From Lachnospiraceae bacterium (lineage in GTDB: Bacteria > Bacillota > Clostridia > Lachnospirales > Lachnospiraceae): 64,000 nt of DNA. Numbering within the stretch: the stretch's first letter is position 1; each line of letters begins with the position of its first letter. This document shows positions 1-64,000 of this stretch, in pieces. Location: contig JABZIV010000003.1 in NCBI GenBank assembly GCA_015258095.1, forward strand, positions 11,021-75,020. Direction: 5' to 3'. The position numbers were made by a program, and so were the translations under genes. The notes under the pieces were generated by a model. It was not told the origin of the DNA, ran no database searches, and saw only the letters and a list, made by a program, of their open reading frames with translations.

Positions 1-156
1 GTCATGCTCAACCTGCGCTTCTGCCAAATCGGGGATATCATCGAAAAGTAACTCTCCAAGAGTATCCGGTGTAAGATTCAATAGCTCCTCTCCGGGTCTG
101 TGCAACAGTACTTTTTTCAATTTCTTAATCTCACTGGTTACATGAATGTTAGCCAT
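1..156 (-). CDS. arcA: arginine deiminase, N-terminal 52 codons; the gene continues beyond the left edge of the window
   Basis: Reverse-complement of 1-156 translates to [52 protein letters not shown], the characteristic ArcA N-terminus. A GGAGGAAGAAGAAC RBS precedes the ATG at 154-156. Confidence 0.7.
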
Positions 157-402
157 GTTCTTCTTCCTCCTTAATAATATGAATTCCTGTAAGAGTATAC
201 CGCGCGCCAGAAATACCCTTGCATTCCTCCTTAATGAACCTCTCGCTTATGAAGTGCTGTCTTGTCTTGTACATAAATAAATGCACTTTACTTCATCGCC
301 CTCATTGTAAACTTATTATTTAATGAACATGGTAAAATCCATTCAAAAAAATTGTATTTTTTTACAAGAATGAAATAAGTCGTTAAATTTTTGTAAATAA
401 TC

Positions 403-1557
403 TTACTTTCCTTCTTCCAGGCACAAAATGGCTTCTGTAAGGCTTCCCGCCTTTCCTTCCTCCAGTATATGCAATAATCCGTCCATGTCTTCTACAGACA
501 TATGTTTCTTTCCGACATACTGTTCCACATCTTTCGCGAGGAGCAGAGAAAGCTCTCTTTCCTTTGCTTCCAGATTCATCCTTTCTTCCGTACTGTTTTG
601 CCAGCTGCTTTGCAATGTATCCAGTTTCTCTTTTTCCACCTTTTCTATTTCATCACGAATCACTTCTTTTCCTACCGTATCGAAATTATGCAATGCATTT
701 TGCTTCTGGGAGAGGTACGCATTTCTCTCTTCCGTTAAGCGGGCAATCTCATCATCAAAAGAAGATAAGTTATACTGTCCCTCATCCGTATCTTTCCGTA
801 TATCTTTGGCAAGCACTTTTAAAGCCTTTTTATTTTTCAAAATCTTTTTGCGAATCGAGACGCACTGCTTAACCGCCTCTCTGTACTTCCCGACGGTACG
901 ATTCCCCACGAAAACATAAATCCCTCCGAAGAGAAGAATATCCAAAAGATAGATTCCGACGAGAAAGAGGATCCCCCTGTCCTGCAACAGAAAATAATAG
1001 ACGCTTAAAGGAAGGAGCGCAAAAACCAGTAAAAAAAGAAGGAGCAAAATCAGAAACTCCGAAAAACCGACCGGTCTGTACAATACGCTAAACACTTTAT
1101 GCGCAATAAACTCCGGTGCGCCTTCCCGTTTACATATAGCCGCCATCTCTCTTTTCAGCTCTTTGTTTTCCCGTTTGGTTGGCGCGCTTTCTTCCGTGAT
1201 TCTTTCCTTCATTCCCTTATTCTTCGCCGCTTCTCTTTCATTCTGTACCTTTTTGATTTTGCCGTCGCTCTGGCCAATCTTCTCATCATAGGACTTCTCG
1301 AGTTCTTTCTGTCTCTCCCTAATCGTCTTCTCAATCTTATCCTTTACCGCAGTGCTCTCCTTCTCATAAGAGGCCTTCGCATCCTTTTCTTTCAGGAATG
1401 CCTCTTTCAGACTTTCCTGTATCCCCTGATAATTCTCCAGTTCTTCTTTGGCTTTCTCTAAAAAAAGTTTCGGATTTTCACTCTCTACTCCCATATTTTC
1501 CTCCACGGACATAGCGCTTTTCACTAAAGCAAACAGAATCACAAATGATAAAAACAA
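403..1557 (-). CDS. hypothetical membrane protein with N-terminal TM/signal anchor, long Lys/Glu-rich coiled-coil stretches and two central TM helices
   Basis: 384-aa ORF showing hydrophobic segments and heptad-like charged repeats. No family recognised from memory. Confidence 0.45.
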   Translation of the reverse strand: MFLSFVILFALVKSAMSVEENMGVESENPKLFLEKAKEELENYQGIQESLKEAFLKEKDAKASYEKESTAVKDKIEKTIRERQKELEKSYDEKIGQSDGKIKKVQNEREAAKNKGMKERITEESAPTKRENKELKREMAAICKREGAPEFIAHKVFSVLYRPVGFSEFLILLLLFLLVFALLPLSVYYFLLQDRGILFLVGIYLLDILLFGGIYVFVGNRTVGKYREAVKQCVSIRKKILKNKKALKVLAKDIRKDTDEGQYNLSSFDDEIARLTEERNAYLSQKQNALHNFDTVGKEVIRDEIEKVEKEKLDTLQSSWQNSTEERMNLEAKERELSLLLAKDVEQYVGKKHMSVEDMDGLLHILEEGKAGSLTEAILCLEEGK

Positions 1558-1808
1558 ACCGTAAATCTAATGCATACAGGCTACTTATAGCATACTTTTT
1601 TTCTTCTTACAATCCGGCTTCTTTTCTCCCGATAGGCAGGATTCCGTCATAATAAAAAGAAGAAAGGACGTAAGAAAATAAGAAAAATGAGGAGGGAAAA
1701 GAGGATAAAAAAAAGAAGGGACACTTTGACAAAATTCCTTTTTCCATTTACTCTTGGAAAACGGTAAAAAGGGTCGGAATAAAAAAATAAACCGGAAGAA
1801 GGAGAAAG

Positions 1809-2072
1809 ATGTTTCGTTTAAATGGAAAAATCGTAAAAGACGGTAAAATAATCGCTTCCTGTGTTTCAAGACAGGAAGCGAATGTGAATCGAACAAAGAA
1901 GGTCTATGATGCATTGGAAGAGATCTGCCAGCACTTCGACCTTCCTGTTCCAATATGGCTTCCGGCACGAATAAAGGAATTTCAAACCCGTTCCAAAACC
2001 AGTTTTCTCGCGGATTCTTTTCTGGAGGAAATTCCTTTCGATGCGCTGGAAATACAGGTAATTGAGGAGTAA
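1809..2072 (+). CDS. small hypothetical protein (87 aa)
   Basis: ORF preceded by an AAGGAGA RBS. One of the few plus-strand genes and convergent with pgi. No family recognised. Confidence 0.4.
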   Translation: MFRLNGKIVKDGKIIASCVSRQEANVNRTKKVYDALEEICQHFDLPVPIWLPARIKEFQTRSKTSFLADSFLEEIPFDALEIQVIEE

Positions 2073-2075
2073 GGC

Positions 2076-3413
2076 TTATTTCTTTGCAAGTTCCTTTGCA
2101 AGCTCCTCGTAACCGGGCTTTCCAAGAAGCGCAAACATATTCTTCTTGTAACTCTCCACGCCGGGCTGGTTAAACGGATTCACGCCGTTGATATAGGCGG
2201 AAACACCGCAAGCAAATTCAAAGAAATAGAAAAGCTCTCCCAGGGTCTTTTCACACTGCTTATCAATGCGAAGCAGGAAGTTCGGTACTTCCCCGTCGGT
2301 ATGCGCAAGAATCGTTCCGTTCATTGCCGCTTTGTTTACAAAATCGACGGTCTTTCCGGCAAGATAATTCATCCCGTCCGTATCGACTTCTTCTTTTTTC
2401 AGCACGATTTCAGCGCTGCTTTCTTCCACTTCCAAAACCGTCTCAAAATGGAGCCTTGCGCCCTCCTGAATAAACTGCCCCATGGAATGCAGATCGGTTG
2501 TAAAATCCACGGATGCGGGGAAGATGCCGCGATAATTCTTGCCTTCAGACTCTCCGAACAACTGCTTCCACCACTCGGCGATGAAGTGACAGGACGGCTC
2601 ATAGTTCGCAAAAATCTCAATCTTCTTTCCTTTCCGGAGAAGAATATTTCTTGCCGCCGCATATTGCAATGCGGGATTCTCTTCATACGCCTTCGAGAGA
2701 AGCGCTTTCCTGATGGACGCGGCACCCTCCATGAGCGCAGTGATATCCGCTCCGCTCACAGCAATAGGCAGAAGACCGACTGCCGTAAGTACGGAATATC
2801 TTCCGCCAACGTCGTCCGGTACCACAAATTCTTCATAGCCCATCTCATCCGCCAGGCTCTTTAATGCTCCGCGTTTTTTATCCGTAGTCGCATAAATCCG
2901 CTTCGCCGCTTCTTCTTTTCCGTACTTTTTCTCCAGCATCTCCTTAAAGACCCGGAAAGCAATCGCCGGCTCCGTCGTTGTCCCGGACTTCGAAATAATA
3001 TTGACAGAGAAATCTTTTCCGCTTAAAAGCGACTGGAGATCCGCGATATAGCGAGAGGAGATGTTATTTCCCACATAGTAAATCTCCGGTGCCTTTCTCT
3101 GTTCCTTACTCAATTCATTATAAAAACTGTGATTTAAAAACTCATTTGCCGCTCTTGCCCCAAGATAGGAACCGCCGATACCGATAACCAAAAGGACATC
3201 CGAATCCTTCCGAATCTTCTCCGCAGCCTTCAAAATGCGCTGAAACTCCGCTTTGTCGTACTGCTCCGGAAGGTCTACCCAGCCGAGAAAATCATTTCCC
3301 GCGCCGGTTCCTTTCACCAGGATATCCTTTGCAAGCTCTGTCTGCGCTTTAAAATTCTGCATTTCTTCTTCAGAAACAAATCTTCTTGCTTTCGATAAAT
3401 CAAATTGAAGCAT
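2076..3413 (-). CDS. pgi: glucose-6-phosphate isomerase
   Basis: 445-aa protein with [11 protein letters not shown] and other PGI family motifs. A GGAGAAGGAA RBS lies before the ATG. Confidence 0.9.
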
Positions 3414-3625
3414 TTCCTTCTCCTTTTCTTAAAACCATCCTAAACCATACTCTATATGAAGAATTAAATTCCACACAACTTCCGTTATTATAAAAACAGG
3501 CAAGAGGACACGCAAGTCTTTCTTCCCTGTTTTCCAAATCTTTTCTTAAAAATATGTTAAAATCCCAAAGACAAATTTATGCGGATGAAGAAGAAACTCT
3601 CCGCAAAAACCGAGCCTGCTTCAAA

Positions 3626-4312
3626 TCAAACTCTGCGCAAAAACTCCAACATAAAATTCACCGTTTTTTCTATGGCCTTTGTTTCAAATTCCTCGTACAC
3701 CGCCTCATTATTTGCCTCATCGGAAATAAAGCGAAGAATCACAAAAGGAACGCCGTTCTTTGTGGCAATCTGCGCAATAGCGGCACCCTCCATTTCACAG
3801 CATGCGGCATCAAAGGTCTTCTTTAAATATTCCTTTGTTTCATGAGAGGATACAAAGCGGTCTCCGGTTACTACCCGTCCTATAAAGCTATTGTGCTCCG
3901 GATTAATTTTCTGATTCACCTCTACGGCAAGTTCCAGAAGGCGCGCGTCCGCATCATACCCTACTTTCTTGTCTCCCGGCACTTTCCCGAGAGGATAGTC
4001 AAAGCGTGTCACATCCACATCGTATTGTACGGCATCTTTCGAAATGACCAAATCCAAAATATGCACTTCGGGAGAAATCGCGCCGGCAATCCCGGTATTA
4101 AAAATATAGCTCGGTTGAAAGCGGTCAATCAAAGCCTGTGTACACGCTGCCGCATTGCATTTTCCGATTCCGGCACGAACCAGTACCACTTCCTTTCCGG
4201 AAAGTTTCCCCTTATAGAAATGATAGGGACCCTGCACAATTTCTTCCCGCTCTTCACAGCGCTTAACCAAGTGGGCAACTTCCTCCTCCATGGCACCGAT
4301 GATTCCGATCAT
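3626..4312 (-). CDS. mtnN: 5'-methylthioadenosine/S-adenosylhomocysteine nucleosidase
   Basis: 228 aa with MIGIIGAMEEE at the N-terminus and the overall MTA/SAH nucleosidase pattern. Confidence 0.85.
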   Translation of the reverse strand: MIGIIGAMEEEVAHLVKRCEEREEIVQGPYHFYKGKLSGKEVVLVRAGIGKCNAAACTQALIDRFQPSYIFNTGIAGAISPEVHILDLVISKDAVQYDVDVTRFDYPLGKVPGDKKVGYDADARLLELAVEVNQKINPEHNSFIGRVVTGDRFVSSHETKEYLKKTFDAACCEMEGAAIAQIATKNGVPFVILRFISDEANNEAVYEEFETKAIEKTVNFMLEFLRRV

Positions 4313-4333
4313 TTTCTTTTCTCCTTCTCTATA

Positions 4334-5410
4334 CTAAGATTTCTTATCCAGAACGGATTGAATGACGTCCAGCACATTCTTTCTGCCGTCTCTTTCTTTG
4401 GATGCTTCCATCGCTTTGATGTATTTCTCTTTATTCTCACGAAGCTTTTCCAAGCAGTCCGGGAGTATCGCGGGATTCTCTTCCAATTCTTCCTGCGGAA
4501 GCACTACGGAAAAGCCCTGAGCCGAAAAGGACGCCGCATTTAATATCTGGTCTCCCCGAGAAGCCTTTTTCGGTAAGGGAATCAGGATATTCGGCTTTTT
4601 TAAAGCCAGAATCTCATAAATAACATTTGCCCCGGCACGGGAAATCACGAAATCCGCTGCCTGATAGAGGTCGGCGAGCTCCTCCTTCACATAAGCAAAT
4701 TGCTTATAATAAGCCAGTGCTTCTAAAGATTCGTCCAGATTATGCTTTCCGCAAATATGAATGATATCATACTGTTCGCCGAGCGCTTTGCAATTTGCAC
4801 GAACAGCTTGATTGATGGCGACCGATCCGAGACTCCCTCCGATAACCATGAGTACCGGTTTTTCTCCGGAGAAGCCGCAGCGCTTTAAGCCCTCTTCCCG
4901 GCTTCCTAAAAGCAGTTCCGCCCGAATCGGCGCTCCGGTACAAACCGCCTTGCCTCTGGGCAGAAGTTTCGCCGTCTCCTGGAAATTACAGCAAATTTTC
5001 TTTGTAAAGGGAATGGTCAGCTTGTTCGCCAGTCCGGGTGTGATATCCGACTCATGACAAATAATGGGGATACCGAGACTTGCCGCCGCAAAGATAACCG
5101 GCACTGCAACAAAGCCGCCCTTGGAAAAGACGAGATCAATGTTCCATTCCTGAATCCGCTTTCTTGCCTGAAAGAAACCGGCTACAACCCGGAAGGGATC
5201 CGTTAGATTCCGCAAAGAAAAATAACGACGAAACTTTCCTGTGGAGATGCCAAAATAAGAAAGACCGGCACTTTCGGCGAGTTCCTTCTCAATGCCGTCC
5301 CGGGAACCCATATAAAAAACCGTATGTTCTTTTCTCAGTTCCGGAAGAAGGGCGAGGTTTGCCGTAACATGCCCTGCTGTTCCGCCTCCGGTAAGCAAAA
5401 TATTAGCCAT
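4334..5410 (-). CDS. murG: UDP-N-acetylglucosamine--N-acetylmuramyl-(pentapeptide) pyrophosphoryl-undecaprenol N-acetylglucosamine transferase
   Basis: 358 aa with the LLTGGGTAGHV N-terminus typical of MurG. Confidence 0.9.
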   Translation of the reverse strand: MANILLTGGGTAGHVTANLALLPELRKEHTVFYMGSRDGIEKELAESAGLSYFGISTGKFRRYFSLRNLTDPFRVVAGFFQARKRIQEWNIDLVFSKGGFVAVPVIFAAASLGIPIICHESDITPGLANKLTIPFTKKICCNFQETAKLLPRGKAVCTGAPIRAELLLGSREEGLKRCGFSGEKPVLMVIGGSLGSVAINQAVRANCKALGEQYDIIHICGKHNLDESLEALAYYKQFAYVKEELADLYQAADFVISRAGANVIYEILALKKPNILIPLPKKASRGDQILNAASFSAQGFSVVLPQEELEENPAILPDCLEKLRENKEKYIKAMEASKERDGRKNVLDVIQSVLDKKS

Positions 5411-5822
5411 GACACTCCTTCTTTATCTTTTCTCCCAAAGCGTGCATCTCGCCTTCTTCGTACGTTCCCGGCGTCCAATTCACGATATTTCCTTCTTTTC
5501 CGAAGCGCGGAATAATATGCGTATGAAAATGGGCTACCGTCTGCCCAGCAACCTCTCCATTATTCTGCACAATATTGCAGCCCTTTGCTCCTGTCGCGTG
5601 AATCACCGCTTTCGCCACTTTCTTTGCGAGCGGAAAAACCTTGGCAAGGGTTTCCTCGTCGAGCGAAAAAAGATCCGCCGCATGTTTTTTCGGCAGAATC
5701 AGAGCATGTCCCTTCACCCCCGGCGCAATGTCCAAAATGACGCGAAAGTCCGCATCCTCATATACAGTCTCCGAAGGAATCTCACCGTTAGCAATCTTGC
5801 AAAAAATACAATCCGTACTCAT
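5403..5822 (-). CDS. HIT family (histidine triad) protein
   Basis: HFHTHIIP histidine-triad motif. Start chosen at MSTDCIFCKI, which has a perfect AAGGAGGTAAAA RBS; the ORF track extends to 5840. Confidence 0.8.
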   Translation of the reverse strand: MSTDCIFCKIANGEIPSETVYEDADFRVILDIAPGVKGHALILPKKHAADLFSLDEETLAKVFPLAKKVAKAVIHATGAKGCNIVQNNGEVAGQTVAHFHTHIIPRFGKEGNIVNWTPGTYEEGEMHALGEKIKKECHG

Positions 5823-5868
5823 TTTTACCTCCTTATCCATAGGACCATTTTATTGTTTTCAAATCTAT

Positions 5869-8697
5869 CTACTGCAAATACTTCTTCAAATACTGCCCTG
5901 TATAAGACTTCGGATTCTTTGCCACCTCTTCCGGCGTTCCCGTACATACGACGGTCCCTCCTCCGGAGCCTCCTTCCGGTCCCATATCGATAAGATAATC
6001 TGCGCACTTAATCACATCCAAGTTATGTTCAATAACCAGGACTGTGTTGCCGCCATCAGCCAATCTCTGCAACATTTCCACCAGTTTCCGGACGTCCTCG
6101 AAATGCAGTCCCGTCGTCGGCTCATCCAGAATATACAAGGTCTTTCCTGTTCCTCTTCGGCTAAGCTCCGTGGCAAGCTTAATCCGCTGCGCTTCTCCTC
6201 CGGAGAGTTCTGTACTCGGCTGTCCCAAACGAATATAAGACAGTCCAACATCCATGAGCGTTTGCATTTTCCTGCTGATACTCGGCACATTTTCAAAGAA
6301 AGCCAAAGCTTCTTCCACCGTCATATTTAAAACATCATAAATATTCTTTCCTTTGTACTTCACTTCCAGCGTCTCTCGATTGTAGCGTTTTCCGTTACAT
6401 ACTTCGCAAGGAACATAAACGTCCGGGAGGAAATGCATCTCTATCTTCACAATCCCGTCTCCACCGCAGGCTTCACACCGTCCGCCTTTCACATTAAAGG
6501 AAAAACGCCCTTTTGTATAGCCCCTTTCCTTCGCATCCTTGGAGCTTGCGAAGAGATCTCGAATCAGATCAAAAACCCCGGTGTAGGTCGCCGGATTCGA
6601 ACGGGGAGTTCTGCCGATGGGACTCTGGTCGATTGCAATAACCTTATCCAAGTACTCCGTTCCTTCTATCTTTCGAAACTTTCCCGGTACCATCTTCGCC
6701 TTATTCAAGACCTTTGCACAGTACTTATGTACGATTTCATTGACAAGAGAAGACTTTCCCGAACCCGAAACGCCGGTTACACAAGTAAAAATCGAAAGAG
6801 GAATCGAGACATCAATATTTTTTAAATTGTTCTCCTCCGCACCGTAAACATCCAATGTATGAATAAAGTTGCGTCTCTCTTTCGGCAGTGGAATTCTCTT
6901 CTTTCCGCAGAGATACTGTCCGGTGATAGAAGCCGGATTCTGCATGATTTCTTCCGCAGTTCCCGTAGCAATCACTTCACCGCCATGTTCTCCGGCACCC
7001 GGGCCGATATCCACAATCATATCCGCTTCTCGCATCGTATCTTCATCATGCTCTACCACGATAACGGAATTTCCGAGATCCCGAAGACGTTTTAAAGTGG
7101 CAATCAGTTTATCGTTATCTCTCTGATGTAAACCGATACTCGGCTCATCCAGGATATAGGCTACACCGACCAGTCCTGAACCAATCTGCGTGGCAAGACG
7201 AATTCTCTGTGCCTCTCCCCCTGAGAGCGTTCCCGCCGAACGGGACAGGCTCAGGTAATTCAAGCCTACATCCAACATAAAGCGGGATCGCGCCTTGATT
7301 TCCCGCACAATCTGTTCCGCAATCTTCGCCTGCATTTCTTTCAAGTGAATGGAAGAAATCCAGTCATAAAAGCTGTCCATCGGAAGCAAGCTTGCTTCAT
7401 AGATATTTTTCTCCCCCACGGTGACGGCAAGAGAGGAAGGTTTCAGCCTTGCCCCATGACAGGCAGGGCAGGGAGTGACCCGCATATACTGCTCATACTC
7501 CGCCTTCATTTTTTCCGAAAAGCACTCCTTATACCGCCTCTCTACATTGTTTACAAGCCCTTCAAAAGCAACCTTATGTACATTCCCTCTCCCGTACTGG
7601 GAGACATAGTGCACCGTCACGGTCTCTCCGTGTGTTCCGTTGATAATGATGTCCTTCACCTTCTCCGAAAGATCCTGAAAGGGAGTATCCAGAGAGAAGC
7701 CGTATTTCTCACTGAGAGCGACGAGCATGGCATGGGTAAAACTCCCCTCATCCTTAGAATTCATCCAGCCCAGGACAGAAATAGCCCCTTCATGAATCGA
7801 AAGACGCTCATCCGGTATCATCAGTTTCACATCGAATTCCATCTTATACCCGATACCGAAGCAAGTGGGGCAGGCCCCGAAGGGATTGTTAAAAGAAAAA
7901 CTTCTCGGTTCGATTTCTTCAATACTTGTTCCGTCAAAGGGACAGGCAAAATTCGTCGAAAGCTGCAACTCCTCTCCATTTAGAAAATCCACCAAAAGGA
8001 GACCGTTACTTAAAGAAAGAACCTGTTCGATGGAATCCGTAAGTCGTTTTTCAATCCCTTTTCGTACAACCAGTCTGTCCACCAGAACTTCAATCGTATG
8101 CTTGATGTTCTTTTCCAGATGAATCTCTTCTTCCAGTTCATAGAGACTTCCATCGATTCTCACCCGTACATAGCCCGAACGGCGAAGACTTTGCAGAAGT
8201 TTTTCGTGCATTCCTTTCTTTCCGCGCACCACCGGCGCAAAAAGCTGCATCTTCGTTCCTTCCTCTTGCCTCATGAGAAGATCTACCATCTCATCTACCG
8301 TTTGCTTCTTGATTTCTCTTCCGCAAACCGGGCAATGCGGGATTCCCACCCTCGCATAAAGAAGACGCATATAATCATAAATCTCCGTTACGGTTCCGAC
8401 TGTGGATCTGGGATTCCGATTAGTAGACTTCTGGTCAATGGAAATGGCAGGAGAAAGTCCTTCTATGAGCTCCACATCCGGTTTCTCCATCTGTCCAAGG
8501 AACTGCCTTGCGTAAGAAGAAAGGGACTCCATGTACCGACGTTGTCCCTCGGCGTAGATTGTATCAAAAGCAAGAGAAGACTTTCCCGAACCCGAAAGGC
8601 CGGTCAAAACCACCAAAGAATCTCGTGGAATATCGAGATCAATATGCTTTAAATTATGTTCGTTTGCGCCACGAATCTTGATCCATTTTTTCTCCAA
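5869..8697 (-). CDS. uvrA: excinuclease ABC subunit A
   Basis: 942 aa with two ABC ATPase modules ([20 protein letters not shown]) and zinc-finger cysteines. Confidence 0.95.
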
Positions 8698-8734
8698 GAT
8701 ATACCTCTTTCCAACTATCTCTATACTCTATTTT

Positions 8735-9253
8735 TTACAAAGTATTCTTCCAATCCAGAAAACGCCTATGCAAACGCTTCTCTAAAAGAGCGGAAAGCAC
8801 TCCCATCATGATTCCTGCCAGCATACCGGCAAAAAGAAGAACGGGAAAATAGGCAAAAAGAACAGGACTCCGGAGCAAAAACACTGCCATAAGAATTTGC
8901 CCCAGATTATGAAATATACCGCCAAGAAGACTCACTGCAAGATAAGAGAAATGCATGCATTTCTTTGCACAGAACATCACCGCAAAGCTGAGCAGGAATC
9001 CTGCCATGGAATAACTGAGTGTCATCATATTCCCAAATAATATCGCGAGCAGTAAGACACGAAGCAGCGTGATTATCGCAGTCGGTACCGCACCGATGGA
9101 AAATAAGCCAAGGATACTCACAATATTGGCCAATCCCAACTTAATTCCCGGTATCGGAAAAGGCATCGGAAGGAGAGACTCCACGTAGCCTAAAATCATG
9201 GACAAGGCAAGAAACATTGCGTATGCCGTTAATTTCTTCGTATTTTTCCCCAT
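8735..9253 (-). CDS. Gx transporter family membrane protein (heptaprenyl diphosphate synthase component I-like, COG4769)
   Basis: 172-aa polytopic membrane protein with the N-terminal pattern [36 protein letters not shown]. Confidence 0.65.
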
Positions 9254-9330
9254 TTTCCCCCATTTCCACCTGTTTTTCTGATAGCGTTCCTAGTTTATCA
9301 CTTCTACGTCCATAAAAAAATCTTATTTTC

Positions 9331-9355
9331 CATTTCTACAAAAAAAGAGCGGCTA
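9331..9355 (-). terminator. intrinsic terminator downstream of cspA (hairpin GCGGC-TATGC-GCCGC followed by a U-run on the minus strand)
   Basis: Inverted repeat at 9339-9353 with an A-run at 9331-9337 on the plus strand. It lies ~200 nt after the csp stop codon. Confidence 0.5.
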
Positions 9356-9558
9356 TGCGCCGCCCTGCTTCTTTTCTTTTAACTTGCCACTTCTTGCAAT
9401 GCTATATCCCTTCCCGAAGCGCTCTGCCCGGGAGTGGATTCTATATTACAATACGGTACAAAACTAAAGAGAAAGTGAGATGACTGATGCTTTGTGTCGT
9501 GTTCCCCATGCTGTCCTAAGCACTTCCCAGGTCCTGTACGCAAAGCTAATCGAATCTC

Positions 9559-9771
9559 TTAAAGCTTTACTACATTGGTAGCCTGAGGTCCTTTAGCACC
9601 ATCAACTACTTCAAACTCTACTGCCTGTCCTTCTTCCAAAGACTTGAAGCCTTCTCCGGACAATCCAGAGTAGTGTACGAATACGTCCTTTCCTGTCTCG
9701 TCAGAGATGAATCCGTATCCCTTTTGGTTGTTAAACCACTTTACTGTACCTTTCATTACTATATCCTCCAA
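9559..9771 (-). CDS. cspA: cold-shock protein (CspA family)
   Basis: 70 aa: [32 protein letters not shown] with RNP1/RNP2 motifs. Confidence 0.9.
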
Positions 9772-9934
9772 AAAACGATTGTAACCGAAATTGATTACAA
9801 CAGGTTAAGGATAACATACCCCTTCATCACAGTCAACTAATATTCTTCGAAAGGAACGATTGTTTTAGGTGATTTCGCTATATGAAATCCTTCTTTTTTC
9901 TTCCGAACCTTCTCGGAATACACGGAACCGCAGT

Positions 9935-10813
9935 TTAGCGATGGAGCAGCTCCTCCAGTTCTTTCTCACTGAAAAGATAACGCTTATTACAGAAATCACA
10001 ACGGACTTCCTGCGCTTTATGATCCTCAATCAACGACTGAATCTCTTTCTTCCCAAGCGAAATCAACGCTTTCTCTACCCGTTCTCTGCTGCAATTACAA
10101 TAATAGGATAAAGCTCTTTTCTCATGGATTTCCGGAGAAAAATCCCCCAATAAAAAAGTCAGCATACTCTCCGGCGTTTTTCCATCTTTTAACAAATCCG
10201 TTACGGAATGAACCGTTTTCAGCTTTTCTTCCAGTTTATCCAGAAGGCTTTCTTCCGCAAAAGGAAGCAATTGAATGATAAATCCGCCTGCCGCCTCTAC
10301 CGTATTTTCCTTATTGAGAAGGACTCCCAATCCCACGGAAGACGGAATCTGCTCACTAATACTGTAATACGCATTAATATCCTCGGCAATCTCTCCGCTG
10401 AGCAGTTCTGTCTGCCCGACATAAGGCTCGCCCAAACCGTTATCCCGGATGACGGAAAGAAATCCCTTTCCTACCGCACCGCCGACATTCAGATGACCGT
10501 CTTTCTTTGCAGGAAGAATTACATAAGGATTGCCACAACTTGCTTTGACCGTACCATGGGAATCCGCTGTTGCAAGCAGACTTTTCATGGGGCCGTCCCC
10601 TTTCACGGAAAGGGTAATCAGATCCTTCTCCCCTTTTAAGTCCATTCCCATCATCAGGGCGGCACTCATCAGCCGTCCAAGGGCTGCCGTTGCAATCGGA
10701 GAGGTATTATGTATGGCACGCTGCGCCTCTGCGGTATCCCTCGTCGTGCAAAGGAATGCCCGAATCTGTCCCTCTGCCGCTGTCGCTCTAATTAAATAAT
10801 CATTACTACTCAT
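9935..10813 (-). CDS. hslO: redox-regulated molecular chaperone Hsp33
   Basis: C-terminal CNCSRE...CDFCNKRY zinc centre. Start set at MSSNDYLIRA by alignment to HslO N-termini. Confidence 0.85.
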   Translation of the reverse strand: MSSNDYLIRATAAEGQIRAFLCTTRDTAEAQRAIHNTSPIATAALGRLMSAALMMGMDLKGEKDLITLSVKGDGPMKSLLATADSHGTVKASCGNPYVILPAKKDGHLNVGGAVGKGFLSVIRDNGLGEPYVGQTELLSGEIAEDINAYYSISEQIPSSVGLGVLLNKENTVEAAGGFIIQLLPFAEESLLDKLEEKLKTVHSVTDLLKDGKTPESMLTFLLGDFSPEIHEKRALSYYCNCSRERVEKALISLGKKEIQSLIEDHKAQEVRCDFCNKRYLFSEKELEELLHR

Positions 10814-11372
10814 TCTTTGCGAGTTCTCTCTCTCTTTCCTCATCTTTTCTCATGCAACATTTCTTATATTTCTTTCCTGAACCGCAAGGGCACAAATCAT
10901 TCGGATAAATCTTCTTGCTTTCTCTTCTCACTGTACCGGATTTTTTCTGCTCCTTATAGAGTTCTTTTCTTCTCTCTTCCGGTAAAATAGCGTCCCATTC
11001 GGGAAGGTCGTAAAGCCAGGATGCTTTGGCTTCCACCATATTGTAGTAGAGTTTCTCCGGGTCAATCTGAATCTTTACAACGGTATCCTCTTCCATGGTA
11101 TCGATGGGATTATGATACCCGGCAAGAGAATCGTCGATTCCGTCTAAAATGCCCACAAAAATAAACTCTTCAATGCCGAACTGCTCCGCAAGTTCCTTCA
11201 CCGTTCCTTCGTAGACCTTCTTCGGATCGGCAAGAACCTTCTCATAGAAGCCTTTTTCTAAAGAAAAGTACTTCTGCCAGAGCGCTTCCTGCTCATTCTT
11301 ATTCATCCCGTTCCCGTAAGCCGCATTTCTCCAATTTTCAAGTAAAGTTGCCATAGTATTCTCCATTCTCAT
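10806..11372 (-). CDS. SEC-C metal-binding motif protein (YecA-like)
   Basis: C-terminal CPCGSGKKYKKCC SEC-C motif in a 188-aa protein. Confidence 0.6.
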   Translation of the reverse strand: MRMENTMATLLENWRNAAYGNGMNKNEQEALWQKYFSLEKGFYEKVLADPKKVYEGTVKELAEQFGIEEFIFVGILDGIDDSLAGYHNPIDTMEEDTVVKIQIDPEKLYYNMVEAKASWLYDLPEWDAILPEERRKELYKEQKKSGTVRRESKKIYPNDLCPCGSGKKYKKCCMRKDEERERELAKNE

Positions 11373-11504
11373 TTTTCTATAGAATCGTCCGCTTCCTTCT
11401 TATCGTCGGAAGGCTGCGGAAGACAAAAAGTTCTTTCAAAAAGTACTTTCTTTTTACTCCGCCGCAAACTCAAACTGCATTATTATAACGGAAATAAAGC
11501 ACTT

Positions 11505-12755
11505 TTACAATTCTTCCGCTTCTACCTTTTCTTTTCCTCCCTCTGTATGAAAGTGTTCAAAATCTTCATAAGATGCGGAGGAAAGCGGTAATCCTTTCTT
11601 CCGCAATCGTTCGTCCGTATATCTTCTAAGACTATGCAAAATCACTGCCCAGAGCGGCACACCGATAATCATTCCCACAAAACCGAACAATCCGCCGAAA
11701 AGCAGGATGGAAAAAAGTACCCAAAAGCTGGAAAGTCCCGTGGAATCCCCCAAAACCTTGGGACCGATAATATTTCCATCTATCTGCTGGATAATCAAAA
11801 TCGTAACGGCAAAATACAAACTTTGTATGGGGCTGGTCAGTAGAATCAGCAAAAAACAGGGAATCGCACCGATAAAAGGACCAAAGAACGGAATCACATT
11901 GGTTACTCCGACGATGACGGATACCAGAAGAGTATAGGGCATCTTCATCACACTCAGTACAAAGAAGGTCAATACCCCGATAATCGCACTGTCAATAATT
12001 TTCCCTAAGATAAAACCGCCAAAAACATGGTGTACGTATTGTAGTTCTTCAATAATTCTCTTCGCTTTTTTCTCTGAAAAAAGGGCAAAAAGAAGCTTTC
12101 TGAACTGTCTTCTCAACAGATCTTTCATATTGAGAAGATATACCATCACAATCAGACCAATCAGAATATTTTTGATTGCGGTGACCGTACTCCATATTCC
12201 ATTGGTGAAGACGGTGGCAATACTCTGTAAATGGGTGAAAATCGTCTGCGTACTCTCCGGCTTTCCGGTAAAAAAGCGGCTCACGTCATCATAAACATTT
12301 TCCACATAAGGTCTTGCTTCCGGGAAACGTTCCAGTAAAATCATCACATTGTTATAGGAGCGATTGATGGTATCCGGAAGACTGTTATACAAACTCATAA
12401 CGGACTTACTTAACTCCGGAATCAGCATCGAAACCAAACCGCTTACCAGGAACGACAAAAAAAGTAAACTTGCCACCGTGCCGGAAATCGCCAGAATCCG
12501 ACGATGCGCTTTCCTCTTGAAAAGAGAAAGAGAAACCCGACTGCACCAGTTCACCACGGTATTGTAGACCGGGCTCATGAGATAAGCCAAAACCGCACCA
12601 TAGATAATCGGCGTCAAAATCTGTACAAAAAATCCCAGAAAATTGGTCACAAAATAAAAGCGACTCGCCAGCACATAAACAAGAGTCACTAACGCCAGAA
12701 CCGAAAAGGCAGTCAGCCCCCACTTGATCTGTTCCTTCCACTCTTCTTTCTTCAT
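11505..12755 (-). CDS. AI-2E family transporter (PerM/YhhT-like)
   Basis: 416 aa, ~8 TM helices, family-typical length and pattern. Confidence 0.75.
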   Translation of the reverse strand: MKKEEWKEQIKWGLTAFSVLALVTLVYVLASRFYFVTNFLGFFVQILTPIIYGAVLAYLMSPVYNTVVNWCSRVSLSLFKRKAHRRILAISGTVASLLFLSFLVSGLVSMLIPELSKSVMSLYNSLPDTINRSYNNVMILLERFPEARPYVENVYDDVSRFFTGKPESTQTIFTHLQSIATVFTNGIWSTVTAIKNILIGLIVMVYLLNMKDLLRRQFRKLLFALFSEKKAKRIIEELQYVHHVFGGFILGKIIDSAIIGVLTFFVLSVMKMPYTLLVSVIVGVTNVIPFFGPFIGAIPCFLLILLTSPIQSLYFAVTILIIQQIDGNIIGPKVLGDSTGLSSFWVLFSILLFGGLFGFVGMIIGVPLWAVILHSLRRYTDERLRKKGLPLSSASYEDFEHFHTEGGKEKVEAEEL

Positions 12756-12862
12756 CTTCTATCCCTCTACCCCGAGTCTCCCATACGACTCTTGTCTTCT
12801 CCTCTTTCTTCCCGAAATATCTCTTTCGGAAAGTCCGCGCTTCTTGAAGAACAGTTCCTTTA

Positions 12863-12894
12863 ACAAAAAAGCTTCACATCATTCGACATGAAGC
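12863..12894 (-). terminator. intrinsic terminator (minus strand) ~115 nt upstream of the AI-2E transporter start
   Basis: Minus-strand hairpin GCUUCAU-GUCGAAUGA-UGUGAAGC followed by UUUUUUG (plus strand 12871-12894 preceded by AAAAAA at 12865-12870). Confidence 0.55.
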
Positions 12895-13133
12895 AGAATA
12901 ACAAAATCAACTTACCAAAACGCCGTACCACACGTTTGACTCCTAGCATTAAGCCAGGTGGGTAACCTCACGGATACCTCAAGGATCCTTAACCGCGGAC
13001 GGAAGGCATGCTATCTTTATCACAAATATTGGGAACCCGTATGTCATATTTGTAGGTTCAAATTGTGTGGACACGAACGCCCCAGTAAGTACGAAACGCA
13101 AGAAAAGAACGTCAGAATACTACACTTTCCTGC

Positions 13134-13162
13134 ATTATAGCAAAGCCAATTTAGGCTTGCAA
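13134..13162 (-). promoter_or_regulatory. sigma-A-like promoter TTGCAA-17-TATAAT on the minus strand, overlapping the 3' end of the thiamine diphosphokinase gene
   Basis: -10 TATAAT is the reverse complement of 13134-13139. -35 TTGCAA is at 13157-13162, with 17-nt spacing. Confidence 0.5.
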
Positions 13163-13972
13163 GGGGGCATAAGATAAAATCAGAATCCCGTTTTTTACAG
13201 ACACTTCCGCCTCTTCTCCTATAAACTCATTACTGACTCCGATCGGATTCGTACTTTGCAATTCCACATTGTTTATTCGATATAGAAGTCCTCTCTCCGA
13301 TACACCACAAGAAAGATCCGTGAAAGAAAAGACGGACAAATACCCGCGATACTCCTTTGTGAAAACTTTCTTTCCATTCCTTAAAGCTGTAAACAGCTGA
13401 TTCTTTCCATAGAGATAGCCCTCCGCCCCCTCTTCCGCCAAAAAAGCCAGGCTTTGCAAGGCAGCATAACTGTGGTCTATTCTTTCTCCTCCGAGAGCCG
13501 CCAGAATATGCACTTCACGGATACCTTTCGATAAGACAAGTTTCAATGCCGCCTGAAGGTCGGTATCATTTTTTACATGAGGTAGACGATAAAGCGGAAT
13601 GGAGGAACTCTTCCCCGCTACGTCCCCTTCCCTCTCCGCCTTCTCTATGAATCTTTCTCTCTCTCCTACTGTTTTCTTATCAAAAATAGAATACGACGTG
13701 CTTTCTTTCGCATTCAGAAAAGACGCATTTTTTCCGTTTTCTCTCCTTTCTCCGCTTTCTCCTTTTTCTTGATTTTCTTTCCCGTAAGAATCCATATCTC
13801 CTATGAGGAGATTCGGCGTAATCTGCAACGCTTCATAGTAGTGCATTCCACCGTCGATTGCCACAAGAAAATCTTCTTCTGTAAGAGAAAAAGGAAGCCC
13901 GTAAAAGCTTCCTGCCGCAATCAATACTGCACGTTTATACCTATCCTTCTCCCTTTCCCCGAATTCTTCCAT
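13151..13972 (-). CDS. thiN: thiamine diphosphokinase with a ~70-aa low-complexity charged insertion
   Basis: A GDMDS motif and a later YRLPHVKNDTDLQAALKL segment match thiamine pyrophosphokinase. An E/K/R/S-rich insert separates them. RBS GGAGGACTGCCT precedes the ATG. Confidence 0.65.
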   Translation of the reverse strand: MEEFGEREKDRYKRAVLIAAGSFYGLPFSLTEEDFLVAIDGGMHYYEALQITPNLLIGDMDSYGKENQEKGESGERRENGKNASFLNAKESTSYSIFDKKTVGERERFIEKAEREGDVAGKSSSIPLYRLPHVKNDTDLQAALKLVLSKGIREVHILAALGGERIDHSYAALQSLAFLAEEGAEGYLYGKNQLFTALRNGKKVFTKEYRGYLSVFSFTDLSCGVSERGLLYRINNVELQSTNPIGVSNEFIGEEAEVSVKNGILILSYAPLQA

Positions 13973-14050
13973 AGGCAGTCCTCCAGTCCATTTTTTCCCT
14001 CTTCCTGCTCAAAGCTTCTCTACAAAAAATTTAAGAATTCACTATCTTCT

Positions 14051-14563
14051 CTATTTTTTACGCAGCTGTAAAAAGAAATCCTGTAAAAGCTTCCTGGCTT
14101 CTTCCGCTTTTACCCCTTCCTCAATCGACACACGGTGATTCAGTTCTTTCATCTGTAAAATATTTTGCACCGATCCGCAGAAACCGGCCTTCGGATTACG
14201 AACTGCCATAGAAAGACGGGGAATACGAGCCTGTAAGATTGCACCGGCACACATGGGACAAGGTTCCAGATTGACATAAAGAGTGCAATCCTCCAGTCTC
14301 CAGTCTCCTATCTTCTTGCAAGCCTCTTCTATAGCAAAAATTTCTGCATGATAGAGTGCGTTCTTCTTTGCATTCCGTTGATTCCAGCCTCTTCCAAGTA
14401 TCGTCCCCGGTAAAATGTCCATCTCCCTGCAAAGTTTTCCCATCGGAGAGACAGGAACTGTCCCATCATAAACCAGGACAGCTCCAATCGGAACATCTCT
14501 CTCTTCATAAGCCTTCCTTGCAAGCCGAAGCACTTCCTCCATATAACAGTCGCTTTCTCCCAT
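14051..14563 (-). CDS. tadA: tRNA adenosine(34) deaminase
   Basis: HAE...PCPMCAGAI cytidine/adenosine deaminase zinc motif, 170 aa. Confidence 0.85.
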   Translation of the reverse strand: MGESDCYMEEVLRLARKAYEERDVPIGAVLVYDGTVPVSPMGKLCREMDILPGTILGRGWNQRNAKKNALYHAEIFAIEEACKKIGDWRLEDCTLYVNLEPCPMCAGAILQARIPRLSMAVRNPKAGFCGSVQNILQMKELNHRVSIEEGVKAEEARKLLQDFFLQLRKK

Positions 14564-14569
14564 AAACTT

Positions 14570-15772
14570 CTACTCTTTTTCTATCTCCGATAAAATCGAC
14601 TTTCCAATCAGTCCTTTCGGCATTGCAACGGAAAAATTTTCTGCAATACTTGCCCCTATCACGGAAAAACTGTCCTGTTCCTCTCCTTCTCCGCCATGAA
14701 TCCCCTTATAGTATGCCAAAAGGGGAACCTGTTCCCTGGTATGATCGGTACCCGTATAGGTCGGGTCATTCCCATGATCTGCCGTTAGGAGCAGAAGATC
14801 CCCTTCCTTTAAAACAGAAAGCAGTTCTCCGAGCTTTCGGTCAAACCGTTCAATTTCTTCTCCATATCCGACCGGATTTCTTCTATGTCCGTAGACGGCA
14901 TCAAAATCAACCAGATTCACAAAGCAAAGTCCGGTAAAATCCTTATTTTTTGCAAGCTCTATACACTGCTCCATCCCGTGAACCGAAGAGTTGGAATGTT
15001 CTGCTTCCGTGATTCCTTCATTCACGAAAATATCCGCAATTTTCCCAATGGAAATCACGGTATATCCGGCATCCTGCAAAGCGTTCAGCACCGTATCCTG
15101 TGGAGGCTTTACGGCAAGATCGTGCCGATTGGCGGTACGTTTAAACTCTCCTTTTTTCGTTCCGACATAAGGTCTGGCAATTACCCTTCCCACCTTCCAC
15201 GCAGGCTTCATGCAGATTTCTCTTGCAATTTCACAGCAGCGGTAGAGCTCCTGTAAGCCAAAAATCTTCTCATCCTCCGGTGCGGCAATCTGGAGAACCG
15301 AGTCCGCGGAAGTATAGACAATCATCGCTCCGCTTCGGATCTGTTCTTCGCCGAGTTCATCCAATATCGCGGTTCCCGACGCGGACTTATTTCCGATAAC
15401 TTTATGTCCCGTTCTCTCCTCCAGCTCTTGAATAAGTTCTTTCGGAAAACCGGTATCCGTAAACGTTACAAAGGGAACTTCGGTCTTGATTCCCATCATC
15501 TCCCAATGTCCGGTCATCGTATCTTTCCCGTTACTCGCTTCATTCAGACGAAAAAACTTTCCGCTCGGTTCGGAAACGGCGTTCACGCCTTTCAACTTTT
15601 TTAAATTTCCAACTCCCATCTTTTGGAGATGGGGGATGGAAAAATCTTCCATCTTTTCTGCGATATGCCCGAAAGTATCCGCTCCGCTGTCACCAAAGCG
15701 TGCTGCATCCTTGCCATTTCCGATTCCCAGGGAATCCAGAACAATTAAAAATACTCTTTTGAATTTCATCAT
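14570..15772 (-). CDS. deoB: phosphopentomutase
   Basis: 400 aa, N-terminus [18 protein letters not shown], alkaline-phosphatase-like metal site residues. Confidence 0.9.
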
Positions 15773-15807
15773 CGCCCTCTCTTTACTCTCTATCTATCTA
15801 AAGCTGC

Positions 15808-16581
15808 TCATTCCCGCTCTTTTCGGATCATCTCCCGAATGGCTTCCACGGCAACCTGAATCGCCCTATCCGTTTCATGATAAATCGGATTGGACATTCC
15901 CGCCTTTACTCTTTCCTGATTGGAAACAACAGAAAGAACCGTACCGACTTTCTTCTTCAAGAATGCCGCTACCGTAAAAAGCGCCGCACTTTCCATCTCC
16001 GATGCTTTGCATCCCAGTTTCAGCCATGCCTGCCACTTCTCTAAAAGTTCATAGGAAACGGGCAGTTCCTCCGGTTTATGCTGTCCGTAAAAAGCGTCCT
16101 TGCACTGTACAACACCCACGTGTTTTCTAAAGCCCAGACGTTCTGCCGCATCAAAAAGTTCTCTCGTTACAAAAAAATCGGCAGTGGCAGGCCATTCAAT
16201 CGGGGCATATTCCTTGGATGTACCTTCCATACGAACAGCAGATTCGGCGATAACCAGATCTCCGGACTCCACAGAAAGATCCATCCCTCCCGCAGTGCCC
16301 ACACGAATGAACACTTCCGCACCGCATTTTGTGAGTTCTTCCATCGCAATGGAAGCCGACGGTCCTCCTATTCCCGTAGAGCACACACTGACTTTCTCTC
16401 CCGATATTGTCCCTGTGATTGTCACATACTCTCTTCTGTCTGCAATCTCCACCGGATTCTCAAAATATTTCGCAATCTTCGCACAGCGTTTGGGATCTCC
16501 CGGAAGAAGTACATACCTTCCCACCTCTCCCGGTCGTACACCGATATGATAGCAACGATCATCTTCAGAATAATTGATCAT
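15808..16581 (-). CDS. udp: uridine phosphorylase (PNP/UDP family 1)
   Basis: YHIGV...LLPGDPKR...[18 protein letters not shown] aligns closely with Udp rather than DeoD. Confidence 0.75.
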
Positions 16582-16653
16582 TCCATACTCCTTCCGGATA
16601 AACCCGTCTATTCCAAGCCTATCCTTTTCTGCCTATTTTTTTCAAAGTACCTT

Positions 16654-17358
16654 TTATTCGGCAAAGGACAAGGCAATCTCCATCATATCGGAGAATCCCG
16701 TCTGTCTTTCATCTGCCGAAAGTTCCGTGCCTTTCACAATATGGTCCGAAATGGAAAGAATGGCAAGCGCTTTTTTCTTCAGCTTAGCCGCATTCATATA
16801 CAGTGCAGCCGCTTCCATTTCCACACAAAGCACTCCCATGTCCGCCCACTTCTTCGCCGCATCCGGATAAGCATTGTAAAAGATGTCGGATGACACGACA
16901 TTCCCCACCGTAAAGCGGATGCCTCTGGAGCGGGCTTCTTTAACCGCTTTCTCCAGAAGGGAAAAATCGGCAATGGGAGCGAAAGTCCCGGGAAGGGCAT
17001 ACTGATAAGCAAAACGGGAATCCGTGCAGGCTGCCTGGGCAAAAACAATCTCTTTCAGATTGATATTCTCCTGCAAGGCTCCGGCAGAACCGATACGAAT
17101 AATGGTATCCACATCATAAAATTGATACAGTTCATAGGAATAGATGCCGATGGACGGCATCCCCATGCCTCCCCCCATAACGGAGATTTCTTTTCCCTGT
17201 ATCTTACCGGTAAAGCCAAGCATGTTTCGGACAGAATTAAAACAATGCACATCCGACAGATATGTTTCCGCAATATACTTCGCACGAAGCGGATCCCCCG
17301 GCATCAGGACGGTCTTTGCAATCTCTCCCTTTTCCGCTTTATTATGTGGTGTACTCAT
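16654..17358 (-). CDS. deoD: purine nucleoside phosphorylase DeoD-type
   Basis: MSTPHNKAEKGEIAKTVLMPGDPLRAKYIAETYL matches the DeoD N-terminus. Confidence 0.9.
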   Translation of the reverse strand: MSTPHNKAEKGEIAKTVLMPGDPLRAKYIAETYLSDVHCFNSVRNMLGFTGKIQGKEISVMGGGMGMPSIGIYSYELYQFYDVDTIIRIGSAGALQENINLKEIVFAQAACTDSRFAYQYALPGTFAPIADFSLLEKAVKEARSRGIRFTVGNVVSSDIFYNAYPDAAKKWADMGVLCVEMEAAALYMNAAKLKKKALAILSISDHIVKGTELSADERQTGFSDMMEIALSFAE

Positions 17359-17547
17359 ACATCCTCCTCTTTCTTTCCATTCCTTCTTTTTCCCTATTCT
17401 GCGCTTTCAGAGCGGCGGAACAAGTACAGAATAGAACAGAAAGAGAAAAATGTCTACGTCCCAGCCCTCCCCTTTTTCTACAAAAAAATAACGAGCAAAG
17501 CTGAATCTCAGGTTTCACTCGGTATCGTCTTCTCTCTATTTTATTCG

Positions 17548-17637
17548 TGCGGATGACAGGACTTGAACCTGCACGGTCGCCCACCAGAACCTAAATCTGG
17601 CGCGTCTGCCAATTCCGCCACATCCGCAAAATCCCTT
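17548..17637 (-). tRNA. tRNA-Leu (anticodon TAG)
   Basis: Manual cloverleaf: acceptor stem GCGGATG/CATCCGC, anticodon loop TTTAGGT, long variable arm, T-loop GTTCAAGTC. Confidence 0.8.
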
Positions 17638-17650
17638 ATAAAAAAAGGAA

Positions 17651-17723
17651 TGAGACACGCGGGAATCGAACCCGCGACAACTTGATTAAAAGTCAAGTGC
17701 TCTACCGACTGAGCTAGTGTCTC
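17651..17723 (-). tRNA. tRNA-Lys (anticodon TTT)
   Basis: Acceptor stem GAGACAC/GTGTCTC, D-arm AGCTCAGTCGGTAGAGC, anticodon loop CTTTTAA, T-loop GGTTCGATTCC. Confidence 0.8.
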
Positions 17724-17727
17724 ATAA

Positions 17728-17799
17728 CAGGGCCAGTTGGATTCGAACCAACGACTGCAGGCGTCAAAGGCCTGTGCCTTACCGCTTGGCGATGGCCCT
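17728..17799 (-). tRNA. tRNA-Gln (anticodon TTG)
   Basis: Acceptor stem AGGGCCA/TGGCCCT, D-arm TCGCCAAGCGGTAAGGCA, anticodon loop CTTTGAC, T-loop GGTTCGAATCC. Confidence 0.8.
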
Positions 17800-17869
17800 A
17801 GGTCACACGAGTGAACGCACTGCGTTTCCCGTAAAGCGAGAATCAGGAAATAACCCTCTACATAAAAAG

Positions 17870-17944
17870 GGTGGCCACCGGGAGTCGAACCCGGGACCTC
17901 CAGAACCACAATCTGGCGCGATAACCAACTACGCTATGGCCACC
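17870..17944 (-). tRNA. tRNA-His (anticodon GTG) with encoded G-1
   Basis: G-1 plus acceptor stem GTGGCCA/TGGCCAC, anticodon loop TTGTGGT, T-loop GGTTCGACTCC. Confidence 0.8.
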
Positions 17945-18030
17945 ATGCTATTCTCGCAAGCGAAGAGTTCCTAGCCGTAACTCCCGCTTTAAACAAGAAG
18001 CCACACTTCGTTGTGTACCACTTGTTAAAA

Positions 18031-18104
<74 letters not shown>

Positions 18105-18130
18105 AAATTCGCAATATCTGCGACTCGTTT

Positions 18131-18159
18131 ATAGTAGCGAATTTTAATTTGTTTGTCAA
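18131..18159 (-). promoter_or_regulatory. candidate promoter of the tRNA operon (TTGACA-17-TACTAT, minus strand)
   Basis: -35 is the reverse complement of 18154-18159. -10 is the reverse complement of 18131-18136. It sits ~25 nt upstream of the tRNA-Arg 5' end. Confidence 0.45.
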
Positions 18160-18199
18160 GAATTTTCCATTTGAATTTTTCAGAAACCCGCTTCCTGCA

Positions 18200-19390
18200 T
18201 TACCCGAAATATTTGATTTCGGAACGCAGATTTCCCTTCTTATCCAGATAAAACAACCCATAGCTCGGTCTTCTATCTTCCTGCCTCGGATACGCAATCG
18301 AACCGGGATTAAAGCAATGCACTCCGTTTACCACCCTGGAACAGGGCTTATGCGTGTGCCCGAAAATCGCCATGGAACAATTTCTGTCTCGCGCTTCCTC
18401 CGCGAGTCTCTGTAAATCCATGTTCACGCTGTAGAGGTGTCCGTGTGCAAGAAAGAGCTTCTCTTTTCCGAGTCGCAGCTCAGCTTCTTTCGGTAAATAA
18501 GCAAAGAAGTCATTATTTCCCTGGACAAAATAACTTTCGCAGCCCTTCGGAAGGTGCGCGCGAATCTCTTCCTCCGTTCCTTCGCTGTCCCCAAGATGAA
18601 GAAAAAAAGCAATATCCGGATTACTATCGATTACTTTAAACAAGGCATCCAGTTTTCTGTGATTATCCGAAACGACAAGGATTTTCTTCTCCTGCTGCGC
18701 TGCAACTACATCTTCCTTTTTTTTTTCGCTTCCTTCCGCCTTTTTCTCCCCCTGCTCTTCCGGACTGTCCTGAAAAAGCAATTTCTCCCGCAAAAGGCGC
18801 ATCATTTTCCGAAGAGCCTTCCCTCTGTGAGAAATGCTGTTCTTCTCTTCCCGAGAGAGCTCCGCCGCCGTTTTTCCGAAGTCGGGAATAAAGAAAATCG
18901 GATCATAGCCGAAGCCTTCCAATCCTTTCTCCTCTTTCGCAATCTCTCCCTCACACTTCGCTTCCGTCTTAAAAATCTGTCCGTCATAAAAAACAGCCAC
19001 AATGGCACAGGTATAGAAGGCATAGCGGCTCTTATTTGTCGCCTCTTCCAGCATGGAGAGAATCTTCTTGTTCTTCTCCGGATAGGCTGTATTCTCTCCC
19101 AAAAAGCGCGCAGAATAAATTCCCGGACCGTAAGACAGGGCTTCTATCGAAAGCCCCGAGTCGTCCGCCATGACAATATCCCCTTTTTGCAGTATGCCTT
19201 TCTTTCGTAAGGCATTGTATAAGGCGCGTGCCTTAATTTCCGCATTTTCCGAAAAAGAGCTGCCGTTTTCAATGACATCCTCTTCTTCTCCGGCTTCTTT
19301 CTTGCTTTTAATCTCTCCGGGAAAATCGCACAAAATTTCTCTCACTTCCCGGAGCTTATCTTCATTATGCGTTGCAAAAAAAATCCGCAT
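18200..19390 (-). CDS. rdgB: fusion protein: N-terminal dITP/XTP pyrophosphatase (RdgB/Ham1) + C-terminal YfcE/MJ0936-type metallophosphoesterase
   Basis: Residues 1-200 show Ham1 motifs (FATHNEDKLREV, GFGYDPIFFIP, SHRGKALRK). Residues ~230-396 show calcineurin-like phosphoesterase motifs (ILVVSDNH, GDSEG, GNND, GHTH). Confidence 0.8.
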   Translation of the reverse strand: MRIFFATHNEDKLREVREILCDFPGEIKSKKEAGEEEDVIENGSSFSENAEIKARALYNALRKKGILQKGDIVMADDSGLSIEALSYGPGIYSARFLGENTAYPEKNKKILSMLEEATNKSRYAFYTCAIVAVFYDGQIFKTEAKCEGEIAKEEKGLEGFGYDPIFFIPDFGKTAAELSREEKNSISHRGKALRKMMRLLREKLLFQDSPEEQGEKKAEGSEKKKEDVVAAQQEKKILVVSDNHRKLDALFKVIDSNPDIAFFLHLGDSEGTEEEIRAHLPKGCESYFVQGNNDFFAYLPKEAELRLGKEKLFLAHGHLYSVNMDLQRLAEEARDRNCSMAIFGHTHKPCSRVVNGVHCFNPGSIAYPRQEDRRPSYGLFYLDKKGNLRSEIKYFG

Positions 19391-19396
19391 GGTATC

Positions 19397-20551
19397 CTAC
19401 TTTCCCTTATATTGATAGAGATAGGTCTTCATCATCCCGTTATAGATTTTTCTATTTTTAAAAGACTTCCCCAAATATTTCTCCGCCTGCTCATAGGCGG
19501 TAATCACAAATAGCTGCCAGTCGTTCAGTCCTTCATACGCTTCCCTGAGCTCCGTATACAGCAAAGGCAGATTTCTCTTATCCTCAATCCTTTCCCCATA
19601 AGGCGGATTGGTCATCAGGACACCATGTTTTTTTCCGTGAGACATTTTTGCAATATCCCTTTCCTGAAAATGAATAAGAGAAAGCACACCCGCTCGTTCC
19701 GCATTTTCCCGGCAAACCGGAATCATCGCCGGATCAATGTCATATCCCTGAATATCGACCATTTTCCCGAATCGATTCTCCTTCGTCTCAAGAAGAGGAC
19801 GATCAACCATATCCTCCGCTTCCGTAATTGCCGCGTACCATTCTTTCTTCGGAATGAGATTCTCCCACTCCTCCGCCGTAAAGCTTCGGTCCATTCCCGG
19901 GGCGATATTCGCCGCAATCATCGCGGCCTCAATCGGAAAAGTCCCCGCACCGCACATCGGGTCGACAAAAGGCGCATCTTCCCTCCACTTACTTAATAAA
20001 ATCAGGGCGGCGGCAAGCGTCTCTTTAATCGGCGCTTTACCCATCTTGAGACGATATCCCCGTTTGTGCAGGGACTCTCCACTGCTGTCCAGACAAACAG
20101 TGACCTCATCCTTAAAAAGAGAAACACGGAAAGGATATTTTGCACCGTGTTCTGAAAATGTGTTTACATGGTAAATCCCGGAGAGCCGATCCACCATAGC
20201 CTTCTTCATCACGGACTGAATGTCCCGCGGGGAAAAGAGCTTTGACTTTACAGAACTCGCTTTCGTAACCCAAAACGAAGCATCGACCGGAAGAACCTTT
20301 TCTAAAGGAAGAGCCTTCGTCCCCTGATAGAGATCTTCGTACGACTCCGCATGAAAAGACCCCAGTTTGATAAGAACACGTTCGCCGGTTCGAAGAAAAA
20401 TATTGGCACGGACGATAGCTTCCGCATCCCCGATAAAATGGACTTTCCCATCACTTACCAGGGAAACCTCATATCCAAGGTCGTGAATCTCCTTCTTACA
20501 GACAGACTCCAGACCGAAGTGGCAAGGCACAATTAATTCAAATCTCTGCAT
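19397..20551 (-). CDS. THUMP-domain class I SAM-dependent RNA methyltransferase (RlmL/COG0116-like)
   Basis: 384 aa with an N-terminal THUMP-like region and Rossmann MTase motifs (DPMCGAGTF, NPPYGERI). Confidence 0.75.
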   Translation of the reverse strand: MQRFELIVPCHFGLESVCKKEIHDLGYEVSLVSDGKVHFIGDAEAIVRANIFLRTGERVLIKLGSFHAESYEDLYQGTKALPLEKVLPVDASFWVTKASSVKSKLFSPRDIQSVMKKAMVDRLSGIYHVNTFSEHGAKYPFRVSLFKDEVTVCLDSSGESLHKRGYRLKMGKAPIKETLAAALILLSKWREDAPFVDPMCGAGTFPIEAAMIAANIAPGMDRSFTAEEWENLIPKKEWYAAITEAEDMVDRPLLETKENRFGKMVDIQGYDIDPAMIPVCRENAERAGVLSLIHFQERDIAKMSHGKKHGVLMTNPPYGERIEDKRNLPLLYTELREAYEGLNDWQLFVITAYEQAEKYLGKSFKNRKIYNGMMKTYLYQYKGK

Positions 20552-20560
20552 GGCGCTCCT

Positions 20561-21148
20561 CTACCGTCTTAATATATTGGAAATCAACCATAAAACAGCA
20601 GCTATGGCAAATACCGGAAGAAGGACAGGCGCAAGTACAGACAGAACTCCTCCAACCACCGTGACGATGAGAACAAGAAATAGGAGAACAATCAGGAGCG
20701 CTAAAATACAACCGCCGTTCCCAAAAGAAACAAAGGCCGGGCCGCTTCCTTCCCTTTCCCGCTCCGAGGTCGAAAAACGCGTTTTTCCTTCCTCTCCATA
20801 TTTTTCATACAGCACTTCTTCCGTATCGGAAGCCGTCTCACTTTCGGAACCCGTTCCGCCATACTGCCTGTCTTCCTCATCCGACGCAAAGTTAATATCT
20901 TTCTCCTCGTACCGAAAAGGGGTGGTGCGGGCAACGTGATCCCCTGCCGCATCCGCGGCATCCATGATACTCTGCGCAAGAAGATGCGGTTCGGAAAGAG
21001 AAGAAACAACCTCTTCTTCTCCTTTTCCTTTGGCTACTTCCTCCGTTATATACTCACTATAAAAGTGAAGCTGTTCCAGAATCACCTCATCGGATACATT
21101 GCCCTGCAATTCTCCGCGAAGCGCCTGTAAAAATGTCGTCTTATTCAC
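20561..21148 (-). CDS. DUF1700-family protein with C-terminal TM helices
   Basis: N-terminus MNKTTFLQALRGELQGNVSDEVILEQLHFYSEYI is typical of DUF1700. A hydrophobic C-terminus follows. Confidence 0.55.
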   Translation of the reverse strand: MNKTTFLQALRGELQGNVSDEVILEQLHFYSEYITEEVAKGKGEEEVVSSLSEPHLLAQSIMDAADAAGDHVARTTPFRYEEKDINFASDEEDRQYGGTGSESETASDTEEVLYEKYGEEGKTRFSTSEREREGSGPAFVSFGNGGCILALLIVLLFLVLIVTVVGGVLSVLAPVLLPVFAIAAVLWLISNILRR

Positions 21149-22946
21149 TCTCTTTATCCTCGGCGATGACCTGAATGTGTAAATCCAAAAGCTGCTGCGG
21201 ATCGAACACTTCCGCCGGCGCCTCCATCATGGCGTCCGATCCGTCTTTTCCTTTCGGGAATGCAATGACGTCTCGGATTGTGTCCGCACCGACCATCCAC
21301 ATCGCAAGTCTGTCCAAACCGTAAGCCAGTCCTGCATGGGGCGGCACTCCGTAACGGAACGCCTGCATAAGGAAGCCAAACTGCTCGCTCGCTCTTTCCG
21401 GTGTAAAGCCTAACTTCTCCAGCATCCTCTCCTGCACATCACTCTGATGGATTCTTACCGAACCGCCCCCGAGTTCCGTTCCGTTCAGCACGATATCATA
21501 CGCTTTTGCCCGGACTTTGGAGAGATCTTCATCCAGATATTGCAGGTCTTCTTCCATCGGCATGGTAAAGGGATGATGCATTGCCTGATAGCGTCCAAGT
21601 TCTTCAGAATACTCAAACATCGGAAACTCTGTAATCCAGAGAAACTTCCACTGTGTTTTATCAATTAAATCGAGGTCTTTTCCAAGAGCAAGACGCAATG
21701 CCCCCAGGGAATCCCATACCACATTTTTCTTTTTATCCGAAACCAGAAGTAAGAGATCGCCCTTCTCCAGCTGCGATGCGGAAATGAGCTTCTTCGCTTC
21801 CTCTTCCGAAAGGAACTTTGCAAAGGAGGACTTAACTGTTCCGTCTTCCTGTACACCGTACCATGCGAGTCCTTTCGCGTGATAGCCCTTAACCAGTTCT
21901 ACATAGGAATCGATCTTCTTTCTCGGCATTCCCGCCTCTCCCTTTACGAGAAGACCTTTTACCATACCGCCTTCCTTCACACAGTCTGAAAAGACGGAGA
22001 AGCCGCAATCCCTTACCGCTTCCGTCAAATCAAGGAGCGGCATTCCGAAGCGAAGATCCGGCTTGTCGGAACCGTAATGATTCATCGCATAGTCCCAAGT
22101 CATCCTCTGCAAAGGAAGCTGCACATCGATATGGCAGACTTCTTTGAAAAGATATTGCAAAAGACGCTCGTTAACATCCAAAACATCCTCGATATCCACA
22201 AAAGACAACTCCATATCTACCTGGGTAAATTCCGGTTGTCTGTCCGCTCTTAAATCCTCATCCCGATAGCATCTCGCCAGCTGAAAATAGCGATCCATTC
22301 CGGATACCATCAAAAGCTGCTTCAAAAGCTGGGGAGACTGTGGAAGTGCATAAAAAGTACCTCTGTGCAGTCTTGACGGCACAAGAAAATCTCTTGCTCC
22401 TTCCGGCGTCGACTTAATGAGAGTCGGTGTTTCAATCTCCAAAAAGCCGCCTTCCGACAGAAAATGGCGAATCAGCTGGGCTATCCGCGCTCTTGTCATA
22501 ATCTTCTTTGCAAGATCCGGTCTGCGGAGATCCAGATAACGATACTTTAAACGAAGGTCCTCCTTCGTCTTGGAATCCGCCTCAATCGGAAAGGGTGGCG
22601 TCTCCGACTCGGAAAGAATGCGCAGACTCTTTGCGACCAGTTCAATGTTTCCTGTGGAAAGCTCTGCATTACTATCTTTACCGCGACTTCTGATCTCTCC
22701 TTCAACCGCAATGACATACTCCTGCCGTAATGTCGCCGCCTTCGAAAAGACGTCCTTCCCACACTCCTCTTCCTCAAAAAGAATCTGTAAGATACCCGAA
22801 CGGTCACGGAGATCCGTGAAAATCAAGCCTCCTTTATTACGGGACTTTTGTACCCATCCCATCATACATACTGTCTTTCCGATGTAGCTTTCTCCGAGTT
22901 CCGCACATCTAGCCGTTCTATGTAAACCCTGCATTGACTCTGCCAT
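21141..22946 (-). CDS. aspS: aspartate--tRNA ligase
   Basis: Class II aaRS motifs with an anticodon-binding OB fold. Start set at MAESMQG, which has an AAGGGGGAG RBS; the ORF track extends to 23000. Confidence 0.95.
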   Translation of the reverse strand: MAESMQGLHRTARCAELGESYIGKTVCMMGWVQKSRNKGGLIFTDLRDRSGILQILFEEEECGKDVFSKAATLRQEYVIAVEGEIRSRGKDSNAELSTGNIELVAKSLRILSESETPPFPIEADSKTKEDLRLKYRYLDLRRPDLAKKIMTRARIAQLIRHFLSEGGFLEIETPTLIKSTPEGARDFLVPSRLHRGTFYALPQSPQLLKQLLMVSGMDRYFQLARCYRDEDLRADRQPEFTQVDMELSFVDIEDVLDVNERLLQYLFKEVCHIDVQLPLQRMTWDYAMNHYGSDKPDLRFGMPLLDLTEAVRDCGFSVFSDCVKEGGMVKGLLVKGEAGMPRKKIDSYVELVKGYHAKGLAWYGVQEDGTVKSSFAKFLSEEEAKKLISASQLEKGDLLLLVSDKKKNVVWDSLGALRLALGKDLDLIDKTQWKFLWITEFPMFEYSEELGRYQAMHHPFTMPMEEDLQYLDEDLSKVRAKAYDIVLNGTELGGGSVRIHQSDVQERMLEKLGFTPERASEQFGFLMQAFRYGVPPHAGLAYGLDRLAMWMVGADTIRDVIAFPKGKDGSDAMMEAPAEVFDPQQLLDLHIQVIAEDKESE

Positions 22947-22956
22947 ACACTCCCCC

Positions 22957-24216
22957 TTAATCAGCGTATATCTCCACAAATTCCTTATATCCTTCAGCAC
23001 TAAGCTTCTCTTTTTGGAATTTTTTATTTTTATTCATCTGCGTGAGAAGCACTACTTCTCCTCCCGCTCTTCTTTCCATAACTTCTTTCAGACAGGCGGA
23101 AAGCTTTTCTTCCGAAACCTTCTTCTCCACAAGATAAGCGACCTTACTGCCTTCCTTATCTGCTTCCGCACCCTCCAGAAGAATCCCTATGATTCTTTCA
23201 AAGCCAATGGAAAAGCCGACAGCCGGCGTATCTGTCCCGATAAACTTGCCGACCATCTTATCATATCTTCCTCCTCCGCCAATGGAACCGGAAAATAGAG
23301 GAGAACGAACTTCAAATATCGGACCGGTGTAATATCCCATTCCCCGCACGAGCGTCGGATCAAAGCGAAGAGAAATCGAAGCTTTGCTGCAATCCTCTAC
23401 CATTTTCATAATCTGATACAGATTCTCCCCGACTCCCTCTTCGAGATGCCCCCCGAGCAGCTCAGTAAGGCGCAAGATGTCCTCTTTCTCCCCTTTCACG
23501 AGAGACAGGCATTCTTCATACTTTCCGATTTGTTCCTCCGTATAAGAGAGAGAGAGTAATTCTTTCTTTACCCCATCTCTACCGATTTTGTCCTCTTTGT
23601 CCAGAACGATGGAAATCTCCTGAAACGCCTCTTCCGGAAATCCCGCATAAGCTTGCATCGCCTTTAAAATCCTTCGATCATTTAAAACGATATAAAAAGG
23701 ATACTTCTCTCCAAAGCCGATTTCTTTCAGTACGGTTCCCATCGCCATAATGAGGTCTATTTCCGAAAGATTGCTTGCATCCCCGAAGACGTCGATATCA
23801 CACTGCCAGAACTCTCTAAAACGGCCCTTCTGCGGACGGTCCGCACGAAAAACCGGTCCAATCTGCAAAGCCTTGAAAGGAGAAGGAAGAGCGGACTGAT
23901 TCTCCGCATAAAAGCGGGAAAGGGGAAGCGTTAAATCATAGCGAAGTCCCGCGTCCGAAAGGTGATCAAAATCGCCTTTTTCCAGCGCTTCCTTCCATTT
24001 CTCTCCCCTTTTCTCCACCTTGAAAATCAGTTGTTCGTTATCTCCCCCCTGCTTACTGAGGAGATTACTGAGATGTTCCATAATCGGTGTCTCGATCTCT
24101 GTGAAACCGAAGCGCGTATAGACCGATCGGATGGTGGAGAGAACCCTCTGCCTCACTTCCATTTCCTTCGGTAAAATATCTTTCATGCCGGTTACGGCTT
24201 TTTTTGTTAATGCCAT
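22957..24216 (-). CDS. hisS: histidine--tRNA ligase
   Basis: 419 aa. MALTKKAVTGMKDILPKE matches the HisS N-terminus, plus class II motifs. Confidence 0.95.
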   Translation of the reverse strand: MALTKKAVTGMKDILPKEMEVRQRVLSTIRSVYTRFGFTEIETPIMEHLSNLLSKQGGDNEQLIFKVEKRGEKWKEALEKGDFDHLSDAGLRYDLTLPLSRFYAENQSALPSPFKALQIGPVFRADRPQKGRFREFWQCDIDVFGDASNLSEIDLIMAMGTVLKEIGFGEKYPFYIVLNDRRILKAMQAYAGFPEEAFQEISIVLDKEDKIGRDGVKKELLSLSYTEEQIGKYEECLSLVKGEKEDILRLTELLGGHLEEGVGENLYQIMKMVEDCSKASISLRFDPTLVRGMGYYTGPIFEVRSPLFSGSIGGGGRYDKMVGKFIGTDTPAVGFSIGFERIIGILLEGAEADKEGSKVAYLVEKKVSEEKLSACLKEVMERRAGGEVVLLTQMNKNKKFQKEKLSAEGYKEFVEIYAD

Positions 24217-24283
24217 ACTGCCTCTCTAATCCTTTTAAACTGTTTTTATAAAATTGTCCATGCCGAGAAATCGCCCGTCTCCG

Positions 24284-25585
24284 CTAATCTTTTCTTCTCG
24301 AAAAAGAGGAGTCCCTGTTCTTTAAATAGGCCGCCATCTCGGGGTCAACGTCTAAAGTCGCAAAGTAATCCGTATCCCGCTCCGGTCTTCGAATCATCTT
24401 CACGCTTCCGTCCGACTTTAGCAAAAGCTCTGCGCTCCAAAGCTTACCGTTATAATTGTATCCCATTGCAAAACCGTGCGCTCCGGCATCATGGATAAAG
24501 AGAAGATCGCCTTTCTCCAGACAGGGCAATTCCCGGTTCTTGGCAAACTTGTCGTTATTTTCACAAAGGGAACCGACCACATCATAGACTTTCTTCTCGC
24601 TGGCATCTTCTTTTCCGAGTACGGTGATATGATGGTACGCATCGTAAATCGCCGGTCGCATCAGATTTGCCGCACAGGCATCCACGCCGGCATAGTGCCT
24701 GTACGTCTCTTTAAAATGAATCACCTTGGTAACGAGTGCCCCGTGCGGTCCTAAAATATACCGTCCCAGTTCCGTACAAAGTCGAACATCCGTGATTCCA
24801 TTTTTAACCAGAACTTCCTCATAAACCTCTCTCACCCGTTCTCCAATCAGCAGGATATCATTTTCCTCCTGTTCAGGGCGATAGGGAATCCCGACTCCAC
24901 CGGAAAGATTGACAAATTCCAGCTGAACGCCGGTCTCCTGTTTTATTTTCACAAGCAGAGAGAACAGCTGCTTTGCCAGCGTCGGATAGTAGTCATTGCT
25001 CACTGTATTGGAAGCCAGGAATGCATGAATTCCAAAATGCTCCACTCCTCTATCCTTTAAAAGACGATAGCCTTCAATAATCTGTGCTTCCGTCATGCCA
25101 TACTTCGCGTCTTCCGGATTGTCCATAATGGTATTTCCAATACTGAAGTATCCGCCGGGATTAAAACGCAGACTCATGGTTTTCGGTAATACACCCAAAA
25201 TATTGCTGACTTCTTCGATGTTCGTAAAATCATCCAGATTAATGATGCCGCCAAGTTGATTACAGAATAAATACTCCGGATCCGGTGTATCGTTCGAAGA
25301 AAACATAATCTCCTCTCCGGAAAATCCGCAGGCTTCCGCGAGACTGAGTTCCGGCGCCGAAGAACAGTCCACCCCGCAACCCTCTTCTTTTAAAATACGA
25401 AGAATTGCGGGAGTCGGTGTCGCTTTAATCGCAAAATACTCTTTATAGCCTTTATTCCAGGAAAATGCTTTGTACAGTTTTCGTACTGTCTCACGGATTC
25501 CTTTCTCATCATAAAGATAGAAAGGCGTGGGATAACGCTCCTCTATTTCCTTCGCTTTTCGATAATCCACAAACGGCTTCTTCAT
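24284..25585 (-). CDS. lysA: PLP-dependent fold-III decarboxylase, diaminopimelate decarboxylase-like
   Basis: AIKATP PLP-lysine motif, LSGGVGIPY glycine loop, SLCENND (CExxD) motif. Specific substrate not certain. Confidence 0.6.
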   Translation of the reverse strand: MKKPFVDYRKAKEIEERYPTPFYLYDEKGIRETVRKLYKAFSWNKGYKEYFAIKATPTPAILRILKEEGCGVDCSSAPELSLAEACGFSGEEIMFSSNDTPDPEYLFCNQLGGIINLDDFTNIEEVSNILGVLPKTMSLRFNPGGYFSIGNTIMDNPEDAKYGMTEAQIIEGYRLLKDRGVEHFGIHAFLASNTVSNDYYPTLAKQLFSLLVKIKQETGVQLEFVNLSGGVGIPYRPEQEENDILLIGERVREVYEEVLVKNGITDVRLCTELGRYILGPHGALVTKVIHFKETYRHYAGVDACAANLMRPAIYDAYHHITVLGKEDASEKKVYDVVGSLCENNDKFAKNRELPCLEKGDLLFIHDAGAHGFAMGYNYNGKLWSAELLLKSDGSVKMIRRPERDTDYFATLDVDPEMAAYLKNRDSSFSRRKD

Positions 25586-25711
25586 CTCTTACTCCTTTAC
25601 AGCAGTTAACCCCCTACCTTCTTTTATAAACCCGGTTTCCAAAGGAACTAGACCATAGAACTTTCGTCCTTCTTCCTATCCTAATCCCCTGTTTTCCAAA
25701 TCTATCGGGCA

Positions 25712-25752
25712 TTAAAAAAAGTCCACTCTATCTTAAACAAGCTAGAGGGACT
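25712..25752 (-). terminator. intrinsic terminator after pyk (hairpin flanked by A-run and T-run, potentially bidirectional)
   Basis: AGTCCACTCTA...TAGAGGGACT inverted repeat at 25720-25752, flanked by AAAAAAA upstream and TTTTC downstream on the plus strand. Confidence 0.55.
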
Positions 25753-25766
25753 TTTCAAGTAAAATC

Positions 25767-27200
25767 CTAGTCTACTTTAATGACCCGCATGATATTCGTT
25801 CCGGTAGGCGCCTGCTGCTTCTGCAAACGAGAAAGAACACCCGCAGTAATGACACAGAGGTCACCGCTCTTTAAGAGTTTCCGCTCTTTCAGTTCTTCCA
25901 CGGAACTTTCAAAAAGCTCATCCGTCGTCTCTGCTCTTCTTGCCCAAATCGGCGTCACACCCCAGAACAACATCATCTGTCTCGTCACGGTCTGACTCGG
26001 GGAAAGCGCATAAATCGGAGTAATGGGACGATACTTGGAAATCATGGACGCGGTAATGCCGGAAAGAGTGGAAGCCACAATAGCCGTAGCCTTGAGTTCG
26101 GAAGCGGTCGTAACCGATGCGGCACACATCGCATTGCCGATACTTTCATACATGGTCTTCTCCACCATTCTGGTCTTAAACTGCTTATAATTCAGGAACT
26201 GCTCGGTATACTCCACAATGGAAGCCATGGTTCTTGCCGCTTCTACCGGATATTTTCCGTTTGCGGACTCTCCGGAAAGCATAACCGCATCCGTGCCGTC
26301 GTAAACCGCATTCGCTACGTCTGTCACTTCCGCTCTGGTCGGACGCGGATTCCGAATCATGGAATCCAGCATCTGGGTTGCTGTAATCACCAGCTTTCCA
26401 TGGTAATTACACTTCTGGATGATTTCCTTCTGGAGCTGCGGAATCCGCTTTGCATCAATCTCTACACCCAGATCCCCTCTGGCAAGCATAATACCGTCGG
26501 ACGCTTCAATAATCTCATCAATATTGTCCAGGCCTTCCTGAGACTCAATCTTTGAAATAATCTTCATCTGCGAACCGCCATCCGTCAGAATCTTTCGAAT
26601 CTGTCTTACCGCATCCGCGGAACGGATGAAGGAAGCCGCCACGAAGTCAAACTCTTCCTGAATACCGAACTTCAAGTCTTCGATATCTTTATCGGTAATG
26701 GAAGGCAACTGAATGGGCACGCCGGGCACGTTGACACCCTTCTTCTCTCCCAGCTCTCCGCCGTTTGTTACCTTACATTGAATCTCAACGCCGTTTACCG
26801 CTTCCACTTCCAAACCGATCAAACCGTCATCAATCAAAATGACATTTCCGGGCTTTACGTCCTCATGTAACTTGTCATAGTTGATGTAGATCTTCTCCTT
26901 TGTTCCCACTACCTCTTCCGTCGTAAGAACAATCTTTTCTCCTTCTCTCAGTGTAATCTTCTGTCCATCCTTTAAAAGGCCGGTTCGGATTTCCGGTCCC
27001 TTCGTATCGAGAAGTGCCGCAATGGGGCGTCCCAACTCTTTTCTGAGTTTACGCAGTTTCTCCAGTCTGCTGAGGTGCTCCTCATGATCTCCATGAGAAA
27101 AATTGAAACGGGCGACATCCATCGTCTCCGCTAAAGCCTTCATCACCTCGTAATCATTTTCATTCGGTCCCATCGTACAAACAATCTTTGTTCTTCTCAT
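25767..27200 (-). CDS. pyk: pyruvate kinase
   Basis: 477 aa. MRRTKIVCTMGP N-terminus and canonical PK motifs. Confidence 0.95.
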   Translation of the reverse strand: MRRTKIVCTMGPNENDYEVMKALAETMDVARFNFSHGDHEEHLSRLEKLRKLRKELGRPIAALLDTKGPEIRTGLLKDGQKITLREGEKIVLTTEEVVGTKEKIYINYDKLHEDVKPGNVILIDDGLIGLEVEAVNGVEIQCKVTNGGELGEKKGVNVPGVPIQLPSITDKDIEDLKFGIQEEFDFVAASFIRSADAVRQIRKILTDGGSQMKIISKIESQEGLDNIDEIIEASDGIMLARGDLGVEIDAKRIPQLQKEIIQKCNYHGKLVITATQMLDSMIRNPRPTRAEVTDVANAVYDGTDAVMLSGESANGKYPVEAARTMASIVEYTEQFLNYKQFKTRMVEKTMYESIGNAMCAASVTTASELKATAIVASTLSGITASMISKYRPITPIYALSPSQTVTRQMMLFWGVTPIWARRAETTDELFESSVEELKERKLLKSGDLCVITAGVLSRLQKQQAPTGTNIMRVIKVD

Positions 27201-27308
27201 TTTCTCTCTCCTTCATCTATTCATCTTGTTCCACTAACTCTATACATCGACAAAAAGCTGAATCTCTAAAGCTTTTCCCCGTTATACAACTTTTTCGAAT
27301 AAAATGCA

Positions 27309-27965
27309 CTATCGGTAATTCCGTATATTAAATATATTTTTTCTTCTTCCCTGATGCATGAGAAGGAAGAAAAGCAACACATTGAGAAACGACAAAAGGA
27401 TGGAAAGCCGCTCTCCCGCGCTTTGACTAACCAGTAGAAAATACAGATAAAGCACCGTCTCAAAAAGCGCCAGATACTTTGCTTTAATCGGAATGAAAAA
27501 GTAAAGGTAAAACACGGTATCCGGTAAGGTTAAAGAATACGCCAGGAAGATGCTGAATCCCATATAGGTCGGATTTAACTGTAAGGAAACGCCGGTCAGA
27601 AGAAAAATCAGAATGCCTGCCACATTATAGAGAAGCACTCCGGAAAAGAAGAAGAAATTATAGCGGAAATTCCCCCATAAATATTCCAGACTGTTCCCTA
27701 TGCTGTAATAAACCATAATCCCGATGATTGCCCAGAAGATGGAACTAAAGCCATAGGATGCGGGATAATAGATTAAAAAAGTTAAAACCCGCCAGATATG
27801 TCCATGCAGAATAGCCTCCGGATCCAAATCCAGATAATAAAAATAAAACTCCGGTGCAAAGAGCTGAATTAAAAAGCCCACCGCATACATCACACAGATA
27901 TATTTCATTAAATTCGGAATCGTGTATCTTCCGAACTTTCTTTCCAAACGTTCTAAAATGCTCAT
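27309..27965 (-). CDS. hypothetical polytopic membrane protein
   Basis: 218 aa, 6-7 hydrophobic helices, aromatic-rich. No family assigned. Confidence 0.4.
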   Translation of the reverse strand: MSILERLERKFGRYTIPNLMKYICVMYAVGFLIQLFAPEFYFYYLDLDPEAILHGHIWRVLTFLIYYPASYGFSSIFWAIIGIMVYYSIGNSLEYLWGNFRYNFFFFSGVLLYNVAGILIFLLTGVSLQLNPTYMGFSIFLAYSLTLPDTVFYLYFFIPIKAKYLALFETVLYLYFLLVSQSAGERLSILLSFLNVLLFFLLMHQGRRKNIFNIRNYR

Positions 27966-28168
27966 AAATCACCCTTATCCATCCGTGTTTCTTAAAAACA
28001 CGTGAAAGTATACTTGCACTCTGCCGTTTTTTCAAGCACCGCCAAGGGATTTTATATGATAAGATAGATTCCTGTGTGGGCCTTCTTTCCGGGAAGATAC
28101 CGGAAGTCTAAGAACGGCAAGAGAATAGGAACAGGAATGAATCCGCTGAAAAAGGGACAGGAAAAAAG

Positions 28169-29011
28169 ATGAAAAACAATACTTCAACAAGAAAACAGGA
28201 CGCACTCCTCCTTTTAAGCGATGCGCCCTCTTACGGCACTGTAGCCTTAAAAATGAGTGAAGCAGTCCTTCGCAGGATGCATTACGAGGTTTTTTCTCTC
28301 CCGACCGCTTTAATTTCCAATACACTGAATTTCGGAAAGACGGAAATTCTGGATACCACGGCGTATTTATTCCGAAGTCTTTCAGTCTGGAAAGAACTCG
28401 GTTTCGACTACTCCGCACTCTTCCTCGGTTTCGTAAACGGACTCGCTCAGGCGGAACAGCTCTACCAACTGGCTAAAGAAGAAAAAGAAAAAGGAAAGTC
28501 CATCTTCTTTGACCCCGTTATGGCGGACGGAGGAAAGCTCTATCACGGTTTAACGGGGGAGGATGTCCTTTCCAGAAAGAAACTGATGGCCGTTTCCGAC
28601 TGTATATTTCCGAATAAGACAGAAGCCTGCCTCCTTGCCGGGAGAAAAACGGTACCGGTAGATTTCTGTCCGGAGGAAGCAAAAGACCTCGTGAAGTCTC
28701 TCGCGAATGCCGGTGCAAAAGATATCTGCATCACCAGTATGCGTATCCAAGGGGAAAGTTGTATCTTTCTCTACGAAGAAAAAACACAAAGCTTTTACAC
28801 GATTCCCTATAAGGAAAGAAACCTCTCCCTCGGAGGGACCGGCGACCTCTTCTCCTCTCTTTTTATCGGAAAATATTTGGAAGAGGAAGCGCTCCTTCCC
28901 GCAGGAAAATGGGCAATCGAAAATATCGGAAGAATTCTCGACGCTTTTCTAAGCGAAAACGGCAAAGAAAAAACGATTCCCATCGAACTTTACTTGCAGT
29001 TGATATCCTAG
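28169..29011 (+). CDS. pdxK: pyridoxal/pyridoxamine kinase (ribokinase superfamily)
   Basis: PdxK/PdxY-like N-terminal region and GTGDLFSSL anion-hole motif. 280 aa. Confidence 0.75.
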   Translation: MKNNTSTRKQDALLLLSDAPSYGTVALKMSEAVLRRMHYEVFSLPTALISNTLNFGKTEILDTTAYLFRSLSVWKELGFDYSALFLGFVNGLAQAEQLYQLAKEEKEKGKSIFFDPVMADGGKLYHGLTGEDVLSRKKLMAVSDCIFPNKTEACLLAGRKTVPVDFCPEEAKDLVKSLANAGAKDICITSMRIQGESCIFLYEEKTQSFYTIPYKERNLSLGGTGDLFSSLFIGKYLEEEALLPAGKWAIENIGRILDAFLSENGKEKTIPIELYLQLIS

Positions 29012-29682
29012 TCTGTCACCGTATCGACTCCCACTTCCGGGAGTTTCTCCACTTCCAAAGCTTCGATATAATAAATTTTCTGCGAGAGTTCTTTCGATAT
29101 GGCATAAGTGCCTTCCCGAAGAATCCCCTTCACTCTGATCCAGGATTCTTCCGATTTCAAATTCGATAAATCCAAATCGGTCTTAAACTCGAAGTTGACA
29201 TACCCTCCGGTACAATAAGGGCAGGAAGGACCCATGCGTCCAACCAGCGTATAGCCTCCAAAATTCATATAGTAGCCGTCTATGCTCACTGTCTTCCCCA
29301 CATAATTCTGGAAATTCATATACCAATCATTGATCTGGGTTGCATAGTGTTGATCTCCGACCACAATATCCGGTTTCTCAAGAGAAACCTTCTTCCGATC
29401 TTCTTTCGGGTCAAAGGGATAGTCATCATGCGGATAGGCTGCATCGGCTGATGCGGAACTCTCCTTCCCGTATTCTTTGTCCAAAGATTCCTGCTCTTTC
29501 TGTTCCAGACTTTCCAATTCATGCGCCTGCGACTCCGCCTCTTTCTCGGACAGGGTAGTACTCTTTTCGCTCTCCTTACCAGAGACCTTCCGAATCGTCT
29601 CCGTCTTTTTACAAGATTGTAAGAGCAAAGCCAAAAGAAGCACAAAAGCTATTTTCAAAAAATTTTTTCGGGAAAAAACCAT
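29008..29682 (-). CDS. lipoprotein (signal peptide with lipobox LLQSC), last gene of the zur-znuACB operon
   Basis: N-terminus MVFSRKNFLKIAFVLLLALLLQSCKK. Acidic linker followed by a C-terminal domain with a CPYCTGG motif. Confidence 0.55.
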   Translation of the reverse strand: MVFSRKNFLKIAFVLLLALLLQSCKKTETIRKVSGKESEKSTTLSEKEAESQAHELESLEQKEQESLDKEYGKESSASADAAYPHDDYPFDPKEDRKKVSLEKPDIVVGDQHYATQINDWYMNFQNYVGKTVSIDGYYMNFGGYTLVGRMGPSCPYCTGGYVNFEFKTDLDLSNLKSEESWIRVKGILREGTYAISKELSQKIYYIEALEVEKLPEVGVDTVTD

Positions 29683-29687
29683 CTTTC

Positions 29688-30512
29688 TTACCCCCTTCGA
29701 TTCCGAAGCATTTCCACCAGAAGAAAAAGGAAAAATAAAAGCATATCTATAATCACGATGGAGGCTCCCGTCGGAATATTGTAGAGATAAGACAGGCTGA
29801 TTCCCACAAGAAAGCCGAAGAGAGAAAGCCCCGTTGCAAGAAGAATGGTGGATAGAAAATTCTTGCTCACCCGCATCGCCGTGATGGAAGGAAATACAAT
29901 CAAGCTGGAAATCAGGAGCGTCCCCATCATACGCATCCCGAGTACAATCGTGATAGAGGTCAGGAAAGCCAGAACCATATTATAAAAGCGGGTATTCGTT
30001 CCGCTCGCCTTCGCAAAAGTCTCATCAAAGGTTACCGCAAAGATACGCGGATAAAACAAGATGTAAAGCAATACCACCATCACGGAAAGAACCACGGATA
30101 AGCGCAAATCGGAAGGGCTTATGGCAAGGACGGATCCGAACATATAGTTGCAAACATCCGTATTCATCCCCGTGGTGAGAGAAACCGTCATCACTCCAAT
30201 TGCCAAAGCGCCGCTGCATAGCAGTGCTGTCGCCGCATCTCCCTTTATCTTCGAACTTTCCTCCAGTTGCAAGAGAAAAAATGCTGCAAGCACACAGACC
30301 GGAATCGATACGGACATAGGGGTAAGCTGCATTGCATAAGCAATGGCAAGCGCGGCAAATCCCACATGAGAAAGTCCATCTCCAATCATGGAATAGCGTT
30401 TCAAGACAAGACTCGTTCCAAGGAGCGCGGAGCAAAGGGAAACCAAACCGCCGACAACAATGGCGCGAATCATAAAATCGTAGTGCAACATCGTGCGTAA
30501 TGAATCAAGCAT
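29688..30512 (-). CDS. znuB: metal (zinc) ABC transporter permease
   Basis: 274 aa, ZnuB/TroCD-like TM pattern. Adjacent to an ATPase and a substrate-binding protein. Confidence 0.85.
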   Translation of the reverse strand: MLDSLRTMLHYDFMIRAIVVGGLVSLCSALLGTSLVLKRYSMIGDGLSHVGFAALAIAYAMQLTPMSVSIPVCVLAAFFLLQLEESSKIKGDAATALLCSGALAIGVMTVSLTTGMNTDVCNYMFGSVLAISPSDLRLSVVLSVMVVLLYILFYPRIFAVTFDETFAKASGTNTRFYNMVLAFLTSITIVLGMRMMGTLLISSLIVFPSITAMRVSKNFLSTILLATGLSLFGFLVGISLSYLYNIPTGASIVIIDMLLFFLFLLVEMLRNRRG

Positions 30513-31215
30513 GGTCTTCCTCCTTTACGAGGAGCTTTCCCCAGCTGGAAGCAAGGTACGCTTCCGCACTGCCGAAGAAGAGCTGCTTTCCATCCAAATG
30601 CAGAATGGTCTTTGCTCTTTCCACTACTTCTCTAATATCATGAGAAACCATGATAATCGTCATCCCCTTCTCTCTATTCAAACTTTCCAGCATGGCGTAC
30701 AGTTCCTTTTGTGCCAGCGGATCCAGTCCGGCAACCGGTTCATCCACAACAAGGAGCTTCTGACTTGCAGCGAGGGCTCTCGCAAGGAGAACCCTCTGTC
30801 GCTGCCCGCCGGACAATTCACGGAAACAGGCATTCTTCAAATCTTCTATTTTTAAATATGCCATCGCATCCAGTGCCGCTTTCTTATCTTCTTTTCTATA
30901 AAAAGGAAAGAACGAAAGTTTATTCAATCTACCCGACTCTACTACCTCATAACAGCTGGCAGGAAAATCCTTCTGGTTCTCCGTCTGTTGGGGAAGATAG
31001 CCGATTTCATTGGCTTTCAGACCGTCTCCAAATAAAATCTCTCCCTCACTCACTTTCTTGAGTCCCAAAAGTCCCTTTAAGAGGGTACTTTTTCCTGCTC
31101 CGTTTTCCCCTACAATGCAAAGGTAGTCTCCTTTTTCCACAGAGAAGTGAATTCCGCCGAGAACCTTCTTCCCCTCATAAGAAAATCCAACATTGTTCAG
31201 GGATATATATGCCAT
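30505..31215 (-). CDS. znuC: metal (zinc) ABC transporter ATP-binding protein
   Basis: Walker A GENGAGKST, signature LSGGQRQRV, Walker B LLVVDEP. Confidence 0.85.
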   Translation of the reverse strand: MAYISLNNVGFSYEGKKVLGGIHFSVEKGDYLCIVGENGAGKSTLLKGLLGLKKVSEGEILFGDGLKANEIGYLPQQTENQKDFPASCYEVVESGRLNKLSFFPFYRKEDKKAALDAMAYLKIEDLKNACFRELSGGQRQRVLLARALAASQKLLVVDEPVAGLDPLAQKELYAMLESLNREKGMTIIMVSHDIREVVERAKTILHLDGKQLFFGSAEAYLASSWGKLLVKEEDHA

Positions 31216-32295
31216 CTAGTTTAATGCCTCCTTTAAAGCTTCTACGTTCGGCTTCATGAGATCGACGTAGGTCTTTCCCGCCTTGAAATCACTATCTGTT
31301 ACATTGTGTACTGCATTTAAGAGCATCTTCTTCGCCCCGGTATCCCGACAAATGGCATCCACCATATCCTCATTACTCATCTCGATATGAAAGACAACCG
31401 GAATCTGATCCTCCTTCACTTTGTCCGTAAGAAAGGCAGTTGTGGACGCGGAAGGCTGGGTATCCGTAGAGCAACCCGGGAAGGCTGCAAAATACTTGAG
31501 ACCGAACTCCTTACAAAAATAAGCGAAGGGGAAACGATCCGCTACAATGATTTCCTTTCTTTTGCCATGATCCACTACTTCCTGAAAGCTCTTATCCAGT
31601 TCTTCCAATTCCTTCACATACGCATCGCTGTTTGCCTTAAACTGCTCTTTATGTTCCGTATCCAGTCCGGAAATGGTTTCTTCCAGCTTCTCTACAATCG
31701 TGATGGCATTCTTCGGGGATGTCCATACATGCTCATCCATCTCCGGTTCATCCTCTTTATCCTGGTCATGATCGTCCTTGGCAGAGTCGGACTTGTCCTG
31801 GCCTTCTTTGCCATGGTCATGATCGTCTTCCTCTTCCTCCTGCATGCCTTCCACCGTCTCTTCTTCCATGAGACTTACCGCATCCATCATCTTGAACACA
31901 TGAAGATTCTTTCCCTGCACGGATTTCAAAACATCCTCTACCCATTCGTCGCTATCTCCACCGGTATACAGGAACAAATCCGCATTCTGAATGGTAATAA
32001 TATCCTTCGGACTCGGCTCATAGCTGTGCGTCTCCGCACCGGGTTTCACCAGCATCGTAAGTTCCGCATCCCCTTTCGTGATAGCGCGGGCAAAATCATA
32101 GGAGGGGAAGTTCGTCGTCACAATCTTCAATTTCTTCGCGCCGGAACTCTTCTCCTCCGCTTTCTCCGTGCTTTTCTCACTCTCCTTCTGGCTGGGCGCT
32201 ACAGTGCTTTCCGCGCTCTTCCCGTTTCCACAGGCAAAAAGCATAGAGGCAGTGAATAAAACGCCACTCAGTAAAATTCCTTTTTTCAGTCTCAT
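31216..32295 (-). CDS. znuA: zinc ABC transporter substrate-binding lipoprotein with His/Asp/Glu-rich loop
   Basis: ZnuA/AdcA cluster-9 SBP fold with an EEEEDDHDHGKEG...DDHDQDKEDE loop. Start set at MRLKKGILL, immediately after the zur stop codon. Confidence 0.85.
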   Translation of the reverse strand: MRLKKGILLSGVLFTASMLFACGNGKSAESTVAPSQKESEKSTEKAEEKSSGAKKLKIVTTNFPSYDFARAITKGDAELTMLVKPGAETHSYEPSPKDIITIQNADLFLYTGGDSDEWVEDVLKSVQGKNLHVFKMMDAVSLMEEETVEGMQEEEEDDHDHGKEGQDKSDSAKDDHDQDKEDEPEMDEHVWTSPKNAITIVEKLEETISGLDTEHKEQFKANSDAYVKELEELDKSFQEVVDHGKRKEIIVADRFPFAYFCKEFGLKYFAAFPGCSTDTQPSASTTAFLTDKVKEDQIPVVFHIEMSNEDMVDAICRDTGAKKMLLNAVHNVTDSDFKAGKTYVDLMKPNVEALKEALN

Positions 32296-32735
32296 TCCGA
32301 GGCTCCTTTCCGTTGTGTCTGTGCACAATCTGCACACAATCCATAGAATACCGTCTTCTTTTCATCCCAATGAAATCCATGATGCGTAATGAGATGCTCC
32401 ATCATAAAATCCAGCTCATGGCAATGGAGATGAATCAGTTTTCCGCAGACATTGCACTTGCAATGAAAGCAGGAACAGGCTTCTCCTCCTTCTGTATCCT
32501 TTCCAACATAGGAAAAGCAAGCCGGCGTGTTTTGATCAATGATGTACTTGTTTACCATTCCCTCTTCACAGAGTCTTTCCAACTGTCGATATACCGTTGT
32601 CGTACCGATCGGTCTGCCTTCCTCCTGAAAATGGCTGACCAGTTCCGCCACCGTAAAATGGGTATTCGGGCGCGAGGAAAGAAAGGATAGGAGTTCCTCT
32701 CTGTTTTGCGATTTATACATTGTTTTTTCTTTCAT
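32292..32735 (-). CDS. zur: Fur-family transcriptional regulator, zinc uptake regulator by context
   Basis: 147 aa with a winged-helix N-terminus and two CxxC pairs (CFHCKC...C; CADC). First gene of the znuACB operon. Confidence 0.8.
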   Translation of the reverse strand: MKEKTMYKSQNREELLSFLSSRPNTHFTVAELVSHFQEEGRPIGTTTVYRQLERLCEEGMVNKYIIDQNTPACFSYVGKDTEGGEACSCFHCKCNVCGKLIHLHCHELDFMMEHLITHHGFHWDEKKTVFYGLCADCAQTQRKGASE

Positions 32736-32854
32736 GCCGACTCCGCTCCCTGAATGCTGTTTGTATTCCGTTTTCTCTGTGCTTTAGTAAGATTGAGCAG
32801 GGGATATCACACCCTTTTCGCACGAATCTCAAAAGAATAGAAAAGTACATGAAA

Positions 32855-32900
32855 ATGAAAACCGTTTTCATATTCTAAAATAGAAAACGGTCTTCGTCAA
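32855..32900 (-). promoter_or_regulatory. zur operon promoter (TTGACG-17-TAGAAT, minus strand) with an overlapping 7-1-7 inverted repeat TGAAAAC-c-GTTTTCA
   Basis: -35 is the reverse complement of 32895-32900. -10 is the reverse complement of 32872-32877. A perfect palindrome ATGAAAACCGTTTTCAT at 32855-32871 lies immediately downstream of -10. A related half-site GAAGACCGTTTTCTA lies in the spacer. Confidence 0.45.
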
Positions 32901-33025
32901 GCATCTATCGATGTAAAACTTTAAAACAGCCGGATAAAACGGCTTAATGGAAAAAGAATAAAAAAACGAAACAGAATGATCCATCACGGACCGGAATGAA
33001 ACAAAGTGGAAATAAAACCGAAAAA

Positions 33026-33793
33026 TCAGCTTCTACCCGCACGGAGATTCTGTATCGCAATCCCATTTTCTTCCAAAGCAGCCCTCAGTTTCTTCACAAA
33101 AAGCAAAGCCTTCTCTCCGTCTCCGTGTACACAAACGGAGTCCGCTTTAATAGGAATTTCTTTTCCGCTCACAGCCCGTACTTTTCCTTCCAGAATCATC
33201 GAAAGGACCCGGTCGATGGCAAGGTCTTCATCGGTAATCATCGCTCCCTCTTTCGAGCGGGCAACTAAACTGCCGTCTTCTTCATACGCTCTGTCCATAA
33301 AGACTTCCGCCGAAACGGCAAGTCCTCTCTTCTCCGCCTCCCGGTAGAGCTTTCCGGAACTCTGCGCCAGAACAATTAATTCTTTATCATAATCCTGCAC
33401 CGCGTCACAGATGGCTTTGGCAAGTTCCTCCTCTTTCGCCGCCATATTGTACAAGGCTCCATGCGGTTTCACATGCTGAAGCCTTCCTCCATGCTCATGC
33501 AGGAAGGCATCCAAAGCGCCAATCTGATAAAGAAGCATCGCTTTCACTTCTTTCGGATTCATATTCATATTTCTCCTGCCAAAACCCTGTAAGTCCGGAA
33601 AACCTGGATGGGCACCGACAGCCGTTCCCACAGTACCGCAGAGAGAGACCGTCTTTTCCATTACCAGCGGGTCTCCGGCATGGAAGCCGCAAGCCACATT
33701 GGCAGAAGAAATCAAAGGAATCACTTCCTGATCGAGTCCCAAAGTATATCTTCCGAAGGACTCTCCAACATCCGCATTTAAATCCACTCTCAT
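33026..33793 (-). CDS. pxpA: 5-oxoprolinase subunit A (LamB/YcsF family)
   Basis: MRVDLNADVGESFG...ACGFHAGDP motifs of LamB/YcsF. Confidence 0.85.
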   Translation of the reverse strand: MRVDLNADVGESFGRYTLGLDQEVIPLISSANVACGFHAGDPLVMEKTVSLCGTVGTAVGAHPGFPDLQGFGRRNMNMNPKEVKAMLLYQIGALDAFLHEHGGRLQHVKPHGALYNMAAKEEELAKAICDAVQDYDKELIVLAQSSGKLYREAEKRGLAVSAEVFMDRAYEEDGSLVARSKEGAMITDEDLAIDRVLSMILEGKVRAVSGKEIPIKADSVCVHGDGEKALLFVKKLRAALEENGIAIQNLRAGRS

Positions 33794-33837
33794 TTCACTC
33801 TACTCCTTCTCTTCCGTCCGGCGAAGAACGCATTTCT

Positions 33838-35187
33838 TTATCTTCCCGACAGCATAAAGCGCTCTACAAATCCCGTGTCCACCTTTCCCTCTCGGAATGC
33901 CTCGGAACGCATGATTTTATACTGAAAATCCAGATTCGTTTCCACACCGAGTACAAGCATCTCTTCCAGAGCGACTCTCATCTTCTGGATGGCTTCCGCC
34001 CGATTCCTCCCCAGTACAAGGACCTTTGCAATCATGGAATCATACTCCATCGGAACCGTATAGCCGGTATACAATGCCGTATCGACCCGTACGCCATTTC
34101 CCCCGGGGAGATGCAAGGCAGTAATTTTTCCGGGAGACGGCATAAAATTCTTCTCCGGAATCTCTGCATTGATCCGGCACTCAATACTGTGCCCCAGGAA
34201 AGGAATATCCTCCTGCCTGTAACTTAGCTTTTCCCCTGCGCTGACGCGAATCTGCTCCATAACAAGGTCCGTATTCGTGAGGAGTTCCGTAACCCCGTGT
34301 TCTACCTGAATACGGGTATTCATTTCCATAAAGTAAAACTGCCCGTCCTTATCCATAATAAACTCAATGGTTCCGGCACCGGTATACCGGACGGATGCCG
34401 CCGCCTTCACTGCCGCTTCCATCATCGCTTTCCGTGTCTTTTCAGAAACGGCGGGGGAAGGGGATTCCTCCACGAGTTTCTGGTGATTTCTTTGAATAGA
34501 ACAGTCTCTTTCTCCAAGGGCAACCACATGCCCATAACTGTCTCCCATAATCTGTACTTCCACGTGTCGGGGTTCCAGAATCAACTTTTCCAGGTACATG
34601 GCGTCATCGGAAAAGGCATTGGCGGACTCTCTTTGCGCGGTGAGGAAATCTTTCTCAAAGTCCGCTTCTTTATAGCACTCCCGCATTCCTTTTCCGCCGC
34701 CGCCGGAGCTTGCCTTAATCATCACCGGAAAGCCCATCTTTCTTGCCTCTTCCAGAGCCTCTCCTACGTCATAAAGAACCGATAAGGAGCCGGGAACCAC
34801 CGGAACTCCCGCTTCCCGCATCCTTCTCCTGGCTTCCGACTTGGTTCCCATCTCTTCAATCACTTCCGCGGTGGGGCCGATGAAAGTAATTCCATTCTCC
34901 TCACATTTTTTTGCAAAATGGGCATTTTCCGAAAGAAAGCCATAGCCCGGATGGATGGCATCACAGCCGGTATTTTTCGCCACCGTTAAAATGGTGTCCA
35001 TATTGAGGTAAGAATTCCGTGCGGCACCCTCGCCTATACAGACCCGCTCATCGGCAAGACGCGTATGCAAGGCATCCCGATCCTCCTTGGAATAAACCGC
35101 AACAGAAGAAACCGAAAGCGCACGAAGAGCCCGAATCACCCTTACGGCAATCTCCCCTCGATTTGCCACTAAAACCCGTTTAAACAA
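33838..35187 (-). CDS. biotin carboxylase (AccC-like ATP-grasp), embedded in the pxp cluster
   Basis: 449 aa. MFKRVLVANRGEIAVRVIRA N-terminus and biotin carboxylase ATP-grasp motifs. Confidence 0.85.
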   Translation of the reverse strand: MFKRVLVANRGEIAVRVIRALRALSVSSVAVYSKEDRDALHTRLADERVCIGEGAARNSYLNMDTILTVAKNTGCDAIHPGYGFLSENAHFAKKCEENGITFIGPTAEVIEEMGTKSEARRRMREAGVPVVPGSLSVLYDVGEALEEARKMGFPVMIKASSGGGGKGMRECYKEADFEKDFLTAQRESANAFSDDAMYLEKLILEPRHVEVQIMGDSYGHVVALGERDCSIQRNHQKLVEESPSPAVSEKTRKAMMEAAVKAAASVRYTGAGTIEFIMDKDGQFYFMEMNTRIQVEHGVTELLTNTDLVMEQIRVSAGEKLSYRQEDIPFLGHSIECRINAEIPEKNFMPSPGKITALHLPGGNGVRVDTALYTGYTVPMEYDSMIAKVLVLGRNRAEAIQKMRVALEEMLVLGVETNLDFQYKIMRSEAFREGKVDTGFVERFMLSGR

Positions 35188-35295
35188 ATTCTCCTCCTTA
35201 TCGATACAGTTCTTCTTCTCCTACAAAGTATCCTACAAAATAGAAACGTATCTCTTTTCGATTCGGAAAGAAGAAAAGATCCTTTTCCCTTTTTC

Positions 35296-35751
35296 TTACA
35301 GTTTTTTCACACGGAAGAGGGGTTGCCCATACTCCACCTTCTGCTCATTGGAAACGAGTACCGCTTCAATTTCACAATCGAAATCCGCCGTGATTTCATT
35401 CATCATTTTCATCGCTTCGAGGATACAAACGGTATCTCCCGCCTTCACCGTATCTCCCACCTTCACAAAAGCGGGAATGGTAGGCCCTTTTGCAGAATAG
35501 AAGGTGCCTACAATAGGACTCACGATGTGCACTTCATTGTCCTCCTCCGTACTCCCCGCGGAGGATGCCGCCTCTTCCTTCTCGGAAGGCAGGGCAGAAA
35601 CCGCACTGACCATACTTCCGTTTGCCAGTACCGGAGGATTATCCAGCTTGCTCATCGTAATCTTAAAATCGCCATCCTTAATGGACATGGTATTTAAGGA
35701 AGAATCCTCCATAATCTTAACCAGTCCTTCTAATTTCTCTAAATCCAACAT
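35296..35751 (-). CDS. biotin carboxyl carrier protein (biotinyl domain)
   Basis: C-terminal EAMKMMNEI biotinylation motif. 151 aa. Confidence 0.8.
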   Translation of the reverse strand: MLDLEKLEGLVKIMEDSSLNTMSIKDGDFKITMSKLDNPPVLANGSMVSAVSALPSEKEEAASSAGSTEEDNEVHIVSPIVGTFYSAKGPTIPAFVKVGDTVKAGDTVCILEAMKMMNEITADFDCEIEAVLVSNEQKVEYGQPLFRVKKL

Positions 35752-35813
35752 TCTATTCTACTCTCCTTAATGCGCTGTAGTTTCCATCTACTCCTTATGA
35801 AGTAAAGCGGGGG

Positions 35814-36821
35814 TTAAGCAAAAAGCTTCGACAATCTCTTCGCGGCAAGTCTGCATTCCAATACTTCCTTACAAGGTTTATGAATGATTTTCCGCATATC
35901 CTGCAACTCTTTCTCTTCATGCAGAAGAAGCCGCTGTGCCTCTTCCACCGTAACCGCCACAAAACGAATCTTATCGTCCATTCTTCTTTGCACAAGCTTC
36001 GGTAAATCCACGGAAATCACCGTTGCAATCTTTCCATACCCTCCCGTAGTCTGCCGGTCAGCCAGTAGAATAATCGGCTTTCCGTGAGAGGGAACCTGGA
36101 TGGAACCCAGGGCGATTCCGTCAGAAATAATATCCGACCCCCTCTTGCTTTCGATATAGGCGCCTTCCAGACGCATCCCCATCCGGTCAAACTCCGCGCC
36201 GACCATATATTCCGTCTCCAGAAAGCTCTTTATCCCTTTCTTGGAAAATACTTCCTCCTCTGGTCCCAAAATCACACGGATTGTGGCTTTATTTTCCTCA
36301 TATTCTTTTAACGGAAGCGTTCGGGAAAGGAAAGTCGGAAGGTAGATCCGTCTCGTGATACGCGTCTCGATATAATCTCCGTCCTCCAGCTTTCTTCCTT
36401 TAAATCCGCCAATCCGGCACTTTAAGTTCGTAGAACGGGAACCCATCACCACCGGTACTTTAAGGTAGTTCGAAAAAGCAATGTAACAGCTTCTTCCGCT
36501 TCGGGCGGAACCCAGTTTCAAGACATCCCCTTCCGCCACATAGAGTGCGGTATACATCGGCACTTCTTCATCATTGATTTCCGGTCGGAAGTCTCCCCCC
36601 GTAATGGAGATAATCATCGGCGCGGTAAACTCCAGGGTCGGTCCGATTAAAGTACACTCCAGCACCGCTTCATTTTCCGGATTGTCCAGAAGCAGGTTTG
36701 CAATACGAAAAGCCCGCCTGTCCATTACCCCGTTCACATTGAAGCCCTGTGCCTGGTAGCCGTTTCTTCCGAGGTCCTGCACCGTCGTGAGCAGTCCTCC
36801 TTTGATTACACGAAATCCCAT
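35814..36821 (-). CDS. pxpC: 5-oxoprolinase subunit C / KipA-like biotin-dependent carboxyltransferase family protein
   Basis: KipA/allophanate-hydrolase-subunit-2-like sequence. Start set at MGFRVIKGG, giving an ATGA-type overlap with the pxpB stop. Confidence 0.75.
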   Translation of the reverse strand: MGFRVIKGGLLTTVQDLGRNGYQAQGFNVNGVMDRRAFRIANLLLDNPENEAVLECTLIGPTLEFTAPMIISITGGDFRPEINDEEVPMYTALYVAEGDVLKLGSARSGRSCYIAFSNYLKVPVVMGSRSTNLKCRIGGFKGRKLEDGDYIETRITRRIYLPTFLSRTLPLKEYEENKATIRVILGPEEEVFSKKGIKSFLETEYMVGAEFDRMGMRLEGAYIESKRGSDIISDGIALGSIQVPSHGKPIILLADRQTTGGYGKIATVISVDLPKLVQRRMDDKIRFVAVTVEEAQRLLLHEEKELQDMRKIIHKPCKEVLECRLAAKRLSKLFA

Positions 36822-36822
36822 C

Positions 36823-37548
36823 TTACTCCCCCTTGTGCCACCGCACTTCATAGCGGTCCTCTGCTACTGCTTCTTCTATTTCCTGATACTCTTTCAGGGA
36901 AATGGGACAGAAACGAATGTACTCTCCTGCTCGCGTAAGAATCGGTTCCTTCTTTAAGGGGTCGTACATCTTCACCGGTGTTTTTCCGATAAGGCGCCAG
37001 CCTCCCGGCGAATCCACAGGATATACACCGGTCTGGGAGCCTCCTATCCCTACGGAACCTGCCGGAATCCGAAGTCGAGGACTATCCAGACGATTGGTAT
37101 GTAACGCTTCCGGAAGACCGCCGAGATAAGTAAATCCCGGCAGGAAACCCAACATATAAATCAGATAGTCTATCGAGCTGTGCTTCTCAATCACTTCTTC
37201 TACCGTTAAGGAGGACTTCTCCGACACAAAATCGAGATCGGGACCAAAATCTCCACCATAACAAACCGGAATCTCCCAGACCTTTTTCTCCATACTTTCC
37301 ACCCTGGTGTCCATCTTCACAAGGGAACGAAGCCTTCGGAACAGTTCCTCATAGCGAATCACCAGGGGATTATATTCCACCAGCAGGGATGCATACGCCG
37401 GAATCATATCCACGATCCCCTCTATCTGTTGCATCTTGATGAGTTGTACCGTCGCACTGATACGACGATTCACTTCTTCACTTATTTCCTGTTGAAATTG
37501 AATCAGTATGGCAGAATCCCCTGCTGCAACCACTCTTACCTTTTCCAT
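36823..37548 (-). CDS. pxpB: 5-oxoprolinase subunit B / KipI-like protein
   Basis: 241-aa KipI family (allophanate hydrolase subunit 1-like), cyclophilin-like fold signature. Confidence 0.75.
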   Translation of the reverse strand: MEKVRVVAAGDSAILIQFQQEISEEVNRRISATVQLIKMQQIEGIVDMIPAYASLLVEYNPLVIRYEELFRRLRSLVKMDTRVESMEKKVWEIPVCYGGDFGPDLDFVSEKSSLTVEEVIEKHSSIDYLIYMLGFLPGFTYLGGLPEALHTNRLDSPRLRIPAGSVGIGGSQTGVYPVDSPGGWRLIGKTPVKMYDPLKKEPILTRAGEYIRFCPISLKEYQEIEEAVAEDRYEVRWHKGE

Positions 37549-37611
37549 AATCCATTCCTTTTGTATTCATTTTTTTGTGCATTCCTAAGTTGTCCCGTGC
37601 CTTCTCTACTC

Positions 37612-38805
37612 TTAAAACAACTTCAAAGCGGAAAGAGAACGGACGCCGACATAAGCGGATAAAACGACGACCAAAACTCCCAGGAAGAACAGGAGTTTAG
37701 GATGCTTATACCCTTCTCCCATAATACTCTTTTTCTGCGATGCGACAAGACAAGTTCCCAGCGTAATCGGTAAAATAAGTCCGTTTAATGCACCGGCAAG
37801 GACAAGAAGACTCGCCGGTTTTCCAAGAAAAGCCATCACCAGTGTGGAAATCACGATAAAAGCAATCGTCCAGGCATTTTCTTTTTCCGCTATTTTTTTA
37901 GAAAAGGTCTTTAAAAAACTGACCGAGGTATAGGCAGCACCGATAATCGAGGTAATTGCCGCACAGGTAAGCACAAGTCCGGAAAAGCGCCTTCCGATTT
38001 CTCCCGCACCCTGGAAGAAGGCATCCGCTGCCGGATTCTTCGCGTCCAGTGTCACACCGCGAATCACTACACCGAGAACCGCGAGGAAAAGAAGAACCCG
38101 CACAATCGTTGCTACAATCATTCCCATTACGGCTGAATACTGAATATCCTTCAGTTTTTCTTCTCCGGTGACGCCGGCATCAATCAAACGGTGCGCTCCG
38201 GCAAAAGTAATGTATCCGCCTACCGTACCGCCAAGAAGGGTAAGAATTGCCGGAACCAGATTGCCTATACTTTCTTCCGGTAAAATCGTATTCTTGGTCG
38301 CATGGAGTAGAGGCGGCTTAACCATAACAATCACAATCAAAATCACAAGAATCATAAGACCACCCAGAACCTTAACCAGCTTATCCATGATTCCCTTCGC
38401 ATCTTTGGAAAGGAAAACCAGCACGGCAAGACCGCCGGCAAGGAAATACGAAATCTGTACGGGAATTCCTAAAGTAGTCTGAATACCGAGTGCACCGCCA
38501 CCGACGTTACCAATATTAAAGACAAGTCCTCCGAGCACAATCAAAAAAGAAATAAAATAGCCCAGTCCCGGAAGTAGCCGATTCCCGACCTCCTGTCCAC
38601 GCAGTCCGCTCACACAAAGTACTCTCCAGATATTTAACTGCGCCACAATCGAGAGAAGAACGGAAAGCAGAATCACAAAGCCGAAGCTTCCTTTAAAGTC
38701 TCCGGTGAACTTCGCTGTCTGTGTCAAAAACCCCGGTCCTATGGCGGAAGTTGCCATCAAAAATGCCGCTCCAAGCAGCGCACCACTTTTTGTTTTTCCT
38801 TTCAT
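37612..38805 (-). CDS. NRAMP-related membrane transporter (YcsG-like) lacking the canonical DPGN metal motif
   Basis: 397 aa, 10-11 TM helices. SAIGPGFLTQTA resembles the NRAMP TM1 region. Syntenic with ycsF/kipI/kipA as in the Bacillus ycsFGI-kipIA cluster. Confidence 0.5.
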   Translation of the reverse strand: MKGKTKSGALLGAAFLMATSAIGPGFLTQTAKFTGDFKGSFGFVILLSVLLSIVAQLNIWRVLCVSGLRGQEVGNRLLPGLGYFISFLIVLGGLVFNIGNVGGGALGIQTTLGIPVQISYFLAGGLAVLVFLSKDAKGIMDKLVKVLGGLMILVILIVIVMVKPPLLHATKNTILPEESIGNLVPAILTLLGGTVGGYITFAGAHRLIDAGVTGEEKLKDIQYSAVMGMIVATIVRVLLFLAVLGVVIRGVTLDAKNPAADAFFQGAGEIGRRFSGLVLTCAAITSIIGAAYTSVSFLKTFSKKIAEKENAWTIAFIVISTLVMAFLGKPASLLVLAGALNGLILPITLGTCLVASQKKSIMGEGYKHPKLLFFLGVLVVVLSAYVGVRSLSALKLF

Positions 38806-39065
38806 ACTGTTTCCTCCTTCTATTGAGACATATCTTTTTGTGTCTTTTATTTAAGTCTTGTTATGCAGTATACTTCATTTTCTGCATTCGTCAAGAAAAA
38901 AGAGAAAAAGTTGCTTAAGTTTTTTTTGATAAAGAAGATACAGCATAGCGGCGCTAAGAATTATACCCTTCCTTCATTTTGACGATATTCTTTCTATATC
39001 ACGCGAAACAGCATAGCTGTTCCCGGCAAAATCCGAACAAAAAATTATTTTAGAAAGGAGAACGT

Positions 39066-39851
39066 ATGGCACTACGTCCACTCGCAAACCATGCTCGCAG
39101 CGCACAAGTACAAATCGAAAAAAACAAGCTGTCCTTTAAGTCCGGAGGAGAGAGGAAGACAGTCGAAATCAAAACCGTCAAAACGGATCGTTTCCAAGCA
39201 AGCACCGAATACCGGGAATTTGTGAAAGAACAAAAAGCAAAAGCAGAAAATCAGGGAGAAACCGTCTTTCTCAATGGAAGCTATGCCGGGTCATTCAGAA
39301 AAGACCTGAAAAACGGCGGAATACGGATTCAACTGGAAAATGCGGACGACCTCTTAAACCTTGCTGAAGACGGCTATATTGAAATGGGCGGTCAGAAAAT
39401 CCTTCTTACCGATGAAGAGAAAAAGACCTTTAAAAAACTCGGAAAAGATATCCAATCGTACAACGAAATGGCAGAAAAACTCGGAAATGCCGTAAAGGAT
39501 GCGGAAAATGCCAAAGAGCAGGGAGAGGCAGAGGCAAAAGCCATGCAGGAAAAGTGGAATCTGCTTAAAATTGCCATGCTTTACGGAACCGGGAAAGCGG
39601 TTAATGAAAAAGACCTGAACCATTTAAGAGAAAAAGACCCGAAACTCTACTCCGTTGCTGTATCCATGCGTGCTTTACAGGAGAAAGTGGAAGAAGATAA
39701 AGATAAAAAATCCATCCTCGAAGACGAGAAGGAAGATACGGATACGAAAGTGGAGGCAGTTCCTCTCACGAGTAAAAAAGCGGAAATTCATCTTTCCAGC
39801 GAAGGAAAGCTTATCTCTGTTCAGGCCGCGGTATCGGAACAGAGCTCTTAA
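39066..39851 (+). CDS. hypothetical Lys/Glu-rich soluble protein
   Basis: 261-aa ORF with an AAAGGAGAACGT RBS and no signal peptide. No family recognised. Confidence 0.45.
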   Translation: MALRPLANHARSAQVQIEKNKLSFKSGGERKTVEIKTVKTDRFQASTEYREFVKEQKAKAENQGETVFLNGSYAGSFRKDLKNGGIRIQLENADDLLNLAEDGYIEMGGQKILLTDEEKKTFKKLGKDIQSYNEMAEKLGNAVKDAENAKEQGEAEAKAMQEKWNLLKIAMLYGTGKAVNEKDLNHLREKDPKLYSVAVSMRALQEKVEEDKDKKSILEDEKEDTDTKVEAVPLTSKKAEIHLSSEGKLISVQAAVSEQSS

Positions 39852-39982
39852 GTTTATCCTTCCTACGAAAAAAACATCTGCTCATCGGTCCCGCTAAGGG
39901 GACATGAGCGGATGTTTTTCTATCGCGCACTGATCAATTCCATTTCCATGTGCACTTTTCAATTGAATTCCCAAGGCAATTC

Positions 39983-41953
39983 TTAATTCAACCAACGCAT
40001 TTGCCACTCTTTGGCAAGTTCAAGCGCTTCTTCTTTTCCGGACAGTTCTTCCCTCCACTCTTTCGGAATGGAAGAAAGCCCGTAATGTGCAGCGGCAAGG
40101 GTGGAAACCAGGATAGGCAGATTCTTTCCCTGCTCCTTCGTTACAAAACGGAGAGATTTCTCCACGGCTTCCTGATAACTTCCGGTATGTAGGAGCACCC
40201 AGACTGCAATAAAAAGACTCTTCTCCGCACTGCCGTCCGGACTGAGCTCTTCCTCTTTTTTCTGCTTGATTTCCTCAGGATGCAAGAAGGGAAGCAGGGC
40301 GGAATAGTACGAAGCAATCTCATCATAGTCTTTCACATCTTCCCTATGCTGCGCTTTCGCTTCTTCATTCCACTTTGCCTCTTCCTCGTCTTCCGCCTCT
40401 TCCTCTTCATAGAAAAGGCCTACATAAGAAGCCGCTGCAGAAAGCTCTTCTTCCAGGCTTTCCCCGCCGATATGCAAAACCAGATTACGAATCATATAGC
40501 TGTAAAGTTCCGCCATAAGAAGAGCAAGCGGAGATCTGTGTGTCAGCTTTGCTCCGTCATGCAACATTTCCCGATCCAAGTCGGTAAACTGATGCGCTCT
40601 TCTGCAAAGAAGAAGAGCGAAAGGGAGCATCCTGCAAAGCACGGAATCATCGAAAAGGTCCGAGCCGACTTCCTCCGGTTTCTTTCCGGTTGCATAGTGC
40701 ATGACTGCCGCATCTACCGCCTCAACACTGTCTTCTTCTTTTCCGTTCAGAAGGTAGAGTCCCTTGGACTTCCATTCATACATTTTCTCCATCATATCCT
40801 GCATGGATAGACGCTTCTCCGTATTCAAACTGTGGAACGAGGAAAGTAAGATACTGTTTATCGTCGGTCTTAGGCTAAACGCTCCCGCCTGAAAGGGAGG
40901 ATCCTGAACTAAGCCCCTCTCTTTCGAAAGTCCCAGGCTTCCTCCCAGGAGAGAAGAAAGAATCATATTCTCCGCCAAATCTTTCGTAAGACTCCGCTTC
41001 TCTTCATTTTCCTTACTCAATTTATTTCGTCTTTCCCATGCATCGGAAAGCCACTGAATCAGGTTCATGCTTAAGAAGAAGGACTGAGACCAGGGATTGA
41101 TAATCATCCCGTCCATTTTCCCGTTCTCGGAAATATGAATGGCCGCTTTCAATACCTCGGCAATCGGCATCGCAATGGCCGCTGTCGTTTCTTTGTTCTT
41201 CCTCACTTCTTCTCCGGAGGTAAATACCGCCATGGCATCTCTTCCGTCACTGGTACTTAGATGATTAAAATGCACCTGCCCGTCTATCGTCTCTCCCGCA
41301 CTCTTCTCGGTAGAAACAATGGCGACAAGCAGTTCCGCACTCTCCTCCATGCCCGCTAAGAATCCCTGCAAGACTTTCTCAATACCGGACCTTCTCTCCT
41401 CCTCAGGCATCTCTTGATCGTCCGCGTACTGTTTCTGCATCGCATAGTACTTTGTAATGGCGTCCATTATGCCGGCACTCCCTTTCAGCCTTTCCTCTAC
41501 ACGGTCCGTCCGGATCTTATTCTGAAAAGCCTGAATCGCCTCTTTCTGCATAATAAAGCTGTTACTGAACGGATTAATCACCATTCCGGAAGCTTTCGGA
41601 TGCGCTGCCAGAATATGGAGAATTTCCTCTGCGGGGAGTAAAACGGCACTGCTGTCCTGTCCTTCCCCTCCGCCTCTTTTCTCTTCTTCATCGGTAAAGA
41701 CAGCGGCAAAGCTCTTCCCGTCTTCCGTCTGTAAAAACTTCAGCGTAATCTGCTGTTGTCCGTCTTTCTCTCCTGCCGGATCTGCAGCGAGAAGAAGCCC
41801 TCCTCCCTTTTGAATCAAATTTTCCAGCTCTTGAAACACTTGATTCAAGTGTTCTTGGTCTCTATGATCGGAAAACGCCAAAATCTTCTGATGCAGTCCT
41901 TCCGCCATCCTGAGGCGTGCTTTCATCTCCTCTTCCGCTAACTTCTCTGCCAT
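39983..41953 (-). CDS. multidomain protein: two tandem SseB-like domains + C-terminal degenerate ADP-ribosylglycohydrolase-like domain
   Basis: Two repeats resembling the SseB N-domain (LLLAADPAGEKDG...KSFAAVFTDEEE...GMVINPFS and LLVAIVSTEKSAGE...RDAMAVFTSGEEV...GMIINPWS). The C-terminal region aligns with the ARH family (LLGGSLGLS; DDSVLCRMLPFALLL; LAAAHYGLSSIPKEWREEL), but the GGDTDT metal motif is replaced by EQGKNL. Perfect AGGAGGAAAA RBS. Confidence 0.55.
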   Translation of the reverse strand: MAEKLAEEEMKARLRMAEGLHQKILAFSDHRDQEHLNQVFQELENLIQKGGGLLLAADPAGEKDGQQQITLKFLQTEDGKSFAAVFTDEEEKRGGGEGQDSSAVLLPAEEILHILAAHPKASGMVINPFSNSFIMQKEAIQAFQNKIRTDRVEERLKGSAGIMDAITKYYAMQKQYADDQEMPEEERRSGIEKVLQGFLAGMEESAELLVAIVSTEKSAGETIDGQVHFNHLSTSDGRDAMAVFTSGEEVRKNKETTAAIAMPIAEVLKAAIHISENGKMDGMIINPWSQSFFLSMNLIQWLSDAWERRNKLSKENEEKRSLTKDLAENMILSSLLGGSLGLSKERGLVQDPPFQAGAFSLRPTINSILLSSFHSLNTEKRLSMQDMMEKMYEWKSKGLYLLNGKEEDSVEAVDAAVMHYATGKKPEEVGSDLFDDSVLCRMLPFALLLCRRAHQFTDLDREMLHDGAKLTHRSPLALLMAELYSYMIRNLVLHIGGESLEEELSAAASYVGLFYEEEEAEDEEEAKWNEEAKAQHREDVKDYDEIASYYSALLPFLHPEEIKQKKEEELSPDGSAEKSLFIAVWVLLHTGSYQEAVEKSLRFVTKEQGKNLPILVSTLAAAHYGLSSIPKEWREELSGKEEALELAKEWQMRWLN

Positions 41954-42186
41954 CTTTTCCTCCTACTTGTACCCGTGCCAAAACGCAAAACAGCGTCCGG
42001 AACACTGTAAAACAAAACGAGATACCGCACGCTTTGCGAGCGATACTCGTTATGAATCGAAACGACTGCCGGAAACAATCGTTATCACCCAAAGTGCCCA
42101 GTTCGATTCCTTAAGTCTTCTCCCCTCATTTCGGAATACCATAACAGTATAGCAGAGAAGCCAAAACGGGAAAACATTTTTCTACA

Positions 42187-44952
42187 CTACAACCATTCTC
42201 CGAAGTATCGAATATACCATTTTTTCACCGTCTCTACCGAAATACAATAGAGGAAAAGAATCAGCAACAGATAGACAAAGTAATTCGCCGGCATCTTCGT
42301 AAAAGTATCTTTAAAAACCGGGGCAAAAACATACGGGATGAGAACAGCGGAAAGGATTCCCAGAATCGAGGCGAAGGCCAGTCGTACATCACAGTGCGAA
42401 TCCAAAATGGGCCGCTTGGAGGTCCGGATAAACTGTACAATCAAAATCTGAGAAATCAGCCCTTCTATAAACCACCCCGTTTGAAAATGATTCTGCAATG
42501 CCATACTGTTGTATCCCAGGAAAAACCAGAGGACAAGAAAGGTTAGCACATCAAATACGGAAGAAACGCCTCCCATGACATTCATAAAAGAGCTAAGAGA
42601 GGTACTCTTCCATTTATGCGGTTTTTGCAGGAACTCCTCATCCACATTATCCCAGGGGATGGCAATCTGCGTAAAGTCATAAATCAGATTCTGAATCAGA
42701 ATCTGTAAAGGCAGAATCGGCAGGAACGGTAAAAACAAAGAGGCAATCAGAACGGAAAATACGTTTCCGAAATTACCGGACAGAGCCATCTTCATGTATT
42801 TCAAGATGTTCCCGTAGATTCGTCTTCCTTCATGAATGCCGTTTAAAATCACCATCAGGCTCTTCTCCAGAAGGATGATATCCGCGCTTGCCTTTGCCAC
42901 ATCCGTTGCATTATCCACGGAAATACCGACATCGGCATCATGCAGGCTCGGCGCATCATTGACACCGTCTCCCATATAGCCGACGACGTGCCCGTTTTTC
43001 TGTATCGCATTGACCACCCGCTTCTTCTGCATCGGAGAAAGTCTTGCGAAGATATCCCTTTCCTCAACGAGCCGGGAAAGTTCCTCTTCACTGAGCTCAT
43101 CCAGTTCCGTACCGGTAACCGCCTTCTGCTTATCGGCACCCTTCACGCCCACTAAACCGCAGACGTGCTCTACCACAACCGGTGCATCGCCGGAAATGAC
43201 TTTCACCTGTACTCCCGCATGATACAAGCCCTGAATCGCTTCCTTGGCATCCTCTTTCGGCGGATCCAGAAAGGCGACGATCCCGAGGAAAGTCATGTTG
43301 TTCTCATCTTCCGCATGAAAGACTTTCGCATCCTCAATCTCTCTCTTTTTTGCCGCTACCCCGATGATATGCATTCCCTGCTGGTTCAAACTGTCCGTAA
43401 GGGCGGATATGCGCTTCTCATCAAAATCCGCCATATCCATATAGGTCTTGTTCACGCGAACGCGGCTACAGCAGGAAAGAACGGACTCCACTGCGCCTTT
43501 CGTAATCAGCACTTCCTCATTTTTTCCGGGGAGAACCTCCTGAAGAGCACTGTTTTCCGTTCCGAGAGTCGAGGAAACAGCCAGATTCTTATTCTTCCCT
43601 TCCAAAGAATCTTTCCTGTCTTCCTCGGAAATCTTTTCCACATCCGTTCGAATCAGAACGCTCATTCTTCGTCTTTCAAAATCATACGGAATCTCATCCG
43701 TCTTGACAAAACCGCCGGCATACTGATCCACATGATTTTGCTTGCCATAAGCGAGAATTGCCCGGTCAATCACATTTTTTACACCGGTGGAATAAAAGGC
43801 ATTCATCCAGGAGTAGTTGAGAACCAGGTGGGAGCTCTTTCCGTCACACCCCAGATACTCCTGCAAGATAACATTGTCCTGGGTCAGTGTTCCGGTCTTA
43901 TCCGTACAGAGTACATCCACCGCCCCCAGATTCTGAATCGAAGACATATTTTTCACAATCGTCTTCTTCTTCGCCAGGAACTGCGCCCCTTTTGCCAGCG
44001 TTCCGTTCACAATCATCGGAAGCATGCCGGGCGTAATGCCAACCGCCACGGAAATAGCAAAGAGAAATGCTTCCAGCCAGTTTTTCTTGACCAGGCCATT
44101 AATCAAAAGGACAAAAATCACCACCAGAACCATGTAGGTAATCAGAATCCTGGTAATTTTTGCAAGGCTCCGATCAAAATCGGTATCCTTCTTCTCCTTA
44201 TGGATGCTGGAAGAAATGCTCCCGAGGTAGGTGTTTTTTCCGGTAAAACAGATGACCCCGACTCCTGTCCCCGAGTTCACCGTTGAACCGCTCAAACAGA
44301 TATTTTGGAGTTCCGCAGCATTTCCCTCTGTTCTATCCGCACCCTTCCTTTTCTCAACGGGTACGGACTCGCCGGTAAATGCGGAAACCGAAAGAAACAG
44401 GTCTTTACTCTCCAGGAGATATAAATCCCCGCTCACGATATCCCCCGAACCAATCAGCTCGATATCTCCCGGGACGAGTTCTTCCACCGGAATCTCTTCC
44501 ACCTTCGTCCCCTCTTCGGTTTTCACCCGAATACGCACCGTATCATGCTCCATATCCCGGAGCTTTTGCATATCCCGGTAAGAGCCATAGTCCTGCACAA
44601 AACGGATCAATGCACTCATGCAGGCTAAAACCAGAATAATGGAAGCGGATAGAAGATCCCTTTCCAGGAGATAAGTCACGAACGAAAGAATCAAAAGCAC
44701 GATGATAAAAGCATCCATAAAACTATGGAGAAGAAAATAAAACCAACCATGTTTTTCCTTCTCGGAAAGGTCATTTCCCCCATATTCTTCCAGACGCCTC
44801 CTGCGTTCCTCTTCCGAAAGCCCATTCGGATCAGCGGAAAAGGAAGTAAGCACCTCCTCTTGTTCTTTCTTCGCAAGGGCTCTGAATTTCTCCTCTGCAC
44901 TGGTACTTTTTCCCGTATGCAATTCTTTTTGCAGTTTTTCTCCCATAGCCAT
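42187..44952 (-). CDS. mgtA: magnesium-translocating P-type ATPase
   Basis: 921 aa. CTDKTGTLT phosphorylation motif, GDGVNDAPSL, 10 TM helices. MgtA-like N-terminus. Confidence 0.9.
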   Translation of the reverse strand: MAMGEKLQKELHTGKSTSAEEKFRALAKKEQEEVLTSFSADPNGLSEEERRRRLEEYGGNDLSEKEKHGWFYFLLHSFMDAFIIVLLILSFVTYLLERDLLSASIILVLACMSALIRFVQDYGSYRDMQKLRDMEHDTVRIRVKTEEGTKVEEIPVEELVPGDIELIGSGDIVSGDLYLLESKDLFLSVSAFTGESVPVEKRKGADRTEGNAAELQNICLSGSTVNSGTGVGVICFTGKNTYLGSISSSIHKEKKDTDFDRSLAKITRILITYMVLVVIFVLLINGLVKKNWLEAFLFAISVAVGITPGMLPMIVNGTLAKGAQFLAKKKTIVKNMSSIQNLGAVDVLCTDKTGTLTQDNVILQEYLGCDGKSSHLVLNYSWMNAFYSTGVKNVIDRAILAYGKQNHVDQYAGGFVKTDEIPYDFERRRMSVLIRTDVEKISEEDRKDSLEGKNKNLAVSSTLGTENSALQEVLPGKNEEVLITKGAVESVLSCCSRVRVNKTYMDMADFDEKRISALTDSLNQQGMHIIGVAAKKREIEDAKVFHAEDENNMTFLGIVAFLDPPKEDAKEAIQGLYHAGVQVKVISGDAPVVVEHVCGLVGVKGADKQKAVTGTELDELSEEELSRLVEERDIFARLSPMQKKRVVNAIQKNGHVVGYMGDGVNDAPSLHDADVGISVDNATDVAKASADIILLEKSLMVILNGIHEGRRIYGNILKYMKMALSGNFGNVFSVLIASLFLPFLPILPLQILIQNLIYDFTQIAIPWDNVDEEFLQKPHKWKSTSLSSFMNVMGGVSSVFDVLTFLVLWFFLGYNSMALQNHFQTGWFIEGLISQILIVQFIRTSKRPILDSHCDVRLAFASILGILSAVLIPYVFAPVFKDTFTKMPANYFVYLLLILFLYCISVETVKKWYIRYFGEWL

Positions 44953-44994
44953 CCCTCTATCCTCTATTGCAAAACGGCTTTAAAAACAGCCCTT

Positions 44995-45843
44995 TTATCC
45001 CTGTTTGATTTTTGTATTCGGACAGGCAATGCCTTCCCTTTCAAATTCCAAAATCACACGCTTATTAATCGTATTGTAAAGATCCCAGTAATTTGCATTT
45101 TCCGTCCAGGCACGTATGGCAAAGCTTAAGTTTCCCTCGTGCACTTCCGCTAAACCGCAAAAGACTTCCGGCTTGTGAAGAATTCGTTTATCTCCTTCTA
45201 TCGCGTTCTTTAGCGCTTTCTCCACTTTTTCGACTTCTTCCTCTCTGGCAACGGAAAAACTTAAGTCCACTCTTCTTAAAGGTTCCGCGCTACAGTTTAT
45301 GATATTACTGTTCATGAGGTTTCCGTTCGGAATGGAAATCTTCTTATTGTCCGGTGAAATAATCACCGTATAAAAAATACTGACTTCCTTGACGGTTCCC
45401 TCATCATTTCCGCTCTTAATATAGTCATGCACCCGAAAAGGACGAAACAGAAGAAGCATGATGCCGCCTGCAAGGTTCGATAAAGACCCCTGCATGGCAA
45501 GACCCACTGCAACGCCCGCAGAAGCGATTAAAGTAATGACGGATGCCATAGGAACGCCCAATATCCCTATGCAGCTGATTCCGAGCAAAAAATAAAGTAC
45601 GAAGCGCAGGAAGTTCAAAAAGAAGGTCCGTGCGGTCGGATCAATTTTGCCTCCGATTCTGCTCTTCGGGAGAAAGGAGATGAATTTTCTGATGCAGTAG
45701 CTTCCGACAAGAAAAAGAAGTCCGGCAAAAAGAAGTTTCCCGGCAAAGCGACTCAGCCCCTCTACAAGCCCATTTCCAAAGTTCTGTAAACTCCAGGTCT
45801 TAATTTCCTGTTCAACTTGTGCCGTATTGACATTCCCGCTCAT
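44995..45843 (-). CDS. mscS: small-conductance mechanosensitive channel (MscS family)
   Basis: 282 aa, 3 TM helices followed by the MscS beta domain (GTVKEVSIFYTVI...IPNGNL). Confidence 0.85.
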   Translation of the reverse strand: MSGNVNTAQVEQEIKTWSLQNFGNGLVEGLSRFAGKLLFAGLLFLVGSYCIRKFISFLPKSRIGGKIDPTARTFFLNFLRFVLYFLLGISCIGILGVPMASVITLIASAGVAVGLAMQGSLSNLAGGIMLLLFRPFRVHDYIKSGNDEGTVKEVSIFYTVIISPDNKKISIPNGNLMNSNIINCSAEPLRRVDLSFSVAREEEVEKVEKALKNAIEGDKRILHKPEVFCGLAEVHEGNLSFAIRAWTENANYWDLYNTINKRVILEFEREGIACPNTKIKQG

Positions 45844-46006
45844 CGCTTTCTCCCCGTTTTCTTCCCTAAATCAATCTCATTTCATTTCTCATCCATAGAA
45901 CAAGAAAAAGACACCGCGTATCTCTTTTCCTTCCCCTCTTCCTTACCGAATAAAGGATAGCACAAGCGCGGTGTCTTTCCTATAGATAAAATCTCTGTTG
46001 AAAAGC

Positions 46007-46501
46007 TTACTCTACAATCTGTCCTTCTTCTGTCAAAGTATCATTTCTATGCATGAAAACATAAATAATCCGCACAAGAGGGATAATAGCGGAAATAACG
46101 GCAATAACAGACTGGTCTCCCGACCCTTCCATCTTCTTATATAAACCGTTTAAAGTAAAGTACGCGACCACAATCCCGCAAAGTCCCACAATATAAAACA
46201 GGAATCCGTGTACAAAGATGGTCAGAATCGGGAAAATAATCATAAGCACACCCAAAATCATTCCTTGCACTCTATTCCCGAAGATATCCTGATCTCCTGC
46301 AAGAAAGCCGTAGAATCCCTGATTCACAAAAGGAACCCACGCAAGAATCGCATTGCTATCCTGCCCGTTGTTCTTTGCCAAAGTATAGAGGGCAAGCGAC
46401 TCCACAACGTAAAGGGCAATCAAGATTGCCATTACGAGAAAAAGAAAGAATCCGCCCAATGCCAGTACCGCTGAAAAATAATCCATGTCCATTTCCTCCA
46501 T
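46007..46501 (-). CDS. hypothetical membrane protein
   Basis: 164 aa with 4 TM helices. A TTGTTA-17-TATAAT promoter (reverse complement of 46602-46630) lies upstream. Confidence 0.45.
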   Translation of the reverse strand: MEEMDMDYFSAVLALGGFFLFLVMAILIALYVVESLALYTLAKNNGQDSNAILAWVPFVNQGFYGFLAGDQDIFGNRVQGMILGVLMIIFPILTIFVHGFLFYIVGLCGIVVAYFTLNGLYKKMEGSGDQSVIAVISAIIPLVRIIYVFMHRNDTLTEEGQIVE

Positions 46502-46668
46502 AATGATAAACTGATGGAAACTTTCTTCTCCATCCCGAAGAAATATCCATACTCCAAAACCAGCACTCTTTTCCTATCCCTTGTCCGAGCGCAACACGTA
46601 AATTATAACGGAAATGACATAATTTAACAAGTTCCCGGTAAAATTTTCTCTTTTTTTAAAAAAGGAGC

Positions 46669-47241
46669 TTAGTTTTTTCCCTTCTTTCGCACGGAAAAAC
46701 CAAATGTACCCAGCACCTTTCCCAGGCCAAAATACTGTCCGTGCGAATAGGCAAGGAGCTTCGCTTTTTCCAGTTGAAGACGTTTCTTTTCATCCAGCAA
46801 AGCGGAATCGACGTGCACAGCAAGAATTTCCGCGATAAACATATCATGACTTCCGAGGGGAAGAATCTGCCTTACTTTGCACTCCATATTAACAGGACAT
46901 TCTTGAATCATAGGTGTAGAAAGCACTGTCCCTTCTTCTTTATGAAGATGAAGAGCCTCCCATTTATCCATATCCTTTCCGGAACGGACACCGGCTTCAT
47001 CCGTCTCCCGCACCAGCTTCTCTGTCGGAAGATTGACCACAAACTCTCCGCTTTCCACAATCATCGGATGCGAGTAGCGCTCCGCCCGAACGGAGATGGA
47101 CAGCATCGGAGGGGTACTGCAAATAGTTCCTGCCCAGGCGACGGTCAAGAGGTTACTTTCTCCCTTCTTGTTTCTACAGCTCACCAGTACCGGCGGCACA
47201 GGATAGAGCATATTTCCCGCTTTCCAGATTTCTTTTGCCAT
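46669..47241 (-). CDS. flavin reductase family protein (FMN-binding split barrel)
   Basis: 190 aa. LLTVAWAGTICSTPPMLSISV pattern typical of the flavin reductase-like domain. Confidence 0.7.
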   Translation of the reverse strand: MAKEIWKAGNMLYPVPPVLVSCRNKKGESNLLTVAWAGTICSTPPMLSISVRAERYSHPMIVESGEFVVNLPTEKLVRETDEAGVRSGKDMDKWEALHLHKEEGTVLSTPMIQECPVNMECKVRQILPLGSHDMFIAEILAVHVDSALLDEKKRLQLEKAKLLAYSHGQYFGLGKVLGTFGFSVRKKGKN

Positions 47242-47287
47242 ACGTTTCTCCCCCTATAGCATGAGCAGAGTGTAAAAAGCGCTTTCC

Positions 47288-48316
47288 TTAAAAGCTAACC
47301 GGATCCGCAATCTCCCCCGTCCGCACAATATCCTGTAAGTGCAGTACCGGTCCTACACCGTTATATTCTTCCCGTTCTTCCAAGGCGACCTTCACCTTGA
47401 CCTTCGCCCAATCTCTGGTTTGAAACGGCGCAATCTGCTTCTTATCCGCCTTACAGATAAAGCCGAGGAAGCTCATGTCCTGTGCGCAACAGGTCATTGC
47501 CATTCTTCCCGGAATGAACTCGTCTTCCGGCATATTTTTCCGCTTTAAAATCATCGCGGTAAAAGAAAGTTCCTTCCCGAGATATCTCTCCGGATTATCC
47601 ATGCAATCCAGAAACCAGGTTCCATAATCGTTATCGGATATCGCAATCTGATCCTTACTCAAATCATAAGGTAATTCTTCCGGAAGAGCCGACTGGGGAA
47701 TCTCCCCATCCTTATCCTCCAGCATAATCATCGCATTCTGCCCCATGGCACGAAGCTTTCTGCGATAATCCACCATATCCTCACTGGAAAGACCGTCACA
47801 ACGATTGACAATACAGAGCTCGGCTCTCCGAAGCATTTGCCCGAGAAAAGAACGCATATTGGAGAGATACATCTTCAGTGTACTGCCATCCACAATAGTA
47901 ATCACCTGATAGAGAAACCAGTCTTTGGGCATCGATACACTGTACTTCGCCTCCCGATTCTGCTCTTTGGAAAGCACCGCCTCGCTCATCGGGCCGTCAT
48001 ATAAATCGTCCTGATTCCACATCCCGTTCCACTCAATCAGAATTCGCTCGGGATGATACTCTTCTACCAGCTTTTGTAACTTTTCTTCCTGAAAATCGCG
48101 AATATCCTGCATATAAACCGGTGTAGTATGGTACTTTGCGAGTTCTATCGGGTCATACTCTTTCTCTCCCTCCTCACAGAGGAGAAGCAGGGTATTTCCC
48201 TCCGTTTGAAAATATTCCTGCTGCATGGTGTATTGAATAAACGTCGTCTTTCCGCTATCCAAAAAACCGTTGATGAGGAATACCGGAATCCCCGTTTCCT
48301 GAAATTGATCGTCCAT
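47288..48316 (-). CDS. COG0523 (CobW/YjiA/ZigA-like) G3E family GTPase
   Basis: P-loop GFLDSGKTTF, CxxC-type CCAQDMSF motif. Start set at MDDQFQE, which has an AGAAGGAG RBS. Confidence 0.8.
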   Translation of the reverse strand: MDDQFQETGIPVFLINGFLDSGKTTFIQYTMQQEYFQTEGNTLLLLCEEGEKEYDPIELAKYHTTPVYMQDIRDFQEEKLQKLVEEYHPERILIEWNGMWNQDDLYDGPMSEAVLSKEQNREAKYSVSMPKDWFLYQVITIVDGSTLKMYLSNMRSFLGQMLRRAELCIVNRCDGLSSEDMVDYRRKLRAMGQNAMIMLEDKDGEIPQSALPEELPYDLSKDQIAISDNDYGTWFLDCMDNPERYLGKELSFTAMILKRKNMPEDEFIPGRMAMTCCAQDMSFLGFICKADKKQIAPFQTRDWAKVKVKVALEEREEYNGVGPVLHLQDIVRTGEIADPVSF

Positions 48317-48347
48317 ATTACTCCTTCTAACAAATTCCGAAAGAAAA

Positions 48348-49385
48348 CTAAGCAAAAATCGCTTTAATCTTCTCTTTATTCAGTTCCGTACCAATGACAA
48401 CAAACTTACCGATGGACTCCGGACTTCCGTCGCGAATCTCAACCTGCTCCGGTACCATATCAAACTGAATCCATTTTCCGTCTTCCAGCTGCAACATCCC
48501 TTTCGCCCGAACAATACCGCCGTAAGAAGAACCTTCCGCCATCTCTTCCAGAATCTCCTCCAGCTTATCCCGAGAAACTTTCTTAACGATTTCCAGACCG
48601 ATACTGTCAAAAATCTCATCCGCATCATGGTCATGCCCACAACTGCAATGATGATGCGCATGTTCCTCTTCTTCATGATGATGACCGCAGCAGTGTTCGT
48701 GCTCTTCTTCACCGTGATGATGGTGATGATGATCATGATGATGCGCCGCTTTCTCCCGTACTTCCTCGAGCAGCGCCTCTTCCAGATTCTCTTCCTTTCC
48801 GATAATTTCTAAGAGCTTTCGTCCCGACAATTCCTGAATCGGCGTTGTAATCAGATTTGCCTTGGGATTCACTTTACGAACAATGGCAACGGCTTCCTCC
48901 ACCTTCTCCTCTTTCGCAATGTCCGTTCTGGAAAGAACCACGGTCGTCGCAAAGCGAATCTGGTCATCAAAAAACTCGCCAAAGTTCTTGTTATACAGTT
49001 TTGCCTTAGAGGCATCCACAACGGTTACGGCACCATCCAGATGTACCGGAAGATTCGCGGAAACCGTCTTTACCGCGGAAAGAATATCGGAAAGCTTTCC
49101 GACGCCGGACGGCTCTATCAAAATACGGTCAGGCTGATACTTTTCAATCACTTCTTTCAGAGAAGTCTCAAAATCACCGACCAGGGAACAGCAGATACAT
49201 CCCTGATTCATTTCTCGAATCTCGATACCGGAATTCTTCAGAAAGCCGCTGTCAATCCCGATTTCTCCGAACTCATTTTCAATGAGAACCACATTCTCTC
49301 CTTTTAACGCCTCCTGTAAAAGCTTCTGGATAAACGTCGTTTTTCCCGCACCTAAAAAGCCCGAAATAATGTCAATCTGTGTCAT
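48348..49385 (-). CDS. COG0523 G3E GTPase with internal poly-His/Cys stretch (zinc metallochaperone-like)
   Basis: P-loop GFLGAGKTTF, GCICCS motif, and an HHHDHHHHHHGEEEHEHCCGHHHEEEEHAHHHCSCGHDHD linker. Start set at MTQIDII, which has an AAAGGAGGG RBS. Confidence 0.8.
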   Translation of the reverse strand: MTQIDIISGFLGAGKTTFIQKLLQEALKGENVVLIENEFGEIGIDSGFLKNSGIEIREMNQGCICCSLVGDFETSLKEVIEKYQPDRILIEPSGVGKLSDILSAVKTVSANLPVHLDGAVTVVDASKAKLYNKNFGEFFDDQIRFATTVVLSRTDIAKEEKVEEAVAIVRKVNPKANLITTPIQELSGRKLLEIIGKEENLEEALLEEVREKAAHHHDHHHHHHGEEEHEHCCGHHHEEEEHAHHHCSCGHDHDADEIFDSIGLEIVKKVSRDKLEEILEEMAEGSSYGGIVRAKGMLQLEDGKWIQFDMVPEQVEIRDGSPESIGKFVVIGTELNKEKIKAIFA

Positions 49386-49586
49386 ATACCCTCCTTTATA
49401 TCCATCTCTACCCTGTAATCCGTGTAGAAACCAAGTGAAATCGATTTGAACAAAGCGGTTTATTACGAGCATTAGCACTCACCGCTTACGTCTGCCAAGT
49501 ATACGTTTCCCTGAAAAGCCTTGTCAAGCTTTCCCCTCATTCTTCACGATTCTTTCATACTTTCTCTTTCCCTATTAAAAAGACGC

Positions 49587-50339
49587 TTACTCCTTCAGAA
49601 AATGCTCCTCCAGTACCTTCCATAATTCCGTCCCGTCTGAAACGATATACTTCGCACCGTGCTCCTGTAATTCTTTCTCATCACGAAAGCCGTAGAGACA
49701 GCCGATGGAAAGCATTCCCGCCGCTTTTGCCGCATCCAAATCGGTCTTCGTGTCCCCTACCATAACCGCTTCTTCCTTCGTAATGCCAAGTGCACGGCAG
49801 GCTTTCTCAAGAGGCGCCTTGTCCGGTTTCAGGGGCATCACGCCGTCATCTCCGATAATGGGAGAAAAGGTTCCCTCCGGATAAACTTCCCGTAGGACAA
49901 TCTCCGCCTCCTCCTTTGCTTTATTCGTGATGCACACAAGCGAAATCTTTTTCTCTTTTAACTTCTCTATACACTCCTTTACGCCGGGATAGCTTTCCAG
50001 ATGATAGGTGCAATTTATAGGGAAGATGGAATCATAGTAGGCACAAACCTCATCGTATAGGCCCATGATTTCATCGCCTTCCATATCGAGATCCATCGCC
50101 TTTTCTTCATCCCGCTCTTCCCATTTCTCCGCTTCCCGATACTTCTTATCGGCATTCTTTTCCAGAGCCTTTTCTACAAACTTTTTGTATCCCGTACCGA
50201 CAAAATAGCGGGTTTCCGAGAGGCTCACCCCTTCCAAACCGAAGTGCTCCATCGTGCAATCCATGTTCTTTTTTAAACTGTGCAAGGTATTCACGAGGGT
50301 TCCGTCCAAGTCAAAAAAAACTGCTTTTAATTCTTTCAT
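49587..50339 (-). CDS. HAD-IA family hydrolase (phosphoglycolate phosphatase-like) with a charged insertion in the cap region
   Basis: FFDLDGTLVNT motif I and GDTKTDLDAAKAAG motif IV. An E/K/D-rich insert lies in between. Confidence 0.7.
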   Translation of the reverse strand: MKELKAVFFDLDGTLVNTLHSLKKNMDCTMEHFGLEGVSLSETRYFVGTGYKKFVEKALEKNADKKYREAEKWEERDEEKAMDLDMEGDEIMGLYDEVCAYYDSIFPINCTYHLESYPGVKECIEKLKEKKISLVCITNKAKEEAEIVLREVYPEGTFSPIIGDDGVMPLKPDKAPLEKACRALGITKEEAVMVGDTKTDLDAAKAAGMLSIGCLYGFRDEKELQEHGAKYIVSDGTELWKVLEEHFLKE

Positions 50340-50574
50340 CTTCTCTCTTTTCTCTATTCTTTCTTTCCCAAATACGTCTTAACCTTCTTTACGAGGGAGC
50401 ATTCTTCTCTACTAATCCTACTTTTCGTCATCTCCGACCGTAAAACGCCTCTAGTATAATCCAAGCCTTCTCTTTCCACAATCCAAAACAAAGGGCGAAA
50501 AAAAGAGATTCCTTTCCTATTCGGAAACTTCCCTCTATAATGATAAAGGAAAGTAAGGAAAAGGGGGTCAGAAA

Positions 50575-51300
50575 TTGCCTAATTACTACGCCGTAAAAGC
50601 GGGAAGAAAAACAGGAATTTACGAGAGCTGGGAAGATTGTAAGAAGCAGGTACACGGATTCCCCGGTGCCATCTTTAAAAAATGGAAAACAAAAGAAGAA
50701 GCGGAACGCTATTTAGAAAAGAAAACGGAAGTTTTTTCCGAAACGGAAAGAGAGGATGAATCTCTCTTTTCCGACTCCAAACGAAAGTCTGTCAAAGAAA
50801 AGCAAGACGACCCCGTTTCGGAAGACGCATTACAAGAGGCTCTCTTTCAAAAATACCCGACGGAGGCGATTGCCTTTGTAGACGGAAGCTATCAGAAAGA
50901 AAGCGGAACTTACGGCTACGGGGTCGTTTTCTTTATAAATAAGGAACTTACGGCGCAAAAAGGCAGAATAGAAGAGAAAGGCTCCGGCACAGAGGAGGCA
51001 TACAGGGAAATGCGCAATGTTTCGGGAGAAATTCTTGCGGCCTGCCGAGCTGTAGAGCTCGCCCTCCAATATGGCCTTCATTCCCTCAGCATTTTCCATG
51101 ACTATCAGGGAATTTCCTCCTGGGCAACAGGAGAATGGAAGTGCAATAAAGAAAAAACAAAAGCATACCGAAAGTTCATGCAAGATGCGGAGAAAAAAAT
51201 AAGGCTGGAATTTGTGAAGGTTCCAGCCCATAGCGGTATTTATTTTAACGAATTAGCGGACCGGCTTGCGAAAGAAGCCGTCGGCATACAAGCCGGATAA
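50575..51300 (+). CDS. rnhA: ribonuclease HI with N-terminal hybrid-binding (viroplasmin-like) domain
   Basis: N-terminus YYAVKAGRKTGIYESWEDCKKQVHGFPGAIFKKWKTKEEAERYL matches the hybrid-binding domain. C-terminal RNase H fold shows FVDGS...E...D...HSG, NELADRLAKEA. Confidence 0.8.
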   Translation: MPNYYAVKAGRKTGIYESWEDCKKQVHGFPGAIFKKWKTKEEAERYLEKKTEVFSETEREDESLFSDSKRKSVKEKQDDPVSEDALQEALFQKYPTEAIAFVDGSYQKESGTYGYGVVFFINKELTAQKGRIEEKGSGTEEAYREMRNVSGEILAACRAVELALQYGLHSLSIFHDYQGISSWATGEWKCNKEKTKAYRKFMQDAEKKIRLEFVKVPAHSGIYFNELADRLAKEAVGIQAG

Positions 51301-51306
51301 GGATTT

Positions 51307-52401
51307 CTACAGCAGGATAATCTTGTGCTTTTCGCACTCCTTCCGCATCTCTTCCGGCCAGATAGACGCCTGCACCTCACCCACATGGGCACGGTCAAGC
51401 AATAACATACAGAGTCTGCTCTGCCCGATACCGCCTCCTATGGTCTGCGGAAGTTTTCCTTCCAGAAGCATCTTATGATAAGGAAGGGCGGCTCTCTCTT
51501 CCTTGTGGGAAAGAGCAAGCTGTCTCTTCAGGGATTCCGCATTCACACGGATTCCCATGGAAGAAATCTCCAGCGCCATGTTCAAGGTATCAAACCAGAA
51601 CAAGATATCACCGTTTAAACTCCAGTCATCATAGTCCGGTGCTCTTCCATCATGGGGCTCCCCATTACTCAGCTTCTCTCCTATCCGCTGAATGAATACA
51701 CAGCCGTGTTCCTTTGTAATGGCATTTTCCCGTTCTTTCGGCGTAAGATCCGGGTATTTCTGTAAAAGTTCTTCGGAATCAATAAAGTAAATGGAATCCG
51801 GTAACTTCTTCACGGCATTCGGGTACTTATACCATACTTCATGCTCCATGTGCTTAATGATACGGAAAATATTCTTTACGGTCTCATGCAGTGTCTCTTC
51901 CGTCCGCTCATTCTCGGAAATCACTCTTTCCCAGTCCCACTGATCTACATAAACACTGTGCAGGTTATCGGGCTCTTCATCTCGACGAATGGCGTTCATA
52001 TTCGTATAGAGTCCTTCCCCTTCTTGAAAATGATAGCGTTTCAGAGCCAGTCGTTTCCACTTTGCGAGAGACTGAACCACTTCAATCGTCTCTTCCGGCT
52101 CCCATGGCACGTCGAAAGATACCGGCCTCTCCACACCGTTTAAATCATCATTTAATCCGGAACTCTTCTCTACAAAAAGGGGAGCGGAAATACGGGATAA
52201 ATTCATCTCCTTCCCAAACTCCTTTTGAAAAGTGTCACGAATATACTTGATTGCTTCCTGTGTCTCCCGAACAGAAAGACGGGGATCATAGTTTTTCGGA
52301 ATAATGAGTGCCACGTGTTTCCTCCTTCTATACTCTAACAGCGTCTCTTTACAAGCGCCCATTCTACTCCTCTTTTTTTTCGACGTAAAGCAGGAATTCA
52401 T
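51307..52401 (-). CDS. asnA: aspartate--ammonia ligase
   Basis: SLAKWKR...[16 protein letters not shown]...[13 protein letters not shown]...[14 protein letters not shown] aligns closely with E. coli AsnA. True start may be internal; there is an N-terminal ~25-aa extension. Confidence 0.85.
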
Positions 52402-52418
52402 TACTCCCGATACAGAAT

Positions 52419-52739
52419 TTACTCCAGATATTTTTCCGCCTCTCTCCGCTCTCCTCTGTCATAGAAGTAAGCATATAAAAATTCTTTCTGTTTGTCACTG
52501 ATGGGACAAAGTGCGGTGACCATCAGTTTCTTCTTACTGGGGTTATGCAGGAGGATGTATCCTCTTCCCCCGAGATAATCTCCGGCGGAAAGGATGCACT
52601 GTGTTACAAATCCTGTATACAGTCCTATCCTTTGCAGTATCCTTTCCGCCTCTTCTCCGTGTTTTCCCCAATCTGTCTCATAAAAATCGCCCATAGGGGA
52701 AAGCCAGCCTAACTTTTCCTCCATAGAACACCTCTCCAT
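52419..52739 (-). CDS. small hypothetical protein (106 aa)
   Basis: ORF between the SPFH gene and asnA on the same strand. No family recognised. Confidence 0.35.
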
Positions 52740-52791
52740 CTATAAAAAAGAAGCTCAGCAGAATCCATTCTGCCAAGCTTCTCCGCCCTAT

Positions 52792-54045
52792 TTATTTTTT
52801 ATGGCCGCATTCCGTACAGAACTTTCCCGTATTGCCGACGTGTCCGCATTCCGGGCAGGTCCAAGCCTCTTCCTTCTGTGTCCCGCACTCGGAACAGAAC
52901 TTTCCTAAATTCCCGGCGTGTCCGCACTTCGGACAAGTCCATCCGGCTATCGGAGCCGCTCCCGCCTGTCCACCGTTTCCGGACGTGCCATTACTGTTTT
53001 CAGGCGCATTCTGCGCCGCCGTCGAGTTCCCATTGTTTCCGCCCATGGCATAGAGGTTTCCGGCGTTAAATCCGCCTGCCTGATTCGCCATGTTCATCCC
53101 GGCAAATGCCATCATGGGACCTGCATTTTCATTGGCGGCCGCCGCACGCATCGCATCAGCCTGTGCAGAAGTAAGATTTGCCGCAGCCATAGTCGGATTC
53201 CGGAAAACGGCATTCTTCTGCAACTCTTTAATCGTCTCAATATCTTTATCCGGTGCGGTAACGGAGCTCATACCGAAAGCAGTCATTTCAATACCGTAAT
53301 GTTCCCCCCAGCTCTTAGATAGGAGTTCATTCAAAATCTGTCCAAGCTCATCGGTATGTGCGGTAATCTGATAATACCGTACGCCGCTCTCGGCAATTCG
53401 AGCAAAAGCAGGCTGTAATTTGGTTAACAACTCCGAACAAAGCTGAGATTCAATCTCTTGCTTTTTATAATCCTTCTCCACATTTCCTGCCAAGTTTTTG
53501 TAGAAAAGAATAGGATCTATGAGACGGTAAGTAAACTCTCCATGGGCACGAAGCGCAATCTCAATATCCAAGTCGATATTCTTATCCAGAACACGGAAAG
53601 GTACAGGATTCGCTGTTCCGTACTTATTGCCAACAATCTCCTTCGTATTAAAGTAGTAAATCCTCTGATCTTTTGCCGTATCCCCTCCGAAAGCAAAACG
53701 CTTCACAAAGGTCTTAAAGCTGTTTACCAGATTCTCCCCTAAACTTCCATAAAAAATACTGGGTTCGGAAGAACTGTCGAAGATAAACTCTCCCGGCTCC
53801 GCAGATACTTCCACGATGGCGCCCTGCTCCACGATAATCATACACTGCCCGTCATTCACGGCAATCAATGCACCGTTTGAAATGATATTGTCCGCGCCTT
53901 TCGTGTTGGAACTCTTCGGACCGATCTTCTTCTGTCCTTTCACCATCAGCGTATCATTATCCAAGGAATCACAATAAAAGTACTCTCTCCACTGATCCCC
54001 CAAAAGCGTACTTGCCGCAGCACCGGCAGCTCTCACAAGTCCCAT
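52792..54045 (-). CDS. SPFH (band-7) domain protein with Gly/Ala/Asn-rich linker and C-terminal double zinc-ribbon (COG4260-like)
   Basis: N-terminus MGLVRAAGAAASTLLGDQWREYFYCDSL typical of the COG4260 family. C-terminus has two CPxCG...CxxCG ribbons (WTCPKCGHAGNLGKFCSECG; WTCPECGHVGNTGKFCTECG). Confidence 0.7.
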   Translation of the reverse strand: MGLVRAAGAAASTLLGDQWREYFYCDSLDNDTLMVKGQKKIGPKSSNTKGADNIISNGALIAVNDGQCMIIVEQGAIVEVSAEPGEFIFDSSSEPSIFYGSLGENLVNSFKTFVKRFAFGGDTAKDQRIYYFNTKEIVGNKYGTANPVPFRVLDKNIDLDIEIALRAHGEFTYRLIDPILFYKNLAGNVEKDYKKQEIESQLCSELLTKLQPAFARIAESGVRYYQITAHTDELGQILNELLSKSWGEHYGIEMTAFGMSSVTAPDKDIETIKELQKNAVFRNPTMAAANLTSAQADAMRAAAANENAGPMMAFAGMNMANQAGGFNAGNLYAMGGNNGNSTAAQNAPENSNGTSGNGGQAGAAPIAGWTCPKCGHAGNLGKFCSECGTQKEEAWTCPECGHVGNTGKFCTECGHKK

Positions 54046-54270
54046 AGTTGTCTCCTTTTACATCGTCATACTGTATTTCAGAAAAAATGCTCTAAAAGCA
54101 GGTTTTTTAACGTCTAAAATCGTATCATATTTTTAGAAAAATGGAAAGAATAACTCTACTTTAAGTAATATCCGTAAGGAAAGCAGTCGATAGAGGAATG
54201 TTACCCATTGCTTTAAATGATACAATTCTTATCATCATCAAAATGAGTCGTTCACAAAGAAAGGAATCTT

Positions 54271-55122
54271 ATGAAAGTACTTATTTATGGCGTCGGGCTT
54301 GCCGGAAGGCAGGTCTATAAAGAAATGAAAAACAAGGTTCAGGTTATTGGCTTTTTAGATAGCGACCCTGATAAAAAGGGCCGTGTCATTACGGACGGTT
54401 TACTCTGTTTGGGCGGACCGGACTGCCTTTCCGAAGTGGACTTTGACCAGATTCAAATCACATCCCTATTTTTCAGAGAAATTAAAAAAGCATTGCTGGA
54501 GTCTCAGATCCCGGAAGAAAAAATCACAGTGAATCTACCGGAAGAACCCATCTCGGAGATTCGTAACAGCTGGCTCTCCTGCTATGCCAAGTTGCTGAAA
54601 GACACGCAGTACGCCGTCGCAGAGGGCGGTGTGTTTCAGGGTGGATTCGCCAAATTCCTGAATCGTACTTTTCCGCACTCCAAGCTTTATTTATTTGATA
54701 CTTTTCAAGGTTTTGACAAAAGAGATGTTGACTATGAAAAGACCAACTACTCCTTCGGTCTCGAAGAGCATCAGTTTGCGAACACCTCCGTGGATATCGT
54801 TCTGTCCAAAATGGAACACCCGGAAAACGTCGTAATAAAAAAGGGATTTTTCCCGGAAACCGCAGAAGGAGTGGACGAAAAGTTCTGTTTTGTCCATCTG
54901 GACTTTGATTTGTACCTTCCGATTCTGGAAGGCCTGCGCTTTTTCTATCCTAAAATGGTCGAAGGAGCCGCCATTTTAATCCACGACTACTACAACATCG
55001 GTCTTCCCGGTGTCAAAGATGCCATAGAGGATTATGAGAAAGAAATTGGAAGAAACTTATATAAATTGCCCATCGGGGATGATCAAAGTATCGCTATCAT
55101 AAAGGACAGTCGAGCTTTATAA
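54271..55122 (+). CDS. TylF/MycF-family SAM-dependent O-methyltransferase with N-terminal NeuD-like Rossmann extension
   Basis: C-terminal domain EGGVFQGGFAKFL...LFDTFQGF...VHLDFDLY...IHDYY matches the macrocin O-methyltransferase family. N-terminus VLIYGVGLAGRQV...VIGFLDSD resembles the NeuD/PglD N-domain. Confidence 0.65.
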   Translation: MKVLIYGVGLAGRQVYKEMKNKVQVIGFLDSDPDKKGRVITDGLLCLGGPDCLSEVDFDQIQITSLFFREIKKALLESQIPEEKITVNLPEEPISEIRNSWLSCYAKLLKDTQYAVAEGGVFQGGFAKFLNRTFPHSKLYLFDTFQGFDKRDVDYEKTNYSFGLEEHQFANTSVDIVLSKMEHPENVVIKKGFFPETAEGVDEKFCFVHLDFDLYLPILEGLRFFYPKMVEGAAILIHDYYNIGLPGVKDAIEDYEKEIGRNLYKLPIGDDQSIAIIKDSRAL

Positions 55123-55203
55123 AGAGGAAGAACGTAAAACAAGGAGAACGCTTCCTAAATAAAACTTCATTTATAAATCTTTTCGAAACTGCCGACTAAG
55201 TTA

Positions 55204-55232
55204 TTGACAAGATTTTTCTTATCCGCTAGGAT
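55204..55232 (+). promoter_or_regulatory. candidate promoter for the SAM riboswitch-metK transcript (TTGACA-17-TAGGAT)
   Basis: -35 at 55204-55209. -10-like TAGGAT at 55227-55232. ~20 nt upstream of the riboswitch P1. Confidence 0.4.
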
Positions 55233-55249
55233 AAGTCCACAATTGAATA

Positions 55250-55351
55250 CCTTATTCAGAGACGGTGGAGCTACATAGGAGCGAAGAAGCCGCAGCAACC
55301 CCTTTAAAGGAAGGTGCTAACCTGAGCGAAGCAATTGTTTCGATCAATAAG
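55250..55351 (+). promoter_or_regulatory. SAM-I riboswitch (S-box) aptamer upstream of metK
   Basis: CTTATTCAGAGACGGTGGAG...GAAGCCGCAGCAACC...GGTGCTAACCTGAGCGAAG...ATCAATAAG matches the S-box conserved blocks. P1 pairs CTTATT with AATAAG. Location upstream of metK is classic. Confidence 0.75.
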
Positions 55352-55360
55352 ATTTGACGT

Positions 55361-55390
55361 GAACCATTGGCTTAGCCCAATGGTTTTTTT
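55361..55390 (+). terminator. riboswitch expression-platform intrinsic terminator
   Basis: AACCATTGG-CTTAG-CCCAATGGTT hairpin followed by TTTTTTTG. Confidence 0.7.
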
Positions 55391-55440
55391 GTTCTTTGTA
55401 AGCAAGTTGAAAGAGAAGTATAGAAGAAAGGATAAACACT

Positions 55441-56499
55441 ATGTTATTTTCATCAGAACAGGTATCAAACGGTCATCCGGATAAAATCTGTGACCAAATC
55501 AGTGATGCCATCGTAAGCGATATTCTTGCCCATGACAAAAAAGCAAGAGTTGCCGCAGAAGTCTGCATTAAAGACTATGATATCGTTATTTTAGGAGAAA
55601 TCACTTCTTCCTATATCCCGGATTATAAAAATCTGGTACAGGGCGTCCTGCAAAAAATCGGCCTGAAGGAAGTGGAGAAATACAAAATTCAGGAATTGAT
55701 TTCCGCACAGTCTCCCGATATAGCACTGGGCGTAGACCATGACGGTGCAGGGGATCAGGGAATGATGTTCGGCTACGCAACAAGAGAAAGCGAAGAAATG
55801 CTTCCTCTTCCTTACGTGCTTTCCACGAGAGCTTTACAGAAGCTGCGTGCTTTCAACCTGGAAAATGATTTTTCTCTCTTAAAGCCGGATGCAAAGTCTC
55901 AGGTTAGCTTTGATTATTCCGCACACCGCATTGACACTTTCCTGCTGTCTACACAGCACGATGAAAAGGTCAGCCTGAAGGAAGTGAGAGCCATTGTAGA
56001 ACGCATCATGCAGGAAACGGCAGAAGAACTGAATCTGAACACGGATTTCCATATCCTGGTGAACCCCACCGGCCGTTTCGTTCTCGGCTCCTCCTTCGCG
56101 GATTCCGGACTCACCGGAAGAAAGATTATCGCGGATACCTACGGCGGTGCCGCACACCACGGCGGTGGCGCATTTTCCGGAAAAGACCCTTCCAAGGTCG
56201 ACCGTTCCGCAGCCTATATGGCCAGAAAAGTTGCAAGGGATATCGTCTCTTCCGGTAGAGCCGATCGCTGTGAAGTACAGCTTGCCTATGCTATCGGCGT
56301 AGCGGAACCGGTCTCTCTCTACCTTGACTGTTTCGGAACGGAAAAAGAACCCGCAGGGAATATCTGGCGTTCCGTTCTCGATACCTATGACTTAACCCCG
56401 AAGGGGATTATCAAGAGCCTCGATCTCTTAAACGTGGACTATAACCTCGTCTCCTCCTACGGACACTTCGGCAAGAAAGAGCTTCCCTGGGAGAAATAA
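55441..56499 (+). CDS. metK: S-adenosylmethionine synthetase (methionine adenosyltransferase)
   Basis: GHPDKICDQISDAIVSD, GDQGMMFGYA, GGGAFSGKDPSKVDRSAAY motifs. 352 aa, somewhat shorter than E. coli MetK. Confidence 0.95.
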   Translation: MLFSSEQVSNGHPDKICDQISDAIVSDILAHDKKARVAAEVCIKDYDIVILGEITSSYIPDYKNLVQGVLQKIGLKEVEKYKIQELISAQSPDIALGVDHDGAGDQGMMFGYATRESEEMLPLPYVLSTRALQKLRAFNLENDFSLLKPDAKSQVSFDYSAHRIDTFLLSTQHDEKVSLKEVRAIVERIMQETAEELNLNTDFHILVNPTGRFVLGSSFADSGLTGRKIIADTYGGAAHHGGGAFSGKDPSKVDRSAAYMARKVARDIVSSGRADRCEVQLAYAIGVAEPVSLYLDCFGTEKEPAGNIWRSVLDTYDLTPKGIIKSLDLLNVDYNLVSSYGHFGKKELPWEK

Positions 56500-56520
56500 A
56501 AAAACTTGATAAACATAAAA

Positions 56521-56571
56521 ACAGGTCTGCAACAGAGGACAGTTTCCGTCTTTCCTCTATTGCAGACCTGT
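56521..56571. terminator. bidirectional terminator hairpin between convergent metK and the metE-like gene
   Basis: Perfect 12-bp stem ACAGGTCTGCAA/TTGCAGACCTGT with a structured loop. On the minus strand it is followed by a U-rich tract; on the plus strand the U-tract is weaker. Confidence 0.55.
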
Positions 56572-56608
56572 TCTGCTTCCGGTCCTTTATCCCGCTTTCA
56601 GAAGGAGT

Positions 56609-57727
56609 TTACTTCCAAACCTCTTCGGCAATCTCTTTCACGAGTTTCAGCTTATTCCACTGCTCCTCTTCCGTCAGCTTGTTTCCAATTTCACAGGAAG
56701 CAAATCCGCACTGCGGGCTCAAGTACAGTCTCTCCAGCGGTACATACTTTGCCGCTTCATGAATTCGCTTGATGACAGCCTCTTTATTTTCCAAAACAGG
56801 CGACTTCGTGGTAATCAGGCCCAGAACCACTTTCTTTCCTTCTCGAACCTTTACAAGGGACTCAAATCCGCCGGAACGCGCATCATCAAACTCCAGGAAA
56901 TACGCATTGGGATGTTCCTTCACAAAGAGTTCTTCCGCTACCGCATCATACGCTCCCTCACAAGCATAGGTGGAATGGAAATTACCGCGACAGATATGGG
57001 TATTTACGGTAAGGTCCTTCGGGCAAAGATCCAGTACACGATTGTTAATATCCCTGCTGATTTCCTGTAAGTGCTGAATTTCTTCCGCCTTTACACCAAG
57101 GAAAGCGGGTCCCTTCGGATCGGCGTACATTCCCCAGGTACAGTCATCGAGTTGCAGGTTCCGGCACCCCTCCTGATAGAGAGCATCAATAAACTTCTTA
57201 TATCCTGCCACAATATCCTGCACCAAACTCTCTTCACTGTCATAAATCTTGAAGGTTCCCGGACGGTTCATCGGGAAAACAAACTGGGCAAGGAACTGTG
57301 CCGGAGCCGGAATCGTCTGCTTGGCAACGGTATGTTCATCCTCAAACTGCTTTACAAAACGGAAATGCTCGATGAAGGGATGTTCCTTCTCTAAGGCGAT
57401 TTTTCCAACAAGGTAGGTATCGTCAATCATCGCATCCTCGCCATGGAACGGAAGACCGGTCTTCGTCTCCTCATGCCCTACTCCGCTGAATCCCCACATG
57501 AAATCAAGATGCCAGGTTGCTCTTCTGAACTCTCCATCCGTAATCACATGATAGCCGAGCGCTTTAATCTTTCCAACGAGCTCGGTAATGCACTCATCCT
57601 CCACTTTCTTTAATTCTTCATAAGAAGTCTTTCCCTGATCGAAAGCTCTTCTTGCTTCCTTCAATCTGGCAGGTCTCAAAAAACTGCCAACATAATCATA
57701 ACGAAACGGGGTTCTTAATGTACTCAT
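56609..57727 (-). CDS. cobalamin-independent methionine synthase II family protein (MetE C-terminal domain-like, YxjG/YxjH-type)
   Basis: MSTLRTPFRYDYVGSFLRP start with a GAGGAG RBS. Zinc-binding residues of the MetE catalytic domain (H...C...E...C). The ORF track extends to 57805. Confidence 0.8.
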   Translation of the reverse strand: MSTLRTPFRYDYVGSFLRPARLKEARRAFDQGKTSYEELKKVEDECITELVGKIKALGYHVITDGEFRRATWHLDFMWGFSGVGHEETKTGLPFHGEDAMIDDTYLVGKIALEKEHPFIEHFRFVKQFEDEHTVAKQTIPAPAQFLAQFVFPMNRPGTFKIYDSEESLVQDIVAGYKKFIDALYQEGCRNLQLDDCTWGMYADPKGPAFLGVKAEEIQHLQEISRDINNRVLDLCPKDLTVNTHICRGNFHSTYACEGAYDAVAEELFVKEHPNAYFLEFDDARSGGFESLVKVREGKKVVLGLITTKSPVLENKEAVIKRIHEAAKYVPLERLYLSPQCGFASCEIGNKLTEEEQWNKLKLVKEIAEEVWK

Positions 57728-57784
57728 ACGCTTCTCCTCTTCTCTATCCTTTTCTCTTCTATTTTCATCGCGATTGATTTCGAT

Positions 57785-57813
57785 ATTGTAAAAAATAGAA
57801 TGCATTTTGGCAA
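57785..57813 (-). promoter_or_regulatory. candidate promoter TTGCCA-17-TACAAT for the metE-like gene
   Basis: -10 is the reverse complement of 57785-57790. -35 is the reverse complement of 57808-57813. ~60 nt upstream of the start codon. No S-box in the leader. Confidence 0.45.
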
Positions 57814-58002
57814 GAGCAAAACTATTAAATTCATGCGCATTTCCGCACTTTTTAAATACTTGTTTTTTATATCTGCTTATAGCTAAAAACTATATATTGA
57901 AGAGAATTTATATTTTATGACTATAATCCTTTTTTTCATGCACGTATTGAAGAACATCGCGATAAAATATTGTATACAAAATACTATTAGTCTATACTAA
58001 CT

Positions 58003-58018
58003 GTTGCAATTGTAACAG
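58003..58018 (+). promoter_or_regulatory. candidate Crp/Fnr-family operator TGTTG-N6-TAACA upstream of pflB
   Basis: 5-6-5 inverted repeat in the AT-rich pflB leader. A second palindrome TTGTATACAA lies at 57970-57979. Confidence 0.3.
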
Positions 58019-58143
58019 AGAAGATTCGTTTTTTGCTGTACAGTATCTCACAGTAAGGGGAGGCAATACGGTAATCCTACAGAGTACGGTCTTCTCAGGA
58101 TGATTTCACACATAGGAAGAAAAACTTCCGGATGGAGGCAAAT

Positions 58144-60390
58144 ATGAAGAAAGAATGGCATGATTTTCAGGAAGGGCATTGGACGAGCGATGTCAACGTA
58201 AGAGACTTTATTCAACATAATTACACGGAATATCACGGAAATGAAGATTTCCTGAGTGATCCCACAGAAAATACGCAGATTCTCTGGGATTATCTCAAGT
58301 CTTTACAGAAGGAGGAAAGAAAAAAGGGCGGTGTTCTGGATATGGAAACCGAAGTGGTGTCCGGTATCAATGCTTACCCCGCGTCATACATGAAGGAAGA
58401 ATACAAAAATCGTGAAAAGGTCGTCGGCTTACAGACGGATAAACCGCTGAAACGTGCTTTCATGCCTTACGGCGGTATCAAAATGGCTGAACAGGCCTGC
58501 ACGACCTACGGCTACACGCCGAGTCCCGAACTGCATAAGATTTTCACCGAATACCATAAGACCCATAACCAGGGTGTCTTCGACGCGTACACCCCGGAAA
58601 TGATGAAGGCGAGACACAACAAGATTCTAACCGGTCTTCCTGATACGTACGGAAGAGGAAGGATCGTGGGGGATTACAGAAGAGTCGCCCTTTACGGAAT
58701 TGACTTCCTGATTGAGAAGAAAAGAGAAGACTTTGCAAACTTCGGCGACGGTACCATGACCGATGAAATCATCCGCGGAAGAGAGGAAATTTCCGATCAG
58801 ATTCGTGCCCTTCAGGAAATGAAGGAAATGGCAGCCGGCTACGGTTTTGATATCGGTCGTCCCGCCGAAAACGCGAAAGAGGCAGTCCAGTGGCTCTATT
58901 TCGGCTACCTTGCCGCCATAAAGACGCAAAACGGTGCAGCCATGTCCGTCGGACGGATTTCCACCTTCCTGGATATCTACATCGAAAGAGATTTGAAGGC
59001 GGGAACGCTCACAGAGGAAGAGGCCCAGGAGCTGATTGACCACCTTGTCATGAAATTCCGTATGGTCAAGTTCGCCCGGATTCCTTCCTACAACCAGCTT
59101 TTCTCCGGCGACCCCATCTGGGCAACCCTGGAAGTGGCCGGTCTCGGACAGGACGGACGCTCTATGGTTACGAAGAACGATTTTCGTTTCCTCCATACTT
59201 TAGAGAATATGGGACCTTCTCCGGAACCGAACCTGACCATTCTCTACAGTAAGAGACTGCCGGAAGGATTCAAAGACTATGCCGCTAAAATCAGTATCCA
59301 CACCTCTTCGGTACAGTATGAAAATGATGATGTCATGCGTCCGGTATGGGGGGACGACTACAGTATCTGCTGCTGTGTATCCGCAACGGAAACCGGTAAG
59401 GAGATGCAATTCTTCGGTGCAAGAGCAAACCTTGCAAAATGTCTTCTCTATGCCATCAACGGCGGTGTAGATGAAAAGAGCAAGGAGCAGGTTGCGCCCG
59501 CTTACCGCCCGATTACCGCAGATGTCCTGGACTATAAGGAAGTCATGGAAAAATATGATGTGATGATGGACTGGCTCGCCGGAATTTATGTCAATGTACT
59601 GAACCTCATCCAGTATATGCACGATAAGTATTTCTATGAGGCGGCAGAAATGGCGCTCATTGATACCGATGTAAGAAGAACTTTTGCAACCGGTATTGCC
59701 GGTTTCTCTCACGTCGTTGACTCACTCTCCGCCATCAAATATGCAACAGTAAAGCCGATTCGGGATGAAAACGGAATCGCTGTGGATTTCGAAACCGTCG
59801 GCGAATTCCCACGATACGGAAACGATGATGACCGTGCAGATGATATCGCCGTATGGCTCTTAAAGACCTTCCTGGAGAAGATCAAAAAGCACCATACCTA
59901 TAGAAATTCCGAGGCGACGACTTCTATCCTGACCATCACTTCCAATGTCGTTTACGGGAAAGCAACCGGTGCTCTTCCGGACGGAAGAAAAGCGGGAGAA
60001 CCTCTCTCTCCGGGTGCAAATCCAAGCTACGGCGCAGAGCAGAACGGTCTTCTGGCTTCTTTAAACTCTGTTGCAAAGCTTCCTTATGAGTATGCTCTGG
60101 ACGGAATCTCCAATACACAGACGATTAATCCTGAAGCACTCGGACACAGCGAAGAAGAGCGCATTGATACCTTAGTACACGTCATGGACGGCTACTTTGC
60201 AAAAGGAGCGCATCACTTAAATGTCAACGTTTTCGGGGTGGAGAAACTGAAAGATGCGATGGAGCACCCGGAGAAAGAGGAATACGCCAACTTTACAATC
60301 CGTGTCTCCGGTTACGCCGTAAAGTTTATCGACCTGACTCACGAGCAGCAGTTGGACGTTATCGCAAGAACGGAACATAAGGTAATGTAA
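58144..60390 (+). CDS. pflB: formate C-acetyltransferase (pyruvate formate-lyase)
   Basis: Glycyl-radical C-terminus [26 protein letters not shown] and catalytic CC dyad (ICCCVS). Start at MKKEWHDF has a GGAGG RBS; the ORF track begins 12 nt earlier. Confidence 0.95.
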
Positions 60391-60457
60391 GAAGTAATGG
60401 AATAGATCGGAACATAACTTAATGTAGGAAGTAGCGAAAGAAGTAACGGAATAGTAT
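60372..60457 (+). repeat. degenerate tandem duplication spanning the pflB 3' end and the pflB-pflA spacer
   Basis: GGAACATAAGGTAATGTAAGAAGTAATGGAATAGAT (60372-60407) is repeated as GGAACATAACTTAATGTAGGAAGTAG...GAAGTAACGGAATAGTAT (60409-60457). Confidence 0.4.
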
Positions 60458-60485
60458 GAACCAAATGGAAAAGGAGGAAGAACGG

Positions 60486-61280
60486 ATGACTTTGATAAAA
60501 GAGAAAAAGGAGAAAAACTCTGCTCTCGAAGAGAGAGATTCTGCCCTCGAAGAAAAGTTCTTCGCTCCTGTCCATTCTATGGAGAGTTTCGGCTCAGTTG
60601 ACGGTCCGGGGATTCGTTTTGTCGTCTTTTTACAGGGTTGTGCCATGCGTTGCCAGTATTGTCACAACCCGGATACCTGGAAGATAACGGACGAAAACAG
60701 GATGTCTCCGGAAGAGATTCTGCGAAAAGCTTTGTCCTATCGAGAGTATTGGGGCGAGAAAGGCGGAATCACCGTAAGCGGAGGAGATCCCCTCCTCCAC
60801 ATCGATTTTCTGCTCGCGCTCTTTCGCTTAGCGAAGGACAAAGGAGTCAACTGCTGTCTGGATACCTCCGCACAACCTTTCACCAGAGAGGAACCCTATT
60901 TTTCCAAGTTCCTTGCTCTCATGAAGCTGACCGATATCGTCCTCCTGGATATCAAAGCGATGAATGAAAAACTGCACTACAGACTGACCGGGCACAGCAA
61001 TAAGAACATTCTGGACTGCGGAAGACTTCTTTCCGAACTCGCTGTTCCCGTCTGGATTCGACACGTCCTCGTTCCCGGACTCACGGACAGTGAAGAAGAG
61101 CTCCTCCGCCTCAAAGACTATATTCATAGCCTGGGGAATGTCGCGAAGGTGGAAATCCTGCCTTACCATACTCTCGGTGTGGTAAAGTATGAGAGTCTGG
61201 GCATCCCTTATCCGCTTAAGGGCATTTCTCCTGCGAGCAAAGAGGATGTAAAACGCGCGGAAGAAATACTCGGCATATAA
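60486..61280 (+). CDS. pflA: pyruvate formate-lyase activating enzyme (radical SAM)
   Basis: GSVDGPGIRFVVFLQGCAMRCQYCHNPDTW is the canonical PflA CxxxCxxC region. Start at MTLIKEK has a GGAGGAAGAACGG RBS; an alternative ATG lies at 60456. Confidence 0.9.
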   Translation: MTLIKEKKEKNSALEERDSALEEKFFAPVHSMESFGSVDGPGIRFVVFLQGCAMRCQYCHNPDTWKITDENRMSPEEILRKALSYREYWGEKGGITVSGGDPLLHIDFLLALFRLAKDKGVNCCLDTSAQPFTREEPYFSKFLALMKLTDIVLLDIKAMNEKLHYRLTGHSNKNILDCGRLLSELAVPVWIRHVLVPGLTDSEEELLRLKDYIHSLGNVAKVEILPYHTLGVVKYESLGIPYPLKGISPASKEDVKRAEEILGI

Positions 61281-61285
61281 AAATA

Positions 61286-61355
61286 CGGAAGGAAAAGAAC
61301 TTAGAGCCTCGGCACAATCAAGCATTCGCCGAAAGCAATCTTTCTTTTCCTTCCG
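61286..61355. terminator. bidirectional terminator between convergent pflA and tpiA (14-bp stem, ~40-nt structured loop)
   Basis: CGGAAGGAAAAGAA (61286-61299) pairs with TTCTTTTCCTTCCG (61342-61355). T-rich tracts follow on both strands. Confidence 0.55.
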
Positions 61356-61378
61356 TGTTTCTTTATCTAAGAAAATTC

Positions 61379-62128
61379 TTATTCGTTATAATGTACAATC
61401 TTCGCAAACTCTTCTTTCAGAGAAGCTCCGCCAATCAATCCGCCATCGATATCCGGCTTGGAAAGGAGTTCCTTACAGTTTCCGCTATTCATGGATCCGC
61501 CGTACTGAATACGAATCTTCTCCGCCGTTTCCTTGCTGTAGACTTCGGAAATCACCTTACGAATATGAGCGCAGACCTCTTCCGCCTGCTCCGCACTTGC
61601 CGTTTTTCCGGTTCCGATTGCCCAAATCGGCTCATACGCAATCACGGATTTCTCTGCATCCCCGGCAGGAATCCCCTGAAAAGCATTCTTAATCTGCATG
61701 GCAATCCATTCAAAGTAAATTCCCGCTTCTCTCTGCTCAAGACTCTCTCCACAGCAGATAATCGGCGTAAGTCCCTTCTCCAGAGCCTTCTTTGCTTTCT
61801 TGTTGATATCCGCATCGGTCTCATGGAAGTAGCCTCTTCTCTCGGAATGCCCCATGATAACATATTTTACCCCGGCATCCACAAGCATATCGGCAGAAAT
61901 CTCTCCGGTATACGCTCCCTTATCTTCAAAGTACAGATTCTCCGCACCGACAGCAATATGGGTTCCTTTTACCTTGTCCACCACAGTGGAAATATCGATA
62001 GCAGGTACGCAGAACACAACATCCACGCTGTCCGTATTGGCAATCGGAATTAACTTATCACAGAGCGCTTTGGCCTCTGTAATCGTCATATTCATCTTCC
62101 AGTTTCCGGCAATAATTTTCTTTCTCAT
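61379..62128 (-). CDS. tpiA: triose-phosphate isomerase
   Basis: [14 protein letters not shown]-terminus and the [15 protein letters not shown] active-site region. Confidence 0.95.
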
Positions 62129-62167
62129 CTTGATTTTCTCCAAACTATCCTTGTTTTTTCTTTTCTC

Positions 62168-63385
62168 TTACTTGTTGTTTGCCGCAGCAACGCCCGGTAA
62201 TTCCTTTCCCTCGAGGAATTCCAGAGAAGCTCCGCCACCGGTAGAAATATGGGTCATCTTATCTCCGAAGCCTAAGATGTTTACCGCCGCAGCACTGTCT
62301 CCGCCACCGATAATCGTCGTTGCATCTGTCTCGGCGAGTGCTTTCGCAACGGCAATGGTTCCCTTTGCCAGTACCGGATTCTCAAATACGCCCATCGGTC
62401 CGTTCCATACTACCGTCTTTGCAGACTTAACCGCATTGGCAAAGAGCTCCTGTGTCTTCGGCCCGATGTCGAGTCCCAGCATATCGGAAGGAATTTTATC
62501 AATCGAAACCGTTTCTACCGGAAGATTCTTGTCATCAATCGGATCCGGAAAGGCCTTCGCACAAACCGCATCTACCGGAAGAAGAATCTCGCATCCTTTC
62601 TCCTTGGCTTTCTCCAACATCTTCTTACAATACTCGAGCTTTTCATCATCTACCAGAGACTTTCCAATCTCGTATCCCTTTGCTTTAATGAAGGTAAAGG
62701 CCATGCCGCCGCCAATGATTAAGGTATCACACTTCTCCAGGAGGTTATCGATGACCGCCAGTTTATCGGAAACCTTCGCTCCGCCAAGTATAGCCACAAA
62801 GGGACGAACCGGATTTTCTACTGCCTGTCCAAGGAAGCGAATCTCTTTCTGCATAAGATAGCCGACTACAGCTGGGCCATCGATAAATGCCGTTACGCCC
62901 ACGTTGGAGCAATGTGCACGGTGTGCCGTTCCGAAAGCATCGTCCACAAAAACATCTGCAAGACCTGCCAAATCTTTAGAGAAAGCTTCTCCGTTCTTTG
63001 TCTCTTCCGCTCTATACCGCGTATTCTCCAAAAGAACGACATCGCCGTCCTTCATCTCCGCAACTGCCTTTTTCGCATTCTCTCCAACGACATTGTCATC
63101 CTTCGCAAAAAGAACCGGCTGTCCCAGGAGCTCGGAAAGACGCTTTGCAACCGGAAGCAAAGAAAGCTCCGGCTTCGGCTCTCCCTTCGGCTTTCCAAGA
63201 TGAGAACAAAGAATCACTTTTCCGCCATCCGAAATCAACTTCTTAATAGTCGGCAATGCCGCAACAAGACGATTCTCATCGGTAATTTTGCCATCCTTTA
63301 AAGGCACGTTAAAATCACAACGGCAAAGCACTCTCTTTCCCTTCACCGAAATATCATCCACTGATTTCTTGTTTAAATCTGCCAT
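62168..63385 (-). CDS. pgk: phosphoglycerate kinase
   Basis: Start at MADLNKK has a [18 protein letters not shown] and other PGK motifs. The ORF track extends upstream without an RBS. Confidence 0.95.
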
Positions 63386-63465
63386 ACTCTCTCTCCTTCT
63401 TTCTCTATGGAAAAAGCCACCGGAGCACACACTCCGGCGGCTTCCCCCGCAAAACATTCCTATAC

Positions 63466-64000
<535 letters not shown>

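Follow-up and report, generated by a model that had tools for sequence, protein, structure and literature searches.

6S RNA has been described in nearly all bacteria (PMC8414754), and a 6S RNA of another Lachnospiraceae genome is already found in Rfam (PMC5171806). The family is defined as a rod of ~200 nt, in which a central bubble separates the apical stem from a closing stem that is itself interrupted (PMC8876501). Its mode of action, mimicry of an open promoter with a release that is driven by synthesis of a short product RNA (pRNA), is established for the family (PMC8876501, PMC8414754, PMC12005410). In the 6S-1 type of Firmicutes, the 3' strand of the bubble contains a preformed hairpin of 5-7 bp and the opposite 5' strand is open; synthesis of the pRNA unwinds helix P2, which borders the bubble (PMC8876501). 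Bacillus subtilis 6S-1 is made with 11 extra nucleotides at its 5' end, which are removed by RNase J1 without effect on function, and its 3' ends are trimmed by exonucleases; 6S-2 of the same organism, which starts at its mature end, carries a putative terminator hairpin (PMC10578484). Escherichia coli 6S RNA is also processed from longer precursors.

Here, we analysed a stretch of 64,000 nucleotides from a Lachnospiraceae bacterium (hereafter the window), the minus strand of which carries a transcription unit of ~260 nt that a first-pass annotation had presented as an orphan RNA, matched to no known class, and as either a trans-acting sRNA or a novel attenuator. When the whole window was scanned with the models of Rfam 15 at their gathering thresholds, a match to 6S/SsrS (RF00013) was found at positions 13091-12908 of the minus strand, with 51.9 bits for a gathering score of 46.4. 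This match covers model positions 1-187 of 187, with an E-value of 1.8e-7 on 64 kb. In a permissive Rfam scan of positions 12700-13300 on both strands, riboswitches included, no family other than 6S was found at E<=1. The Rfam check that had been proposed for this interval thus returned 6S, and the orphan status has to be abandoned, as a hit to a known family is what the first-pass annotation itself had named as speaking against it. The proposal of a trans-acting sRNA holds in part: the RNA is discrete, non-coding, structured, independently transcribed and trans-acting, whereas it is no orphan, since RF00013 matches. We conclude that the interval is very probably the ssrS gene, encoding the 6S RNA of an Oribacterium-like Lachnospiraceae bacterium. 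The feature is real, and it is an ordinary 6S RNA gene of an already known family. The core, based on the RF00013 match and on covariation, extends over positions 12908-13091 (minus strand); its paired rod (13090-12910) measures 181 nt and is non-coding, in line with the ~200-nt rod of the 6S definition (PMC8876501). Moreover, folding of the 264-nt transcript gave a z-score of -2.6 relative to shuffled sequences.

The margin of the window's score over the gathering score is only 5.5 bits, and independent evidence was therefore sought. The transporter protein encoded downstream was used as a query against genomes, and the closest relatives were found in Oribacterium (Lachnospiraceae), at 75-79% protein identity. 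RF00013 was found at the same position in three of these loci (L001, L005 and L007) with 46.7-49.1 bits. The 6S RNAs of O. parvum (L002, 2669-2852; 42.9 bits) and O. asaccharolyticum (L003, 2706-2889; 44.2 bits) lie just under the gathering score of 46.4, so that threshold-based annotation would miss both, and a third ortholog, L083, is also just under it with 44.1 bits. L083 belongs to the most divergent copies, of which L094, L107 and L112 reached 55-56.4 bits and L098 is truncated. Across orthologs and divergent copies, the scores thus range from 42.9 to 56.4 bits, always over the full length of the model. An alignment and model specific to the genus recovers all copies, at 105-221 bits. 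When six intergenic regions were aligned, a near-invariant core of ~185 nt was observed, with divergence in the leader, in the 3' spacer and in the DNA further downstream.

To these were added the results of a metagenome scan with a pattern fixing TGACATACGGG and ACCCACCTGG, which gave 34 loci; these two stretches look invariant by construction, because the pattern fixes both. One locus, L091, was a chance match lying inside a coding sequence, with no 6S score, and was removed. The 27 distinct full-length copies kept, from Oribacterium genomes and metagenomes, form a shallow comparative set of ~6-8 independent lineages, mostly Oribacterium.

Without any input from Rfam, RNAalifold proposed a fold in which a closing stem is followed by a short internal helix, a bubble with a long open 5' strand and a hairpin on its 3' side, and finally an apical stem, with compensatory changes on both sides in 14 of 37 pairs. 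Because three divergent copies sit one column out of register in the plain MAFFT alignment from which it was derived, this structure lacked part of the apical region. It was replaced by an explicit 6S-style structure of 46 pairs in 7 helices, written by hand on the window sequence, and by a covariance-model realignment. On the plain MAFFT alignment, 92.2% of the cells are paired, and sliding the 3' partners by 1-3 columns lowers this value to 37-46%; changes on both sides affect 13 pairs (5-8 after sliding), a covariation score of 0.185 was obtained (0.05-0.085 after sliding), and none of 500 shuffles reached the observed values. After the covariance-model realignment, 93.9% of the cells are paired and 18 pairs have changed on both sides, compared to 4-7 when slid. 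The unfitted MAFFT result is the conservative one, since the realignment is fitted to the structure. The covariation analysis that had been suggested for the orthologous region thus speaks for a conserved fold, with 13-18 pairs changing on both sides and 92-94% of cells paired as against 37-46% after sliding. The strand assignment (minus) is secure; the structure contains 8 G-U pairs, and in six lineages the sense strand is 6-17 kcal/mol stabler than the antisense strand.

The closing stem (helix 1) is formed by a 5' strand, ACUUACUGGGGCGU-U-CG (13090-13074, minus strand), and a 3' strand, CGGCGUUUUGGUAAGU (12925-12910), and 6 of its 16 pairs have changed on both sides; in other clades, the register of the 4 outermost pairs differs. 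Bordering the central bubble, CCACAC (13070-13065) pairs with GUGUGG (12933-12928) to give helix P2. This complementarity, noticed in the first-pass annotation, is a real helix: all 6 of its pairs show changes on both sides, and 98% of the cells are paired in the covariance-model realignment. Helix 1 and helix P2 together constitute the interrupted closing stem of a 6S RNA.

The central bubble is large, with 26 nt in each strand. The 5' strand, AAUUUGAACCUACAAAUAUGACAUAC (13064-13039, minus strand), is unpaired in the consensus fold and was left open by RNAalifold (28 sequences); the single-sequence MFE structure pairs part of the bubble, the openness of which in vivo is therefore presumed. 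The 3' strand (12959-12934) contains a hairpin of 6 bp, CCUGGC-UUAAU-GCUAGG (12958-12942), which RNAalifold found independently. This hairpin is 100% paired in all copies and its loop is variable; 5 of its 6 pairs never vary, an invariance that is partly due to construction, because half of the hairpin lay within the search anchor. The hairpin and the GGG/CCC helix of the apical stem, both invariant, provide support from conservation, and not from covariation. A preformed hairpin in the 3' strand facing an open 5' strand is the arrangement of the Firmicutes 6S-1 type (PMC8876501), and the window RNA displays it.

The apical (internal) stem (13038-12960, minus strand; helices 3-6) is composed of GGG/CCC, CC/GG and UG-GAUA/UAUCCG, then a distal hairpin, CCUUCCG-UCCG-CGG-UU-AAGG. 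Pairing in these helices reaches 93-100%, and helices 4 and 5 contain pairs that have changed on both sides, as expected for the apical stem of a 6S RNA. In L083, L094 and L107, the distal helix has changed from CCUU/AAGG to CCGC/GCGG; this was seen by eye, the alignments being out of register here, and the helix of these three copies stays misaligned even after covariance-model realignment. The palindrome AAGGATCCTT, one of the inverted repeats picked up in the first reading, was found at 12990-12981, within the apical stem, and exists because CCUU/AAGG-type motifs serve two nested apical helices.

The rod of the window RNA, with its closing stem, helix P2, central bubble and apical stem, resembles that of B. 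subtilis 6S-1 (BsrA), and its preformed 3'-bubble hairpin of 6 bp falls within the 5-7 bp of this type. B. subtilis 6S-1 is made from a housekeeping promoter as a precursor with a dispensable 5' leader (PMC10578484), and the window RNA would be made in the same way. They differ in the length of this leader, which is 11 nt in B. subtilis and ~35 nt in the window, with a range of ~0 to 120 nt in the genus, and in the 3' part, as the rod of the window is followed by a spacer of ~15 nt and a separate hairpin-U6 terminator. Moreover, the collapse helix of B. subtilis 6S-1 is not clearly conserved among the relatives of the window RNA. Such a helix joins the distal part of the 5' bubble strand to the 3' strand of P2; in the clade of the window, it could be formed by CAUAC (13043-13039) with GUGUG (12933-12929), whereas the pairing is down to ~3 bp in L007, L083 and L094.

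The rod-and-bubble architecture is also that of E. coli 6S RNA (SsrS), the founding member of RF00013 (PMC8876501, PMC9670815), although the two RNAs cannot be aligned in sequence outside the model. In free E. coli 6S RNA, the 3' strand of the bubble is unstructured and a 9-bp hairpin appears only after pRNA synthesis (PMC8876501), while the hairpin of the window RNA is preformed. Processing differs as well, with RNase E/G in E. coli and RNase J in Firmicutes (PMC10578484). A further likeness is with Ms1 RNA of Actinobacteria, which has a rod-like, 6S-related structure and binds RNA polymerase (PMC9130861). However, Ms1 binds the core enzyme and not the holoenzyme, and it is confined to Actinobacteria; in the interval of the window, only RF00013 scored at E<=1.

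Given its family membership, the window RNA would be expected to bind the sigma-A holoenzyme, to be abundant and to accumulate in stationary phase. Its rod would mimic an open promoter and occupy the active-site cleft of the RNA polymerase holoenzyme that contains the housekeeping sigma factor (sigma-A), and this sequestration would damp housekeeping transcription upon nutrient depletion. When nutrients are resupplied, the polymerase would template a short pRNA on the 5' strand of the bubble, and the pRNA-6S hybrid would refold the RNA, so that the enzyme is released. Such an open-promoter mimic with pRNA-driven release is also the mechanism of E. coli 6S RNA (PMC8876501, PMC9670815).

The predicted pRNA, 5'-GUAGGUUCAAAUUG..., would start opposite C13052, with 5'-GUAGGUUC... 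as its 5' end, and run toward helix P2. A start at about nucleotide 40 is common to the prediction for the window RNA and to B. subtilis 6S-1, and C13052 is nucleotide 40 of the Rfam match. It is the last C of a CC(U)AC motif in the 5' strand of the bubble, which every lineage has, with AA(A) after it, and which was not part of the search anchors. The predicted pRNA GUAGGUUCAAAUUG displays features reported for pRNAs, namely an initial G, an adjacent A, GG at positions 4/5 and AA at positions 9/10 (PMC8414754). GGU(U)CAAA is common to this prediction and to GUUCGGUCAAAACU, the pRNA of B. subtilis 6S-1. An alternative start opposite C13056 (GUUCAAAUUGUGUG, which shares GUUC with B. subtilis) was considered and ranked below C13052, since the latter agrees with the hallmarks (GG 4/5, AA 9/10 and an adjacent A) and occurs in all lineages.

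Transcription of the 6S gene is predicted to start at ~13128-13126, from a sigma-A/sigma-70-type promoter (13162-13134, minus strand) identified by a consensus scan and by comparison with orthologs. This promoter, already indicated by the first-pass annotation, consists of a -35 box TTGCAA (13162-13157), a 17-nt spacer and a -10 box TATAAT (13139-13134), with 10 of 12 matches to the consensus; a TG extended -10 is also present. The -35 box overlaps the final codons of the upstream open reading frame (13151-13972, minus strand). TTGCAA-17-TATAAT is likewise found upstream of the RNA in L001, L002, L003, L005, L081, L095, L103 and L093, and the -35 box of L007 reads TTGCGA. It should be noted that a single match is not significant alone, either for promoters (2 found, 1.2 expected) or for terminators (4 found, 1.0 expected). 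However, the promoter and the terminator of the window recur at orthologous loci.

Between the predicted start and the rod lies a 5' leader of ~35 nt (13127-13092, minus strand), conserved neither in sequence nor in length; two alignments showed it to be divergent beside the conserved core. The distance from promoter to rod is ~42 nt in the window, L001, L002 and L005, which corresponds to a leader of ~35 nt, and ~10 nt in the L081 and L007 clades, where the leader is reduced to ~0-3 nt. It reaches ~120 nt in O. asaccharolyticum (L003). In strain ACB7 of this species, an insertion of ~80 nt was observed between the 6S promoter and the rod (L003, 2578-2705), which brings the leader to ~120 nt; it carries a direct repeat of 16 nt, GCGTGCGATATCTCGT, the copies of which lie at 2601 and 2640, and metagenome locus L111 has one copy of this repeat. 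The variability of the leader (~0 to 120 nt) fits a dispensable precursor segment.

At the 3' end, a terminator scan found an intrinsic terminator at 12894-12865 (minus strand), with a hairpin at 12894-12871 followed by U6 at 12870-12865. Its position and its U6 tract are as first described, while the stem has 10 pairs, G-U included, and not 7. The hairpin is kept in the window, L001, L002, L003, L005 and L093, where all of its changes are one-sided (G-U), and the L081 clade lacks it. In most orthologs, U5-U7 follows the closing stem directly, so that the closing stem and this U-run can themselves terminate transcription. The window has only U4 (12906-12903) after the closing stem, then the spacer of ~15 nt and the hairpin-U6, which makes the ~260 nt a primary transcript. 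The ~260-nt unit of the first-pass annotation therefore stands as the distance from promoter to terminator, whereas the conserved rod accounts for ~181-184 nt of it, and the functional RNA probably measures ~181-190 nt. The 5' leader, the 3' spacer and the terminator would probably be trimmed as in B. subtilis, by RNase J-type 5' maturation and 3' exonucleases, and the mature ends are placed here by prediction.

The gene upstream of the RNA encodes a thiamine pyrophosphokinase (TPK), as backed by Pfam PF04263 and PF04265, and the gene downstream, on the same strand, encodes an AI-2E family transporter (11505-12755, PF01594). The order DeoB-TadA-TPK-[RNA]-AI-2E-SEC-C-Hsp33 is conserved in Oribacterium. 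L007 lacks the upstream neighbour, and the RNA is present in L083, L094, L098, L107 and L112 with none of the window's neighbour genes; in L107, for example, it is flanked by a tRNA and by a cytidine deaminase-like gene. Since the most divergent copies lie beside unrelated genes, the RNA is a stand-alone gene and not the leader of the AI-2E transporter. The 6S gene is thus free-standing, with its own housekeeping-type promoter, its hairpin-U6 terminator and unrelated contexts elsewhere, and its neighbourhood is conserved only within the genus. In lactic acid bacteria, 6S synteny is likewise conserved, at the family level, and the flanking genes there, rarA and uspA, differ from those of the window (PMC8414754).

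Several observations were made on the neighbouring genes and on the rest of the window. The TPK (13151-13972, minus strand) is long, with 273 aa; its catalytic domain is split into two Pfam stretches around a charged insert rich in Glu, Lys and Arg, and its identity among Oribacterium is ~44-57%, compared to ~72-89% for its neighbours. The open reading frame of the SEC-C motif protein (10806-11372) overlaps the start of that of Hsp33 (9935-10843) by 38 nt (10806-10843, minus strand), and a similar overlap is found at orthologous loci (e.g., L001, 5045-5079). L083 and L107, two divergent Lachnospiraceae-like contigs, carry shortly downstream of 6S a homologous Ala/Glu-rich protein of ~220-270 aa (2112-2777 and 1994-2797, respectively); it has an N-terminal hydrophobic segment and hints at a different synteny in that lineage. 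Just downstream of Hsp33, L002 (5884-6241) and L003 (5836-6222) show sub-threshold matches to the cspA thermoregulator (36.8 and 25.8 bits for a gathering score of 78), which are probably the leader of a cold-shock gene or due to chance. Elsewhere in the window, we found a SAM riboswitch (S-box leader, RF00162) at 55249-55353 of the plus strand, with 69.7 bits for a gathering score of 44.4, and a cluster of five tRNA genes at 17548-18104 of the minus strand.

A rival reading, which takes up the attenuator of the first-pass annotation, is a cis-acting, riboswitch-like leader or attenuator that would use the terminator at 12894-12865 to control the AI-2E transporter. In its favour, the RNA is located directly upstream of the transporter gene and shares its strand, this linkage is kept throughout Oribacterium, a terminator separates the two, and no clear sigma-70-type promoter is seen in the spacer of 111-174 nt, in the window or in the orthologs. 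However, the full-length match assigns the RNA to a known trans-acting family, and the RNA does not accompany the transporter constantly: five loci (L083, L094, L098, L107 and L112) have the RNA without the transporter, the upstream neighbour is already lost in L007, and no 6S was found within 3 kb of the homologous transporters at the 15 non-Oribacterium loci scanned. Moreover, a non-conserved spacer sets the terminator hairpin apart from the rod, the hairpin is missing altogether in the L081 clade, and no conserved alternative pairing joins it to the structured core; the spacer between terminator and ATG is not conserved either. We thus consider a transporter leader to be very improbable, a reading that the changes of context have already largely refuted; a novel attenuator does not agree with an RNA that is found beside unrelated genes and is absent from the 15 non-Oribacterium transporter loci.

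An sRNA that acts in trans by base-pairing with mRNAs and resembles 6S by chance would likewise be discrete, structured and conserved, with a promoter and a terminator of its own, and the Rfam score exceeds the threshold by a small margin. The full-length RF00013 match recurs, however, in every lineage, and what covaries is the specific 6S rod with its large central bubble. Moreover, the best-conserved single-stranded stretch is the 5' strand of the bubble with its pRNA-start hallmarks, and not an accessible seed loop, and a near-continuous rod of ~181 nt is atypical for base-pairing sRNAs; we consider a fortuitous resemblance to be very improbable as well. Least plausible of all is a small protein. 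As first noted, the interval holds no convincing open reading frame: those starting with ATG encode 25-29 aa, and the longer ones, starting with GTG or TTG, are not conserved. Two of the latter exist in the window, a 40-aa TTG frame (12979-13101, minus strand) and a 60-aa GTG frame (12958-13140, plus strand), but no frame is open across the orthologs, where stop positions differ. Of the variable columns, 44/37/34 fall on the three codon positions, with no 3-base periodicity, and the helices of the RNA show compensatory changes.

The 6S gene is co-transcribed with the downstream gene ygfA in E. coli, and this ssrS-ygfA arrangement is a possible parallel to the conserved position of 6S upstream of the AI-2E transporter gene. 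In the window, the U-tract of the terminator ends 110 nt before the ATG of the transporter at 12755, in agreement with the ~115 nt estimated at first. A simple consensus scan of the 111-174-nt spacer before the ATG, in the window and the orthologs, gave only weak, non-conserved promoter matches. As no clear promoter was thus seen ahead of the ATG, partial read-through might contribute to expression of the transporter, and the Oribacterium 6S and AI-2E transporter genes may form a partly read-through unit, a suggestion that we regard as rather unlikely. Terminators vary in strength between species, from a closing stem with U4-U7 alone to one with a second hairpin. If read-through did occur, the transporter would be driven by the strong 6S promoter, at a level set by leakage of the terminator. 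Within this same rather unlikely reading, a leader varying from 0 to 120 nt could also tune the maturation or the decay of 6S RNA.

Taken as the 6S RNA gene of an Oribacterium-like bacterium, the locus should be labelled ssrS and leave the lists of candidate novel RNAs. The 6S RNAs of Oribacterium score right at the Rfam gathering threshold. Moreover, the variation of the leader within a single genus (~0, 35 and 120 nt) constitutes a natural experiment on 5' maturation. It is consistent with the finding in B. subtilis that 6S function needs no 5' maturation.
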